Shown: positions 1 through 64,000, counted from the first letter of the stretch. The stretch: DNA of 64,000 nucleotides from Bdellovibrionota bacterium (GCA_044356455.1 JBIKWF010000002.1:72910-136909), one strand, 5' to 3'. Numbers and translations are program-made. The notes: generated by a model not told the origin, from the letters alone.

Positions 1-16
1 CGCAAACATGACAATC

Positions 17-265
17 TCACGGAATGGTTAAGATGGGAGACCCAGACCAGACAAGGGCCAGGCACTCAGCAATAGCTGGCGGCGGTTTGTCCCCCTCTCC
101 AGTAAGAATGATTCGTCCAAAAGTAGAAAGTTCTACCGCACCCCTAAGACGCGCCCGCTGGAACTCATCTAGACGAGCACGACTAAGAGCAAGATAGACA
201 TAGGCTGGGTTCTGGTGCTCGTCCTCAACGGCGCAGAGCACTAAAACTTCAGGCTCTTCTTCCAT
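17..265 (-). CDS. Hypothetical protein (~82 aa)
   Basis: Short ORF with protein-like composition; ATG at 265; no recognisable motif. Confidence 0.55.
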   Translation of the reverse strand: MEEEPEVLVLCAVEDEHQNPAYVYLALSRARLDEFQRARLRGAVELSTFGRIILTGEGDKPPPAIAECLALVWSGSPILTIP

Positions 266-380
266 CAAGAAACGCTAGCATCGAGTAGAATGGCAACCAA
301 ACTTTTCTTAGCGAACCTCTGAAAAAGTCCACTCGGTGAGCTCTGTGCCCTCTGTGGTTAATTTAAACTGTTGAAAAATC

Positions 381-402
381 AGAGAGAGAGAGAGAGAGAG
401 AG
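381..402. repeat. (AG)11 microsatellite
   Basis: agagagagagagagagagagag read directly; it occupies the position of the right arm of a CACAGAG-type hairpin. Confidence 0.9.
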
Positions 403-547
403 AAAAAACTCCACTCTTAATACACCGCCGTGAACTCCGTGTCCTCCGTGGTGAATTCCTTGATGAAAGTTTCACCACGGAGTGAGCTGCAGAAATCTAG
501 ACCTGATCTTCCAGTTAATGTAGGGGTGTTTCGAGAGGGAAGCTTAA

Positions 548-618
548 AACGCGAAGGACGCGATGGACACGAAGGTATTGAATTCTCTTCCCTTCGTATC
601 CATCGCGTCCTTCGCGTT
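548..618. repeat. 28-bp-arm inverted repeat (REP-like hairpin)
   Basis: aacgcgaaggacgcgatggacacgaagg ... ccttcgtatccatcgcgtccttcgcgtt, one mismatch. Confidence 0.85.
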
Positions 619-754
619 ACAATCGGTAGCTCACAAAACCTCGGACACTGGCTGTAAGATTAAGTCGCGCCTTTCGCAGGTGAGTTTCTCAGAGGTTCCC
701 TAACTTTTGGCTGCGCCCAGCCATCCGAAGCTTGGGTTGAGAAAGGACGAGAGG

Positions 755-2275
755 TCAAAGTTCAAGCAAGTAGCGTGCAAGCGTTCGCGCCGCAAAACCC
801 GTACCACCTTTACGCACGGCTCCCTTGTCTCCATCACTCATGGCCGGCCCCGCAATATCAAGATGCGCCCACGGGGTCTTGAGGACAAATTCCTTAAGGA
901 ACAATGCTGCGGTTATAGCGCCGCCCACGGGGCCTCCGGTATTCTTGATATCTGCGATAGGACTCTTAATTAAGTCTTTGTATTCTGGAGCAAGAGGCAT
1001 ACGCCAGAAGCGCTCACCTTCGGTAGCGCCCGCTTCAATGAGACCCGTGGCTAACTTTTCATCAGTGGCGAAAAGTCCTGCGTAGTCATTACCAAGAGCC
1101 ACGACACAAGCACCCGTGAGAGTCGCAACGTCAATAATTTGGTCGGTCCCTTCTTGCTCAGCAAGTGTGAGAGCATCGCTAAGAATAAGCCGGCCCTCTG
1201 CATCGGTGTTCAGAATCTCCATGCTTTTTCCGCTTATTCCACGCACGACATCTCCCGGTCTCGTGGCCCTTCCGTTGATCATATTCTCGACGGTTGGAAT
1301 ATACGCGCGCACTTCGTGTGGGCAGCCAAGCTCTGCAATAATTCGCAGGGCGCCAAGCACGGCAGCGGCACCTGACATGTCTATTTTCATCGTCTCCATA
1401 CCGCCAGCGGTCTTTATGGAAAGTCCTCCACTATCAAAAGTGACGCCCTTACCAACAAGGGTAATCACACGCTTGGTCCGTTTTTTAGGCTTGTAGGCAA
1501 GTTTAAGAAGATAAGGAGGCTCCTCGCTTCCCTGAGCAACCGCGAGAAGTGCATGCGCGCCCAGCTTTTCAAGTTGCTTCTTATCGAACGCCTTAAACGA
1601 AAGTCCCCAGCGACGCGCGAGATCGCGCGCACTTTTAAGAAGCACTCCCGGTGTACAGTCTCGCGCCGGGGTATTTACTAGGTCTCGCGCCAATATCGTC
1701 CCGCTCGTAAAGGCGCTTGCTTCTAAGACCGCGTCTCGCGCTCTTGAACCATCTCCCGAGGTAACGAGGCTAAGCTGCGGCGCTTTGAAAGAGTTCTTAA
1801 CTTCGCTTTCATTCTTATAGCGAAGGAAGCGGTACATTCCGAGCTCAACGCCTTGCGCTATGGCCTGCACAAAGGCGCCGTCTTTCGAGAACTCTCCGAG
1901 GAGAACCGCGACGGTTCGAGCCTTCACTCGTCTTGCGTGATCACTGATAGTGGCGCCTAGTTTTCGCGCCAGCGAAAAGCGATCGAAAGTTTCCTTATCC
2001 GCTTTTCCTGTTCCAAGCAGAACCAACTCAAGAATTTTCTTCCTTCTGAGCAGGGGAACAGAAAGAACTGCTCCCTTAGCACCTTCGAATTTCTCACGAA
2101 GCACAAGCTCCTTAAGAAGCCCCCCAGATAGATGGGAGAGCTCCTTGAGGGCTTCCTCCGAGCGCGGAAGAGACTTGGTTGAAGTAAGTGCCTTGGCAAG
2201 ATCGGGCGAAGCGAGAGCCACCACAAGTTCTGAACCAAGAACCGACGCGGAGAATGGAATTACCTTCATGTTCAT
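755..2275 (-). CDS. pepA: Leucyl aminopeptidase (M17 family)
   Basis: Motifs VGKGVTFDSGG, MKIDMSGAA, NTDAEGRL, WAHLDIAG. Start moved to ATG 2275 because the ORF extension runs through a repeat element. Confidence 0.95.
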   Translation of the reverse strand: MNMKVIPFSASVLGSELVVALASPDLAKALTSTKSLPRSEEALKELSHLSGGLLKELVLREKFEGAKGAVLSVPLLRRKKILELVLLGTGKADKETFDRFSLARKLGATISDHARRVKARTVAVLLGEFSKDGAFVQAIAQGVELGMYRFLRYKNESEVKNSFKAPQLSLVTSGDGSRARDAVLEASAFTSGTILARDLVNTPARDCTPGVLLKSARDLARRWGLSFKAFDKKQLEKLGAHALLAVAQGSEEPPYLLKLAYKPKKRTKRVITLVGKGVTFDSGGLSIKTAGGMETMKIDMSGAAAVLGALRIIAELGCPHEVRAYIPTVENMINGRATRPGDVVRGISGKSMEILNTDAEGRLILSDALTLAEQEGTDQIIDVATLTGACVVALGNDYAGLFATDEKLATGLIEAGATEGERFWRMPLAPEYKDLIKSPIADIKNTGGPVGGAITAALFLKEFVLKTPWAHLDIAGPAMSDGDKGAVRKGGTGFAARTLARYLLEL

Positions 2276-2340
2276 GCGCGCATTGTAAAGAGCACGAACG
2301 AATTGCGCCACGGAGCAGAAATAGAAGTACCTATTACTAA

Positions 2341-2470
2341 GGAGCTTCTCAAAGATTTCAATTCCTAATACACCTCTGTGTACCTCTGCGTCCTCTGCGG
2401 TGAACCTCTTAACTATAATTTCATCACTGAGGACACGGAGGTACACAGAGGTGAGTTTTTCATAGGTTCC
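2341..2470. mobile_element. MITE-like element (family A) with long hairpin
   Basis: CTAA|GGAGCTTCTCAAAGAT ... GTTTTTCATAGGTTCC|TTAA; internal hairpin cacctctgtgtacctctgcgtcctc.../...gaggacacggaggtacacagaggtg. Confidence 0.7.
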
Positions 2471-2500
2471 TTAAGTAATGTTCTATTGTGGTGAGCACGC

Positions 2501-2588
2501 GACCGGCAGGGGAATGCACCTGGCGCCCGGAGCGGGGGAAAGCACAGCGCGGCTGCAATAGCCTCCAAGGGAATGCCCAACACCGGCC
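2501..2588 (-). ncRNA. Candidate structured RNA, family unassigned
   Basis: GC-rich intergenic segment; the minus strand closes with GGCCGG/CCGGUC and has internal stems GGCU/AGCC and GCGC/GCGC. Not matched to any family I recognise. Confidence 0.3.
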
Positions 2589-2688
2589 TAAGAGGCTGAA
2601 ATTACTAGAGAGACAAGCGAGCCAGGGCCTTCAGTAATTTTCCTAACTTGTCGATCTTCCTGTGGGGATTGATGGGTCAGGGCCAGCT

Positions 2689-4224
2689 ATGAACAATTTT
2701 AATATGAATCAACGGCCAGCAAGCGCCTCGCACGATATTCTGTTCATTGATAGGGGAGACCCCACCTCTGCAAAGGTGCGCGAATCGCTTCAGCGCAAGG
2801 GCTTTACCGTCAAGGGAGCAAAGTCCGCCGAGGATGCCGCATCAGTCCTTGAATCACTCGTGCGGCCTATTCTTGTAATCGATTGCGGCACTCGTCCCGG
2901 GGCCAAGGAGTACGTCGGTCCCTTCTGCAAGATGCCTGCACTGCAGCGTGCTCCCGTTATTGTACTTGGGAAAGATGTTGACGGTCTTGCCAGTGAGCTG
3001 AAAGAGATCTTTGCTCTCGCCTCGACTCTTCGAACGCCATGTAGTCAGCAAGACCTGCTTGAGACGATTAACTACATCTCAACCAACTATCCTGATCCGA
3101 ACGCTGCCCCGCGCAGTTCTTCCGGGGCCATAGCCCGCGAAACTCCCGCAACGCCCCCCAAAGTTGCTCCTGTTCCCCCCAAACCTGCGACGGAAGACGA
3201 ACCACAAGTCCCAAGTCACCGGCTTTACGACCAAGCGGCCTCAATCCCCAGTCTCTTTTTTGAGCAGCTTCAGCGCTTCAACATTGTCGACAGGGAACTT
3301 GGAGGCGCAGACTTTGTTGCGATGTCGCACCCCACGGAGAATCTGCCCTTGGGTGCCCTGCCTTCCGATCCTAAGCGCAAGCAGCTCATAGGCGGCATTC
3401 AAGAGATCGCCGGGAAATGGGGGCGTAATCATCTTCTGCGCGTCGCGACACTCACACAAAGAATGCTGGCCCCACTTGAAATCGACCCCAGCTTAAGAGA
3501 AGCGGCTCAGGCCGCCTCCTCGCTCTACGCGCTCTCGATATCTGAGACCAATCGCTCCATTTTTAGAAAAGAGTTCATAGGACGAGGCTCACTTCTTCTA
3601 AGGAAGGAACTTTGCAGCCGCGTTAAAGACAGCGCGTACGCGCTGGCCACGACCCACCAACTCCCGCGGGAAGCAGAGATTGTATCCACGCTCGCTAAAC
3701 TTATCGGAAGAGAAGACGCCATAGCGGACACCCCCGTGAGCCTGGTCGCATCCGCAATTATGGCAAGCGACCTTGCCGATCGACTCTGTTACCAATCTGG
3801 GCACTGGAACCCTCGCGCCGCTCACAGCCTGATGCGCCGTATCGGTTCCGGAAAACTCAGAGATCTTCACCCAGCGGTCACCTGCTGCCTTGCGAAGTTT
3901 CTCTCGGAGGCGCTTGCCAAGAGTAATCCTGCGCACCTCATCCGCAAGGATATTCGCGAGAACGTGGACCTCATCGAAAAGGCTCGCACTAACAGAGAGC
4001 AACCCGTAGCCGCAAATGAAACGAAGATTACTCTCGACCGACTCCTTCCCGGGATGAAACTCTCGCAGCCTTTGTTTGCATTTGATGGCAAGCAGCTTCT
4101 CGAAGAGGACCTTACTCTCGATCAAGATCTCATCTGGCGCATATGGCAGCTTTCAGCCCTTAGGCCAATTAACGCTCCGGTCATTGTGGTGCGAAAAAGC
4201 GCGCCGACTGGCGCTGATAAGTAA
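2689..4224 (+). CDS. Atypical response regulator with degenerate HD-GYP-like and C-terminal domains
   Basis: N-terminal receiver fold (DILFID...LVIDC), Pro-rich linker, HLLRVA helix, C-terminal LLPGMKLSQPLFAFDGKQLL segment typical of HD-GYP-associated domains. Confidence 0.65.
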   Translation: MNNFNMNQRPASASHDILFIDRGDPTSAKVRESLQRKGFTVKGAKSAEDAASVLESLVRPILVIDCGTRPGAKEYVGPFCKMPALQRAPVIVLGKDVDGLASELKEIFALASTLRTPCSQQDLLETINYISTNYPDPNAAPRSSSGAIARETPATPPKVAPVPPKPATEDEPQVPSHRLYDQAASIPSLFFEQLQRFNIVDRELGGADFVAMSHPTENLPLGALPSDPKRKQLIGGIQEIAGKWGRNHLLRVATLTQRMLAPLEIDPSLREAAQAASSLYALSISETNRSIFRKEFIGRGSLLLRKELCSRVKDSAYALATTHQLPREAEIVSTLAKLIGREDAIADTPVSLVASAIMASDLADRLCYQSGHWNPRAAHSLMRRIGSGKLRDLHPAVTCCLAKFLSEALAKSNPAHLIRKDIRENVDLIEKARTNREQPVAANETKITLDRLLPGMKLSQPLFAFDGKQLLEEDLTLDQDLIWRIWQLSALRPINAPVIVVRKSAPTGADK

Positions 4225-4299
4225 ACACCGCATTCCGCGACTTTGAGGTCTTCTTTGGTTAAAAAAAACAGCCAATAAGAGCACGAAGGGGGATATTAG

Positions 4300-4483
4300 G
4301 GAACCTCTGAAAAACTAGCTCTCGGCATCCCCCCGACTCCGCCAAAGCTATGCCGCGGCCGCACTGAAGCCAGGATCGACGCAGGAGTAGGCGGCTCCGC
4401 GTTCATTGAAACGTATTGTATAGCGCCGAGGACGCGGGGTACGCGGAGAAAAAAAAACAATCTGGGGGTTTTTCAGAGGTTCT
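4300..4483. mobile_element. MITE-like element (family A) with TTAG on both sides
   Basis: TTAG|GGAACCTCTGAAAAAC ... GTTTTTCAGAGGTTCT|TTAG; interior similar to 38630-38758. Confidence 0.75.
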
Positions 4484-5419
4484 TTAGCTACCCTGTGCCT
4501 CTAACCAGCGCTCAGCTTCAATCGCCGCCATGCACCCAGTCCCCGCCGCAGTAATTGCCTGACGGAACACGTGGTCCTGGACATCCCCACAGGCGAACAC
4601 GCCCGGAATGTTGGTCGCTGCCGAGTTGGGCTTGGGAACTATGTAGCCATTCTCGTCCATCGTAATCTTGCCTGCGAACAGGCTTGAGTTCGGAGTGTGG
4701 CCAATCGCAACGAAAACGGCGTCGCAGGCTACTTGCTCTTCGGCCCCCGTATCCGAACGCTTCATGACCACATGCGTTATTCCCTTCTCCTTTGAGCCTT
4801 CAATCTTCTGCGGAATACGGTTGAGGACGAGCTCGATCTTCGGGTTCGCCCTGACGCGATCTTGCATGATCTTGGAGGCGCGCAACTGATCTCGGCGATG
4901 CACGAGCAGCACCTTACTTCCAAAACGAGTGAGGAAGTTTGCTTCTTCGCAAGCAGAGTCTCCTCCACCAATCACCATGATAACCTTGTTACGGAAGAAA
5001 GCCCCGTCACAGGTCGCGCAGGTCGAAACTCCAAAGCCAAGAAGCTCTCGCTCCCCGGGGATCCCGATGTACTTTGGTGTTGCACCCGTCGCAATGATAA
5101 GCGTGTCGCAAGAGAGACTGACCTTGCCCGTCTTAAGCACAAAAGGCCTACGAGAAAGCTCAACTTCGGTCACCGTATCGACAAGAATGGTAGTTCCGAA
5201 GCGCTTTGCCTGCGCCTCCATATGCTGCATGAGGTCCGGGCCCATAACGCCCTCAGGAAAGCCAGGGAAGTTTTCAACCTCTGTGGTGGTAGTCAGCTGC
5301 CCACCAGGTAGAGGGCCATGTACGAGAAGCGGGCTTAAATTGGCTCGGCCCGTATAAATAGCCGCCGTAAGGCCCGCCGGACCCGAACCAAGAATGATGA
5401 CTTTGTGGTGTTGTGTCAT
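4484..5419 (-). CDS. trxB: Thioredoxin-disulfide reductase
   Basis: GSGPAG FAD motif, CATCDG redox motif, [14 protein letters not shown]; start at MTQHHKV. Confidence 0.96.
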
Positions 5420-5575
5420 AGAAAGCCTTACAAACGGGTTCCTCCGGGAGCCTTCCCCCGCAACTCCTTGATCCAAGGGACGCTTCGTTCAATTAGACTA
5501 CACTTCCCTGGCGCCAAGGAGTAAACAAGGCATACCGCGAACATGCGGCACTTCCAAGATGAGGCTCCTTAACGC

Positions 5576-7447
5576 ATGAAGCAGCAACATACTAGAATCA
5601 GTAAAGTTCTAATTGCAAACCGAGGCGAAATCGCCCTTCGCATCCAACGCGCCTGTCACAAACTTGGAATAAAAACGGTCTCGGTGGCCTCCGAAGCTGA
5701 TAAGGAAAGCCTCTTTGCCCGAAGTGCGGATGAGCTTGTCATCATCGGCCCGGCCCCCGCCCGTGAATCCTATCTGAGAGCGGACAAACTTGTTGAAATT
5801 GCAAAAGAGCGCGGCTGTAACGCAGTACACCCCGGCTATGGATTTCTTTCCGAGAACGCTGAATTTGCCCAGCGAGTAGAGGATGCAGGCCTTATCTTCA
5901 TAGGCCCAAGCCCCCAAAGTATCGCCGCGCTTGGAAGCAAGACTAAAGCTAAGGCCATCGCGGCCGCAGCCAAGGTGCCCTGTGCGCCAAGTAGTCCCGC
6001 CGGACTCTCAAATGAAGAGCTCCTTAACGCAGCCGATAAAATTGGCTACCCCGTTCTCGTAAAGGCTGTCGCGGGCGGCGGTGGGCGAGGCATGCGAAAC
6101 GCCTTTAATCGAGAGGAGCTTGCCGAGGCACTCCCAAGAGCACGCGGGGAGGCCCTTAAGTTTTTTGCCAATGAAGATATATACCTGGAAAAGCTCATCG
6201 ACCGACCTAGGCACGTTGAAGTTCAGATCTTCGGAGACAAGCATGGCAATCTTGTTCATCTAGGAACTCGTGACTGCTCCACACAACGCAGGCACCAAAA
6301 ACTCATCGAGGAGGCACCTGCCCCTCACTTATCCCCAGAGCTCCGCGCGAGAATTCACCAAGCGGCCTTAGCAGCAGCACGAGAATCTGGGTACTACAAT
6401 GCCGGCACCGTTGAGTTCTTAGTAAAAGACGGAGAATTCTTCTTTCTTGAAGTAAACACGAGAATCCAGGTCGAGCATCCCGTTACAGAAGCCATCACAG
6501 GGCTAGACCTGGTGGAGCTCCAGCTTAGAGTTGCTCAAGGAGAGAAGCTCCCCTTCACTCAGGATGAAGTTACGTTCACAGGGCATGCCATTGAATTTCG
6601 AATTTGCGCAGAAGACCCCGCCCAAGGGTTTAGGCCGGCGACAGGTAAAATTACCACGCTACGCTCCGCTAAATTCCCTTGGGTAAGGGAGGACACGGGC
6701 TTCCTGGAAGGAGACAGCGTTTCATCACATTACGACTCCATGCTCTCCAAAGTAATCGTTCTTGGCGGCTCACGCGGCGACGCCATCGATAAAAGCCTAG
6801 AGTTTTTGAGTAGTTATATCATTCTAGGAGTGCCCTCCACAATTGCTTTGCATCTTTGGGCTCTATACAATGGGCTGTTCCGGTCTCGCCCCCTAGATAT
6901 AGGCTACGTGGAGCGAGAATTTTCTGTTAAGAGTTTGTTAGGACTTCGCGCTGCTGAGGTTCGGGACCCGGAGTGGCGTCTGCCCTTAGGAATATCCCTT
7001 GGAACAGCTTCCTGTGAAGCTGCTTCTCGTGAGTCTGATTCCCACAAGCCTTCCCAAAAGGAGGAGTGCTTACAAGGAACGACGAGAACCAAGGATTTGT
7101 TGCTTCCTAAGACGCAGAACCCGGGATCAGGTGAGCATCAGGCTGATAAGGCCTTAAATAGTCAGGGACCTTTAAGTCCCGGCTTATGTGAACTCGATCC
7201 AATAGGAGCAACCGTGAAAGGAGCGAACGTGAAGAACGTATATCAATATCAGTCAGAGAAATTTAAGACTACTTATACCATTGAAATCCTTCATAAGCGT
7301 GATGGATTCTTCGTGGCGGTCCCTGTTGATTCCTCCGGTCGCAGAGGAAAGAGCAACAACTGCCGCATGTCGAATGGACTTAATACGGTGATGCATTCTC
7401 TTATCCACGACGTTCTTGAGAAGACGCCGCCTTCAGAAATATTCTAA
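5576..7447 (+). CDS. accC: Biotin carboxylase (acyl-CoA carboxylase alpha/AccC-like) with atypical C-terminal extension
   Basis: ANRGEIA, HPGYGFLSEN, GGGGRGM, QRRHQKLIEEAP, EVNTRIQVEHPVTE; no biotin-attachment MKM motif. Confidence 0.88.
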   Translation: MKQQHTRISKVLIANRGEIALRIQRACHKLGIKTVSVASEADKESLFARSADELVIIGPAPARESYLRADKLVEIAKERGCNAVHPGYGFLSENAEFAQRVEDAGLIFIGPSPQSIAALGSKTKAKAIAAAAKVPCAPSSPAGLSNEELLNAADKIGYPVLVKAVAGGGGRGMRNAFNREELAEALPRARGEALKFFANEDIYLEKLIDRPRHVEVQIFGDKHGNLVHLGTRDCSTQRRHQKLIEEAPAPHLSPELRARIHQAALAAARESGYYNAGTVEFLVKDGEFFFLEVNTRIQVEHPVTEAITGLDLVELQLRVAQGEKLPFTQDEVTFTGHAIEFRICAEDPAQGFRPATGKITTLRSAKFPWVREDTGFLEGDSVSSHYDSMLSKVIVLGGSRGDAIDKSLEFLSSYIILGVPSTIALHLWALYNGLFRSRPLDIGYVEREFSVKSLLGLRAAEVRDPEWRLPLGISLGTASCEAASRESDSHKPSQKEECLQGTTRTKDLLLPKTQNPGSGEHQADKALNSQGPLSPGLCELDPIGATVKGANVKNVYQYQSEKFKTTYTIEILHKRDGFFVAVPVDSSGRRGKSNNCRMSNGLNTVMHSLIHDVLEKTPPSEIF

Positions 7448-7528
7448 TCAGGAATATTCAAGCGAGTGTCGTTCTAACTCGCTAGAGCCTTCTTTAAGTG
7501 ATGTAGCTCCTTGAATCAGAACTGTAAG

Positions 7529-7560
7529 AAAAAAAGGGCCCTTCGGGGTCCTTTTTTTTT
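7529..7560. terminator. Bidirectional intrinsic terminator
   Basis: aaaaaaagggccc-ttcg-gggtccttttttttt between convergent genes. Confidence 0.9.
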
Positions 7561-7747
7561 ACCTTTTGGCGGCACTGAAACAAGATCTTCCAGTTTCCTA
7601 GGACTTTATACGCTCAACTAGCAGAGTCCCAAACCCATAGGCCAATTAGCGAACAAGCGAGAACCGTCTCGCGATACCAAGTCTCTTTGCTCGGAGCGTC
7701 TCCCGGGAGGGGGAAAACGCTTTTTGCCGAGCATGTGAAGGCGGACT

Positions 7748-8272
7748 TTACTCGGCCTCAAAAACGACGAGATACTGAGCCCGAACAGCCGGCACGATGA
7801 GGCAGATCGGCTCTTCGAGGCTTAGGGGCTTGGACCCGCAGGCGTACTCGTGAACCAGCATCAAAGCATGGCCCTCATTGACGCCTAGAATCTCACCCAT
7901 CACGCTCAGACACCCGATTTGCCCCTTGTAGGAAGGCAGCTCGGTCCAGTCCGGAAGCGCCGAATTGTCCCTGTCGAAGGGGAATGTGAAGGCAACATCG
8001 TCCATGACATCCCTCCCCTCCGGCAGGAGAACCTTGAGCGTTCCACGCTGTCGAATCATGTCGACCGCGAACTTCTCAGCCCCATCAAGAGGCTGAGCGT
8101 TCCCGCCGAGCACCTTCTGGCGCGCCTCTCCGAAGAGCGCCTCGAAAACGCATGCCATGTACGGCGCCATCTGCAAACCAGTTGTAGACTCCAAAGTGGA
8201 TCCTTTCCGCTTACCAAAGTCAGCATCACCTAGAGCCGCAGCGCTGCGGCAAATAACCAGACTTGCTGACAT
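7748..8272 (-). CDS. Hypothetical protein
   Basis: 174-aa ORF with gagg RBS-like sequence upstream; no motif recognised. Confidence 0.65.
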   Translation of the reverse strand: MSASLVICRSAAALGDADFGKRKGSTLESTTGLQMAPYMACVFEALFGEARQKVLGGNAQPLDGAEKFAVDMIRQRGTLKVLLPEGRDVMDDVAFTFPFDRDNSALPDWTELPSYKGQIGCLSVMGEILGVNEGHALMLVHEYACGSKPLSLEEPICLIVPAVRAQYLVVFEAE

Positions 8273-8661
8273 TTCAGCGCCTCAGTAAGGCACTCAAGTT
8301 GTCAGCAAGAAACCTTAAAACTCCCGGGAGTGCTCCGGGAGAGACACCTGTCTCTCCACAAGCCTCCAAGGCCCTGCTTCTACTCACAAATTTTTTTGAG
8401 GTCTCCGAAAGGCTCCCAAAAAGGAGCGCTTAAGGGACAATGGTTATGGGCAACTCTGCAAGTTGGTAGCTTTAGATTTTGCGATTCTTCCGTCTCTATT
8501 AGTCCCGTCTCTCTTAGTCTCAGAGAACTTGCGCGAAGAGTTGTAAAAAAGATGCCCGCAAAGCAGATAAGAAACCCAGCAATTCCAGAGGCCTAGAATA
8601 TTATCTTGCGCTCGCACAGGCAAGCTCGGCTGCCCCTATTCGAACTTAAAAGACGAGTTCT

Positions 8662-9435
8662 TCACCGCCCCTTCCCAAGGTACGGAGCAAAGTAAGGTGG
8701 TGTCGGTGCTTCAAACGCGCCAACTCCGGCAATCTTCAAACTTGCCGCATGAAGAGCAAATGGCGGAATTCCCTCGCCCGGATTCAGCAAGTTTCCCTTG
8801 GAACCATAGAGAGCGTCTCCTAAAAGTGGGTGTCCCAAAGCTGCGGCATGGACGCGGACCTGATGCCGCCTGCCGGTTGAGGCTTCGACTTCGGCAAGAG
8901 TCCACGCGCCATGCGGGTCGCGAACCAAGGAGGTAAAATGAGATTCGGCCGGCTGGGCCCTCTCGCGTCCAGCCTGCTTCTTTCCAGCCACATAGGCTCG
9001 CACCTTACTTGCTCTTCGGTAGGGGGAGCCTATGGGCGCATCAATTGAAATCTGTGATTCAAGGCGCCCTTCGAGGACAACAAGATACCTCTTCTCAGCA
9101 AGACCCTGCTTGAAGGCCTCGCGAATTCTGTTCCAAGTTTCCTTATTTTTTGCCCCTACCAGAACTCCACTTGTTTCAAAATCTAAGCGCTGCACCAGAC
9201 CGGCATCCCCAGTCTGAGGAGCCACGCCGCCAAGCTCAGGCAATCCGGCAAGAAGCAATCCAGCAACGGACTTGGAGTCTGCTTCTCCGCCCTCGTCCTC
9301 GTCCTGCGCAACGTCTCCCAAACGAGGAAGCTCCACGCTATGAATCAATGCGGGCTTGATGATGGCAAAGAGGTTCGCATCTTCATGGAGCACCACAAGT
9401 CCATGAATGGGAGCGGTTTCTTTGAGATTTTGCAT
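8662..9435 (-). CDS. RluA-family RNA pseudouridine synthase
   Basis: QRLDFETSG catalytic motif, TGRRHQVRVH, GHPLLGDALYG, LHA. Confidence 0.92.
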   Translation of the reverse strand: MQNLKETAPIHGLVVLHEDANLFAIIKPALIHSVELPRLGDVAQDEDEGGEADSKSVAGLLLAGLPELGGVAPQTGDAGLVQRLDFETSGVLVGAKNKETWNRIREAFKQGLAEKRYLVVLEGRLESQISIDAPIGSPYRRASKVRAYVAGKKQAGRERAQPAESHFTSLVRDPHGAWTLAEVEASTGRRHQVRVHAAALGHPLLGDALYGSKGNLLNPGEGIPPFALHAASLKIAGVGAFEAPTPPYFAPYLGKGR

Positions 9436-10044
9436 TTAGTGAATCGTAATTTCCGAGCCATCATTCACAGCGCGGCTTTGAGTTCGCAAGGCAACGAAAG
9501 TAATCTTGATCTGCGACTCCAGAGTTTTGCGATTAGTGGTCAGGCGGTCTGCAATTTCGAGCAGCTTCTTATCATACTCTTCAAAAGCCCAGCGCGGCAC
9601 CTGACGCTTTCTAGATTTCTTTAGAGTCTCCCTCGCATTTGCGGCTTCGAAAAATGCACGCATCAGATCGCACCGTGATTCGACAAGATCCTCCAGTATC
9701 GCAGCGTTAGAAACTGACCTATCAAGACCTTCGGCAACCGAAAGAAGACGCGTGAGAACTGATAAGTTGTGCCCGAGAGACTTCTCGATTAACTGCTCGT
9801 TGGTACGAACTTGTTCAAAGTAAAAAGCCCCCTCGAGCGCTGCAAGGGCCGAAGACCAATCCTTAAGCTCAAGGAGCTTATCGGCACTCCTTAGATCCTG
9901 CTCTTTGCGCCGAAAGCGCGCAGTCTCACCCCAGCCCCGTGTATTACCGGCAAGGGCGGTGAATAAAACCCAAATAAGATAGCCTACGATAGAGGCCCCA
10001 AGGGCCAAAAAAACAATCGCAGGGACAACAAGACTTAAATCCAT
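9436..10044 (-). CDS. Membrane-anchored hypothetical protein (helical/coiled-coil)
   Basis: N-terminal TM helix; abuts the synthase start. Confidence 0.75.
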   Translation of the reverse strand: MDLSLVVPAIVFLALGASIVGYLIWVLFTALAGNTRGWGETARFRRKEQDLRSADKLLELKDWSSALAALEGAFYFEQVRTNEQLIEKSLGHNLSVLTRLLSVAEGLDRSVSNAAILEDLVESRCDLMRAFFEAANARETLKKSRKRQVPRWAFEEYDKKLLEIADRLTTNRKTLESQIKITFVALRTQSRAVNDGSEITIH

Positions 10045-10152
10045 TACTATTATTGTACCTCGTGAAGCCGCTCTGTTCCAGGGGAGCTTCTAAATCTGTT
10101 ATGAGATACCTGGTGCCAGGGGTGGTATTAGAGTCTCCGGGAGACATTTAAG

Positions 10153-10722
10153 ATGAAAAGCTCGATTCGAACGATTCTAGAGGAGGCCTCCAGAGTAAAA
10201 GCAGCGGCTTGCGCCGACGAGGCCCTGCTCGACGGGGTTGGCAAGGCCGCCTCGCTTTTCTGCAATACCGCCAGAAGCGGCAAGGCTATCTACGCCTGTG
10301 GAAACGGTGGTTCGACCTGCGATGCGATGCACCTGGTTGAAGAGCTCGTCGCGCGCTTTAAGCGAGAGCGACCTGGCATCCGCGCTATGCACTTTATGGA
10401 CCCAGCCGTACTTACCTGCTGGTCAAACGACTATGACTTTGAGTCCGCCTTCGAACGCCAGGCTCGAACCTTTTGTCAGCCCGGAGACCTGCTCTTTGGA
10501 TTTAGCACCTCCGGGAACTCCAAGAACGTCGTGCGCGCGCTCAAGGCTGGCCGAGAGCTCGGGGCAACAACAATTGCCCTTACAGGAGAGAGCGGGGGAA
10601 CACTTAACGAAGTCGCCAATCTCTGCTTAAAGGTTCCGTCTAAAGTGACTGAGCGAATTCAAGAGGTGCATATCACGATTGTGCATGCACTCATCGAGGC
10701 GGTAGAGGCTGAACTGTTTTAA
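10153..10722 (+). CDS. gmhA: D-sedoheptulose-7-phosphate isomerase (SIS domain)
   Basis: CGNGGS, NDY, STSGNS, ERIQEVH motifs. Confidence 0.92.
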   Translation: MKSSIRTILEEASRVKAAACADEALLDGVGKAASLFCNTARSGKAIYACGNGGSTCDAMHLVEELVARFKRERPGIRAMHFMDPAVLTCWSNDYDFESAFERQARTFCQPGDLLFGFSTSGNSKNVVRALKAGRELGATTIALTGESGGTLNEVANLCLKVPSKVTERIQEVHITIVHALIEAVEAELF

Positions 10723-11052
10723 GACGAGAACAGAATTGTGACCATTCCTGCGCGGTGCTCGACTTCGCACACGCATCGCCTATTGATTCGAAGAATGCAT
10801 TGCCAAGCGAGAGAAAGAACCACATAAAGCAGCTATCGATTATTCGGAGAAATAAGCAGAATGAGCGGGAGGATCCAGCACTTCGGGCTACCCCTGAAAC
10901 ACCCCCTGAATACTCACCAATCGCCAACTGGAGAAAGTTTTAAAGGTAACGGGGGAAACAAACCATCCTGTTTGGGACTTCTCGTCACAATGGTCCTACT
11001 AGTAACAATGTTGCCTACCTTACACGCGCTTCCAGTTGGAAGAAATAAGCCT

Positions 11053-11454
11053 ATGAGCACAATTACGCTCGAGAACCTGCAAGCGCCCAAGGCGACTATA
11101 CTTTTGGTAACTGAACTCATCGCTTTGGGACGCACGCGCCTGGGCCCAGAAGGCGCCGGGCCATTCTTGCCTGGCCAAGATTTCTTAAAAGCAAAGGACA
11201 TAGTTCAGAACGCGAGTACCGAGCTGGTAGAGCAACTACTCCTTCTCGACAACCCCCACGCAAGAGCAAACATAGCTCGTGCAGTTGCAGCCATCAGACC
11301 GCAGGAAATCCACCTCGTTAAAGTTCTCCTCGACGACAAAGCGATGATTCGAATTCAAGGCACTAACGACATTCCGCCCAACCCCGATCGAGAGATAGAA
11401 CTCCGAGCGTTCGTGGAAGATCTACTGAAGAACCATGCGAGGAGCATGCCCTGA
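11053..11454 (+). CDS. Hypothetical protein
   Basis: 3' part of ORF 10861..11454; start at MSTITL is a guess. Confidence 0.5.
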   Translation: MSTITLENLQAPKATILLVTELIALGRTRLGPEGAGPFLPGQDFLKAKDIVQNASTELVEQLLLLDNPHARANIARAVAAIRPQEIHLVKVLLDDKAMIRIQGTNDIPPNPDREIELRAFVEDLLKNHARSMP

Positions 11455-11466
11455 CCCCTTCCCTAC

Positions 11467-12234
11467 TCACCCACCGGCAACGGCGGCAAGAATAAACCCG
11501 ACGTCTGCACGCCGCTGTCCGTCAAAGGCGCCCTCTATAAAATTCTCAAATACCGGCCATCGCCGGTGATACACATATGCTGCCCGGGGAACTCTCAGAA
11601 GCTGCGGACAGGCCTCGAGAAACGCTAACTCTTCGAGCAAGTACTGAGCCCCTCTTTCAATTCCAGCCTCCGCAAGAGTGTTCCTCGGTAAACGCCCCTC
11701 AAGAACGCCTCGAGTCGCCTCCTGAACAGACCTTTTAAACTCAGGACTTCGCTCGTAGAGCTCTGCAATTTTTTGCTGCGCCTCAGCATAATCAGTCGCA
11801 CTTATCACGTGAGTGTCCCATTCAACAAACTCAAGCTTCACCCCATGAGCCTGCGCTACACGCTCGCAGCGGTGACGCAAATTGTTGCCTTTAAGTCGCG
11901 CTTTTGCGGCGGCTTGTGCCTCGGAATAGCCAAGCGCCGCAAAAGTATGGCGAGCAGAGGCCGCAGGGATAAAAACGACTACCCGCGAAAAATGCTCAGC
12001 ACAGCCCTTGAGGAGCAGCGCAATCGTATCTTCTCTAAAATAGGTATTCCCTGGACTCATCCCAACAATACAAGTCCCTCGCTCAGAGATGACTTGCCGC
12101 CCCGTGGCAAAGCAATGTTCGTGCCCCTCTGCCGAGAAAAAAACTCCACGAGGGGGCGTCAGAGGAAATTGAAGACCTTGCACCGCGCCTGAAAGCGACA
12201 CTGCGGGATTAGGACTTTCAGGGACGGGTTCCAT
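11467..12234 (-). CDS. tRNA-dependent cyclodipeptide synthase (CDPS, NYH-type)
   Basis: Hallmark motifs GMSPGNTYF (catalytic Ser), YLLEEL and YVYH; ~250 aa. Confidence 0.9.
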   Translation of the reverse strand: MEPVPESPNPAVSLSGAVQGLQFPLTPPRGVFFSAEGHEHCFATGRQVISERGTCIVGMSPGNTYFREDTIALLLKGCAEHFSRVVVFIPAASARHTFAALGYSEAQAAAKARLKGNNLRHRCERVAQAHGVKLEFVEWDTHVISATDYAEAQQKIAELYERSPEFKRSVQEATRGVLEGRLPRNTLAEAGIERGAQYLLEELAFLEACPQLLRVPRAAYVYHRRWPVFENFIEGAFDGQRRADVGFILAAVAGG

Positions 12235-12322
12235 ACTGCCTCCACGGAAGGGATTTCATCTCCTCCGTAGTTGGCGATATGCTATAATCCTAAGCAAAAT
12301 ATACGCGTATTGATTATACTTT

Positions 12323-13366
12323 ATGACTTTTAATAATCACTTAGCGACTGTCGAGAAGAAGGATAAGCAGATACTCGAGATTCTTGCGCAGAACTGCCGC
12401 ATCCCGCACACCACGCTTGGCGCAGCCCTTGGCGTCTCAAAAGACACTATCGAATACCGCATCCAGCGGCTCGAGCGCGAAGAACTCCTCAAGCAATTCG
12501 TCCTCTTCATTGACGCCCGAAAGCTTGGGCTTACTCGCTACCATCTGCTTCTTTCTTTTGAAGCACCGGTAGGAGATCTCACCGTCGTTTGCAATCAATT
12601 CGCCGCCCATCCCTTTGTGATGTGGGTGAACAGTTTTATTGGACGGTATGATGTTCAAATAATTGTTGATGCGCGAAACGGCTTTCATCTCAACGAAATC
12701 AAGAGTGAACTTTTTGCAAAAACTGCTCTTAAGATTCGAGACTACCGCATCTTAACCCACCTGTCGGACCTTGAGTTCACTCAACTTAATCCTATCCTTG
12801 ATTTAAAGACTGCCTTTGAAAGAAAGGCCGATCACTCTTTCAGTGATATGCTCACGAACAAGCGCTTTCCTGTCTCTGAAACTTTTGAGCTCTGCCCACT
12901 CGCGAAGGGTGATTCGCAGATTCTCAAAGCCCTCGCTGATAATCCGCGCATGAGCATTTCCGATATTTCAGACGCTGCGGGACTCGACAGAGTTACGACG
13001 CGGCGCCACATTCTAAGCCTTATCAAGAAGGGAATAATCTTGAACTTTGGGGGCATACCCAATCTTTCTCGACTAGGATTTGTAACTTATTACCTCCTGG
13101 TAAGAGTGTCTCAGGACACGCCTCTTAGGATACTCAAACGCCCCTTTGAGAAACTCCGGAACATCTTCTATGCAGGCCGCATGCTCGGGGACTACGACAT
13201 GATTCTGTACCTTAATGCGAGAACTCCCGAGGAACTCTACCAGAGCATCTCTCTCTACAAGAATGAGCTGAAGTCTCACATCGTTCACTATGATCTTCTT
13301 ATTCAGGACAAAGTGCACCACTGGAGGCAATTCACTCCGGGCATTTTCCAGAGTTTCGCGAGCTAA
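12323..13366 (+). CDS. Tandem (double) Lrp/AsnC-family transcriptional regulator
   Basis: Two wHTH units (DKQILEILAQNCRIP...; DSQILKALADNPRMSI...), each followed by a RAM-like domain (GRYD / GDYD). Confidence 0.88.
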   Translation: MTFNNHLATVEKKDKQILEILAQNCRIPHTTLGAALGVSKDTIEYRIQRLEREELLKQFVLFIDARKLGLTRYHLLLSFEAPVGDLTVVCNQFAAHPFVMWVNSFIGRYDVQIIVDARNGFHLNEIKSELFAKTALKIRDYRILTHLSDLEFTQLNPILDLKTAFERKADHSFSDMLTNKRFPVSETFELCPLAKGDSQILKALADNPRMSISDISDAAGLDRVTTRRHILSLIKKGIILNFGGIPNLSRLGFVTYYLLVRVSQDTPLRILKRPFEKLRNIFYAGRMLGDYDMILYLNARTPEELYQSISLYKNELKSHIVHYDLLIQDKVHHWRQFTPGIFQSFAS

Positions 13367-13495
13367 GAAAACTCTGAAAAAGTCTGCTCTGTGAACTCGG
13401 TGCCCTCTGTGGTTGATCTAACTTATTAAAAAACCACAGAGGACACAGAGATCACAGAGAGAAAGAATAAGATGACGAGGTCTTTGAGAGGTGCC
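13367..13495. mobile_element. MITE-like element (family A)
   Basis: TAA|GAAAACTCTGAAAAAG ... GTCTTTGAGAGGTGCC|TAA with ctctgtggtt/aaccacagag hairpin; inverted homolog of 26356-26484. Confidence 0.75.
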
Positions 13496-13538
13496 TAAGA
13501 ACTTAGAAATCAGCGGAGCTGGCGCTCTTGGAGGCTCC

Positions 13539-14093
13539 TTAATCTTCCTCCGCAGGTGACGCGCGAAGCCCCCCAATCATGAGCCCAAATCCCACTACCG
13601 CAAATACGAGTCCAAAGATTAGGTATCCCGTAATCGCTCCCCAACGAATATCACGAAACACAACCGCATCTTTAGGATCCGAAGGATTCACAAACACCGG
13701 GAACATTGAGTCAGAGCGGATGAAGGGTTTTAATTCTTCAAGTTTACTAAGATGAAAATCTGACAGGCTGTCGGAGCCAAGATAAAAATGAAGTCGAGTG
13801 CTCTCAAACTGCCTTCCTTCATAATCATAACGGAACCGCCCCACGAGCCTATAAGTCGGTCCACTCTCACTATCCGAGGTCACTTCCACTGAGGCCTCTT
13901 GTATATGCGCGGGAATTTGAGTCCACGAAGTTGACTGCGCACTACGCAACAGCGGCCAGAGCCCGAGACCTATGATGCCTGTCCCGGCGAGTGCAAAGGG
14001 TAGGGCAAGAGCGAGAAGGCATCCTATACCAAGTCTGTTACTAGGCCTTACGGGTAAAGAAGCAGTGCCGGAGGGCTTTGATTTCTTGCTCAT
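13539..14093 (-). CDS. DUF3592-like membrane protein
   Basis: TM - SWxxxPAxI...YxYxYEG...VFVNPSDP - TM architecture. Confidence 0.8.
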   Translation of the reverse strand: MSKKSKPSGTASLPVRPSNRLGIGCLLALALPFALAGTGIIGLGLWPLLRSAQSTSWTQIPAHIQEASVEVTSDSESGPTYRLVGRFRYDYEGRQFESTRLHFYLGSDSLSDFHLSKLEELKPFIRSDSMFPVFVNPSDPKDAVVFRDIRWGAITGYLIFGLVFAVVGFGLMIGGLRASPAEED

Positions 14094-14232
14094 AGTTTCA
14101 AAACGTTACGACTCCAAGGGCTTCCTTACGAGATAAATTCTTGGGCTTAGCCTTCCTCGGCTTATACTTTTTCGTATAAGGTCGAACGCCCGGGGCGAAA
14201 GCCGAGTAATTACCGACGAGAGATCTGGATTT

Positions 14233-15045
14233 GTGACTCCCATCCATCAAACATTCTTGAATAACAAATCCGCGCTTGAACATGAGCTCGGGGAGGAAGT
14301 CTCTGTGAGTGGCCTCACAGGTCCCTTAAGGATATTTCAAAGATTAAAGGGACACAGGCACTCGATAGACGACACGACGACAGCCTGGTACGCGCTGAAT
14401 AAAAGCCCAATCGCCCAGCGCGTACTGGACTTAGGCACAGGCATAGGCACCGTTGGACTCGTAGTCCTTTGGGGCTTAGGCGAAAGATCCGCTCTTACGT
14501 GCGTCGAGGCGCAAGAACTAAGCTTCAAGCTTCTTACTGCAAACATTGCTTGCAATGGTCTAAACTCACGAGTGCGGGCAATTCATGGAGACCTACGAGA
14601 TTTGTCCCTAGGCGAAAAATTTCCTCTCATCACGGGCAGCCCCCCTTACTTTCCGAAAGACGCAGGAGTACTTCCAGAAGACAGCCAAAAGGCCCACGCG
14701 CGCTTTGAGCTCCGCGGGGATGTCGGAGACTATGCGAGAGCTGCGAAGCGCCACCTTGAAGACGACGGAGTCTTTGTTTATTGCTTTCCTTGGCAGCAAA
14801 AGCAGCGCGGCATTACCTTAGTTGAGGAAGCAGGTCTCACCATTTGCACCATTCAAGATGTGATTCCCCGTCCTCATAAGCCGCCCCTCTTCTCTCTCTA
14901 TTCGGCAAAGCTTCGCTCCGATAAGCCTCTGCAAGAAGAACCCCCTTTTCTTGTAGCAGACGCGGCAGGCCGCTACTCGGACCAAATGATTGCGATGCAG
15001 CGCAGCCGCGGCTTTGGGCCGGACGGAACGAATTTAATTGAGTAA
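14233..15045 (+). CDS. SAM-dependent methyltransferase (TrmN6/YfiC-like)
   Basis: GHRHSID, LDLGTGIG, SPPYF, ARFE motifs. Confidence 0.85.
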   Translation: MTPIHQTFLNNKSALEHELGEEVSVSGLTGPLRIFQRLKGHRHSIDDTTTAWYALNKSPIAQRVLDLGTGIGTVGLVVLWGLGERSALTCVEAQELSFKLLTANIACNGLNSRVRAIHGDLRDLSLGEKFPLITGSPPYFPKDAGVLPEDSQKAHARFELRGDVGDYARAAKRHLEDDGVFVYCFPWQQKQRGITLVEEAGLTICTIQDVIPRPHKPPLFSLYSAKLRSDKPLQEEPPFLVADAAGRYSDQMIAMQRSRGFGPDGTNLIE

Positions 15046-15140
15046 CCTCGATACGAGGTTGGCTGTTAACGCCCGGCCGCCTTCGCCTATCGGCTACGGC
15101 GCGGAGACGAGATGGCCGATTTTCAACGGCAATCTCTCGG
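15046..15140. repeat. REP-like / MITE remnant
   Basis: Hairpin aacctcg-ata-cgaggtt and REP-type ccgccttcgcctatcggctacggcgcgg. Confidence 0.4.
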
Positions 15141-15179
15141 ACCCGAAGCGGAGCGCAGGGATCCCGTGAGATATCACGG

Positions 15180-16313
15180 CTAGACAATCTGCTTTTTCCA
15201 GAGTTGCTCCAGAAACTCGGCCACGGGAACAATCTCAATGCCATTGTCGAGCGTGCGTTGGTTGGGCTCGTTGCAGACAAGTATGCGGCGAAGGTGAGGA
15301 ATCTCTTCAGAGAGCGCAACGAGTCCCCGCATGTCGTCAGAGATGGCTCGGCGTGTGGTCTTTATTTCCACAGCAACCCTTTCGCCAATCAGCAAGTCAA
15401 CTTCAATTCCCGAGGATGTACGCCAGAATGCAATCGGAAGATCGAGTTGATTGTAGGAAAGGTAAGTTCGCACCTCATTGAGCACGAGATGCTCGAGAGG
15501 AATTCCGTTCACTTGAGATTGCGATTCAAACTGATTTAGTATTCCGTTAACCACTCCCATATCGAAGATATAGAACTTGCTTGTCGCGCTCGCCTTTCTC
15601 GTTCTACTCCTCCTCCAGGCCGGAAGTTCAAACCCGAGTAAGGTATCAGTGAGGACCTCGAAATAGGACCTTACGGTATTAACCTTAACCTCGCTCAGCC
15701 TTGAAATTTTCGCAAAATTTACTTGGGTGCCGTGGGCAAGAGCTGCGATTGGCAGGAAGCGAGCGAACGCGCCGATCCCCCGAACGAGCCCCTCTGCCCG
15801 CACTTCTTCATCGAGATAGAGACTGACGTAGTTGCGAAGCTCCTCGCGATATCGTGGGCTGTCGATAATGCCAGGGAGAGATCCCTTTACGAGGCGCTCG
15901 TCAATTCGCGCCGTGCCCAGTTCCGCAGAGACAAGAGGGAAGAGTTCTCTGCGAAAAATTCGACCAGGTAACAGGTTCACTCCACGTCGCTTAAGCGCGC
16001 GAGCACTGCTTCCCGTAAGCACTACCCGTAGTTTAGGATTCCTATCAAGGAGCACCTGACACTCATTGAAGACATCAGGGACCCGCTGCGCCTCATCAAT
16101 AATCAGGATAGAAGTGTTACTTCCCAGCCGCTCTCGCACTAGCTCTGGGCGGGCGCTTAGTTCGCGGAACGTATCCGACTCAGCCAGATTGTAATACTCG
16201 GCGTCAGGAAACGTGATTCTCAGAAGGGTGCTCTTGCCAGTTTGGCGGGGCCCGATTAGTAGCAGAGATTTTATGGCAGTGGCCTGCGCGATATCGATTG
16301 CCCGGGTATACAT
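15180..16313 (-). CDS. AAA+ ATPase with C-terminal DUF4143 / PD-(D/E)xK-like domain
   Basis: GPRQTGKS Walker A, IIDEAQ Walker B, LTGSS, KFYIFDMG, EVDLLI...VEIK. Confidence 0.9.
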   Translation of the reverse strand: MYTRAIDIAQATAIKSLLLIGPRQTGKSTLLRITFPDAEYYNLAESDTFRELSARPELVRERLGSNTSILIIDEAQRVPDVFNECQVLLDRNPKLRVVLTGSSARALKRRGVNLLPGRIFRRELFPLVSAELGTARIDERLVKGSLPGIIDSPRYREELRNYVSLYLDEEVRAEGLVRGIGAFARFLPIAALAHGTQVNFAKISRLSEVKVNTVRSYFEVLTDTLLGFELPAWRRSRTRKASATSKFYIFDMGVVNGILNQFESQSQVNGIPLEHLVLNEVRTYLSYNQLDLPIAFWRTSSGIEVDLLIGERVAVEIKTTRRAISDDMRGLVALSEEIPHLRRILVCNEPNQRTLDNGIEIVPVAEFLEQLWKKQIV

Positions 16314-16444
16314 ATCGTCATTATAGATGTGGATTTTCGCGAAAATCCACATCTATAATGTGCGCGCGCGTAAGAGACTAATATTTATGGAGAATTTACC
16401 TCCGAATTGAAGTTCGAAAATCTGGAAAGGTCTTACCCGTTCGT

Positions 16445-16632
16445 TTATTGCGTGATTCTCTGGTAACCACTCCCTAAGGCTCGGTGGCAGCAGTAACACT
16501 TGATCGGGATGATACGGGCGGAACGTTGTCGCTTTCCCTTTCGCTACCACTACATGCTGTGGTGGCAACCGGGACAGCCCCCCCTACGGATTGTGTCCAA
16601 AATGAGGATTTATGTTTCTACGGGACACACTC
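16445..16632 (-). pseudogene. IS1182-family transposase N-terminal fragment with one IS end
   Basis: FRPYHPDQVLLLPPSLREWLPENH is typical of IS1182 transposase N-termini; end GAGTGTGTCCCGTA next to CTAG (16633-16636). Confidence 0.75.
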
Positions 16633-16721
16633 CTAGCCCCTAATGCTCATACGCCCTCCAAGGCTCCGAACTCCCTAGAGTGCTGCAAGTAGCCCTTTTC
16701 GCGATCCCCTCGAATAGGGGC

Positions 16722-17036
16722 TCAGCTCGCCTCTTCTTCTGCCGGGCGTGGTGCCGCAACTTCCTGCTCCTCGAACCCCAAGATGTCGACATAAGAAACA
16801 CCCTCGGCCAAAAAAGAGGAAGGCACTGCCGACTGCCCCTTAAGCTGTATCCGCCGAGTCTTGAAGAGCTCCTTAAATGACTTACGTGAGATCACTTTGA
16901 GCTGAGAATTTCTATCCTGAGCTCTAAGCTCAGCTAGCAGCACCGCATCTAAGCGCTGAGCAGTCGCAAGGTTGAGAATGACGCGGAAGGAGTTTTTAGG
17001 CTGAGGGGGAGCCTGTATATTTAAAGGCTGTTTCAT
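16722..17036 (-). CDS. Small S4-like RNA-binding domain protein
   Basis: QRLDAVL...ISRKSFKELF...IQLKG pattern. Confidence 0.65.
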   Translation of the reverse strand: MKQPLNIQAPPQPKNSFRVILNLATAQRLDAVLLAELRAQDRNSQLKVISRKSFKELFKTRRIQLKGQSAVPSSFLAEGVSYVDILGFEEQEVAAPRPAEEEAS

Positions 17037-17146
17037 AGAAGCTCGGGATCTTAATTGACGCCGAGGACCCTACAACGTATTCCCCTTAAGAAGAATGGCC
17101 TAGAAGTGTTTTTGCCCTTGAGGCCGCCTCATAAAAGAAAGATCCC

Positions 17147-17697
17147 ATGAATTTAAGCAGTGTTACCTTTCGTGAGAATCTTCTCCCAGGTGATTTAGGC
17201 CGCATTATTGGCATGCATGGCACCATCTATTCGGCCGAATACGGCTGGAACTGCGCTTTTGAGGCCTATGTGGCTGGGCCTCTTTCTGAATTTGCCAAGG
17301 CTCCGGGAAAACGCCAGCGTCTCTGGATCGCAGAGGCCGACGGAAAATTGTAGGCACGATTGCTATGGTGGAGACGACAAAAACAACAGCTCAGCTGCGT
17401 TGGTTTCTCGTCAGCCCCGAGGCTAGGGGCATTGGCCTAGGCCGAGAGCTCATTCAGAAAGCTCTCGCTTTCGCAAAAGAGCAAGAATTTCGCTCAGTGT
17501 TTTTGTGGACGGTACATTCGTTAAGCAGAGCAGGAGAGCTTTACGCGAAGAATGGTTTCCAAATCACCGCGCGCGAAAAGCACACTCTTTGGGGGAGCGA
17601 GGTAACAGAGGAACGCTATGAACTGGCGCTTGCGCGGCCGCTTCTTAAGCACAGGTTAGCCCTGAGGCTCAGCGCCGCAGAAGCAAGGAATGAGTGA
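17147..17697 (+). pseudogene. GNAT acetyltransferase split by a frameshift
   Basis: ORFs 17147-17353 and 17365-17697 join as ...ADGK-IVGTIAMV...LRWFLVSPEARGIGLG if one A is added to the A4 run at 17344-17347. Confidence 0.8.
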
Positions 17698-17724
17698 CGC
17701 TTCCGTATGGAATTCCCTACCTAA

Positions 17725-17800
17725 GGGACCTCTGAAAAACTTCCCCTTAGTGATCTTGGTATTCTTAGTGGTTGTTTTTATAAGCCACTAAAGACCAAGA
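17725..17800. mobile_element. Truncated MITE-like element (family A)
   Basis: CTAA|GGGACCTCTGAAAAAC followed by a cttagtggtt hairpin; inverted homolog of 46020-46108. Confidence 0.6.
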
Positions 17801-18639
17801 CAGCCTCGCGTCTCATCAACAAGCTGCTGCTCAACCTTGTAATAAATATCACCGTGCATTGCTCTGTCTGAGGTTAAAACTCGCAGAGTCGAACTCGAAG
17901 GAACTGCAGATGATATTCCTGCAAGGTGCGAGAATGGGATGATTTCGTCTTTTTCGCCGTGCGCTAGAATCACACACTGAGATGTTAACTTTCTTAAGTA
18001 ATCGCGCACCGGAAAGCGATATCGTAGTCCAAATCGAAGCAAACTATAGGGGGGCTTCTCGGCGACGAGCTCCGCAAAATCTTGATAGCCCGCAACGATA
18101 ATCAGTGCGCGTGGCTGAATTTTACTTGCGAGATATGCCGCTGGTCCACTTCCGATGGAATTCCCAAGTAACACAAATTTCGAGAAAGGTAGGCCTGTAA
18201 GATTCTGCACCATCGCCGCTGCAGCTTCGGCATCCTTATAGATCCCTTCCTCCGATGGCCAGCCTGTTGAATGTCCATAGCCTCGGTAGTCAAACGTAAG
18301 AGCTGGTATCCCAACTTTTTTAAAGAAGGGAATAAAATTCTGTTGCTCCGCTGTCTCTCCGTTCCCATGAAAAATAACCGCAACGAATGGTGGCTCCTCC
18401 CCTTCGGAGAGCGTCGTGAAAGCCTGAAGAGTTTCTCCGTCACTTGTCGAAAGTTTTAATTCGCGCACACCAGGAAGCAAAACAAATGGCGCGCTGCTCT
18501 TGGGGAAAGTAACGCCTGGGAAAATGAAAAGTTCCTGCTGCCAAAGCACGTAGCCGGAGAGCACGAGCACTGGAATGAGCAAAAGGATAATAGCTTTGAG
18601 TAGACGCTCGACTACCTTTTTGACCCTCATCACCGTCAT
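17788..18639 (-). CDS. Alpha/beta hydrolase (ABHD12/BEM46-like)
   Basis: N-terminal TM, FHGNGE, DYRGYG, GNSIG nucleophile, HGEKDEIIP. Confidence 0.88.
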   Translation of the reverse strand: MTVMRVKKVVERLLKAIILLLIPVLVLSGYVLWQQELFIFPGVTFPKSSAPFVLLPGVRELKLSTSDGETLQAFTTLSEGEEPPFVAVIFHGNGETAEQQNFIPFFKKVGIPALTFDYRGYGHSTGWPSEEGIYKDAEAAAAMVQNLTGLPFSKFVLLGNSIGSGPAAYLASKIQPRALIIVAGYQDFAELVAEKPPYSLLRFGLRYRFPVRDYLRKLTSQCVILAHGEKDEIIPFSHLAGISSAVPSSSTLRVLTSDRAMHGDIYYKVEQQLVDETRGCLGL

Positions 18640-18825
18640 ATCGTCCAATTCAAGAAACCTCAAAAGCCAGAGTCTCGGGTTACAAATCACAGGTCTTCAC
18701 CGGCAAATGCCCCGCAGACTCTGCGCCCTTGTCGCAAATTATGCGGCAAGGCAATTAACTACCTCATATTACTGGAATTCTAGTGCGCAAATAGTTCAAA
18801 TCGAGCCCCTACCCCTACGCATCAA

Positions 18826-20283
18826 ATGGACATGAGCATAGACGAAACGCCTCAGCTCTCCATTCTGATTGTCGAAGACGACGCGTCTCTCTCAGACGCA
18901 CTAAAAACCTCGGTTGAAGGCGCGGGGTATCATGCTCAGACGGCCCCCTCTCTGCAAGCAGGAGTCGCAAGCATACGGTCTCAGCCTTTTGACATCGTGC
19001 TCTGTGATTTACGCCTGCCCGATGGGGACGGGCTGGGCTTCATAAAGACTGCGAGGGAATCAGCACCCAATTGCTCTACTGTTCTCATGACCGCTTTTGG
19101 CAGCCACGACCTCGCCTTACAGGCACTGCGGGAAGGCGCCTACGACTACGTCGCTAAGCCTTTTGACATGGAAGAGCTTCTCTTCCTGCTCAGAAAAATT
19201 GAAGAGAAGAAAAAATTAGAGCTTGAAAACGCCTCACTTCGCTCTGCAATTACTCAGCGCTTTTCATTCGCAAACATCGTCGCCAAAAGTGATTCGATGC
19301 GAAGCATTTTTTCGACGGTGAAACGCCTCGCGGCGTTCAGCACCACCGTACTTATCACGGGAGAATCTGGAACGGGAAAGGAGCTTCTCGCGCAAGCGCT
19401 CCATTACAACTCACCGCGGCGAGGAAAGCCATTCGTTGCAATAAACTGCGGAGCCATTCCGGAGTCACTTATTGAATCTGAGCTTTTTGGCCATAAAAAA
19501 GGCTCATTTACTGATGCCACTCGCGACAAGCGCGGGCTTCTTGAGGAAGCAAGCGGAGGCACTATTTTCTTAGACGAAATAGGCGAGATGCCACTCCATC
19601 TGCAAGTAAAACTGCTTCGCGCACTGCAAGAGCAGCAAATTCGGCGGGTAGGAGATGAGCAGCTCATTAGTGTTGATATTCGGGTAATCGCCGCGACGCT
19701 GCGCGACCTTGAGGAAGATATTAAAAAGGGCCGCTTTAGAGACGACCTCTTTTATCGCCTCAATGTAGTGTCGATTCACATACCACCTCTTCGCGATCGG
19801 CCGGAAGATATTCCTCTCCTGGTCGAACACTTTATGACTAAACATGCCAAGCGCCTTGGACTGCCGACGCGCGTTTTCTCTCCCGAGGCAATGCAAGTTC
19901 TCATGAGCTACTCATGGAAGGGCAATGTACGCGAACTCGAAAATTGTGTTGAACGAGCCCTCGTCCTCAGCGACACCGACGCTATCGATCCGTCGGTGTT
20001 CCCTGAACACGTCCGAGGGAAAACTCAACCGGCGCTTAAGCCACAACCCGAGGGAATTGGCAGCGACGTGCTTTCAATCAAGCAACAAACGAAAGCTCTT
20101 GAAATTGATCTCATTCAGCGCGCTCTCACTCGAACTGGGGGCAATCGTACTCGCGCTGCGAAAGTGCTTGAAATTAGTCACCGCGCGCTACTCTACAAGC
20201 TCAAAGAGTACGGCCTAGGCGGACCGCATGGAGCCGAGACTGCCCCCGCCGCTGCAGACCACGACGAAGAAGAGGTGGCCTAA
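18826..20283 (+). CDS. Sigma-54-dependent response regulator (NtrC/AtoC family)
   Basis: Receiver, GESGTGKE, GSFTDA, FLDEIGE, C-terminal Fis HTH. Confidence 0.95.
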   Translation: MDMSIDETPQLSILIVEDDASLSDALKTSVEGAGYHAQTAPSLQAGVASIRSQPFDIVLCDLRLPDGDGLGFIKTARESAPNCSTVLMTAFGSHDLALQALREGAYDYVAKPFDMEELLFLLRKIEEKKKLELENASLRSAITQRFSFANIVAKSDSMRSIFSTVKRLAAFSTTVLITGESGTGKELLAQALHYNSPRRGKPFVAINCGAIPESLIESELFGHKKGSFTDATRDKRGLLEEASGGTIFLDEIGEMPLHLQVKLLRALQEQQIRRVGDEQLISVDIRVIAATLRDLEEDIKKGRFRDDLFYRLNVVSIHIPPLRDRPEDIPLLVEHFMTKHAKRLGLPTRVFSPEAMQVLMSYSWKGNVRELENCVERALVLSDTDAIDPSVFPEHVRGKTQPALKPQPEGIGSDVLSIKQQTKALEIDLIQRALTRTGGNRTRAAKVLEISHRALLYKLKEYGLGGPHGAETAPAAADHDEEEVA

Positions 20284-20429
20284 GCCATTAATCTTACTAA
20301 ACAAAACTACCTCTGAAAATAGCGGGCCCCGCGTACCGAAACACCCCCTCTGCGCATCTAAAATGATGGGTAGCCATACTTACGTCCCTCTTGGGCAGGA
20401 TCTACGGCCGCCGTTTTAAAAGGTTTTCC

Positions 20430-21581
20430 ATGAGTACTCGCTCCTCAAAACCGGCCCCCTCTAAGGAACTAACTGGGATCTCCCTGTGGAACAATCGCCG
20501 CGTACTTATTACGGGCCACACTGGTTTCAAGGGCAGTTGGCTCTCCCTTTGGCTGAGAAGCTACGGAGCTCTTGTCACAGGCTACGCTCTTCGTCCGCCT
20601 ACTTCTCCAAGCATGTTTGAAGCATGCAATCTCAAGGACCACGTCGCCTCCATTGAGGCTGACATTCGCGACTACCCTCGACTTGAGGAGGTCATGCGGG
20701 CGGCGAAACCAGAGATAATCTTTCACCTCGCCGCACAACCACTGGTGCGAGAATCCTACCGAACTCCCAGAGAAACCTTTGAAGTAAACACCATGGGAAC
20801 GGTGAACGTACTCGAAGCCATGCGAACCGTTGGCGGAGTACGCGCACTCGTGACCGTCACCACTGATAAATGTTACGAGAATAAGGAATGGGTCTGGGGC
20901 TATAGGGAGACCGACCGACTTGGCGGACGAGATCCTTACGCCAGCAGCAAGGCCTGCACGGAGCTCGCTGCCGATGCCTACCGACGCTCCTTCTTTCCTG
21001 TCGATGCCTTAGATGACCATGGCGTCGGAATAGCCACGGCGCGCGCGGGAAACGTCATTGGGGGAGGAGACTGGGCTGCGGAGCGGTTAGTGCCAGATTT
21101 GATGCGATGTTTTTCAGAAGGCCGCAAAGCGACACTGAGAAATCCCGCTGCGGTGAGACCGTGGCAACATGTGATTGAACCTCTCTTCGGCTATATAAGT
21201 CTAGCTGAACATCTCTTTAACGGAAGTCCTTGGGCATGTGATGCGTGGAATTTTGGGCCTGACAATGCCGGAATTGAAACGGTCGGCGAACTTGCCGAAC
21301 TCGTTTCAAAGGCGTGGGGCAAAGGATCGGCGCTCGAAGTTCAAGCTCCGGATCCCGCTCTCTATGAAAGCACTCTCCTCTCTCTGGATAGCACGAGAGC
21401 TCAGCAGCTCCTCGACTGGCACCCACGATTTAGCGTTGCTCAGGCAGCCGAAATGACAGTGAAATGGTATAAGCTGTTCTACTCAAAAGCTCCCGCGCAG
21501 GAGCTTCGAGATCTTGCACTTGAGCAGATTGCGAGCTACGGCAATCAAGGCTCACGCAAGGATTTTGAGGCGCGTGCGTAG
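20430..21581 (+). CDS. rfbG: CDP-glucose 4,6-dehydratase
   Basis: TGHTGFKGSW, HLAAQPLV, TTDKCYEN, RAGNVIGGGD, RPWQHV. Confidence 0.95.
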   Translation: MSTRSSKPAPSKELTGISLWNNRRVLITGHTGFKGSWLSLWLRSYGALVTGYALRPPTSPSMFEACNLKDHVASIEADIRDYPRLEEVMRAAKPEIIFHLAAQPLVRESYRTPRETFEVNTMGTVNVLEAMRTVGGVRALVTVTTDKCYENKEWVWGYRETDRLGGRDPYASSKACTELAADAYRRSFFPVDALDDHGVGIATARAGNVIGGGDWAAERLVPDLMRCFSEGRKATLRNPAAVRPWQHVIEPLFGYISLAEHLFNGSPWACDAWNFGPDNAGIETVGELAELVSKAWGKGSALEVQAPDPALYESTLLSLDSTRAQQLLDWHPRFSVAQAAEMTVKWYKLFYSKAPAQELRDLALEQIASYGNQGSRKDFEARA

Positions 21582-21622
21582 GGTTGAGATAATTAGAACG
21601 GAAAGCGGTACAAGGAAAGACC

Positions 21623-22528
21623 GTGCAATTCAAGGGAAAGAACATTCTTTTAACGGGCGCCACCGGCTTTATCGGTAGCCACGTTGCGCACTTGCTCGTT
21701 GAACACGGCTATCACGTCACGGCACTCACTTCTGGCATCACCCCACCTCATCGACTTTCAAACATTCGGCACAAACTCGCATGGCTCTCTCTTGCTGATT
21801 ACCCGTCTCTTCCTGCCGCGCTTTCAAAGGCGGGAAGTATAGAAGGAATCATAAGCACTGCTGTTAGCTACGGCCGTACCGGAGAATCCCAGACCGACCT
21901 GCTCCGTGCCAACGTCATTCAGCCGCTCGAACTCATCGAACACTTTGCGGATCACGGGCTCGAAGTTTTTATCAACGCGGACACTTTTTATCCGCCCACG
22001 CGTGACAGCTATAGTCTCTCCAAACGACAGCTTTCTGATTGGCTCCCTACTATTGCTTGCACGAAGAGAATTGCTATCGTGAACCTCGCCTTGCAACATG
22101 CCTATGGCATAAATGATGGCGTCAAAAAATTTATCCCTTCAATAATTCGAGCCTGCCTTCGAAATGATGAGGGAATCGATCTTACCCGAGGCGAACAGAC
22201 ACGAGACTTTGTTTTCGCCAGTGACGTCGCTGAGGCATTTCTCGCAGCCCTTCAAAGTCCACGGCTTGAAAAAGGCAAATGTATTCAGACTGAAATAGGC
22301 TCGGGGAACGCCATCTCCCTACGACAGGCAGTAGAACTAATTAAAACAAGAACTAATTCTTCAACTAAACTACGCTTCGGGGCGCTGGAGTATGCTCCAC
22401 ACGAAATTATGCACGCCTGCGCCAATTTACAATCCGCTCGTGCCTTAGGCTGGGCACCAAGAACTTCGCTGGACGAGGGAATGGTGCGCACGATCGCTTG
22501 GCATCGCGAGCAGAAGGAGCAGCAATGA
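21623..22528 (+). CDS. NAD-dependent sugar reductase/epimerase (CDP-3,6-dideoxyhexose synthase-like)
   Basis: TGATGFIG, YSLSK; lies between rfbG and rfbF/H. Confidence 0.8.
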   Translation: MQFKGKNILLTGATGFIGSHVAHLLVEHGYHVTALTSGITPPHRLSNIRHKLAWLSLADYPSLPAALSKAGSIEGIISTAVSYGRTGESQTDLLRANVIQPLELIEHFADHGLEVFINADTFYPPTRDSYSLSKRQLSDWLPTIACTKRIAIVNLALQHAYGINDGVKKFIPSIIRACLRNDEGIDLTRGEQTRDFVFASDVAEAFLAALQSPRLEKGKCIQTEIGSGNAISLRQAVELIKTRTNSSTKLRFGALEYAPHEIMHACANLQSARALGWAPRTSLDEGMVRTIAWHREQKEQQ

Positions 22529-23910
22529 CGCTTCAGTCTGAACCTTCCACGAGGGAAGAGCTCATTGCATCAGGGCAGAACCTCTTGCAACAGAACCAGT
22601 TTCTTCTCGCGCTCACCGCGTTTGAGCGTGCTGTCGAGATGGGTCCTCCGCTGGAGAATCTGCAGCTCCTGATGGCCTTCTCTGCTGCACACGCTGGCGT
22701 ATTTGAAAAAGTCCTTCCGGCTCTTCAGAAGGAGCAAGCAACGTTTCCTCAGTCTCAGGCTGCTCATTCTTTCCTTTCTGACATCGAATCGGATTGCTCG
22801 CGAAATGCCTGCTTCAAATCTGGGTTTCAGCAGGGAGGAAGATATCTTCTCGCCGGGCTCTCCCCTGATAGTTCCGGAACGGGAAGATTTCTGGAAGCGC
22901 TGCTACCTATTGCAGAGGCGCGTGGATACCGAAAAATCCACCCAAACATGGGAGGGCGCTTTGGCCTCGCGGAACGTATTCGACTTAGTGGAATCTCAGA
23001 CTCCTCGCTTCTCCTGCTTCATCCACAAACTATCGGCTGGCCTCTCGTCCGAACGCTTCTAAGAAACAGAAATCGAATCGGCATGTATGTGCTCGATAAC
23101 AGCTTTTTTTGTGTGCGTTCATACAATTACCGCGAAGGAAAACTTGGCGAATGTCTCGACTGTGTGGGAAACCTCAGTCGATGCCATGCCAGTTGCGAGC
23201 CGTTTCCATCCGGTGCCGCGAAGCAAGAAACTCTCGGATCTATGCAATCCCTCCTTGAATATTTGCCGCACCTCACGTTTTTTTGCCAAAGCGAGGCACA
23301 AAAGAAATTGATTCTCGGTCACTTCGGCGCACAGACGGAAGCTCATGTGGTTGGAATGAAAACTGCAGAACTTGTTTCACTTGTTGGAACACCCCCCTTC
23401 GATGTGGTGTACCACGCCGAGGAACATCCCGCGAAAGGCTTCTGGTACACCATTGAGCTTGCACGACGACTTCCCGAACTTCGCTTCTTGGTACCGTCTG
23501 CTCGCGAAGATCTCGAGAAGCGCCTCGGTCGCCAGGACTGGCCTTCAAACATTACTTTTAAAGCGCTGCGCTGGGAAAGCGGGCTCGATAAAGAGGTAAG
23601 ACGTGCACGCATGGTGCTTTGTCCAAGCCTCTGGTCAGCAGCAATTGAGGGCGCGGTGCTAAAATCACTGCACGAGAATGGCAACGTCGCGCTTGTGAGA
23701 AGCGAATTTGGGTTCTCTTCGGAGCTCCCCTCAGACCTCGTTCTTCAATTAGCAGCGGAGTCCGAACACGGAGCCGCACAACTTCGCGAGGCTCTCGCTC
23801 TCCCGAGCCGCTCTGCAAAGGCAAAAAGCTGGGGCGCGCAGTATCTTTCATCGGTTCGCCTTGAGTATATTTTTGATATCCTCGATTCAAAACAAAGGGC
23901 ACGCGCATGA
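22525..23910 (+). CDS. Glycosyltransferase-like protein with N-terminal TPR-like helices
   Basis: ATGA overlap with the upstream gene; Cys cluster CLDC...CHASC; KGF...PSLW GT-B-like C-terminus. Confidence 0.65.
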   Translation: MTLQSEPSTREELIASGQNLLQQNQFLLALTAFERAVEMGPPLENLQLLMAFSAAHAGVFEKVLPALQKEQATFPQSQAAHSFLSDIESDCSRNACFKSGFQQGGRYLLAGLSPDSSGTGRFLEALLPIAEARGYRKIHPNMGGRFGLAERIRLSGISDSSLLLLHPQTIGWPLVRTLLRNRNRIGMYVLDNSFFCVRSYNYREGKLGECLDCVGNLSRCHASCEPFPSGAAKQETLGSMQSLLEYLPHLTFFCQSEAQKKLILGHFGAQTEAHVVGMKTAELVSLVGTPPFDVVYHAEEHPAKGFWYTIELARRLPELRFLVPSAREDLEKRLGRQDWPSNITFKALRWESGLDKEVRRARMVLCPSLWSAAIEGAVLKSLHENGNVALVRSEFGFSSELPSDLVLQLAAESEHGAAQLREALALPSRSAKAKSWGAQYLSSVRLEYIFDILDSKQRARA

Positions 23911-24677
23911 AGGTTATTATTCTTGCAGGTGGACTCGGCACACGCCTTGGGGGAATCACCGAGGTGATCCCTAAGCCCATGGTGCGTATTGGTGACCGCC
24001 CTATTCTCTGGCACATCATGAAGCGCTACGCTGCGTATGGCTTCAAGGATTTTGTGCTTAGTCTTGGATACCGAAGCGAGGTGATAAAGGATTATTTTCT
24101 GCGCTATGAAGCGTACAGCGGAGACGTGCAGGTTTCCTTAGGCACAGGAGCAGTAAACCCGCTAAGCAAAAACGATGAGGCAGACTGGAACGTGACCCTC
24201 GCGTATACTGGCCTCAAAGCTCTCAAGGGCGCACGCGTAAAGCGCATTCAGAAGTATCTCGATGAGGTGAACATGCTCACGTACGGCGACGGAGTTGCTG
24301 ATATCGACCTAGGCGCCCTACTCGAGTTCCACAAGTCACATGGCCGTATGGTGACAATTACGGGAGTGTACCCCCCTGCGCGTTTCGGAGAGATTCTTGA
24401 GCAAGATGGCAGACTCATTTCGTTCGAGGAGAAGCCACAGGCTTCAGTGGGATTGATTAACGGCGGATTTATGGTTTTTAACCGCGAGCTTCTCTCATAT
24501 CTCACCGAAGACGAGCGCTGCGACCTTGAAATAGGAGCCTTTCCTAAACTTGCCAGCGAAGGGCAGGTTGCGGTCTACCGCCATCTTGGCAAATGGGAGT
24601 GTGTTGATAACGAACGAGATCTCATTCATTTAAATAAACTTTGGGATGACGGCGAAGCATTTTGGAAGAAATGGTAG
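23907..24677 (+). CDS. rfbF: Glucose-1-phosphate cytidylyltransferase
   Basis: ILAGGLGTRL, PKPMV, TYGDG, INGGF. Confidence 0.93.
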   Translation: MKVIILAGGLGTRLGGITEVIPKPMVRIGDRPILWHIMKRYAAYGFKDFVLSLGYRSEVIKDYFLRYEAYSGDVQVSLGTGAVNPLSKNDEADWNVTLAYTGLKALKGARVKRIQKYLDEVNMLTYGDGVADIDLGALLEFHKSHGRMVTITGVYPPARFGEILEQDGRLISFEEKPQASVGLINGGFMVFNRELLSYLTEDERCDLEIGAFPKLASEGQVAVYRHLGKWECVDNERDLIHLNKLWDDGEAFWKKW

Positions 24678-24699
24678 CGTCATCTCCTAGGCAATACTT

Positions 24700-26331
24700 G
24701 TGAAACAACTTGAGTGCGGCACGATAATAACAGCAAAAGGCCACGTGGCGGAGCCTCCTGCGCCATGGCTTGTGCTTGAACGACTGGACAATTCCTCGTT
24801 AGAAGTCCTTGCACTCTCTGCGCAGCAGAAGACCAAACATAGTCCGGCAATCGCAACGCTTGGCCCTTCGGCAGACCCAGCGTTTCCCATCACTCCCCTC
24901 TTTTGCGACGTTTCCCGCAGATTCCAAATCTCGCTCTCAGGCGAGGAGAAGATCCTTGGAACGGTCTCCTCTTCGTGCAAAGAGGAGATTCTCCGTGGCT
25001 TAGTCAAAAACGAGGCTGAGCGCTTCTACTCCGCATTCCATGCCCCCAAGCTTTCTAAAGCATTCGCGCCAGGCGATCGCATCCCCTATGCCGGCCGCGT
25101 TTACGATTTTGAGGACATGGCCTCCCTGCTCGATTCATCACTTGATTTCTGGCTCACGACCGGAAGATTCTCCGAAGAATTCGAGCGTGCCTTTGCAAAG
25201 TTTTTGGGCCTTAGATTCTCATGCCTGGTTAATTCGGGTTCGTCGGCAAACTTGATTGCTTTTGCAGCGCTCACCTCCCCCCTCCTCAAAGATCGCCAGA
25301 TACAACCAGGAGATGAAGTAATCACCGTAGCCGCGGGCTTTCCGACTACGGCTTCGCCTATTATTCAGTACGGTTGTATCCCCGTCTTCTGTGACATCTC
25401 GGTAATGGATGGCACCTATAATATTGACGTGTCTGCTCTCGAGTCGGCGCGCAGTGAGCGCACCAAGGCAGTCATGCTTGCCCATACTCTCGGCAATCCG
25501 TTTAACCTTAAGGTAGTCACCGAATTTTGCCAGCGCCATAATCTGTGGCTTGTGGAGGACAACTGCGACGCACTTGGCTCTCGCTACCAAGGACAGCTCA
25601 CAGGCACTTTTGGCGATGTGGCGACAAGCAGCTTTTATCCACCGCATCACATGACCATGGGCGAAGGCGGCGCCGTTTACTCCAAACACTTAAAGCTGAA
25701 GCGAATAATCGAGTCATTTCGAGACTGGGGGCGGGACTGCTGGTGCGCTGCCGGAAAAGATAACACCTGCGGAATTCGCTTCGATCAGCAGCTAGGCACG
25801 CTGCCCCGAGGCTATGACCACAAGTATATCTACAGCCATTTTGGCTATAATCTTAAAGCTACCGACATGCAGGCAGCGATTGGCTGCACTCAACTCAAGA
25901 AACTTCCAGATTTCATTAAGAAGCGTCAGCAGAACTGGAAGTTTTTACGTGAGGCTCTTACGGGCCTTAGCGATATTTTTGTGCTGCCAGAGGCTACTGC
26001 GAATTCAGAGCCGAGTTGGTTTGGATTCTTGCTCACCATCAGACCTGAGGTTTCCTCAAGCGCCCAGGCTCCGACCCGTGATTCCTTTGTGCGCCTATTG
26101 GAATCTCTTAACATTCAGACTCGCATGCTGTTCGCAGGTAATCTTTTAAGGCAGCCCTGCTTCGATGAGATAAGAAAGGACCCTAAAAGGTATCGGGTAG
26201 TCGGCAAACTTGAACAAAGTGATCTTGTACTCACCAATACGTTTTGGCTTGGTGTTTATCCGGGGCTCACGGAGGATATGCTTTCCGCCATGGTGCGTGG
26301 AATCTATCAAGCCGTTGGCAGAAAGTCCTAA
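24700..26331 (+). CDS. rfbH: CDP-4-keto-6-deoxyglucose 3-dehydrase with extra N-terminal domain
   Basis: NSGSSANL, AHTLGNPF, EDNCDALG, SFYPPHHMTMGEGG (His in place of Lys), RDWGRDCWC, YDHKY. Confidence 0.93.
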   Translation: MKQLECGTIITAKGHVAEPPAPWLVLERLDNSSLEVLALSAQQKTKHSPAIATLGPSADPAFPITPLFCDVSRRFQISLSGEEKILGTVSSSCKEEILRGLVKNEAERFYSAFHAPKLSKAFAPGDRIPYAGRVYDFEDMASLLDSSLDFWLTTGRFSEEFERAFAKFLGLRFSCLVNSGSSANLIAFAALTSPLLKDRQIQPGDEVITVAAGFPTTASPIIQYGCIPVFCDISVMDGTYNIDVSALESARSERTKAVMLAHTLGNPFNLKVVTEFCQRHNLWLVEDNCDALGSRYQGQLTGTFGDVATSSFYPPHHMTMGEGGAVYSKHLKLKRIIESFRDWGRDCWCAAGKDNTCGIRFDQQLGTLPRGYDHKYIYSHFGYNLKATDMQAAIGCTQLKKLPDFIKKRQQNWKFLREALTGLSDIFVLPEATANSEPSWFGFLLTIRPEVSSSAQAPTRDSFVRLLESLNIQTRMLFAGNLLRQPCFDEIRKDPKRYRVVGKLEQSDLVLTNTFWLGVYPGLTEDMLSAMVRGIYQAVGRKS

Positions 26332-26355
26332 CCGCTTCATCTCAACGGTTACTCA

Positions 26356-26484
26356 GGAGCCCCTGAAAAACCTCGATATTTTATTCTTTCTCTCAGTGTC
26401 CTCTGTGTGCTCTGTGGTTTTTCAACGATTTAAATCAACCACAGAGGACACAGAGATCTCAGAGTGGACTATTAAAGAGGTTAC
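26356..26484. mobile_element. MITE-like element (family A)
   Basis: GGAGCCCCTGAAAAAC ... CTATTAAAGAGGTTAC|CTAA with ctctgtggtt/aaccacagag hairpin. Confidence 0.75.
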
Positions 26485-26715
26485 CTAAGTCACCATTAAA
26501 CCTCATGGGATCCCTGTGTACGAGTGCCCATGAAGCCGATACCAAAGGGACACACAAATTTTCGACCTCAACGCCCCGCAAAACTACGTTTCACAAAAGC
26601 TCGTATTATCGTATGAGCAACCAAGCGCCCCACCTCTGCATCGATCCATATAGGATTGCTGTAGGTAGTGAGAGCGGGGATACTCAAACTATCGTTTTGC
26701 TTGAGCTTTTTTCGA

Positions 26716-28236
26716 ATGACCCAACCTAGCAAAATTTACTCGCTCGACGAGCTCGAGAAAATTCTCGAAGGTAAGCGAAAACTTACTATTGGGCACTGCC
26801 ATGGAGTCTTCGATCTCCTGCATGTGGGTCATCTCAGGCACTTCAAAGAGGCGAAGCATCAATCCGACATTCTTGTGGTCACCCTCACCGCAGACGAATT
26901 CGTAAACAAAGGCCCACATCGGCCGGCATTTAATCAGGATCTCAGGGCAGAAAGCATCGCTGCACTTGAGTGCGTCGATTTCGTTGCCGTGAACCCTTCT
27001 CCCTCCGCAGAGACCGCAATCCAGAAGATTCGCCCCTCTCTTTTTTTCAAGGGCAGTGATTACAAAACCCGAGAGACTCCTCCAGATTCGAAACTGAGTA
27101 CCGAGCTTGCTCTCGTTGAAAAACTTGGGGGCAAAGTTGTATTCACGGACGACATTCAATTTAGCTCTTCCTCTCTGATAAATTCGTTTCTCTCTCCATT
27201 TACCGAGGAAGTAAGTCGCTATCTTGCCGACTTCAGAACACGGCACACCGCAAAATCAATCAATCAGCTCTTAACGAAAGTTCACGATCTAAAAGTACTC
27301 GTCCTTGGCGAAACCGTAATTGACGAATATCACTACTGCGACGCCATCGGGAAAGCAGGTAAAGAACCAGTACTTGTTACTCGCTTTATTTCGGGCGAGC
27401 AGTTTATCGGAGGAGTTCTTGCCATTGCGAACCATGTGGCAGGAATTTGTGCAAAGGTTGACGTCTTAAGCTGCCTTGGGACAAAGAATTCGTTTGAGTC
27501 CTTCATTCGAGAGCGCCTTAGGCCAAACGTCACGCCTCATTTTGTTTTTAATGAGGGGCGGCCGACAATTGTAAAGCTCCGTTACGTAGAGAACTACCTG
27601 CTCCAGAAGCTCTTCGAAGTGTACACGATGGACGACACTCCTGTGCCATCATCTGAAGAAGAAGCGCTTTGTGAAAAACTACGCGCCATTCTTCCGAATT
27701 ACGATGTCGTCATAGTCGCGGATTACGGCCACGGAATGATTTCCGAGCGGGCGCGAGCTTTGATTTGCAAGCACTCAAAATTTCTTGCGGTGAATACCCA
27801 GGCAAACGCGGGAAACAGGGGATTTCACACTATCTCTGCTTACCCGCGCGCAGACTACATTTCATTGTCTTCCATGGAACTTGGTCTCGATCGGCGTACT
27901 CGCGAGGGCGACGTACGAAAGATGATACTAGGTCTACTGGAAACTACTCATTGCAAGACCATCACGGTCACGAGAGGAAAACACGGCATTCTCACCTATA
28001 GCCCTGAGCACGGCTTCGCTGAGGGGCCAGGACTTGCCACAAAAGTAGTCGATCGTATCGGATCAGGCGACGCGGTTCTTGCCATTACGTCCCCCTTCGC
28101 TTCTCTTAACTGCCCGCCAGAGCTTATTGCTTTCCTTGGAAACATCGCGGGATCGGAAGCGGTACGAATCCTAGGCCACAGTTCATTCATCGACCGCTCC
28201 GTTATTCGAAAGGGCGTCGAGTCACTCCTGAAGTAG
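26716..28236 (+). CDS. Bifunctional nucleotidyltransferase / PfkB sugar kinase (HldE-like, reversed domain order)
   Basis: HGVFDLLHVGH N-terminal; DYGHG and VDRIGSGD in the C-terminal kinase. Confidence 0.9.
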   Translation: MTQPSKIYSLDELEKILEGKRKLTIGHCHGVFDLLHVGHLRHFKEAKHQSDILVVTLTADEFVNKGPHRPAFNQDLRAESIAALECVDFVAVNPSPSAETAIQKIRPSLFFKGSDYKTRETPPDSKLSTELALVEKLGGKVVFTDDIQFSSSSLINSFLSPFTEEVSRYLADFRTRHTAKSINQLLTKVHDLKVLVLGETVIDEYHYCDAIGKAGKEPVLVTRFISGEQFIGGVLAIANHVAGICAKVDVLSCLGTKNSFESFIRERLRPNVTPHFVFNEGRPTIVKLRYVENYLLQKLFEVYTMDDTPVPSSEEEALCEKLRAILPNYDVVIVADYGHGMISERARALICKHSKFLAVNTQANAGNRGFHTISAYPRADYISLSSMELGLDRRTREGDVRKMILGLLETTHCKTITVTRGKHGILTYSPEHGFAEGPGLATKVVDRIGSGDAVLAITSPFASLNCPPELIAFLGNIAGSEAVRILGHSSFIDRSVIRKGVESLLK

Positions 28237-28254
28237 GCTCACTGGAAGCTCACC

Positions 28255-28674
28255 TCAGGCATCAGGATACATTTGGGGTAGAATCTCACAGAGCTTCTTG
28301 GCCGCATCAACTAAAGTAAAAATCCCGACAAGCTTTCCGCTCCTCAGCACCAGGGCCGAGCCAATGTGCAGGTCACCCATAGTTTTGAGAACTTGATCAA
28401 GGCGAGCTGAGTGCTCAACCGAGTAAGGCTCATCGAGACAAACATCCTCAACTTTAACATTATCGGCGTCTGCCACTCCCGCCCCTACCGCGAGAGCAAA
28501 CTTCATATCTCGGTCGGTAAGTAGCCCCACGAGTCTCCCTACGGCCGTAACTGGCAAGTGCCGAATTCCGTGACTCGCCATTATCGCGCGCGCCTGCTTC
28601 AAGCTGCTCCCGACTTCAATGGTCAGGGGAGCAGGCGTCATAACATCTAGCATCGTTGGCATTTTCTCCATCAT
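28255..28674 (-). CDS. CBS domain protein
   Basis: IRHLPV...LVGLLTDRD and LVGIFT; RBS ggagagga. Confidence 0.88.
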   Translation of the reverse strand: MMEKMPTMLDVMTPAPLTIEVGSSLKQARAIMASHGIRHLPVTAVGRLVGLLTDRDMKFALAVGAGVADADNVKVEDVCLDEPYSVEHSARLDQVLKTMGDLHIGSALVLRSGKLVGIFTLVDAAKKLCEILPQMYPDA

Positions 28675-28835
28675 GTCCTCTCCATGAATGCGGCTGCGTT
28701 CAAATCTCGCACGCATTTTACCGCAGTAAGGCTCGAATGGGGTAGTAATTTTACGTTGTTCGCCATGGCGCATGTAATGGCATATGCATGGCGTTAGTCG
28801 TATGATTGCATTGCGCACTCAAGTATAGTGACGCT

Positions 28836-29255
28836 ATGAAATTCGAATCGGAAGACCCAGGCCTACCACCTCTCATCCTCTTTGATGGAGTGTGCAATCT
28901 TTGCGCCTGGACGGTGGGCTTTGTACTTGCGCGCGAGAGGACCGAGACGTTTCAATTTGCCTCATTGCAATCTGAGCATGCGAGGAAATTAAAAGAAGCC
29001 GGGATCATCGACGATTCACTTAAGAGCCTGGTGCTGATCCAAAATGGCTCGGTTTATTTTGAAAGCGAAGCAGCCTTACGCGTCGCCCTAGAACTGCGGG
29101 GCTTGGGAATTCTTGCACGAGCAGGACTTCTAATCCCTCGCCATTTGCGAGATTGGCTGTACCGAGTTATTGCAAGAAATCGCTATCGGTGGTTTGGAAG
29201 GAGAGGGACGTGTTTAGTTCCCTCTCCCGAGCTTCGACGCAGATTCTTGGACTAG
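28836..29255 (+). CDS. DCC1-like thiol-disulfide oxidoreductase
   Basis: FDGVCNLC, FASLQS, YRVIARNRYRWFG. Confidence 0.9.
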   Translation: MKFESEDPGLPPLILFDGVCNLCAWTVGFVLARERTETFQFASLQSEHARKLKEAGIIDDSLKSLVLIQNGSVYFESEAALRVALELRGLGILARAGLLIPRHLRDWLYRVIARNRYRWFGRRGTCLVPSPELRRRFLD

Positions 29256-29264
29256 GAAGCCCGC

Positions 29265-31523
29265 ATGGAGAAGAATGCTCCTTCTAAAAAAGATGCGCAA
29301 CAAGAGCTCAGCATTCGCGGAATGACGTGCGCCTCCTGTGTGCGCCGCGTTGAGGGCACACTTCGGAACGTTGAGGGAGTAAGGGACGTCTCAGTTAATC
29401 TTGCGACCCATCGCGCGCAAATCTTCTACCTGCGAGGAGAAACAGATATACGAAAGCTCATTGAGGCAGTCAGCGCCGCAGGCTACGAAGCAAAAATCCT
29501 GGAGAACGGCGCCACAACGAACTTCGCCGACGAAGCACTAGAGAGCCTTCGCCACTCACTTAAGCGAAAAATCCTTCTTAGCGCTCCAATCGCTATTCTT
29601 TTGGTATGGGCGACTTTTCCTGGCATCATGCACAGCGCGCCGGACTTTCTTCATCTTGGCTGGGTGCAGCTTCTTCTCGCTGCTCCGGTGCAATTTTGGG
29701 CTGGAGCTGATTTCTACCGCAATGCATTCCGGGCCCTCAAACACCGCCTCGCTACCATGGATACGCTTGTCGTGCTCGGAACTTCCGTTGCCTTTTTCTA
29801 TTCGAGCTTTGTGGCGTTCTTCCCCTCGGTAGTTGCAGCAGCGGAAGTTTCCCCCATGCCATATTTTGATGCCTCGGTCGTTATCATTCTCTTTGTGTTG
29901 ATTGGACGATTTCTTGAGGATCGCGCGAAGGAGCGAACTTCCTCTGCAATCCGCCGTCTCCTCAGCCTTGAGGCCAAAACTGCGCGCAGAGTTCAAGGAG
30001 CCGAAGAAGTAGACGTTCCAATCGAAACCATTGCTCTTGGGGACATACTTCGTGTACGCCCCGGCGAAAAAATTCCCGTTGACGGCGAAGTTACCGACGG
30101 CGCCTCGGCCATCAACGAAGCTATGGTAACCGGAGAAAGCATACCGGTTGAGAAAGGAGTTGACAGCGAGGTTATAGGCGGCACGCTCAATACCACGGGA
30201 ACTTTCTTGTATCGCGCCACGCGTATTGGAAAGGACTCAACACTCGCTCGTATCGTGAAACTTGTTGAGCAAGCTCAAGGCAGCAAAGCAGAGATTCAGC
30301 GCCTGGCGGACTCAGTTGCTTCATATTTTGTCCCCACGGTCCTAATCCTCTCCGCCATTACTTTCGTTCTCTGGGCGCTTTTTGGTCCCGAGCCAGCCCT
30401 CACGCGGGCCACCATAAACGCAGTAGCGGTACTCATTGTGGCGTGCCCGTGCGCCATGGGGCTTGCAACACCAACTGCGATAATGGTGGCGGCAGGACGA
30501 GGCGCAGATAGTGGGATTCTGGTAAAAAATGCGCCGTCTCTCGAGCGACTGCATAGCATTGACACCGTGGTGTTTGACAAAACCGGCACGCTCACCGAAG
30601 GAAATCTCGAAGTTACTGACATCATCCCTTTCGGCGAGATGTCAGAAAACGACATCCTGAGCATCGCATCGACCTTAGAAAAAGGCTCTGAGCACCCACT
30701 TGCCGAAGCGATTCTTAAGCAGGCTGAACTACGTAAAATCCTCCTCGACCAGGCGACAGAGTTCTCAGCAATCCCAGGAAAGGGAGTTCGCGGCCTGATA
30801 CATGGAATTCCCTATCAGCTAGGCAATAGAGGATTGCTACAAATGCCGATGGGAACTCAGAAAAAGCAGAAGCTCGAATCCCTCGCGGCAGAGGGGAAAA
30901 CGGTAGTCCTCTTAGCTAAGGAAAGTTCTCTTGTCGGAATGATCGCAGCCAAAGATAAGGTCAGAACGTCGGCGCGCAGCACTATCGAGTGGCTACGCGA
31001 GCTTGGCATATCAAGCGTTCTGCTCACCGGGGATAACGAAAGCACCGCGAAGCGGGTAGCAGAAGAAATCGGCATCAAAGAAGTGTATGCTCAGACGTTG
31101 CCCCACGAAAAAGCTGCGCGTATTCAGCTGCTCAGAACCGACGGCAAGAAAGTGGCTATGGTAGGAGACGGCGTTAACGATGCGCCCGCACTTGCAGCAG
31201 CTGACGTGGGCATAGCCCTGAGCTCAGGCACCGATGTCGCAATGGACGCTGCCGATATTACCCTCCTCCATCGCGACTTAACCCTGGTTCCCCAGGCTAT
31301 ACTTCTTGCGCGAGCGACTATTCGAACAATTCGAATGAATCTCCTCTGGGCCTTCGGATACAATGCACTGCTCATCCCGCTTGCGATGGGAGCGCTCTAT
31401 CCGATGTGGGGCTTACTCCTCGATCCCATGCTCGCTTCGGCTGCCATGGCACTAAGCTCTGTGTTTGTCGTGGGTAACTCTCTAAGGCTTCGAACCGCGG
31501 AACTACTGACCAAGTGTGTTTGA
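29265..31523 (+). CDS. copA: Cu(I)-translocating P1B-type ATPase
   Basis: GMTCASC, TGES, CPC, DKTGT, SEHP, GDGVNDAP, YN and MALSS. Confidence 0.93.
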   Translation: MEKNAPSKKDAQQELSIRGMTCASCVRRVEGTLRNVEGVRDVSVNLATHRAQIFYLRGETDIRKLIEAVSAAGYEAKILENGATTNFADEALESLRHSLKRKILLSAPIAILLVWATFPGIMHSAPDFLHLGWVQLLLAAPVQFWAGADFYRNAFRALKHRLATMDTLVVLGTSVAFFYSSFVAFFPSVVAAAEVSPMPYFDASVVIILFVLIGRFLEDRAKERTSSAIRRLLSLEAKTARRVQGAEEVDVPIETIALGDILRVRPGEKIPVDGEVTDGASAINEAMVTGESIPVEKGVDSEVIGGTLNTTGTFLYRATRIGKDSTLARIVKLVEQAQGSKAEIQRLADSVASYFVPTVLILSAITFVLWALFGPEPALTRATINAVAVLIVACPCAMGLATPTAIMVAAGRGADSGILVKNAPSLERLHSIDTVVFDKTGTLTEGNLEVTDIIPFGEMSENDILSIASTLEKGSEHPLAEAILKQAELRKILLDQATEFSAIPGKGVRGLIHGIPYQLGNRGLLQMPMGTQKKQKLESLAAEGKTVVLLAKESSLVGMIAAKDKVRTSARSTIEWLRELGISSVLLTGDNESTAKRVAEEIGIKEVYAQTLPHEKAARIQLLRTDGKKVAMVGDGVNDAPALAAADVGIALSSGTDVAMDAADITLLHRDLTLVPQAILLARATIRTIRMNLLWAFGYNALLIPLAMGALYPMWGLLLDPMLASAAMALSSVFVVGNSLRLRTAELLTKCV

Positions 31524-31648
31524 TCGGGTTCGAATCCACTATAGCGATGGCACTCACCGGCCTATAGGAAACTTTCCCGCACAATTTCCGATAAGAACGG
31601 CGGCTCTACGGCACCGCGATTGCGGGCCCTAAAAGAAGGAGACTCGTT

Positions 31649-32095
31649 ATGTTTACTAATGGCAGTAGCGGAACTCGCACCATCACAATTCCCGCTTCCG
31701 TATCCAACCCTGTGGAACTTAATGCGAACCGTCCCGTAGTAATTACCCCCGATATTCAACGCTTCGCTTCACCTCAGACGGCTCGAAGGGAAGATGTTAC
31801 TGTTCCGCTCGCTCAGATCAAAATGTCACGACAAGCAACTATGCCCGTTGATCCAGAGAGACTGGCAGAAGCAGGGAAAGCCGCAGTGGAGCTCAGCATG
31901 ATTTCCCAAATGCCCCTCAAGGATCGTTCTCCGAGTCTCAATGAACGCGTGGCAGGACTTCAGGCGCTTCTTCGAATCACACCTTTTGCAAGCCGCGAGG
32001 AGTTTCTTCAATATCAGTTGATAGCTCAGAACAACTTTACCTCATTACGCCCAGAGCCTCCGGGTGCAGCTATTTCAAGAGCAATTCGAGGATAG
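31649..32095 (+). CDS. Hypothetical protein
   Basis: 148-aa ORF with strong aaggag RBS. Confidence 0.65.
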   Translation: MFTNGSSGTRTITIPASVSNPVELNANRPVVITPDIQRFASPQTARREDVTVPLAQIKMSRQATMPVDPERLAEAGKAAVELSMISQMPLKDRSPSLNERVAGLQALLRITPFASREEFLQYQLIAQNNFTSLRPEPPGAAISRAIRG

Positions 32096-32317
32096 CCTAA
32101 CATTTAAGCATAAATTGGCTTGGATGGGGGATTCGGAGAGCAGTGTCTACGAGAATGTGGCAGTGCAGTAGGAGTGCCCATCGAAGTGGAGCTGGGCTGG
32201 CGCCGGTAAAAGTGTGAAGAGAAGATCCTTACCGATAACCGGCGCGCAATCCCTGACGAGATATCCTCCGAAACGAACAGCCGACGTAGAGACTTCCTCT
32301 GAACGACGCCGAGGGCA

Positions 32318-32752
32318 TCATTCAGAAGAGCCATTTGTACCCTCCTTAGCGTTTGCTGATGGAGCAGCATTCTGCGTGGGGCCCCACCTGACCTCGAGCG
32401 CATTCGAGGCAATCGAACCGAGCATAAGGCACCACAAGGGACGCGAGATGAGCATGAGTAGCCCCTCGGTGCCCGGAGTTGCATTGGCCGCCGATGCGTA
32501 GGAGTGAATCATCCACACCGTCAGGTAAACAACGAAGAGACATCCCAGTGGCGCATCGTAATAGGACATCATCATGCGCATGCCGAAGAACAGAAGGAAC
32601 GCAAAGCCAAGGGTCTTTGCGAAGTCCCAGAAGGTGGACGAGCCAAAGAAAAGGCCCGACCCAAAGTAATCAACGACCAACGCCAGTGCAACGCACACCG
32701 GCACCTGAATAGCGAACGACATTTTCGAGACGGGAGCGCGCGGAAATGACAC
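32318..32752 (-). CDS. Hypothetical membrane protein (~4 TM)
   Basis: Several hydrophobic segments; GTG start. Confidence 0.6.
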   Translation of the reverse strand: MSFPRAPVSKMSFAIQVPVCVALALVVDYFGSGLFFGSSTFWDFAKTLGFAFLLFFGMRMMMSYYDAPLGCLFVVYLTVWMIHSYASAANATPGTEGLLMLISRPLWCLMLGSIASNALEVRWGPTQNAAPSANAKEGTNGSSE

Positions 32753-32938
32753 AAAACCTACCTTTCTGCCCGAAGGCGAAAAAACCTCTCTTCACACTTT
32801 ACCCGACAAAAGATTTTTAAAGGATCTATCCGATCCAGAGGATATAGCGGATTTCATTCGCTACAAAGCTTTTTGGGCTAATGGGAGAGTAGAGAAGCGG
32901 GAGTGGAGGTAGTGGGCCTGAGAGAGCACGGCAGGAAG

Positions 32939-32994
32939 AAAAAAGGAGGGGCAAGAGACTTGGGGGTCTTCGGCCCCTCGTCTCTCGCCCCTCC
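32939..32994 (-). terminator. Long intrinsic terminator hairpin
   Basis: ggaggggcaagagac...gtctctcgcccctcc stem preceded by an A-run (U-tail on the minus strand), downstream of 33071. Confidence 0.7.
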
Positions 32995-33070
32995 CAGGGT
33001 GGTGGGATACTGCGACAATCCTTTGTCCATCCATCGAGCTTAACAACGCGATGGCTCCAATTGGGTTATC

Positions 33071-34162
33071 TTATCTCTGTACTGTTTCGAGCTGCGAGGC
33101 ATTCATCCATATTTTACTGCAAAATCCATGTTGATAACTTTCATCCTGGCAAGGTAGTTCAACACGGCAGCCCTCATACGTATTGCCCCACATCTCAAAC
33201 TGGAGTGATTCTCCAGGATTCAGCGTGACTTTGAAGGTTGGGAAGAAATAACTAATGTGAGGATAGCTGGTTGACTTAGCCACACCATATTTTAGCTTCG
33301 GGGCAACAGCACTCTGACGAACCGTGTAGATTGGACCCTCAACCCAGTTAAGAAAATGCATACTTCTATCCTGGCTAAGAATGAAAGTTCTCGGCGATCT
33401 AACAGAGTCTGGGTTTGTCGCATCTCGTACCATCGCAATCACCCCAATATCGTAAGGGCAGCGCATCGCAACATATCCCGACACTTCCATGAGGGCGTTC
33501 GAGTCGTTACGCCACTCATCCGCATCAGCTGGAGAGATACGACCGCTGGCATGATTATTCGGCCATTCATCAGTTGACATCCCATTAAAAAGAAGCGGCT
33601 CGAGCCGCGTGAGCCCATCTTGTGTTGCATTTGCGGTCACCCGCTGGATGGGAGGCTCAGCGAATCTGAATTGGCGCTTGATGTGGGTGAGGGTCGCAGG
33701 AACAAAACGAAAGTCGGCACCTTCCGCACGTGGCCCTTGAGGTCCTGGCTCTCCCTGCGGCCCTTGGGGCCCAGCCTCTCCCTGCAGCCCCTGTACCCCC
33801 TGTACCCCCTGCAGCCCCTGCAGCCCCTGTAGCCCCTGTAGCCCCTGAGCTCCACGCTCGCCTTGTGGACCTTGAGGTCCAGTATCTCCCTTGGGTCCTT
33901 TGAGCTCCCCGCTACTCAACTTTATCTGCAAAGAAGAAATCTCGAGTTTGGTAGATTCTAATGACTTACCAGCCTCATAAGTGCGGCGGTCAAGCTCGGT
34001 GAGCCTCTGGTCCTGAGTTTTCTGTGAATTGCTCAAACGGCGCACACCTGCCCGCGCAACTTTATCTAGAATCTCAACCTTCTGCGCTTGAGCATGCGAC
34101 TCCGCCGTAGCCAAGATCGCACTAAGCCCAAGTCCTAAGAGGAATCCACACTTCAAATTCAT
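33071..34162 (-). CDS. Secreted collagen-like protein
   Basis: Signal peptide (…AESHA), coiled coil, 19 Gly-X-Y triplets, globular C-terminus; ggagg RBS. Confidence 0.85.
33780..33848. repeat. 9-bp tandem repeat (GLQ/GVQ codons)
   Basis: ccctgcagc/ccctgtacc/ccctgtagc units. Confidence 0.8.
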
Positions 34163-34293
34163 AGCCCTATAACCTCCAGCCCTTAAGTAAATGCTTCTCA
34201 CACGAGATGTCCCGCGCGAGGAGAAGTTCGCTGCCCGCCTCGCGAGTTCTTATCAAGGAATATGCAGCCGAAGTGTTTAGGCGTGACTTAAAA

Positions 34294-34308
34294 TGGGAAA
34301 ATAGTCCA
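34294..34308. promoter_or_regulatory. Candidate operator palindrome
   Basis: TGGGAAAATAGTCCA preceded by ACTTAAAA, same context as 36831. Confidence 0.55.
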
Positions 34309-34443
34309 TTTTTTATGATATCGCTGAGACGTGCTGTTTCGCCTTTAAGCTCATTATTTCAATAGCTTAGATTGAGCCTTAAAATCTGTACTATCCCAGA
34401 GGAAGCGCCGATAGGATATTAAAGGGGAAAAAATCTCACTTCT

Positions 34444-35289
34444 ATGAGCGCGCAATTACCACCTCTCAAAGCACCGCATGCCGTAAAGCTCATGAAACCC
34501 GTGCTTCGCTTGCTGCTTCGTGCAGGGCTTAGATTCCAAGAGCTGCTTGAAGTACTCAAAGTTGCCTTGGTTGAACTTGCCTCGGAAGAAATAAATCGAG
34601 TCTCATCAAAAGTTAACCCAAGCCGAGTGAGCGTGCTCTCGGGTCTTCACCGCAAAGATTCGACCAGAATTCTGAAGAACCGAGAAGTAAAAGAGGTTAC
34701 TCGGGGAGGTGTTATCGCAAAAATACTTGCGCGCTGGGAAGCCGATTCGCGCTTCACCACGAAACAAGGCGCGCCTCGCACCCTTTCATTCGGTCCACCA
34801 GAAAGTGAATTTAGCGCTTTAGTACGGGCGGAAAGCTCCGATTTTAACCCTGGAACAGTGCTGTTTGAACTTGAGCGAATGAAAGTTATACAGCGCACTC
34901 CTCGAGGATTGAAGCTACTCGAAGGCGTTTTTACTAACGTAGAAGATGCTTCTGAGGGGTGGGAAATGCTCGCTCATGATACCGAGCTTCTTATTCAGAG
35001 TGTGGTGCAGAATCTGAGCGAACCTGAAAAGTTAAGAAACCTTCATGCCCGCACGGAATACGACAATGTCTTCTTGGATACGGTTCCCGAGATTCGCCGC
35101 TGGCTTGCCGAGGAAGGCAAGGCTTTTCATAAACGAGTGCGAGAGTTTTTGTCCGATAGAGATAAGGATCTCGCGAGCAATCAGAAAGATAGGCCCTCGG
35201 GAGTGCGTGTATCATTTGGCTCATTTAGCGCGATACAACTGCCGCAATCGAGCAATGAAGAACATCGCACGCTCAAGAAAGGTGACTAG
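34444..35289 (+). CDS. DUF6502-family protein (putative DNA-binding)
   Basis: LMKPVLRLLLRAGL...SRVSVLSGLHRKD...W...F..LV...PGTVLFEL pattern, ~280 aa. Confidence 0.75.
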   Translation: MSAQLPPLKAPHAVKLMKPVLRLLLRAGLRFQELLEVLKVALVELASEEINRVSSKVNPSRVSVLSGLHRKDSTRILKNREVKEVTRGGVIAKILARWEADSRFTTKQGAPRTLSFGPPESEFSALVRAESSDFNPGTVLFELERMKVIQRTPRGLKLLEGVFTNVEDASEGWEMLAHDTELLIQSVVQNLSEPEKLRNLHARTEYDNVFLDTVPEIRRWLAEEGKAFHKRVREFLSDRDKDLASNQKDRPSGVRVSFGSFSAIQLPQSSNEEHRTLKKGD

Positions 35290-35397
35290 GGGTCTGTCCC
35301 GTTCGAAACTTCTGCCGCTAGATGTTTTGGTGGCTGCGGGACAGCCCCCTACGGAGTACATCCGAAATTAAGATTTATGTTTCTAGGGGACACACTC
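35290..35397. mobile_element. 108-bp MITE (family B) flanked by CTAG duplication
   Basis: CTAG|GGGTCTGTCCCGT ... AGGGGACACACTC|CTAG; right ~70 bp similar to the IS1182 end at 16560-16636. Confidence 0.8.
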
Positions 35398-35407
35398 CTA
35401 GCACACA

Positions 35408-35710
35408 TTACATTTCTTCAATGGCGGGACTTATGTCGGAACTGGGTATCGAGATTTCGGTAGAGATACTGCCATTCGTGTTTGTAGTGCTGCAAGTACC
35501 ACCGCCGAAAGTAGAGGAAGGCGGCTTATTCGGCAGTGAGGGGCTGTTCAGTCCTGCAGCTTCAAGCTGAGTAGCGGCGGAGCAGACGCGAGAAGTAACG
35601 GTTTTACCGAACATCCTCCCCCCTGCGACCATCATAAGGGCCACCAAGCCAACGAGCAGCAGTGTCTCAACGAGCGATGAGCCAGATTGTCGGAGGTAAG
35701 GACGTCGCAT
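35408..35710 (-). CDS. Flp/type IV pilin-like protein
   Basis: Prepilin motif RQSG|SSLVE then a hydrophobic helix; C-terminal Cys pair. Confidence 0.65.
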   Translation of the reverse strand: MRRPYLRQSGSSLVETLLLVGLVALMMVAGGRMFGKTVTSRVCSAATQLEAAGLNSPSLPNKPPSSTFGGGTCSTTNTNGSISTEISIPSSDISPAIEEM

Positions 35711-35959
35711 ACCCCCTGATCGCGGGGAAGAGAAGAACTGCTTCAGGGACCAGAACATGTGAAATCCCTAGGCATTAGTCTGCGTACCTAGACAGAGAAA
35801 CCCGCGGGGGAGCCCTTAAGAGAGAACCGGGAATAGCAGCTACTAACGTTGCCTAGTGAATTCTCTCACTCCAAAGCACCTGAGAGAGTTGTATTCTGCC
35901 CTCGTTTTGCAGTGCCTAAGTTGGGGGCACTTATGATGCAAGTGCCCCCAACAGACAGG

Positions 35960-36742
35960 CTACCTGTAGGTGAACGGGCAGAGCAGGATATAATTCAGAA
36001 TTCCTCTGTTTACGTGCAATCCCGCCATGTACCACCCGCGCGGGGGCACATTGAGCTGCCGAGTCGGTTGACCAGGATAGAGCGAGCAGCCTGGTGCTCC
36101 ATTGCATTGAGAGTTGTACGAATCAGCCCAGATGCATCCCGCTCCACCCTCAGGCAATCCAAGCCCCGCAGGATTCGCTATACCAGCCGGGCCTACGGCG
36201 CCTTCCGGTCCCTGGGGCCCCTCTGGTCCGACAGGACCTTGAGCTCCTGTCTCTCCTTTTTCTCCACGCGGCCCTTGCAAACCTTGGTCGCCCTGCGGGC
36301 CCGCAGGACCAGTTTCCCCTTGTATACCCCGGATACCTTGAATTCCCTGAGGGCCTCGCTCTCCAGTTTCGCCTTTCGGCCCCGTAGGGCCTATGGGGCC
36401 TTGATCGCCCCTCGGCCCAACGGACGCAGCGATTTTTTCGTCAATTATTTTATTCGAGATCTTAGTGATATCTTCAGGCGAGGGAATGGAGACTACTGCG
36501 CGAAATCCCTTACGACATTTGCCGCTACTTCCAAGCTCTAGCGCCTGCACTCGAGTCGTAGGACTGATGTTGCGCCCCTCCTGCTTGATGTTCTTCCGCT
36601 GACAGAGAGTAATGCTTTGAGCGGACGCAGAGGTTACTAAGGAAGTTAGCCCCGTAAGCAAAAGTGCGGCGATTAAGACACCCCGCTTCGTCGTTATGTG
36701 AGACGCAAGATCGACCAGATAGTACCGCGAAGAATGAATCAT
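35960..36742 (-). CDS. Secreted collagen-like protein
   Basis: Signal peptide (…SASA), 27 Gly-X-Y triplets, small Cys-rich C-terminal domain. Confidence 0.85.
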
Positions 36743-36830
36743 ACGAGCTCCCTATTTTTACTTGCGGCGTACATGCTCCGCAGATTTCAAAGGGAGTTAT
36801 TAGGGGGCTGTGGTTTGGAGCAACTTAAAA

Positions 36831-36845
36831 TGGGAGAATTTCCCA
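36831..36845. promoter_or_regulatory. Candidate operator palindrome
   Basis: TGGGAGAATTTCCCA, near-perfect palindrome ~90 bp upstream of 36742. Confidence 0.6.
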
Positions 36846-37004
36846 CTACTGTGCAATTCTCTTTGGACTGCGGCGATCGTAAGTATCTAGATCGACAGAG
36901 AACTTGGCCGACTCAAGAAAATGGTCGCCCGAAGATGAACTCATCAACCAAAGGCGGGGGGTGACTTTGCTGCAATCACCGGTTCCTAAAGGAGAAATAC
37001 ATTA

Positions 37005-38450
37005 CTAATCACAGGTATATACCGTTACCTCTTCGTTTCGCCCTCGCACCTTCACCGCCCCAATTTTTCGAAGCTGCTTACTGAAAGATCCTTGAAGGCC
37101 GTACGCCGTGTATTCACTAATGAGCAAATCCACCCCAAGCTCTTTCGTGTGTGACTCTAGGCGACTGGCAAGATTAACGGGATCTCCTATCGCGGTATAC
37201 TCCATACGCTTGGAGGACCCGATGTTTCCTACGATGGCATGCCCTGAGTTAATTCCCATCCCGATTCGAAGCTCCACACCGTGGCGCTCGCGAATTTTCA
37301 CTGCAATTTCCGAGAGTGCTTGCCTCATTTCAAGGGCCGCACGCAAGGCGTGCTCTTCTTGATCGGGATCCTCTGCGGGTGCCCCAAAAATTGCCATAAG
37401 CCCATCACCGATGAACTTATCCAGCGTTCCATTATTCCGGAATACAATCTCAACCATTCTTTCAAAGTAGTCGTTCAAGACTCCCACTACCTCCTCTGGT
37501 TTTAGATGTTCCGACATGGCCGTAAATCCGCGAATGTCAGAGAAAAGAACGGTAACCCGGCGGCGCGTCCCCTTCATTTCAGTAGGATTACCACTCGCCA
37601 GAATGGCATCGGCTACTTGATGCGAAACATACCGAGAGAAGGCTGATTTAACCCTCTCGCGCTCCTCCAGGCCTTTCGCCATCGTCGAAAGCTCGTTGAG
37701 CGCATCGCCGAATTCATCTTTGCGTTCAGAAGGCAGAGCTCCTGAGAAATTTCCTCGCGCTACCGCTCGCATCCCCTCTTGGAGACTATGAAGCGGGCGA
37801 AGCACGAGGCGAGTGGTAAAAAGTGCGGCCAGCAAGCTAAGCGCAATACTTAGCCCAAGGACGAGGAGTCCGTAGGTGAAAAAACGCTTCTCAAACCCGA
37901 GTACCCGCCGGCTATCAATGTCAACCGCCACTGCGGCAATAGCTTCTCCTTCCGAATTTCGTATCGGATAGAAAGCCGTGAGCCAACGGCCCCATTCATC
38001 TTGGATAAAATCGTCGAAAACCTGAGGCTTTGATATATCGATATCCTTCAACTCTTGGGCTCTTACTACATCACCAAGATGAGATACCTTTGCTGGGTCT
38101 TCTTCGGCATCGACCACGAACATTAGAAGATGAGGGGCTTCGGCAGACCGAGCCACCGTGTAAAGATACGAAACTCGCGTGTCCTCTCGACGATTCGCAT
38201 TCCGAATTCGGCGCAGAAGGTCTCGAATCCTGACATACGCGGCAGAGCCCTCATCATTTCGCGTTCGAAGCGTCGCGTGCAGACTCGGATCGATGGCCTC
38301 GGCCGTAGCAGCCGCCATCGAGAGTGCCTTTGCCTGAAAGGTCTCGAAAATCGTCTTACGCGCTCGATATTCAAGCAGCGCTGCAATCGCGACACTACTC
38401 GCGACTGCGAGACTTATCATGATGAGAAGAAGTTTGGTGCGAAAAAGCAT
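37005..38450 (-). CDS. Class III adenylate/guanylate cyclase with periplasmic sensor and HAMP
   Basis: Two TMs, HAMP, FSDIRGFT, DKFIGDG, YTAIGDPVNLASRLE. Confidence 0.95.
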   Translation of the reverse strand: MLFRTKLLLIMISLAVASSVAIAALLEYRARKTIFETFQAKALSMAAATAEAIDPSLHATLRTRNDEGSAAYVRIRDLLRRIRNANRREDTRVSYLYTVARSAEAPHLLMFVVDAEEDPAKVSHLGDVVRAQELKDIDISKPQVFDDFIQDEWGRWLTAFYPIRNSEGEAIAAVAVDIDSRRVLGFEKRFFTYGLLVLGLSIALSLLAALFTTRLVLRPLHSLQEGMRAVARGNFSGALPSERKDEFGDALNELSTMAKGLEERERVKSAFSRYVSHQVADAILASGNPTEMKGTRRRVTVLFSDIRGFTAMSEHLKPEEVVGVLNDYFERMVEIVFRNNGTLDKFIGDGLMAIFGAPAEDPDQEEHALRAALEMRQALSEIAVKIRERHGVELRIGMGINSGHAIVGNIGSSKRMEYTAIGDPVNLASRLESHTKELGVDLLISEYTAYGLQGSFSKQLRKIGAVKVRGRNEEVTVYTCD

Positions 38451-38511
38451 GCCGCTACATTATTATTGGTCGTAGCGCTTGGAACAGCACAAATCGGACA
38501 TTTTTCTTCTT

Positions 38512-38758
38512 GGATACCTTCTGAAGAACTTTGATTTCCCTTGGCGTCATTCCCTAAAGTATCGTGTGCCAGTGAAATTTGGGGTTAACGCGAAGCCACG
38601 TAAGCCTCGAGGCTGCGGGGAAAGGGATTCAGTGCGACCTCGGCGAAGCCGTATGGCGTAGACGGCTCCGCGTTACTTGAAAACTAATGAATAACGCGGG
38701 GTACCCGAAGGAAAAACAGCTCAGAGGAAAACAAATCTGGGGGCTTTTCAGAGGCTCC
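38512..38758. mobile_element. MITE-like element (family A)
   Basis: Right end GCTTTTCAGAGGCTCC|CTAA; interior similar to 4388-4483; degenerate left end. Confidence 0.6.
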
Positions 38759-38800
38759 CTAAGAAGTCGCTCTTTAACCCAGGACAACTGATCGGCATCA

Positions 38801-40720
38801 TCAAGTGTCACCAAAGATCTTCTTTCTGAGCTGTAAGTGCACCTCATGATAGGCTACCGGGTCTCCCTCTATACCCAAGCGGGTGGCGAGAGCTCTTAGC
38901 CCCATATCAGTTCCTGGCACGCGATAAGCGGCTTTCTGCTTTTGCCTCATCTCGCTCCACTGTTGAGCCGTCATTTTCTCGATTATCTTGGCTGCCAACT
39001 GATCAGGTGTCGCGCACTCCTTGAACAGCTTTTCTGAAATGACAGTGAATTCGCCAAAGATTTTTTTGCCCAGTTGTAAGTGAACCTTGTGATAGCCTAT
39101 CGGGTCTCCCTCTATACCAAAACGGGTGGCGAGAGCTTTTAGCCCCATATCAGCTCCTGGCACGCGATAAGATGCTTTCTGCTTGCTGGTCATCTCACTC
39201 CAATGTTGCGCCGTCATTTTCTCTTTTATCTTGACCGCAAGTTGTTCAGGTGTCGCGCGCTCTAGAAACAGCCTTTCTGAAATGGCAATGCCTTCGCGAA
39301 AGATCTTTTCGCCTAGCTGCAAGTGGACACCCTGATTGTCTATCGGACTTCCCCCGATACCCATGCGTGTGGCGAGTCTCTTGAGCCCCATATCAGAGCC
39401 AGGCACGCGGTAAGCGCCTTTCTGCTTCTGCGTCATCTCACTCCATTGCTTAGCCGTCATTTCCTCCTTGACCTTGGCCGCCAGCTGTTCTGGTGTCACG
39501 CTCTCAAAAAACAGCTTTTCTGAAATGACGGTGCCTTCACCAAAGATCTTTTCCCCGAGGCGCAAGTGATCCTTGTGATTGGTTATGGGACTTCCCGGGA
39601 TACCCATGCGTGTGGCGAGGGCTCTTAGCCCCAAATTCGTTCCCGGCACGCGATAAGCCTTTTTCTGGCTCACCTTCATTCCCCTCCAGTTCTCAGCAGT
39701 CGCTTCTTCTCTGACCTTTGCTGCCAACTGTTCCGCTGTCGCATACTCAACGAACAGCTTTTCAGAGATGACAGTGCCTTCCCCAAAGATCTTTTGGCCC
39801 AGTTGTAAGTGAAACGCTTTAGTGGTCACAGGGTCTCCCTTTACACCAAAAAGTGTGGCGAGAGCCCTAAGCCGAATTTCAGTACCGGGAACTTGATACG
39901 ATTTTCTCTGCGCTTCCGTCATCTCGCTCCAATGCTGAGCCGTCAATTTCTCTCTGATCCTGACTCCTAACTGTTCAGGTGTCGCGCGCTCTATGATCAG
40001 CTCCTCTGAAATGACGGTGCCTTCGCCGAAGATCCTTTCGCCCAGCTGTAAGTGAACCTCGTGGTGGCCTATTGGTTCTCCCCCAACATCGAAACGTGTG
40101 GCGAGTCGTGTAAGTCCCATATCAGTTCCGGGCACACGGAAAGCTGATTTTGCTTTACTCGTCATCAGGCACCATTCCGCGGCCGTCATTTTCTCCCTGA
40201 TCTTGGCTGCCAGCTGATCAGGTGTCGCGCGCTGAACAAAGAGCTCTTCTGAAATGGCGGTGCCATCGCCAAAAATCTTTTCGCCAAGTTGCAAGTGGAC
40301 GTCGTGATTGCTTATGGGACTTCCCGTGATACCCACGCGTCTGGCGAGCTTTGTTAGCCCCATATCCGAGCCGGGCACGCGATAAGCCAATTTCTGCTTC
40401 TGCGTCATCTCGCTCCATTGCTTAGCCGTCATTTCCTCTCTGACCTTGGCCGCAAGCTGTTCAGGTGTCGCGCGCTCAAAGAAAAGCTTATCCGAAATAA
40501 CAGTGCCTTCACCAAAAATCTTCGCTCCCAGCTCTAAATGATAGACGTGATTGCCTATAGGATTGCCAGTAAGGCCAGATAGCCCGAAGCGCCCCGCAAG
40601 CGCAGTTAAGCCCATGTTGGTACCAGGCACGCGGTAAGCGCGTTTTTGCGTCTGCGACATGCGGCACCAAACTTCTGGTGACATAGATTGGGCAGCCTTG
40701 ATTGCATCTCTCAGACCCTC
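38801..40720. repeat. 243-bp coding tandem repeat array
   Basis: tcaggtgtcgc-type anchor recurs at 243-bp spacing (e.g. 39003, 39246). Confidence 0.92.
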
Positions 40721-41542
40721 ATTGCCCCGTACGTCGAGTCGTTTCTTTTCGGAAGTGTCTGCCGGGAAGAGTAATCGCGAGATCTCCTCAAGCCACTGCT
40801 CCTTTCTATGATAGGTGACGGCAAAAATACCGTCCGTGGTTCTTAGTGCCGCTTTTGACCGTCCCTCGTAAAAGTTTGGCCCGAAGATTCTCTGAGCCAC
40901 AAAGGTAATCTCTCGCGATTGGTCACAAACAACTACTTCTTTATCTATGCCGGGGATCTCAACGATTACATAAGGCTCTTTCCGCATCATGTTCTCTCGC
41001 AATGCGCCAGCACGGACAACTATATCCTCTTTGAAAATTCCGAGATCTTGAAGCTGAGTAATGAGCTGCATGAGCCTCGGCTGATACTCGCCCTCGGTCC
41101 ATCCCGCCCCACTACCAAGTAAAGGCGCAGCTTGAATGTCTGTCTCCACGTACACTTGAGGACTGTGGATAACGAGAACTCCTAGACCATCCAGCTTGCT
41201 GAGCACCTCCTTCGAGCTCCCACTGGAGAGAGCCCCGTACAGAGTATCTCCTGCTTCGCCCAGCAACTGCCCCAACGAGGCGATATCTGAATCTCCAAGC
41301 GAACTAACCCATGCTCGAAGAACCCCCTCCTCGTGAGACCCTAATGCCTGGAGAAAAAGTTTTTCGAGAGAAACTATTCGGCTCCAGAAGACCTTGTAGC
41401 TTTCTTCACCAAGATCTAGTTCGCGAATTGCCTCTCTTACCGCGGCAGTCTGGGACCTTAAGTGCTCGAGAGTTTGCTCTGGAATGTGAGGTGGATGATT
41501 AGGGATTTGACACCCCAAATGCGGTTGGTTCATAGAGGTCAC
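38801..41542 (-). CDS. Large tandem-repeat protein (N-terminal unique domain + 8 x ~81-aa repeats)
   Basis: 913-aa ORF; unit ATPEQLAAK...W..M..KQK.AYRVPG.DMGL..LA.R.G..G.PI...H.HLQLG.KIFGEGTVISE.LF recurs every 243 bp. Confidence 0.9.
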   Translation of the reverse strand: MTSMNQPHLGCQIPNHPPHIPEQTLEHLRSQTAAVREAIRELDLGEESYKVFWSRIVSLEKLFLQALGSHEEGVLRAWVSSLGDSDIASLGQLLGEAGDTLYGALSSGSSKEVLSKLDGLGVLVIHSPQVYVETDIQAAPLLGSGAGWTEGEYQPRLMQLITQLQDLGIFKEDIVVRAGALRENMMRKEPYVIVEIPGIDKEVVVCDQSREITFVAQRIFGPNFYEGRSKAALRTTDGIFAVTYHRKEQWLEEISRLLFPADTSEKKRLDVRGNEGLRDAIKAAQSMSPEVWCRMSQTQKRAYRVPGTNMGLTALAGRFGLSGLTGNPIGNHVYHLELGAKIFGEGTVISDKLFFERATPEQLAAKVREEMTAKQWSEMTQKQKLAYRVPGSDMGLTKLARRVGITGSPISNHDVHLQLGEKIFGDGTAISEELFVQRATPDQLAAKIREKMTAAEWCLMTSKAKSAFRVPGTDMGLTRLATRFDVGGEPIGHHEVHLQLGERIFGEGTVISEELIIERATPEQLGVRIREKLTAQHWSEMTEAQRKSYQVPGTEIRLRALATLFGVKGDPVTTKAFHLQLGQKIFGEGTVISEKLFVEYATAEQLAAKVREEATAENWRGMKVSQKKAYRVPGTNLGLRALATRMGIPGSPITNHKDHLRLGEKIFGEGTVISEKLFFESVTPEQLAAKVKEEMTAKQWSEMTQKQKGAYRVPGSDMGLKRLATRMGIGGSPIDNQGVHLQLGEKIFREGIAISERLFLERATPEQLAVKIKEKMTAQHWSEMTSKQKASYRVPGADMGLKALATRFGIEGDPIGYHKVHLQLGKKIFGEFTVISEKLFKECATPDQLAAKIIEKMTAQQWSEMRQKQKAAYRVPGTDMGLRALATRLGIEGDPVAYHEVHLQLRKKIFGDT

Positions 41543-41994
41543 GCAACTCGTTACCGTTAGCCGAGAAGAAACTTTCTCGAAGTTTGCAAGGCGGACCTAC
41601 TTCTGATTGTTGATAGGTGGCCTCGCTGTGCTGTTATTAGGCTCTGAGAAAAAAAGTGCCTTAAAATGGCATTTATTGAGGGGTCTCAACGGTAAGGAAG
41701 GGCTCAAGGAGTACGACCTCAATGGGGCACCCACTCATTTGAGGCATAGATCTTTGGCATACTCCCTATTGTCCCTTTATTTCGAGCATTTAGGACGTGG
41801 AATGAAAGCCGCTCGTCTCCCTTGCTCGAGTGGGATTGGGGGCGCCCCTATTGGGCGCGCTTCAGGTCGCTGCCAAGCGATGTCCGCTCCGATCGTAGCG
41901 ATGGATGCTTACGTCTATCAAAGCCCGCTGGGTTAACAGCTAGCTTATCTCATCGTCTAGGCAAGAGACGCCTAGAGTCTTCTGTGATTCGACC

Positions 41995-42009
41995 GGGGGA
42001 ATTCTCCCA
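41995..42009. promoter_or_regulatory. Candidate operator palindrome
   Basis: GGGGGAATTCTCCCA, 13/15 match to the reverse complement of the 36831 site, 120 bp upstream of 42129. Confidence 0.5.
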
Positions 42010-42128
42010 TTCTCTACTCGTCGCTTATGCAAGGGCACCAGTGGCTCCAATCTTCTCTTACGAATTACTCATATGAAGCATTCTTCATTCTGTCTCTGAC
42101 CTTAGAGTGAGTCTTCGTCGGAGTCTTT

Positions 42129-42482
42129 ATGTTCAAGCAGATCTTTGCTGCTGGTCTCTCGCTCTTCATTATTTGCTCTGCGCTCACGCCTAGCGCTGCC
42201 GCACAGCAAGAGAACCCTCTCCATCAACCACAGAGAGAGCCAGAAAATCCAATCTTTGGGAGTTCACTAGCTTTGAATAATTTCTACTCTATGTTGGCGT
42301 CGATAGCTTCGAGTCAAATGGATAAGAACACAGAGACAAGAGGAGCAAGCGCCACTCTCATCGAAGCGGGAAAGATTTCTGACTGGATCTCTGAACTAGA
42401 GGATTGCGTCGCAGCGCTTGAAAGCAACCCTATCACCACTGAAGAGGCGATAAAGATTTGTAGTGGCTCCGAAGACAGGTAA
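42129..42482 (+). CDS. Small secreted hypothetical protein
   Basis: Signal peptide (…SAAA), ggag RBS, C-terminal Cys pair. Confidence 0.7.
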   Translation: MFKQIFAAGLSLFIICSALTPSAAAQQENPLHQPQREPENPIFGSSLALNNFYSMLASIASSQMDKNTETRGASATLIEAGKISDWISELEDCVAALESNPITTEEAIKICSGSEDR

Positions 42483-42555
42483 CCGAAGAAGTTTCCTAAA
42501 CAACTGCAGTCCCAGCCTGATTACATTACCAAATCCTGCTTGGAATTTGCGATTG

Positions 42556-43551
42556 CTAGTCTCTGACCACATAATCATGCGGCAACTTAGCAATCTCTTC
42601 CCACCCCCCATGGATCCAAGAAATCATCTCCCCCACTCCCTCTTCAAGAGAAACAGTAGGCATCCATCCAAGCTCCTTTTTGGCCTTAGCCCAATCAAGA
42701 ATATAAGCCTGGTCCTGCCCCGTTCTTTCACCCACCGTCTTGGTGGAAGCATCGAAGCTCTCTCCGAGCGCTGAGCACACCATACGCACCAGATCGCGAA
42801 TGCTAATGCCGTCACCTTCTGGCCCGAAGTGGTACAAACCACCGACCGTGCCCTTTGTCATCGCCAAATAAATCCCGTGGCAAACATCTCGAATATGAAG
42901 ATACGACTTAACCGCCTGACCGCCGCCGTGAAGCTCGATAATCTTCCCTAACTTCCGATAAATAACCGTGCGCGGAATGATTCTATAAAGCTGCTGATGC
43001 GCTCCGTAGACGTTCGTCGAACGAATCGTTACCGAGGGGAAGCCCTTCACTTTGTGCAGGCAAGTACAGAAGAGATCGGCCGACCCTTTTGAGGCGGCGT
43101 AGGGAGAACTTGGGTTAAACAGAGTGGGGTCCTCTTTCTGGTGATTACAGGAGCCGTACACCTCTGGAGTTGAAATCTGGACAAAGCGCTCCAAGTAATC
43201 ACGTTTCGAGAGTGCGTCCATTAGTCCCACGACGCCAACGGCATTCGTTTGGAACCACTTCACCGGGAAATTCCAGCTTTGCGCAACTTCGCCTTGAGCC
43301 GCGAAATTAATTACAAAGCGCGGCTTCTCTTTATCAAGTACCTGCATAATCTCAGGAAGCTTGGTATTGATGTCGAGCTGGTAGAAGGAAAATCTTCCGG
43401 GTCTCTCTTTCTTGTGCAGATACGGCAGCATTACTGCGGGATACTCGGGCGAACGGTTGAAACCTAGAATCTTATCTTCCGTTGCCGAGAGCAGGTACTG
43501 CACGAGGGCGGAGCCCGAGAAGGAATTACTCGCAATAATCGCAATTGTCAT
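42556..43551 (-). CDS. NDP-sugar 4,6-dehydratase (RfbB/Gmd-like)
   Basis: NFAAQ, ISTPEVYG, PSSPYAASK, NVYG; atypical ASNSFSG Rossmann motif. Confidence 0.85.
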   Translation of the reverse strand: MTIAIIASNSFSGSALVQYLLSATEDKILGFNRSPEYPAVMLPYLHKKERPGRFSFYQLDINTKLPEIMQVLDKEKPRFVINFAAQGEVAQSWNFPVKWFQTNAVGVVGLMDALSKRDYLERFVQISTPEVYGSCNHQKEDPTLFNPSSPYAASKGSADLFCTCLHKVKGFPSVTIRSTNVYGAHQQLYRIIPRTVIYRKLGKIIELHGGGQAVKSYLHIRDVCHGIYLAMTKGTVGGLYHFGPEGDGISIRDLVRMVCSALGESFDASTKTVGERTGQDQAYILDWAKAKKELGWMPTVSLEEGVGEMISWIHGGWEEIAKLPHDYVVRD

Positions 43552-43554
43552 ACG

Positions 43555-44661
43555 CTACGCGCCAAAGAATTTCTTTACTTCTTGAATTACGGTCGCAATT
43601 TGCTGATCCGTTAATTCTGGATAAATCGGCAAGCTGAGAATTCTCCCTGACTGCCTTTCCGTGACAGGAAAATCGCCGCGCTTGTAGCCAAGGTCTCGGG
43701 CGCACTCTTGGAGGTGAATCGGGATTGGATAGTGAATCTTTGTTTCAATACCCTTTGCCAATAAGTGATCACGCAGTTCATTGCGGCGGTCGGTCTGGAT
43801 AATAAACGTGTGATAGACCGCGTACTCGTAGTCCTTGTCGGTAGGGACCTGGACGTAGGGAGCGAGCGCCGCTTGGTAGACGCCAGCAATCTCACGAAGC
43901 CTCGTGGTCCAGGCTTCAATGTGATTCATCTTTACGTTCAGGATCGCGGCTTGGACGGTATCAAGTCTTGAATTAAAGCCCCATACTTCACACTCATCGC
44001 GGTTCTTTAGACCGTGATTTCTCAGCTTAAGAAGAAGCTTGTAGTATTCTTCGTTATCCGTGGTCATCACGCCCGCGTCGCCTGCGGCGTTTAAGTTCTT
44101 CAGCGGATGTAATGAGAAGCAGCCGATATCGCCAAGAGCCCCGACTCCTTTACCACGGTAACGCGCAGCTACCGCCTGAGCAGCATCTTCGACTACCTTA
44201 AGCCCCTTCCGCTTAGCGATGTCCATGATAGGCGCCATATCTGCGGAGCGCCCCGTCAGATGAACGGGCATGATTGCCTTCGTGCGCGGAGTAATAGCCT
44301 TTTCGATTTTTTCTGGGTCAATGTTGAAATCATCTCGCACGTCGGCAAAAACTGGGCGGGCGCCGGCGGCGACAATAGTCCATGCGCTTGCAAGAAATGA
44401 ATTGGGCGCTGTGATAACTTCGTCGCCCGGGCCTACGCCAAAAACTTTAAGTGCAAGAAATAATGCATCACTTCCGTCTGCTACACCTAAGGCGTAGCGG
44501 CTTCCGTGCAGCTTTGCGAAGCGTTCCTCAAATTCGGGAACAGCAGGACCTAGAATGTAATTTCCCGACGACAGAACTTCTTCGACTTTGGGCATGATTT
44601 CTGCCCGGAGCCTTGAGAACTGAAGTGGGATATCAATGTATTTAACTTTTATCTCGCTCAT
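43555..44661 (-). CDS. DegT/DnrJ/EryC1/StrS aminotransferase
   Basis: EDAAQ, FSLHPLKNL, NSRLD. Confidence 0.92.
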   Translation of the reverse strand: MSEIKVKYIDIPLQFSRLRAEIMPKVEEVLSSGNYILGPAVPEFEERFAKLHGSRYALGVADGSDALFLALKVFGVGPGDEVITAPNSFLASAWTIVAAGARPVFADVRDDFNIDPEKIEKAITPRTKAIMPVHLTGRSADMAPIMDIAKRKGLKVVEDAAQAVAARYRGKGVGALGDIGCFSLHPLKNLNAAGDAGVMTTDNEEYYKLLLKLRNHGLKNRDECEVWGFNSRLDTVQAAILNVKMNHIEAWTTRLREIAGVYQAALAPYVQVPTDKDYEYAVYHTFIIQTDRRNELRDHLLAKGIETKIHYPIPIHLQECARDLGYKRGDFPVTERQSGRILSLPIYPELTDQQIATVIQEVKKFFGA

Positions 44662-45761
44662 CGGTAGAAGCTCCGAATACAATCGACTACATAACCGAGT
44701 TCATCGTGAGTTAAATGCTGATGCACAGGCAGAGAAAGCATTATTTCCGCATGCCTCTCTGCGACCGGGAAATCTCCGCGCTTATAGCCTAGATATTCGC
44801 AAGCTTTTTGAAGGTGCAGCGGAATAGGATAATGCACTTTTGCTTCAATTCCTTGCTTCAATAGGAAGGCAAGCAGGTCGTCGCGCTTCTTGTCTACGTA
44901 CACCACGTAATTATGGTGCACCCAGCGCATGTTGGGGTCGCGAGGCGCAACGCGGAGCTGGGGGATCTTCGCGAACTCTTGGTCGTAGAAGTCGGCGTGT
45001 TTTCGGCGCTCTCCAATAATCCAATCGAACGTTTCTACTATGTGTAGTCCCACAACGGCGTGAAGGGTATCGAGGCGGCAGTTGTAGCCAAAGAAATCAC
45101 AGTGGTCACGGTCGCGCAGACCATGGTTGCGAAGTTTCTGGAGTTTCTCCGCCATCTCCTTAGAGCTTGTCGTGATAACTCCGCCATCACCCCAGACATT
45201 TAGGTTCTTGAGAGGATGAAGACTAAAGGCACCGGTGAGACCGTAAGAGCCAGAGCGCTTGCCGTGGAGTTCTGCGCCCATCCCTTGGCACGCATCTTCA
45301 ATCACCTCGAGGCCGTGCTTCTTTGCGATTTCTAGAATGCGCGGCATGTCGGACATCGCGCCCATCAGGTGCACGGGAACGATTGCTTTTGTCTTGGGAG
45401 TAATCGCTCGCTCGATTTGAGTGACGTCGATACAAAAGTCATCTCGGCAATCAACAAAAACAGGGCGCGCTCCTGTCGTCGCAATCGCTCCTCCTGTGGC
45501 ATAAAAGGTGTTCGCCGCGGTGATGACTTCATCGCCAGGTCCAATGCCGAGAGCGACAAGAGAAAGCCGGATTGCATCGGTGCCGGTTCCTACGCTGACT
45601 GCGTAAGGAGTCTTGCTCACGATTCTCGCAAATTTTTCTTCTAATTCTGCTACCTGCTTTCCTAAGGTGAAGTCGCCGCTTTTTAAGAGCGCCCTAAGGC
45701 TATCGAAAATTGGTTCTGGATTGGCGAACTGTCCAGGGAGGTGAGAGTAGCTGACCTTCAT
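44658..45761 (-). CDS. DegT/DnrJ/EryC1/StrS aminotransferase
   Basis: EDACQ, FSLHPLKNL, NCRLD; overlaps the next gene's start. Confidence 0.92.
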   Translation of the reverse strand: MKVSYSHLPGQFANPEPIFDSLRALLKSGDFTLGKQVAELEEKFARIVSKTPYAVSVGTGTDAIRLSLVALGIGPGDEVITAANTFYATGGAIATTGARPVFVDCRDDFCIDVTQIERAITPKTKAIVPVHLMGAMSDMPRILEIAKKHGLEVIEDACQGMGAELHGKRSGSYGLTGAFSLHPLKNLNVWGDGGVITTSSKEMAEKLQKLRNHGLRDRDHCDFFGYNCRLDTLHAVVGLHIVETFDWIIGERRKHADFYDQEFAKIPQLRVAPRDPNMRWVHHNYVVYVDKKRDDLLAFLLKQGIEAKVHYPIPLHLQKACEYLGYKRGDFPVAERHAEIMLSLPVHQHLTHDELGYVVDCIRSFYR

Positions 45762-45999
45762 GATGGGACCCTTCTCAAAAAATACAGATGCGAGCGCCCG
45801 CCGAAGCCTGCCTTTGACAGGAACTCCCACGCGCGAAACACCCTTAAGAGAACCGAGCCGCAAAAGACGCCCCCTGCCCTCTTCGCTCCCCATGGTAGCG
45901 AGAAAAGGCAGAGCCCCATAGCCACATCCTTTTGGCCTCTCTTTCTGTTGGGATGTCTGCCGAGGCCAACCGGTTCTTAGGGAGTCACCCGAAGGACCC

Positions 46000-46108
46000 T
46001 AAGATGGGCAAATTTTCCCTTCCCTTTGTGAACTCTGTGGTCTTAGTGGTTTATGAAAACAACCACTAAGACCACAGAGACCACTAAGGGGAATTTTTTA
46101 GAGATCCC
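46000..46108. mobile_element. MITE-like element (family A), partial
   Basis: Hairpin ctctgtggtcttagtggtt/aaccactaagaccacagag; right end ATTTTTTAGAGATCCC. Confidence 0.6.
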
Positions 46109-46181
46109 TGAGGCTAAATGTTCCTTTGGCGAAGCGGTGTAATCTGCTAAAAATAAGAGACAATTCTATTGGTGAGCTCTC

Positions 46182-47186
46182 ATGCGAACTCTTGTTACTG
46201 GCGGCGCTGGATTCATTGGAAGCAATCTCGTTGATAGGCTTATCGCCGACGGCCATTCAGTCACCGTAATCGACAATCTCTCTACCGGTAGACTCTCAAA
46301 TCTTGCCCATCTTGAGGGCCACAAGCAGCTCAGCGTTTGTCAGGCTGACATCGCTGACCTCGCGAAGATTTCGCCGCTTTTTAAGGGAATTGACTGGGTT
46401 TTCCACATGGCAGCCCTGGCGGATATTGTTCCGTCGATTCAAGAGCCGGTGAAGTATTACCACTCAAATGTAACGGGAACTGTCTCAGTTCTTGAAGCAG
46501 CCCGAGCCGCCGGGGTAAAGCGCTTCCTTTATACGGCTTCTTCTAGCTGCTATGGGCTTGCCGATATTGTTCCTACGCCTGAAACAGCTCCCATTAAGCC
46601 GATGTACCCCTACGCACTCACCAAGTACCTTGGGGAATCCTGTGTGATGCACTGGAGCCAGGTCTACGGTATCCCAGCAGTGTCCCTGAGGCTTTTTAAT
46701 GTCTATGGCCCTCGCGCCAGAACTTCTGGAACGTATGGCGCCGTTTTTGGAGTCTTCCTCGCTCAAAAATTACATGGGAAGCCTTTTACGGTGGTCGGAG
46801 ACGGAACCCAGACCAGAGACTTTACCTTTGTCACTGACGTGGCAGATGCCTTTGTAAGAGCTGCGGAGTCTTCGGTCGTTGGAGAAATCTTCAACGTGGG
46901 AAGCAGCAACACCTACAGTATAAATGAACTTGTTCAGCGCCTAGGCGGGCCAATAACCTACGTGCCCAAAAGACCGGGAGAGCCCGACTGCACGTTTGCC
47001 GATATTTCGAAGATAAATCAAGCACTTAACTGGAAAGCCCAGGTCAGTTTTGCAGACGGCGTCAAACGCATGCTGGCCGGAATTGAGCACTGGAGAGAGG
47101 CTCCCGTTTGGAACGAAAATAGTATCGCCCAGGCGACCAAAGAATGGCATCAATACTTAGGAAGTGGGAGCAGCAGCTCCAAGTAA
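46182..47186 (+). CDS. NAD-dependent epimerase/dehydratase
   Basis: TGGAGFIG, YALTK, FNVYGP. Confidence 0.92.
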   Translation: MRTLVTGGAGFIGSNLVDRLIADGHSVTVIDNLSTGRLSNLAHLEGHKQLSVCQADIADLAKISPLFKGIDWVFHMAALADIVPSIQEPVKYYHSNVTGTVSVLEAARAAGVKRFLYTASSSCYGLADIVPTPETAPIKPMYPYALTKYLGESCVMHWSQVYGIPAVSLRLFNVYGPRARTSGTYGAVFGVFLAQKLHGKPFTVVGDGTQTRDFTFVTDVADAFVRAAESSVVGEIFNVGSSNTYSINELVQRLGGPITYVPKRPGEPDCTFADISKINQALNWKAQVSFADGVKRMLAGIEHWREAPVWNENSIAQATKEWHQYLGSGSSSSK

Positions 47187-47217
47187 CGACGTTCTACGGA
47201 AATCACGGAGGATTCAC

Positions 47218-48216
47218 GTGACAGATCTAAAACAGGTTCTCATCACTGGCGGCGCTGGCTATGTCGGCTCCGTACTCGTCCCGAAACTTCTGAAAGAGGG
47301 ATTTCGAGTTAAGGTGCTCGACCTGTTCATGTACGGAGAAGATGTCCTGGACTCCGTAAAGGGGAATCCAAATCTTGAACTTATCAAGGGCGATATCCGT
47401 GATGCCAAGTTGCTAGAGCGCTCACTGCCAGGTTGCGACGCGGTCATCCACCTCGCCTGCATTTCGAATGACCCAAGTTTTGAACTAGACCCGGGCCTTG
47501 GGAAATCAATTAACTTTGATTGCTTCGCCCCCCTTGTCCAGATTTCTAAAAAATCAGGCGTGAAGCGTTTCATATACGCTTCCTCTTCAAGCGTGTATGG
47601 CGTCAAAGATGTCTCCAACGTGACAGAAGACCTCTCCCTTGAGCCTCTTACGGACTACTCAAAGTTTAAGGCCATGTGCGAAGACGTACTCCAGAAGGAG
47701 CGCGCTCCCGGCTTCACTACGGTCACTATTCGACCGGCCACCGTGTGCGGTTATAGCCCAAGACTAAGGCTCGACTTGGCAGTAAACATCCTGACGAATC
47801 TCGCCCAGAATAAACGTGAGATTACTGTTCTTGGGGGCTCACAAATGCGCCCCAATATTCACATAGAGGACATGACCGACCTCTATGTACTGCTACTAAG
47901 GCTCCCGTCCGAGAAGATAGACGGAAAAATATTCAATGCGGGGTACGAGAATCACACCGTCGCGGATATCGCCACTAAAGTGCGCTCAATCGTTGGCGAC
48001 GACGTTAAGGTAGTCACCAAGCCCACGGACGATAATCGCTCATACCATATCTCAAGCGAAAAAATTCAGCGCGAGATTGGGTTCACCGCTAAGCACTCAG
48101 TGGGAGAGGCGATTCAAGATCTTGTGGCGGCGTTCAAGGAAGGGAAAGTCCCCAATCCTCTTTCAGATATCCGGTACTTCAACATCAAGACCATGCAAAG
48201 CATAAAGCTTAAATAA
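47218..48216 (+). CDS. NAD-dependent epimerase/dehydratase (extended SDR)
   Basis: TGGAGYVG, HLACISNDP, YSKFK; GTG start with ggagg RBS. Confidence 0.9.
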   Translation: MTDLKQVLITGGAGYVGSVLVPKLLKEGFRVKVLDLFMYGEDVLDSVKGNPNLELIKGDIRDAKLLERSLPGCDAVIHLACISNDPSFELDPGLGKSINFDCFAPLVQISKKSGVKRFIYASSSSVYGVKDVSNVTEDLSLEPLTDYSKFKAMCEDVLQKERAPGFTTVTIRPATVCGYSPRLRLDLAVNILTNLAQNKREITVLGGSQMRPNIHIEDMTDLYVLLLRLPSEKIDGKIFNAGYENHTVADIATKVRSIVGDDVKVVTKPTDDNRSYHISSEKIQREIGFTAKHSVGEAIQDLVAAFKEGKVPNPLSDIRYFNIKTMQSIKLK

Positions 48217-48224
48217 GGCTAATC

Positions 48225-49067
48225 ATGAGCGCTTCTCTTGACCTCTCGCCTCAGCGGATCACAGAGCTCAGCAGCCTCTCGCGAAAAATTCGCGGTGAAG
48301 TGCTTAAGATGTCTTTTAATGCTCAGACGCCGCATCTTGCCTCGTCGCTATCTCCTGTCGACATTCTTGTTGCGGCGTACTTTGAAGCCTTAAAAATCGA
48401 TCCCCAAAAGCCCCTCGACCAAGGGCGAGATCGTTTCATTTTCAGTAAAGGGCATGCCGTTCCCGCCCTCTATGCCACCCTCGCGATGAAGGGCTTTTTC
48501 CCAGAATCCGACTTAGCAACGTTCTGCAAAGAAGGCGGGCACCTGCCTGAGCAGCCAAGCCCGCGCTGCGCTCCCGGAGTAGAGCTTGCTACGGGCTCGC
48601 TTGGGCATGGCCTTTCCGTGGGATTAGGCATGGCGCTTGCCGGCCGCATCGCGAATCTCCCCTACCGCGTCTACGCCCTGCTTAGTGATGGCGAGTGCAA
48701 CGAAGGCTCGGTGTGGGAGGCCGCCATGTTCGCGGGTGGCCAGAAACTTGACCAAGTCTGCGTCGTCGTCGATTTTAATAAATGGCAAGCGACTGACAGG
48801 AGCGAAGAAGTCATGGCGCTCCAGCCCTTCAGAAAGAAATGGGAAACCTTCGGCTGGACCGCTCATGAAGTCGATGGTCATGATATTGGTACGCTTGCAA
48901 AAATTCTGAAGAATGTTCCGGATGGCTCCGGAAAGCCCGTGGCGATAATCGCCAATACCGTGAAGGGCAAAGGCGTGTCGTTCATGGAAGACGACAACAA
49001 CTGGCATTATCAAATCCCCAAGAAAGAGCACCTTGAAAAGGGTCTTAAGGAGTTAGGACTCACATGA
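48225..49067 (+). CDS. Transketolase, N-terminal (TPP-binding) subunit
   Basis: SKGHA, TGSLGHG, SDGECNEG, TVKGKG. Confidence 0.93.
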   Translation: MSASLDLSPQRITELSSLSRKIRGEVLKMSFNAQTPHLASSLSPVDILVAAYFEALKIDPQKPLDQGRDRFIFSKGHAVPALYATLAMKGFFPESDLATFCKEGGHLPEQPSPRCAPGVELATGSLGHGLSVGLGMALAGRIANLPYRVYALLSDGECNEGSVWEAAMFAGGQKLDQVCVVVDFNKWQATDRSEEVMALQPFRKKWETFGWTAHEVDGHDIGTLAKILKNVPDGSGKPVAIIANTVKGKGVSFMEDDNNWHYQIPKKEHLEKGLKELGLT

Positions 49068-49999
49068 GAAACGCATTTGCTGCTGAACTCACCGCTCTCG
49101 CCAAAGAGGATCCACGTGTCGTGATGTTATCAGGCGACATCGGGAATCGTCTCTTTGATGAGTATAAATCCGTAGCTCGCTCACGCTTTTTTAACTGCGG
49201 AGTCGCCGAAGCAAATCTTATCAGCATGGGCGCTGGGCTCGCGATGTCGGGCTTTAGACCAATTGCCTATACGATAGCTCCCTTTATTACTACGCGCTGC
49301 TACGAGCAGATTCGCGTCGATGTCTGCTATCATGAATCCCCGGTAGTTATCGTCGGTGTTGGCGCTGGGCTCTCATACGCTTCACTAGGAGCGACGCACC
49401 ACTCCTGCGAGGATATTGCCATCATGCGTGCACTTCCTCACATGACAGTGATGTGCCCAGGCGATGAGAAGGAAGTGCGTGCAGCCCTGCGAGCCGCGAT
49501 TGCTCACAACGGTCCCTCCTATATCCGCATCGGCAAAAAGGGAGAGCCAGTTGTTCACAAGACTCCTCCCGCATTCACCATCGGGAAAGGAATCGAACTT
49601 AAAACGGGGACTGATGTCTGCTTGCTTTCAACGGGAACTCTCTTACCCGAGGTTATTGCGGCGGCAGAATTACTAGAGAAAGAAAAGCTCTCAGTACGCG
49701 TGGTAAGTCTCCATACGGTGAAGCCTCTTGATGAAGCGCTCATTTTTGATGCCTTCAAGCGATATCAACTCGTGGCGACAATTGAAGAGCATTCCGTAAT
49801 TGGAGGACTTGGCGGCGCAGTTTCTGAACTCATTGCGGAAACCTCTCCCGCCCAAAGACGAGCCCAGTTTGTGCGCATCGGCACACCTGATGTGTTCCTG
49901 CATGAGCCAGGCGAACAAGAATTCGCACGTGAACACTTCGGACTCAATGCCAAAGGCATTGCGGCAAAGATACGCAGCTCTCTTCGTAATGCAGAGTAA
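49064..49999 (+). CDS. Transketolase, C-terminal subunit
   Basis: GVAEAN, GATHH, EEHSVIGGLG. Confidence 0.93.
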   Translation: MRNAFAAELTALAKEDPRVVMLSGDIGNRLFDEYKSVARSRFFNCGVAEANLISMGAGLAMSGFRPIAYTIAPFITTRCYEQIRVDVCYHESPVVIVGVGAGLSYASLGATHHSCEDIAIMRALPHMTVMCPGDEKEVRAALRAAIAHNGPSYIRIGKKGEPVVHKTPPAFTIGKGIELKTGTDVCLLSTGTLLPEVIAAAELLEKEKLSVRVVSLHTVKPLDEALIFDAFKRYQLVATIEEHSVIGGLGGAVSELIAETSPAQRRAQFVRIGTPDVFLHEPGEQEFAREHFGLNAKGIAAKIRSSLRNAE

Positions 50000-50046
50000 A
50001 GTAGTCGCCTGCAGCTTTCCCGCCAGGCAGTCAGCGTGGACAACGA

Positions 50047-50661
50047 ATGAAAATTGGAATTGACTTCGACAACACGGTGGTCTGCTACGACGGAGTTTTC
50101 GAAGCCCTGGCAAGAGAGGAGGGCATTCTTGCGCCGTCCGTTAAGGCAACCAAAGGGGCGGTAAGAGACGAGCTTCGCAAACAAGGCAAAGAGGAGCGCT
50201 GGATTGAAATTCAAGGGCTCGTGTACGGCGAACGCATGAAAGATGCTGCACCCTTTGCTGGAATCAAAGAGTTCCTGGCAAAGGCAAAGGCTCAAGGAGC
50301 AGAAACCTTCATCGTAAGCCACAAAACCCGCTACCCCTTTCGTGGCCCGCAGTTTGATTTACACGAATCCGCCTACGAGTGGCTACAAGCGCAGGCGATA
50401 TACGACCGAAAGCATCCAAATTCCTTTCCTCGGGTGTACCTTGAGCTCACCAAGGAAGCCAAGCTCGCGCGGATTGCTGAGCTTGGATGTGAAGTCTTTA
50501 TAGACGATCTGCCCGAGTTTTTAAGCGAACAAGCCTTTCCCACGCGAGCAAGCAGAATACTTTTCGATCCCAACAGCGACCACGGCGAGACCCCCTGCTA
50601 TTCCAGGGCCTCATCGTGGAACGAAATTTCTGCTCGCTTACTCTCACCCAAAGGGAGGTGA
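50047..50661 (+). CDS. HAD-superfamily hydrolase
   Basis: IDFDNT, VSHK, FIDD. Confidence 0.85.
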   Translation: MKIGIDFDNTVVCYDGVFEALAREEGILAPSVKATKGAVRDELRKQGKEERWIEIQGLVYGERMKDAAPFAGIKEFLAKAKAQGAETFIVSHKTRYPFRGPQFDLHESAYEWLQAQAIYDRKHPNSFPRVYLELTKEAKLARIAELGCEVFIDDLPEFLSEQAFPTRASRILFDPNSDHGETPCYSRASSWNEISARLLSPKGR

Positions 50662-50664
50662 TGG

Positions 50665-51690
50665 ATGAGCTCCCAACCCTTCAGCACGGCGCTTGCGGCA
50701 CTTGTCGCAAAAGCTGGAATGCCTGCCTCATACGAAGTGCGGGAGATGCCTGGAACTGGCAACAATCGAGCGTTTGAAGTTTGCGGAGGTGAAAAGTGCT
50801 ACCTTTTAAAGGAATATTTTTCTCACCCGCGAGACCCTCGGGACCGCCTCGGCACCGAGTTTAACTTCAGTCAACTTCTTTGGGATAACGGCATCAGGTC
50901 GATTCCTCAACCTATCGCGGCAGATCCGGCCCACAGGCTAGCTCTCTATCAGTTTATCGAAGGGCGTGCCTGCACCCCCGAGGACGTTACCGAAACGAGA
51001 GTACAAGAATTTTTAGCATTTCTCATTGCGATAAGCCGCTGTGCAAAAAGCGGCGCAGCCAAAGATTTCCCGCTCGGCTCTGAGCCGTGCTTTAGCGTTG
51101 ATGAGCATCTAAGCTGCGTCGCGCGGCGACTTGAACGACTTTCTGAAATTGACTCTACCACCCCTCAAGGAGCTGAGGCGCGTGGCTTTGTTAACGAGGC
51201 GCTCTTGCCTCTCTGGGACAAAGTCAGTGACCGAATTTCTTCCCGCGCCCGCAAAGAGGGCTTCTCGACTTCACACCTCCTGGCTCCTGAAGAGCGCATC
51301 CTTTCGCCCTCTGATTTTGGTTTCCACAATGCCCTTATTACAAGCCAAGGAGCGCTTGTGTTTCTCGATTTTGAGTACGCGGGATGGGATGACCCGGCGC
51401 GGACTACGAGTGATTTCTTTTGTCAGCCCCGTATTCCCGTCCCCCATACCTTTCGCCCCCTTTTCCGAAACGCCCTAAAAGGCATTCTTTCAGTACCTGA
51501 ACGCTACACTCTGCATTCAGATCTCATTTTTCCCGTGTATCAAATGAAATGGTGCTGCATAATGCTTGCGGAATTCCTACCCGTCGCCTCCGAGCGAAGA
51601 AGCTTTGCACAAGGGAAGGAACCTCTCGAAGCGCGCCGAGCACGGCAAATGGCGAAAGTGAGAGCTCTCGCGCACATGATAGAGATTTAA
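50665..51690 (+). CDS. Aminoglycoside-phosphotransferase-like kinase
   Basis: SPSDFGFHN and LDFEYAGWD. Confidence 0.85.
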   Translation: MSSQPFSTALAALVAKAGMPASYEVREMPGTGNNRAFEVCGGEKCYLLKEYFSHPRDPRDRLGTEFNFSQLLWDNGIRSIPQPIAADPAHRLALYQFIEGRACTPEDVTETRVQEFLAFLIAISRCAKSGAAKDFPLGSEPCFSVDEHLSCVARRLERLSEIDSTTPQGAEARGFVNEALLPLWDKVSDRISSRARKEGFSTSHLLAPEERILSPSDFGFHNALITSQGALVFLDFEYAGWDDPARTTSDFFCQPRIPVPHTFRPLFRNALKGILSVPERYTLHSDLIFPVYQMKWCCIMLAEFLPVASERRSFAQGKEPLEARRARQMAKVRALAHMIEI

Positions 51691-51713
51691 TTCAGTTCAC
51701 AAGGAGTACCCAC

Positions 51714-52376
51714 GTGGCATACATCGACTTCATCACCAAAATTCATACTTCAACCAAGAGAGATTACCGTCAGCGCGTTCTTGATTACGACAAAGCCGAG
51801 TGCGCGGAAGTCGCGATTAAATTCGGCAAAGATTACTGGGACGGAGACCGTCGCCACGGCTATGGCGGATTTCGTTACGATGGACGCTGGCGCGCTGTCG
51901 CCGAAGCCCTTGCCTCTCACTATAAACTTAAAGCCGGTGACTCCGTACTCGATGTCGGATGCGGCAAGGGATTTCTTCTTTATGAACTCACCCAGGTTGT
52001 CCCAGGACTTAAGGTTACTGGCCTTGATATTTCCGAATACGCGATTGAGAACGCCAAAGAAGAAGTGAAGCCGTTCCTTCGGGTAGGCGACGCGAAGGAA
52101 CTTCCTTTTGCGGACAAATCCTTCGATTTGGTGATCTCCATTATCACCATTCACAACCTTTACATTTATGACCTCTGGAAGGCGCTTAAGGAAATTGAGC
52201 GTGTCGGGAAGGGCGGCAAGTATATTTGCACCGAAGGATATCGCAACGAACGTGAGAAAGTGAATTTGATGTATTGGCAGCTTACGTGCCGCGCCTTCCA
52301 CACTCCGGCCGAATGGGAATGGATATTTCAGCAAACAGGATACACGGGGGACTACAGTCTTATCTATTTCGAATAA
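51714..52376 (+). CDS. Class I SAM-dependent methyltransferase
   Basis: VLDVGCGKG; GTG start after aaggag. Confidence 0.9.
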   Translation: MAYIDFITKIHTSTKRDYRQRVLDYDKAECAEVAIKFGKDYWDGDRRHGYGGFRYDGRWRAVAEALASHYKLKAGDSVLDVGCGKGFLLYELTQVVPGLKVTGLDISEYAIENAKEEVKPFLRVGDAKELPFADKSFDLVISIITIHNLYIYDLWKALKEIERVGKGGKYICTEGYRNEREKVNLMYWQLTCRAFHTPAEWEWIFQQTGYTGDYSLIYFE

Positions 52377-52441
52377 CGAATCTTGAAGTATCGTCTCTGC
52401 TCGCATGGACGCACACTGAACCCAGCTTCTGAGCTCTTGCT

Positions 52442-53062
52442 ATGAAAGTACTTGTTCTTGGACCACATACCGACGACGCCGAATTCGGCTGCGGCGCCAC
52501 GATGGCGAAGTATCTAGAGCAGGGAGCTGAGGTTTTTGTCCACGTATTTTCAGCCTGCGAGCAGTCCGTACCAGCGCCATTTCCGACTGATGCTCTCGTA
52601 AAGGAGTGCCGCGCATCGATGAATCTCCTTGGGATTCCAAGTTCGCATGTGATCATCGATAAATTCCCCGTGAGAAAATTCGGAGAACATCGGCAGGACA
52701 TTCTCGAAAAGATGGTCAAGACTCGAAAGGAACTTGCGCCGGATCTTGTCTTCGCGCCCTCCCTCAATGACACGCATCAAGATCACCAAGTCATCGCGCA
52801 AGAAACGTTTCGAGCATTTAAGTCTGCAAGCGTTTATGGCTATGAGATGCCGTGGAATATGATTACGTTTTCTAACACCACGTTCTCAGCTCTCGAAGAG
52901 AGGCATCTCAACGTAAAGATTGGGTGCCTGAAGTGCTATGAGACCCAAACCTTTCGTGACTATGCGAGCCCCGAAATGGTGAGAAGCCTTGCGACCGTGC
53001 GCGGCGTGCAAGGGTGCCGCAAACTTGCAGAGGCTTTTGAAACGTATCGTTCTTTTCTTTAG
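52442..53062 (+). CDS. PIG-L family deacetylase
   Basis: PHTDD and HQDH motifs. Confidence 0.9.
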   Translation: MKVLVLGPHTDDAEFGCGATMAKYLEQGAEVFVHVFSACEQSVPAPFPTDALVKECRASMNLLGIPSSHVIIDKFPVRKFGEHRQDILEKMVKTRKELAPDLVFAPSLNDTHQDHQVIAQETFRAFKSASVYGYEMPWNMITFSNTTFSALEERHLNVKIGCLKCYETQTFRDYASPEMVRSLATVRGVQGCRKLAEAFETYRSFL

Positions 53063-53308
53063 CGAAAGTGACTCAAAGCCTGCCTGTGTTGCTAATCAAC
53101 TGGAATTCTTAACTACAAATCCGCGTGGGCGCAGCTTTCAGAGGAAATCGAGGGTGTCCCTTGGCAGGCGCGATCAGCCCCTTAGTCGACTATTTTCAAC
53201 CTTCTGAATTACCGAATTAGAGCCAGGACTAAGTAGCTTGAGTTAGAATCGCATTTTAGTGAGACTTGGAGCACTGACGGGTAATACTCACCTCGGAGCA
53301 CTGCACCT

Positions 53309-54646
53309 ATGCGAATGTTCAACTTGGCACTCTGCTTCTTATTCTGTCTGCTTTTCGGTGCGTTCGAGGGCATGGCCTTCGGCCAGGAGGGGGTGGTAGT
53401 CGGAAAGACGAAATCAGTGCCTGGATTTCGAGCGGGGAACATTCGCGCATACCAATTGGATAAGCCTACGCCCATGGTTGCTGGCTCTATCAGCCGCAGC
53501 GGGAAGTACTCGCTTGAATTGCCGCCTGGCAAGTTTGCGCTCATCACCTCCATGTTTGGAAAGCGCGGGCCCGTGACCAAGATTGCTTTTGCTTCAGTGA
53601 AGAAGGGAAAGCGAGTCACGCCACGAAGCCCTCAAGCGGCAGCGGCGCTTAGTGCCACGGCAGAAACTCGTATCAGCGTTGGAAATGTTTTGGCTCGCGG
53701 CCCCCAAGGGCAAACCTATCGAAATCCAGAGGGACGTCCGATCACCTTCGATGACATTCTGATTACGGATTTAGTTCTGGCTCCCAAATCCTGCTCTGTG
53801 GCAGTAGTCGAGGATCGAAAGTTTGGGCGCTTTCAGGATGTCCTTAAAGAGCTTCGACGACAATCTTCTGCTCTCTTCTCGGAGCCTATTGATCTTAAGG
53901 CAGCAACCAAAGTCCTGAACGCCAATGCGCCTCAGTTTCGTATTACGGGGTCAGTCGGAGTGCTCAATGACACGCTCGAGTCTGATGGCACTGCTTCTAT
54001 GCAGATTGTGGATCTTAAATCGGGAAGAGTTGTTGCAAGCCAAGAACTAAGCGGTCTTCCGACGAGCCTTGAGACGCTTTTCGAGGCGATAGCTCAGCGT
54101 ATGCTTAGTCAGCTTTGTATCCCTCAGCGTATACAGGGGACTTTTGCCGGAATCGATCGCATCAGGCTACCTGACGCCACCGTGGATTATGAATGGCAAG
54201 GCTCGGCAACTTTGGCGCTGCAATCGATTCTTCCGCCTGACCCTAACAATCCAAGTGCAGGCAATATCGCTTTTTATGCGCTTGAGACGGCGAACATCGA
54301 CTCGTATCGCAAGACAGGCACTTTGGGAGGTTGTCAGGCCTCGGTTGACGTTTCACAGGTGAGTCCGCAGCCGCCGTCAACAGGTGCGATGCTACTTTAT
54401 CTCTCACCCGTCGCAGGCCTTGGGTTTCAGTACGACCTTTCGGTAGCTCTTCTAAATTTCAGCGCAGGGATTGAAACCAGGATCTGCCCAAATGGGACCG
54501 AGCAAAGCCCGCAGGAGGTAACTGCCGAACTCTCGGTAACCTCTGACGCAGTACCCGTGCGTTATGCCCCTTCATTTGCTCGTTTCACGGGTTCCCAAAT
54601 TATTGGCACGGTGACTATGCAGTGGGACTTCGCTCCACTGCCCTAG
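53309..54646 (+). CDS. Secreted hypothetical protein
   Basis: Signal peptide; beta-rich N- and C-terminal parts; central segment loosely CsgG/TolB-N-like. Confidence 0.75.
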   Translation: MRMFNLALCFLFCLLFGAFEGMAFGQEGVVVGKTKSVPGFRAGNIRAYQLDKPTPMVAGSISRSGKYSLELPPGKFALITSMFGKRGPVTKIAFASVKKGKRVTPRSPQAAAALSATAETRISVGNVLARGPQGQTYRNPEGRPITFDDILITDLVLAPKSCSVAVVEDRKFGRFQDVLKELRRQSSALFSEPIDLKAATKVLNANAPQFRITGSVGVLNDTLESDGTASMQIVDLKSGRVVASQELSGLPTSLETLFEAIAQRMLSQLCIPQRIQGTFAGIDRIRLPDATVDYEWQGSATLALQSILPPDPNNPSAGNIAFYALETANIDSYRKTGTLGGCQASVDVSQVSPQPPSTGAMLLYLSPVAGLGFQYDLSVALLNFSAGIETRICPNGTEQSPQEVTAELSVTSDAVPVRYAPSFARFTGSQIIGTVTMQWDFAPLP

Positions 54647-54875
54647 TCGAAAGTTCTAGCTTTAACTAATCCCGCCAGGAGCGTGCCCTTGGGACGCCGA
54701 CCTACTGCTGCCACGGAAGCAGAAGGGGAGACCGTCATCGCTGCTAAACAGATATAATCATTGATACAAGTCCACCCAAAGAGAGGACGCATCGGGGGAG
54801 GGGCCCCGGAGATTTAAAATGGCACAAAGGAACTCCAAGAGAGCATAACGCATATGCCCGCTTCAAGATTTGTGT

Positions 54876-56591
54876 ATGCGACTCATTCAACCAAAAGACC
54901 GAATTCCAAAGATAGTTCACCCCGCGCTCATTCCTCCTGAAAGTGACCTCTCTTTAGAAGAACCGGGCGGACAAGGTACTGCTGCCTTGATGGACTGCTC
55001 CCTGCCCTGGGACCCAGAAACTAAGACGGTAATTCTGCGCAGAAATAGGCAGCCAAGTGGCGATGAGCTGGTTAGTACCAATGTCACTTGGCGAACGATT
55101 CTCGGTTCTCCCGGAGGGTGGAACTGGGGCTACCGTGGTTCAGGAGCGCAGGATCTTGCGATAAATATTCTCACACAGTTTATCCCAGCCGGAACGGACG
55201 GCTTCGAACCGATAGTTGGTCAGCGTGGACATTGTTCACGAACGGCCCACGAATTAGGGCCAAAGTTCGTCGCGCAATTTTTAGTAGGTCTACCTCATAG
55301 AGGAGGTGAGATCCTTGGCTCCGATATAGAATCATGGATTCAGAAGGAACGCGGAGTGAAAGTTAACTCGCCTTCACTCCCACGCTTGGCAGCGTTCACC
55401 TTGGAGCCAACTGCATCAGGATTTGAGAGAGGGCGAATCCGAGATGAGCCGAAACGTACCGTTGCTACCTTAGGCTTTCAGATACTCGACCTCACGAAAG
55501 AGTTCGAGAATAATTCGAAAGAATTTGAAAAACGCCTCACCGAGGTTCAACGCGATGCGCTGGCTGCCACCAAGCAATCCATGAGGGGCGTTTCTAATCG
55601 CAGGCAAATCAGAGCAGCTCCTTACCGAAGCCTCTTCGCACTCGCACATTCGCTCCATGCTCTCGATGTAGAGTACTTTAGGAGTGAAATAGAGGGACGC
55701 GATCCAAATACCGCGCCTCTTATTCGGACCCTTCCCGCAAAACTCCAGCAAGTCGTCGAGGAGCGAGTTCGGCTGCATGAACAAAAGGCCCGGAACACGG
55801 CCGATATAGTGACAAATATTCCGCACGATGAAATCGTCAGAGCAGCTGCAAAACAAGACCTTCAGGGCCTAACGGTAAGTGCGTTGGGTTCCACTCTCGT
55901 GCTGTCAGGTGAGCTTTTCGATATCCAGGACGCCGCTCGCGGAATATTCGATCCGACGGACAGCTTTGTCCGCATCCATCAGGTGGGAGGCCTAGCGACA
56001 ACAGTTAACATAAGAGGAACGCCAGTCGATTTGTTGCTTCTGCCGCTGGAGCGAAGAGACTTCGATCTTAAAACGATCCTTGAAGAGCGCCAGGTCATTA
56101 TTCATGAGAGGCAGCATAGACTTTGGGCTCGTGGTTCAGCTCCAAATACCGAGATTGTTCCGACTAACCCAGATCAGAAATTGCGGTATCATGCCAAGGA
56201 ATGCGCACAGATTCTTTACAGCTCATTCATGGATGAATTCACCGCGATGGTCTACGACGGGAATCTAAGCAACCTGAGGTACCTCAATTTAAGAGGAAGC
56301 AACTATGATTACGTTCGCTCACAGAGAGAACATCTGATCGAAGATCTGCGCACCAAGAATCCTGGCCGCACGGAAGGAAACCTACAGTCCACCTACGATA
56401 AAGTTGCAGCCTCGTTCCTCGATGCAACGAGAAAATTCACTGACGTCTTTCATTCCTTCGACCAGCCCTCACAAATAGTTGTAATGCGAGCACTCGAACT
56501 CTGCCCTCCGCATGAGGCTTATAAGCACATAGTTCGCATGCGAGATTTGGCTCCCGAGCTTGGGCTCACGCTAAAAGCATCAACTCGGTAG
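54876..56591 (+). CDS. DUF6166-like domain protein with C-terminal HExxH motif
   Basis: SPGGWNWGYRGSGAQDLAINIL; IIHERQH. Confidence 0.7.
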   Translation: MRLIQPKDRIPKIVHPALIPPESDLSLEEPGGQGTAALMDCSLPWDPETKTVILRRNRQPSGDELVSTNVTWRTILGSPGGWNWGYRGSGAQDLAINILTQFIPAGTDGFEPIVGQRGHCSRTAHELGPKFVAQFLVGLPHRGGEILGSDIESWIQKERGVKVNSPSLPRLAAFTLEPTASGFERGRIRDEPKRTVATLGFQILDLTKEFENNSKEFEKRLTEVQRDALAATKQSMRGVSNRRQIRAAPYRSLFALAHSLHALDVEYFRSEIEGRDPNTAPLIRTLPAKLQQVVEERVRLHEQKARNTADIVTNIPHDEIVRAAAKQDLQGLTVSALGSTLVLSGELFDIQDAARGIFDPTDSFVRIHQVGGLATTVNIRGTPVDLLLLPLERRDFDLKTILEERQVIIHERQHRLWARGSAPNTEIVPTNPDQKLRYHAKECAQILYSSFMDEFTAMVYDGNLSNLRYLNLRGSNYDYVRSQREHLIEDLRTKNPGRTEGNLQSTYDKVAASFLDATRKFTDVFHSFDQPSQIVVMRALELCPPHEAYKHIVRMRDLAPELGLTLKASTR

Positions 56592-56795
56592 CATTGTCCC
56601 CTCGGGACACCCACTCTCATGCATAACGGGCAAACCCTCAGAGCCCAACACGCCGCTAACTAGCTAGAATCATTGCCCACAGGTCCGCAAGGGCAAGGAT
56701 TACAGCAGGAGGAAGAGATTCTCTACGAAAGCGGCACATGACTACCTCTCCTCCCCATAACCCTAGCAGGCTGCCGTTTTTTTCTATCGGTTCAA

Positions 56796-58088
56796 ATGTC
56801 TCTTACTACCACCCATACCCGCCTTCCCGGGCGAGAAGAGTTGCTCCGCGTCGCAACAGACTCAGAGAGAGATCCTATCGCTGGCAATCTACTTCGACAT
56901 TTTGCTGCCGCACGAGAGTCCTTCGGCCAAAGACTTCCCGAGGACTGGGAAGACCCAGCTCTTAGAGCAGTGATAGACCCGCTGCTCGACGCAACAAGAG
57001 CAGTGGTGACCGCGAGGAAGCTTTCCATTGACGAGGTGGTTTCTCCTCAAGTCCCCGAGCACTCTTTTGCGGTCTTCAGATTTCGGCAGGACGAAAGCCC
57101 CCTGGGGAGTGTCGCTCGTAGATACAACGAGCGATTCGGGGGAAAGCTGGGATTCGATCCAGCAACACTCGCATTGTCTCATGCGGAAACGATTCACTCA
57201 CATTCAGGCTTCGTATCCGTGTCGTGTGACGAACTCCTTCTTGGTCGGCCACTCAGCTCTACCCACCATGAACTTTACCATGCCGCGTCTGACCACCACC
57301 TTAGCCTAGGCCACACGAGTCCAGACGCCTTCTCTTTTCGCGCTCGCAGTGAAAACACCCTTTTCTCTGCATTCGGTCAACTACCGGGATCCGAAGTGTT
57401 TGCTCCGCTATACGGGGGTATTAAGGCTCTTGAGGAATTAAGAAGCTGCGAGGATCCTCACCTTTCGCGTTTTATCCTCCGCGATGCGGGAGCTTCATTC
57501 GGTGAGGCGATAAGCTGCAGCGCGGCAATGAAAGCAGGGGTGAAGAACGGTATTCTGGGAACTGTGAGCGAGCTCCACGCCGCGGCAGCCGCAGGACTGC
57601 TCGTCGTTGATAGATCTGAATTTGAAACGGAGGGCAAGATAACTCTTAGGGTTCCCTTCCGCTGGGGAAGCCAAACCGAAACAGGTGCGCCCGAAATCAC
57701 TCTATTCACCAAAGCCTCAGAGGAAGAGCCCAATATTAGGATTGTCCGGCTTAAAGGAAACGATCAATCCTGGAGCATTGTTTGCTCGATGCCCGCGGCA
57801 ACAGTAAGCGACAACCTAACCGCCCTCGCTCAGGAGATAAAAGTTAACGAGAATATCAACGCTTCCGAGGTGCTTCAGACAAAGGCCATTCAAGGGGTTA
57901 TTCAAACGATAAAAGATGACGCGCGCGCATTCTTAAGGACCTTGATTGAGGCCGAAAGTCTCGCGAATGACCTTAGAGATATCACACTGAAAGCACTTAG
58001 CGGCACCGCTCCTAACCAAAGAGAGCTTGACGAAATCATGCAAGACGCGAGGAGTCTGTTCCCCGCAGTCCAACAGGCGCTCCAGTAA
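56796..58088 (+). CDS. Hypothetical protein with HExxH motif
   Basis: 430-aa ORF; THHELYHA. Confidence 0.7.
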   Translation: MSLTTTHTRLPGREELLRVATDSERDPIAGNLLRHFAAARESFGQRLPEDWEDPALRAVIDPLLDATRAVVTARKLSIDEVVSPQVPEHSFAVFRFRQDESPLGSVARRYNERFGGKLGFDPATLALSHAETIHSHSGFVSVSCDELLLGRPLSSTHHELYHAASDHHLSLGHTSPDAFSFRARSENTLFSAFGQLPGSEVFAPLYGGIKALEELRSCEDPHLSRFILRDAGASFGEAISCSAAMKAGVKNGILGTVSELHAAAAAGLLVVDRSEFETEGKITLRVPFRWGSQTETGAPEITLFTKASEEEPNIRIVRLKGNDQSWSIVCSMPAATVSDNLTALAQEIKVNENINASEVLQTKAIQGVIQTIKDDARAFLRTLIEAESLANDLRDITLKALSGTAPNQRELDEIMQDARSLFPAVQQALQ

Positions 58089-58124
58089 ACGGTTCGAGGC
58101 CTCACTGCCAGCGAGAAGAACAGA

Positions 58125-59090
58125 CTACGACTTGCCGACAAGATTCTTCATGGCTTTTAGGAGCGCCTTATATTCCCCGCTCTCTCTTGCAGGCGAGCCC
58201 ATAACGGTTGCGCCTTCTGCCACATCTGAAACTACCACCGCACCAAGGCCGATAAGGCTATGCGCTCCAATTTTTATGCTCTCACGCACCGCCGTGCTTG
58301 GGGCTACCCACGAACCCGTTCCCACTTTCACGCTCCCGGCCAGCATGGCATGTGCGATCACTGCACAGTTCTCTTCCACGCATACATTATGGGCAATGTG
58401 CACAAGATTATCGATTTTTGAGCCTGCCTTAATGGTAGTGTCTCCCAAAGTACCTCGGTCGATGCAGGTATTGGCACCAATCTCGACCTCATCACCTATC
58501 ACCACGCCCCCGGCATGAGGGAACTTTTCAAACCCGCCTTCGGCGTTGCGCTCGTAACCAAACCCATCAGCTCCGATCACCGCACCTGCGTGAATAATCA
58601 CATTTCGTCCAATACGGGTATTCCCGTATATATAGACTCTTCCGTGCACCACTGTCCCACTCGCAATCGTGCAGTGCGGGCCAATATACGCCATAGGGCC
58701 GATTGCTACGGAAGGATCAATCTGCGCGCTAGGATCCACTACCGCAGTTGGATGAACTCCTTTCGAAACTTCTGGAGAAAAATACCGCTGCACTACTTGG
58801 ATAAAATAAAGCCTTGGGTTCTCCACGACTAGAATTGTTTTCCCGGTCGCCGCCAGCTCAGAGAGAGGCTCTGATGCACGACAAATCACCGTTCGCGCGC
58901 CGCTGGAGCGAATCATCGCGAGCGCCTCGCTCGTTGCACTCTTGCAAAAAGCAATTCCATCCGAAGGGGCCGGGTCCGAAAGGACTACGGGACGTGAAAT
59001 AACTTGGTCAAGACTGCCAAGGACTTGAAGAGGTTTAAGAGTAAGCTCCTCTACCAGCGCTTTTACGAAAAGTCTCTTTTCTCCCGCCAT
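58125..59090 (-). CDS. LpxD-like hexapeptide acyltransferase
   Basis: [28 protein letters not shown]; inside a polysaccharide operon, so possibly a paralog. Confidence 0.85.
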
Positions 59091-59105
59091 GCTTCTATTC
59101 CTTTT

Positions 59106-60767
59106 TTACCGCTGCCCAGCTCGCACAAGACCCGGGAACTCTAGACCCTCGAGCGAAGCCCGCAGTAACTCGGCGAAACGCTGCGCATGTTTTTCTACAG
59201 AGTGGTCACGCATGCAGCGGGCATGGCCAGCTTGTGCAATTACCTCAGCTTGCTCAGGGTGCGCCGCGTAGAAGGCAATCTTCTCTAGCATGTCACGCTC
59301 ATCGCTAAAGGAAACTATTTCCTTCCCTACCTCAAAGTACCGCGATAGCCCTGCGTGATGATCTGTCAAAAGCAGCGAGCCGCAGCCCGTGCCCTCGAAG
59401 AGCCGCATACTGCCTGATTCAGTACCCGCCATATCATAATGCTTGCCCGAAACAGGGTCATGAAGAGTAATGGCACTGCCCCTTATATCAAGCACTATGC
59501 GACCACGGCGCAGCGCCTCAAAGTACCGTCTCCCAAAGAGGTCGCCGCGGTTAAGGCTCCGAACTGCTGGTGGAATAAACTGGGGGTCTCCACCAACATA
59601 GAACTCGGAAGAAAAGCGACGCCCATGATTCGCCTGGTCGATGGTACTGCGAGCAAGAAAATCGACGTACTCAACTCGGCGTTGATGTCCTTTAGTCAAC
59701 GATCCTGCAAACACCACGTCGGTCTGATGTGGCTGAGAGACTAATTTTTCAGCAAGCCAGCGTGGAAACCCAGGGTTGTGAGGGGCGACACTCGCCGCTC
59801 CTAAGGCGAGCATGATCTCTCTGCAGCCCGAAATATTTGAAACCATCAAGTCATACCCAGCCCATGAGATTCCACCGGGTATGGGCGCCGCTCGCCAGCC
59901 CACCATTAGTCTCGGCCGGAAAGGGAGGGAATTGATAAAGCCTGCCTCAAAGGTCAGAGGGTCATTGGTATAGACAATGTCAGGCTGGTAAAAGGCGATC
60001 TGTGCACGCGTAATTTCCTTAACCCAATCGCGAGAAATTGGCACAAGAACTTTGTGTTCCGTGAGCCACTTCTCCTGAGCAGGACGGCTGTTCGCAACGA
60101 TTACCCCAGTTTCAAAATCATGCGCTCGCAGCGCGGGCGCAAGAATGTGCGCAGCATTAAACCCATCTTGAACGAGCGCATCGACTTGCTCGTCAAAAGG
60201 CCTCAGAGAAAGCCCTGGCTGCGCCTTATACAATTGAAGAATTGATTCCTCATATGAGGTGAGAATCTGCAGCATGCGAAGAGGTCGCGTGGTAGGCGCC
60301 GTGGAGCGAGAAGTGGCAGAATCAATCTGCGCAGATTTTTCCTGAGCAGCCTCTTGCAATGCCTCCAGCACTACTTTTTCGAGGGTTTCGATTGAATACG
60401 AAGTGCAGCGCGGGGTCGTGCCAGAGGCCTGCTTAGGCCAAGAATCTGGCGTAAGAACCCTGCCGCCTCGAGAGACTATCTGAGCGATACGCTGCTTCGT
60501 CTCGGCATGCTCAGGGTTGTTTGAGGGCAATTCGACAAGAATATCAGCTTGGCGCAGGTTCGCGTGATGCCCTTCCGCAGAGTCAACAACATACATGGCG
60601 ACACCACCGGGAAGCGGCGGGAGGTCTCGCGGCGCTGAGAGAATTGCAAACGAAAAATTGAGAGGCTGCGAAAGAGGAAGCTTCCCAATTTTCATGAGCA
60701 CGCGCTCGATCTCTTGCCCAAGTGCTTGAGCACCTAAAACGCTCACGACATGCGGGACCTTATTCAT
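59106..60767 (-). CDS. Glycosyltransferase (CgeB/Glyco_trans_1_2-like)
   Basis: DVVFAGS, MRLFEGTGCGSLLLTD, FEVGKEIV. Confidence 0.85.
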   Translation of the reverse strand: MNKVPHVVSVLGAQALGQEIERVLMKIGKLPLSQPLNFSFAILSAPRDLPPLPGGVAMYVVDSAEGHHANLRQADILVELPSNNPEHAETKQRIAQIVSRGGRVLTPDSWPKQASGTTPRCTSYSIETLEKVVLEALQEAAQEKSAQIDSATSRSTAPTTRPLRMLQILTSYEESILQLYKAQPGLSLRPFDEQVDALVQDGFNAAHILAPALRAHDFETGVIVANSRPAQEKWLTEHKVLVPISRDWVKEITRAQIAFYQPDIVYTNDPLTFEAGFINSLPFRPRLMVGWRAAPIPGGISWAGYDLMVSNISGCREIMLALGAASVAPHNPGFPRWLAEKLVSQPHQTDVVFAGSLTKGHQRRVEYVDFLARSTIDQANHGRRFSSEFYVGGDPQFIPPAVRSLNRGDLFGRRYFEALRRGRIVLDIRGSAITLHDPVSGKHYDMAGTESGSMRLFEGTGCGSLLLTDHHAGLSRYFEVGKEIVSFSDERDMLEKIAFYAAHPEQAEVIAQAGHARCMRDHSVEKHAQRFAELLRASLEGLEFPGLVRAGQR

Positions 60768-62458
60768 AAGAGATCCTCCGCACAGCGCTCGGTATACAGC
60801 ATCTGCCAAATCGAAAAATTAAGTAGAGTGGAAACCTTATAGGTAGTATCCCAATCGGAAGCGGTCCAGCCACGTGCGCGGCAGCGCTCAAGAATCTGCT
60901 GCCCAAGTACTGGTCCATTAAAGAAGGGGCTTTGCTTCCAGACGCGGTGAGAAACCACTTTTTCTATGAGGGGCAGCAATCCGCCATTAAACCATTCTAT
61001 CATCGGCGCATTAAATCCGATCTTTTGTCTTCGCAGTCTGATTGACTCAGGAACTATGCCTCGAATGGCGTCGCGCAGAATTCTTTTGGTGACTCCTCCA
61101 CCCAGTTTAGCCGAAGCGTCAAGGGAGAATGCAAACTGCACAAGCCGGTAGTCCATGAGCGGCATACGCACTTCGACACCATGCGCGGCCGAGCAGCGGT
61201 CAAAATTTCTCAGGATAGTTGGCAAAACTTTCGAGTGGTACTCCTCATAGAGATGTTGATTAAGCTTGCCCCATTGATAATCGAGATACCAGGCATACCC
61301 TGCAAGAAGCTCATCTCCTCCGTGCCCATCAAGAGAAACTACCACTTTGTTGCGGCGCATTTCCCGGTAAAGAAGCCAAACTTGCACGGCGTATCCACCG
61401 GTTGGCTCATCCAGTGACCAGATGCAATCAACCAGATTTCGAAGAGCTTCGTCCGAATTAAATTCTAGAAAAGTAGGCTTCGCACCGAGCGCCTGAAGCA
61501 TGGTCTCCGCATGCACTCGCTCATCAATCGGACTGCCCGGAAACGTGGCGATAAAAGCGCGCTGCCAATCACCCGCCGTTCTCTCCAAAGATTTACTGGG
61601 CTGCGTGTGAAGGTGATGCATACACCCTGCTACCGCACTCGAATCAACACCTCCGCTTAGGCACGTCCCTACAGGAACATCGCTTCGCATACGAAGGCGC
61701 GTGGCATCGAGCAGCAATTCCCGAAAGGTTTCGACCTGGTCTTCATAGCGAGGTGGAACAGCAACTAAGTGCTGAGAGGTCTCCCACCAGCGACGCACGA
61801 CATAGGAGCCATCAGCTTTCACTCTCACCGAGTGCCCGCCTAAGAGCGATTTCACTCCCTTCAGAGCTGTCGAATCGGTAACCCCGTCGTAGCGCGCCCT
61901 TTCAAAAAGTGGCCCCACTATTTCTTCGTTGAGCTGAGAAGTGAAATCACCCAAGGCAAGGAAAGCTTTAAGCTCCGATGCGAACGCAAAACGCCGGCCC
62001 GCGTGATAGTAGAGCGGTTTGACCCCGAATCTATCACGCGCGATAAAAAGTTCCTGCGCGCTTTCGTCCCAGATAGCGATTGCCCACATACCGTTGCAGC
62101 GATCCAGGAATGCCTCACCCCACTTATCAAAGGCTGCGGCACACACTTCAGTATCAGTGTCGGAATTAAACCTGTACCCAAGAGCGCTAAGCTCGGAGCG
62201 GAGTTCTAGAAAATTAAAAACCTCGCCATTAAAGGTAATCCAGTATATCCGGCCCGACGGAGCCTCGTAGCGCATCGGACATTTTCCGGCGTCGCTAAGG
62301 TCCAAAATTGCAAGACGAACCTGACCAAGACCCACAGGTCCCACTATGTGAGTGCCATAACCATCTGGCCCGCGGTGCCTCACACTCAGCGTAAAGCGTG
62401 TTAATTCTTCCGTGGAGAGCCCCCCGCGCGGGTCAAGAATGCCAGCAATTCCGCACAT
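60764..62458 (-). CDS. asnB: Asparagine synthase-like glutamine amidotransferase
   Basis: MCGIAG, HRGPD, RDRFGVKP, LSGGVDSS, GHGGDE. Confidence 0.92.
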   Translation of the reverse strand: MCGIAGILDPRGGLSTEELTRFTLSVRHRGPDGYGTHIVGPVGLGQVRLAILDLSDAGKCPMRYEAPSGRIYWITFNGEVFNFLELRSELSALGYRFNSDTDTEVCAAAFDKWGEAFLDRCNGMWAIAIWDESAQELFIARDRFGVKPLYYHAGRRFAFASELKAFLALGDFTSQLNEEIVGPLFERARYDGVTDSTALKGVKSLLGGHSVRVKADGSYVVRRWWETSQHLVAVPPRYEDQVETFRELLLDATRLRMRSDVPVGTCLSGGVDSSAVAGCMHHLHTQPSKSLERTAGDWQRAFIATFPGSPIDERVHAETMLQALGAKPTFLEFNSDEALRNLVDCIWSLDEPTGGYAVQVWLLYREMRRNKVVVSLDGHGGDELLAGYAWYLDYQWGKLNQHLYEEYHSKVLPTILRNFDRCSAAHGVEVRMPLMDYRLVQFAFSLDASAKLGGGVTKRILRDAIRGIVPESIRLRRQKIGFNAPMIEWFNGGLLPLIEKVVSHRVWKQSPFFNGPVLGQQILERCRARGWTASDWDTTYKVSTLLNFSIWQMLYTERCAEDLL

Positions 62459-62468
62459 GCAAATGACC

Positions 62469-63620
62469 TTATCGCTTGGAAAAGAACCTTATAATTGTTT
62501 GCACGACTCGCTCGCGCTCACTCTCTTCAAAAAGAGGCTCTATGGGGATGCTTAAGACTTCTTTCACCATCTGCTCAGAATGCACGAGCGCCTCGGGAAC
62601 CACGCTACGTCCCTCGAATAGCTTCATGCGATGAAGAGGCACGGGGTAATACACCATGCTCTGAATTCCGCTCTCCTTAAGGAATTCCTGCAAGGCATCC
62701 CGGCGACCGCCCTTCACTCGCAGCGTATATTGATGAAAGACGTGCTCGCCTCGCGGGTCAATGAATGGGAGGACAAGGTCCGGGATGCCAGATAGCGCCT
62801 CGGTGTAAAATCGCGCGAGGGCCTGCCTTCGTATATTGAAGTCTCTAAGATACTTAAAGCGCGCCTGAACAATTGCTGCTTGAAGAGTATCAAGGCGAGC
62901 ATTATAGCCCACGATTTCGACGTTATATTTATCCTTTCCCCCGTGCTTGATGAGCATGGCGCAGGTATCGGCGAGTGCCTTATCACTCGTCACGACCATC
63001 CCACCATCACCAAATCCACCGAGGTTCTTGGATGGGAAAAAGCTATACGTACCAAGATCTCCGATACTTCCTGCGTAGTGAGTCCCCCAACGCGCCCCAA
63101 ACCCTTGAGCGACATCCTCGAGAAGAAATAACCCTCGCTCCTTAGCCAAAGCATTAAGCGCATCCATATCGGCGCACTGCCCATATAAATGGACAGGGAG
63201 AATCCCTACGACCGAAGCTGAGGTTGAGGCCAAGAAGCTCCTGACACGCTCAGGATCAAGGCAGTAGGTTTTGGGATCAATATCGAGGAATACTGGCGTT
63301 GCCCCAGCTCTGAGGATCGTGTCGCCTGTTGCGGTAAAGGTTGCCGCAGTAGTGATCACCAATTGATCCTTGGAGAAAAATTCCTGCTTGTGACGCACGA
63401 GAGCAAGGGCTCTCAATGCAACAAGAAGCGCTTCAGTTCCCGAGGACATTCCGATAGCATGGCTCGAGCCTGAGAACTCTGCGATTCGCCTCTCTAGTTC
63501 CGCGACCTCGGGACCAAGAATCCATTGTTGGTGCTCCAAGCAACGCGCGAGCGCCGCATCAATGTCCTGCTTCATGTGCGCGTACTGGCGCTTCATATCG
63601 AGCATGGAAAGTGGCGTCAT
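62469..63620 (-). CDS. DegT-family aminotransferase (WbpE-like)
   Basis: EDVAQ, SFFPSKNLGGFGDGG, NARLD. Confidence 0.92.
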   Translation of the reverse strand: MTPLSMLDMKRQYAHMKQDIDAALARCLEHQQWILGPEVAELERRIAEFSGSSHAIGMSSGTEALLVALRALALVRHKQEFFSKDQLVITTAATFTATGDTILRAGATPVFLDIDPKTYCLDPERVRSFLASTSASVVGILPVHLYGQCADMDALNALAKERGLFLLEDVAQGFGARWGTHYAGSIGDLGTYSFFPSKNLGGFGDGGMVVTSDKALADTCAMLIKHGGKDKYNVEIVGYNARLDTLQAAIVQARFKYLRDFNIRRQALARFYTEALSGIPDLVLPFIDPRGEHVFHQYTLRVKGGRRDALQEFLKESGIQSMVYYPVPLHRMKLFEGRSVVPEALVHSEQMVKEVLSIPIEPLFEESERERVVQTIIRFFSKR

Positions 63621-64000
63621 ACGTTTTCCTTGATGACAATAAGCTGCTCACCTTTCTCTTCGTATGAACTTTGGCAAGAAGCGCACGAGAGGACTCCCTT
63701 CTCGCTCTTCTTGAGCGTCACTCCGCACTTGCACACCCAGCCAACTCTGCGCGCCGGAACACCGACAAAGAGGCCATAATCTGGAACATCGCTCTTAACT
63801 ACGGCTCCCGCACCGATGAAGGCGTATCTTCCGATAGTAACGCCGCATACTACGGTGGCGTTAGCTCCTATTGCCGCGCCGCGTTTTACGAGCGTTTGTC
63901 TAAATTCACTTTTGCGTTCGATGAAAGCTCGAGGGGTATAGACATTCGTAAACACGCAAGAGGGGCCGCAAAACACCTCATCTTCAAGCACTACTCCAGC
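63617..64000 (-). CDS. Hexapeptide N-acetyltransferase (WbpD-like), 5' end outside window
   Basis: VFCGPSCVFTN, GAAIGANAT, GVPAR, C-terminal Cys knuckle. Confidence 0.88.
   Translation of the reverse strand, partial: AGVVLEDEVFCGPSCVFTNVYTPRAFIERKSEFRQTLVKRGAAIGANATVVCGVTIGRYAFIGAGAVVKSDVPDYGLFVGVPARRVGWVCKCGVTLKKSEKGVLSCASCQSSYEEKGEQLIVIKENV

Follow-up and report, generated by a model that had tools for sequence, protein, structure and literature searches.

We found that one minus-strand gene in a 64,000-nucleotide stretch of DNA from a lake-dwelling Bdellovibrionota bacterium (GCA_044356455.1 JBIKWF010000002.1:72910-136909, hereafter the window) encodes a protein, P0001, which can be read with a probability of roughly 0.6 as a one-gene DNA-targeting device composed of an effector end and a string of reader domains. 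The repeated units of this protein very probably bind nucleic acid, and their recognition is probably sequence-specific and mediated by a few fast-varying residues. It is doubtful that the code transfers between units, and the chances that the job of the protein is defence rather than another conflict role are about even. As judged from profile searches, the units make up a large, widespread and undescribed repeat family.

The open reading frame lies at 38801-41542, as the sequence-only reading had placed it, and gives 913 aa from a GTG start at 41542, while the NCBI record of the protein is a 910-aa form with an ATG start at 41533 (38801-41533). Tandem Repeats Finder reported a period of 243 in 7.2 copies (score 1470) over 38811-40558, and the VPG motifs of the protein are spaced by 84, 81, 81, 81, 81, 81 and 81 residues, which yields eight units, whose first residues are 270, 354, 435, 516, 597, 678, 759 and 840. 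These spacings and the unit ends bear out the initial description of eight units of about 81 aa, the first divergent and the last truncated. The array is preceded by an acidic N-terminal helical bundle (residues 16-103; 41225-41488, minus strand) and an alpha/beta domain (residues 106-259; 40757-41218, minus strand) with near-invariant R153, R184, Y188, K227 and W247 and a predicted fold like that of the TnsE C-terminal domain. On the same strand follow unit 1 (residues 270-353, 84 aa with a 3-aa insertion, divergent; 40475-40726), unit 2 (354-434; 40232-40474), unit 3 (435-515; 39989-40231), unit 4 (516-596; 39746-39988), unit 5 (597-677; 39503-39745), unit 6 (678-758; 39260-39502), unit 7 (759-839; 39017-39259) and unit 8 (840-910; 38804-39016), which ends at unit position 71 and lacks the last linker helix. 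At unit positions 25, 29, 41 and 55, the eight units carry, in this order, Q R T G, Q L T S, S S T G, E K R T, V K R T, Q G K D, S A K G and Q A R A. The scaffold residues listed beforehand, as well as the residues given for the patches 24-29, 41-42 and 55-59, are correct in the P0001 units, and the claimed lack of a transmembrane segment holds, as the 19-residue hydropathy peaks at 0.9.

An assembly error does not account for the array, since a single 1585-base contig of run X2 covers 38670-40254 with zero letter differences. Contigs from other lake sequencing runs tile the gene, and no joints were detected in the contigs of four runs. An RNA run containing the gene was not found among the sequencing runs listed. 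At about position 41072, contigs of X3 and X4 have a 10-base deletion that would throw the N-terminal domain out of frame, and the cluster member P0202 (167 aa) diverges from P0001 at residue 152; on these two grounds, a broken allele probably circulates. The GC3 of the gene (0.545) matches that of the genome (mean 0.534, sd 0.036), in which tblastn and four HMMs revealed no paralogue.

The description of the protein as an orphan with a unique N-terminal region did not withstand profile searches. A word-indexed search with P0001 retrieved 4 proteins, and a profile built from these matched 964 clusters (50% identity) at E <= 0.001, including 222 at E <= 1e-30. Architectures were counted in the best 150 of the 964 clusters, from which 716 units were extracted. 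The N-terminal domain is common to 112 of these 150 clusters, 109 of which combine it with 1-11 units; in 19 clusters an SF2 helicase (ResIII/DEAD type) precedes 3-9 units, and another 19 are composed of units only, many being fragments. Across the family the unit period ranges from 74 to 99 aa. One member (P0124) consists of a helicase, eight units and a sigma-70 region 4-like end, and in another (P0146) a weak HA match is followed by units of the P0001 type. Neither the unit nor the N-terminal domain obtained a usable match in Pfam, PHROGs, PADLOC, NCBIfam or PDB sequences. The best Pfam row for P0001, H2TH (E 2.4e-6, 27.9 bits), was rejected as a repeat-sum artefact, being below the 34.7 cut-off with no single stretch that passes. 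ESM Atlas gave no usable match for the whole protein or the domain alone, a result which carries no weight for novelty. We found no published description of the unit family in the mostly open literature, where the supplement of PMC11417379 (100 candidates) may hold a member.

The distribution of the family is patchy. Matches to P0001 occur in two of 40 relatives, none of them in the same-genus genome (91% complete), and with a broader profile in 11 of 124 genomes of the phylum, its own included, six of which have the P0001 unit type. A record titled Deltaproteobacteria bacterium belongs to the same order as the P0001 host. In the phylum of a record titled Saccharibacteria, 13 of 401 sampled genomes match, nearly all having the N-terminal domain combined with repeats of other types. 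Two pattern sets run against IMG/VR gave 60 and 17 pattern matches, none confirmed in these pattern-limited scans. The arrays expanded separately, as for 198 of 208 units the closest unit belongs to the same protein. On the unit tree, arrays with and without a helicase intermingle, with 11 label changes versus a shuffled mean of 17.9 (minimum 15), which implies that the effector was exchanged several times. Among close relatives, P0233, P0229 and P0006 possess seven, four and six units, respectively, and the first two show repeated and chimeric residue sets.

The unit is predicted to be a compact six-helix domain, with helices at about 4-14, 17-21, 25-30, 40-47, 57-68 and 73-82 and a 10-residue loop between helices 4 and 5. 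In this model, positions 25 and 29 lie one turn apart on helix 3, position 41 opens helix 4 and position 55 stands just before helix 5. The unit has no conserved Cys, and His only as H60, at 41%. Foldseek returned nothing at E <= 0.001 against PDB and BFVD, and matches to the N-terminal bundle took up the VIA-align lists, which therefore barely covered the unit fold.

It had been proposed that the variation is confined to three patches. We observed that it is enriched there, the patches holding 34% of the entropy of P0001 units 2-8 in 20% of the positions, but five of the ten positions with entropy of at least 1.8 bits in these units (18, 19, 47, 50 and 80) are located elsewhere, the other five being 25, 29, 55, 56 and 58. 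A sharper picture was obtained from arrays of the whole family, of which 119 have at least four units and 37, P0001 among them, were kept at internal identity of at least 55%. In the 36 arrays other than P0001, within-array mismatch is highest at positions 25 (0.84), 41 (0.81), 29 (0.78) and 55 (0.78), followed by 54, 52, 56 and 24, whereas positions 34, 58, 59, 71, 19 and 10, equally variable family-wide, reach only 0.30-0.43. The same four sites lead in the 8 helicase arrays and in the 29 others. Comparison of the arrays thus suggests that the candidate specificity patches narrow to unit positions 25, 29, 55 and 41.

For the codon analysis, 33 arrays without DNA served to pick these hot sites and six arrays with DNA (34 units) to test them, 15 arrays having DNA and nine of them being too diverged for the test. 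In the codon likelihood model, a custom script in which gene conversion can bias omega, the hot sites gave an omega of 1.65 (LRT 10.5, p 0.001), in contrast to 0.21 for the scaffold and 0.40 for 12 control variable sites. Per array, the hot-site omega was 2.37 (P0001, LRT 9.0), 1.15, 4.28, 1.17, 2.40 (LRT 4.4) and 1.72, four of the six arrays being individually without significance. With a local synonymous rate, omega at these sites was 1.98 (p 0.0001), and 13 disjoint unit pairs, for which no tree is needed, gave 1.59 (p 0.039) and 1.94 (p 0.007). A mixture fit without named sites placed only positions 25, 29 and 55 in a class at omega 2.2 (posterior at least 0.99), separated by a gap from ordinary variable sites, and position 41 had an omega near 1. 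Pairwise counting yielded for the four sites a dN/dS of 1.05-1.15, which does not exceed 1 significantly, next to 0.32-0.36 for the 12 controls and 0.23-0.24 for the rest. The signal of diversifying selection survives the checks run. In 13 alleles of the relative P0004, one block-exchanged allele being left out of the count, 9 of 27 hot, 3 of 79 control and 19 of 439 other sites are polymorphic. Hence, the idea of a constant scaffold with few specificity residues gains independent support, as the same four sites recur across separate arrays, three of them with omega near 2.2, although the patches first drawn shrink to positions 25, 29, 55 and 41.

Covariation over 695 units couples K28 with H60 (z 5.0), P53 (3.9), H57 (3.2) and K42 (2.5), and more weakly Q25 with S55 (z 2.4) and L29 with I54 (z 2.3), Q25 being linked to 55-57. 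The three patches therefore meet around position 28, where Lys/Arg is conserved at 83%. The net charge per unit is +2.8 in segment 24-60 and -1.1 elsewhere, Glu makes up 3% of the residues at hot sites versus 18% at control surface sites, and hydrophobic residues account for 26% at hot sites. The notion that the three patches share one basic face agrees with these data, since covariation places the sites side by side in the basic segment 24-60.

The swapping of modules provides the strongest external evidence, as the same N-terminal domain was detected with quite different arrays. In L047, L057 and L059 it is joined to Pfam HTH arrays and in eight further loci to a MerR-like repeat type, while mixed arrays occur in P0102, P0141 and P0050, the first two having one unit of the P0001 type followed by a different repeat type. 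L047 (1465-3396) and L059 (1378-3381) are adjacent genes of one contig (G510:C19) with five and at least seven near-identical HTH units, whose differences fall on the wing and on the starts of two helices, the first of the HTH and the recognition helix. Helix starts, recognition helix start and wing are the classic DNA-reading places of HTH proteins, and these two genes represent a second candidate code-like array, here with a recognisable HTH fold. Alignment of the P0001 unit with their HTH unit covers 17 columns at a probability of 43% and sets unit position 41 against the beginning of that first HTH helix. A further repeat type, the third, measures about 68 aa, is MerR/HTH-like by weak Pfam rows, is found in L030, L038, L045, L046, L048, L049, L057, L058, P0102 and P0141 and sometimes stands behind one P0001-type unit. 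Other unrelated repeat or C-terminal regions are carried by the same domain (L019 7611-9908, L037, L050, L051, L052, L053, L054, L056, P0050); the L051 unit presumably resembles an integrase repeat, a call that Pfam did not make. In L041 (484-1701) and P0184-P0201, a homologue of the N-terminal domain (hhalign probability 98.9%) is located at the C-terminus without repeats and retains the counterparts of the conserved Arg, Tyr, Lys and Trp with the exception of R184. L003 (1-1740) includes a short ORF with a single unit directly behind a gene pair reminiscent of an AbiEi/AbiEii-type toxin-antitoxin module.

Across 46 aligned N-terminal domains, catalytic-type residues (Arg, Arg, Tyr, Lys) are conserved. 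D170 and E192 do not persist in the wider family, where E208 is often N, which leaves no conserved acidic metal-binding set, and no nuclease fold was present among the structural matches listed for P0001 (whole-protein queries). The proposal of an N-terminal effector with a nucleic-acid-binding array is backed by the array taking the slot of HTH arrays on the same domain; it fails in its TALE form.

As for the genetic context, the P0001 gene is solitary among unrelated housekeeping genes, the adjacent ones being an adenylate cyclase gene and a nucleotide-sugar cluster, with no tnsABC genes nearby and no terminal repeats or transposase beside it. In 39 loci of the family, the neighbours are housekeeping genes and no gene families recur beyond two pairs. 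No PADLOC model for known anti-phage systems was matched, the weak matches being to helicase cores only. An empty-site comparison with four genomes of the same family found no synteny of the P0001 flanks. Just 3' of the gene lies a palindromic REP- or MITE-like element (38586-38765), for which blastn at E <= 0.001 gave 86 hits, itself among them, spread over 53 of 216 contigs, and which folds as DNA no better than shuffles (z -1.26). We rejected it as a target or mobile end, because it is a genome-wide repeat present on one side only. Elsewhere, the window encodes a tRNA-dependent cyclodipeptide synthase (11470-12234; TIGR04539, 143 bits, cut-off 45), a 347-aa protein with two Lrp/AsnC-type HTH regions (12323-13363) and two collagen-repeat proteins (PF01391) which look secreted and whose genes flank a DUF6502 gene and a short pilin-like ORF (33071-36742). 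Large nucleotide-sugar/polysaccharide biosynthesis clusters (20391-28233 and 42556-63620), which include RfbH, dehydratases, aminotransferases and a split transketolase, flank the region.

Three other explanations of these data were considered. The array could be a non-specific DNA or RNA tether for avidity or processivity, as proposed for HA repeats, in which case the hot sites would be merely the least constrained ones and their omega inflated by gene conversion. A pairwise dN/dS near 1 and the four arrays that are not significant alone are in line with this, as is the TnsE C-terminal domain, reported to grip duplex DNA without base contacts (PMC12153342). Such a tether seems unlikely to us, since ordinary variable surface sites have an omega of 0.40 and a gap sets them below the class at 2.2, tree-free disjoint pairs still give values above 1, and arrays with and without a helicase vary at the same sites. 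Selection on few surface residues is equally typical of protein-protein arms races, and the variable face might instead bind fast-changing phage triggers or the host or prey proteins of a bacterium living as parasite or predator, in the manner of LRR, ankyrin or TPR repeats, with the N-terminal domain or the helicase as output. The hydrophobic share at hot sites would suit such a sensor, and the unit itself has no significant match to any DNA-binding family. We regard it as still less probable than the tether, because the variable segment is basic with hardly any Glu, HTH arrays take the place of this array on the same domain and other repeats mix with it in one chain, units are fused to SF2 helicases, and P0001 has no membrane segment.

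A selfish gene of the homing type would have the DNA-reading step in common with our preferred explanation and differ in its job: the N-terminal domain would be an unrecognised nuclease or nickase, the array a retargetable recognition arm, and retargeting rather than defence the source of selection. The solitary position between unrelated housekeeping genes, the patchy occurrence (two of 40 relatives, none in the same-genus genome), the catalytic-type residues of the 46 aligned domains and the frameshifted allele that probably circulates speak in its favour. Yet the wider family does not conserve an acidic metal-binding set, the structural matches listed for the whole protein include no nuclease fold, the GC3 is that of the host and adjacent terminal repeats or a transposase are missing, all of which makes this the least probable of the three.

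Returning to the DNA-targeting device, we propose that each unit would dock on duplex DNA, with Lys/Arg28 and the helix starts holding the backbone and residues 25, 29, 55 and 41 reading a few bases per unit in a zinc-finger-like manner. The array would sum these readings into a long or multi-part site and deliver to it the TnsE-CTD-like alpha/beta domain, which may act as an enzyme or as a clamp on the duplex, or, in the helicase members, the SF2 helicase. Arrays change their unit number and exchange units between alleles while the hot positions diverge, and unit recombination together with point changes at contact residues may retarget the array. The speed of change at the hot sites points to conflict, with phage or mobile DNA as the simplest opponent, and the gene context offers no confirmation of defence; that such fast-changing foreign DNA is the target is the most likely option and the weakest step of the mechanism. 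Natural protein scaffolds with a modular DNA-reading code are few, and zinc fingers and TALEs each became tools. One could even envisage a bacterial counterpart of KRAB zinc-finger arrays, with a transferable 25/29/41/55 code, recombination that tracks foreign DNA and interchangeable effectors, either an SF2 helicase or the TnsE-CTD-like domain as a potential new enzyme, which we hold to be a tentative and rather doubtful extension. If it were true, thousands of natural units would supply code data and a new programmable DNA-binding scaffold. The 716 units extracted from the best 150 clusters form a large natural training set, and many young arrays differ almost only at the four candidate positions. 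An unnamed effector domain that gathers several unrelated DNA-binding arrays in little-studied bacteria suggests protein-guided, evolvable DNA recognition in prokaryotes.

Among known systems, the alpha/beta domain may by its predicted fold resemble the C-terminal domain of Tn7 TnsE (PDB 5d16, PF18623), which is reported to bind duplex DNA without base contacts (PMC12153342). Unlike TnsE, P0001 has no TnsE N-terminal domain or tnsABCD, and its domain precedes the array; a search for PF18623 in the genome gave nothing at E <= 1, and homology by profile was rejected (hhalign probability 0.3-0.6%, score at the shuffle mean, also via the wider family). TALE and STAR proteins, as far as described in the portion consulted of PMC11417379, are composed of 34-aa units which read one base each through a di-residue at positions 12-13, are linked to type III secretion and share with the P0001 family near-identical tandem scaffolds with few hypervariable positions. 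The P0001 units are instead 81-aa globular six-helix domains with a family period of 74-99 aa, variable linkers and four separated hot sites (25, 29, 41 and 55), and the Pfam TAL effector repeat is absent from the 10 Pfam rows at E <= 1. The supposed TALE likeness therefore does not extend to form, zinc-finger and HA/HTH arrays being closer than 34-aa hairpins with one di-residue. By the descriptions in that portion, none of STAR, NORD, MIRAGE, MOON and pTERF matches the family in host or architecture (PMC11417379). PPR, PUF and mTERF were rejected, as their solenoid repeats are 30-36 aa long and Pfam gave no match, in keeping with the early remark that 81 aa fits none of the TALE, PPR, PUF and zinc-finger units.

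HA arrays on helicases (bioRxiv 10.1101/2024.11.13.623437) resemble the family in layout. The 19 helicase members among the best 150 homologues, not P0001 itself, carry their units tandemly behind a ResIII-type SF2 helicase. The HA domain (PF03457) is shorter, with 64 profile positions against 81 aa, the P0001 units stand mostly behind a non-helicase domain, and no PF03457 match was obtained for P0001, a 20-member alignment (best 25 families) or the unit regions of 46 homologues. Under the homing-type reading, free-standing homing endonucleases would be comparable in possessing strings of small DNA-binding modules. The HTH and MerR-like arrays (L047, L057, L059, L046) have the effector domain, the layout and the variation at helix starts in common with P0001, and a different unit fold with only the 17-column likeness. 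C2H2 arrays such as those of KRAB-ZFPs and PRDM9 are small domains arranged as beads on a string, with about four specificity residues near helix starts, a homogenised scaffold, positive selection at contact residues, unit-number variation between alleles and an N-terminal effector. The P0001 unit is bacterial, measures 81 aa versus 28 and lacks the Cys2His2 metal ligands, yet its family likewise shows selection on few helix-start residues over a homogenised scaffold, together with variation in unit number.
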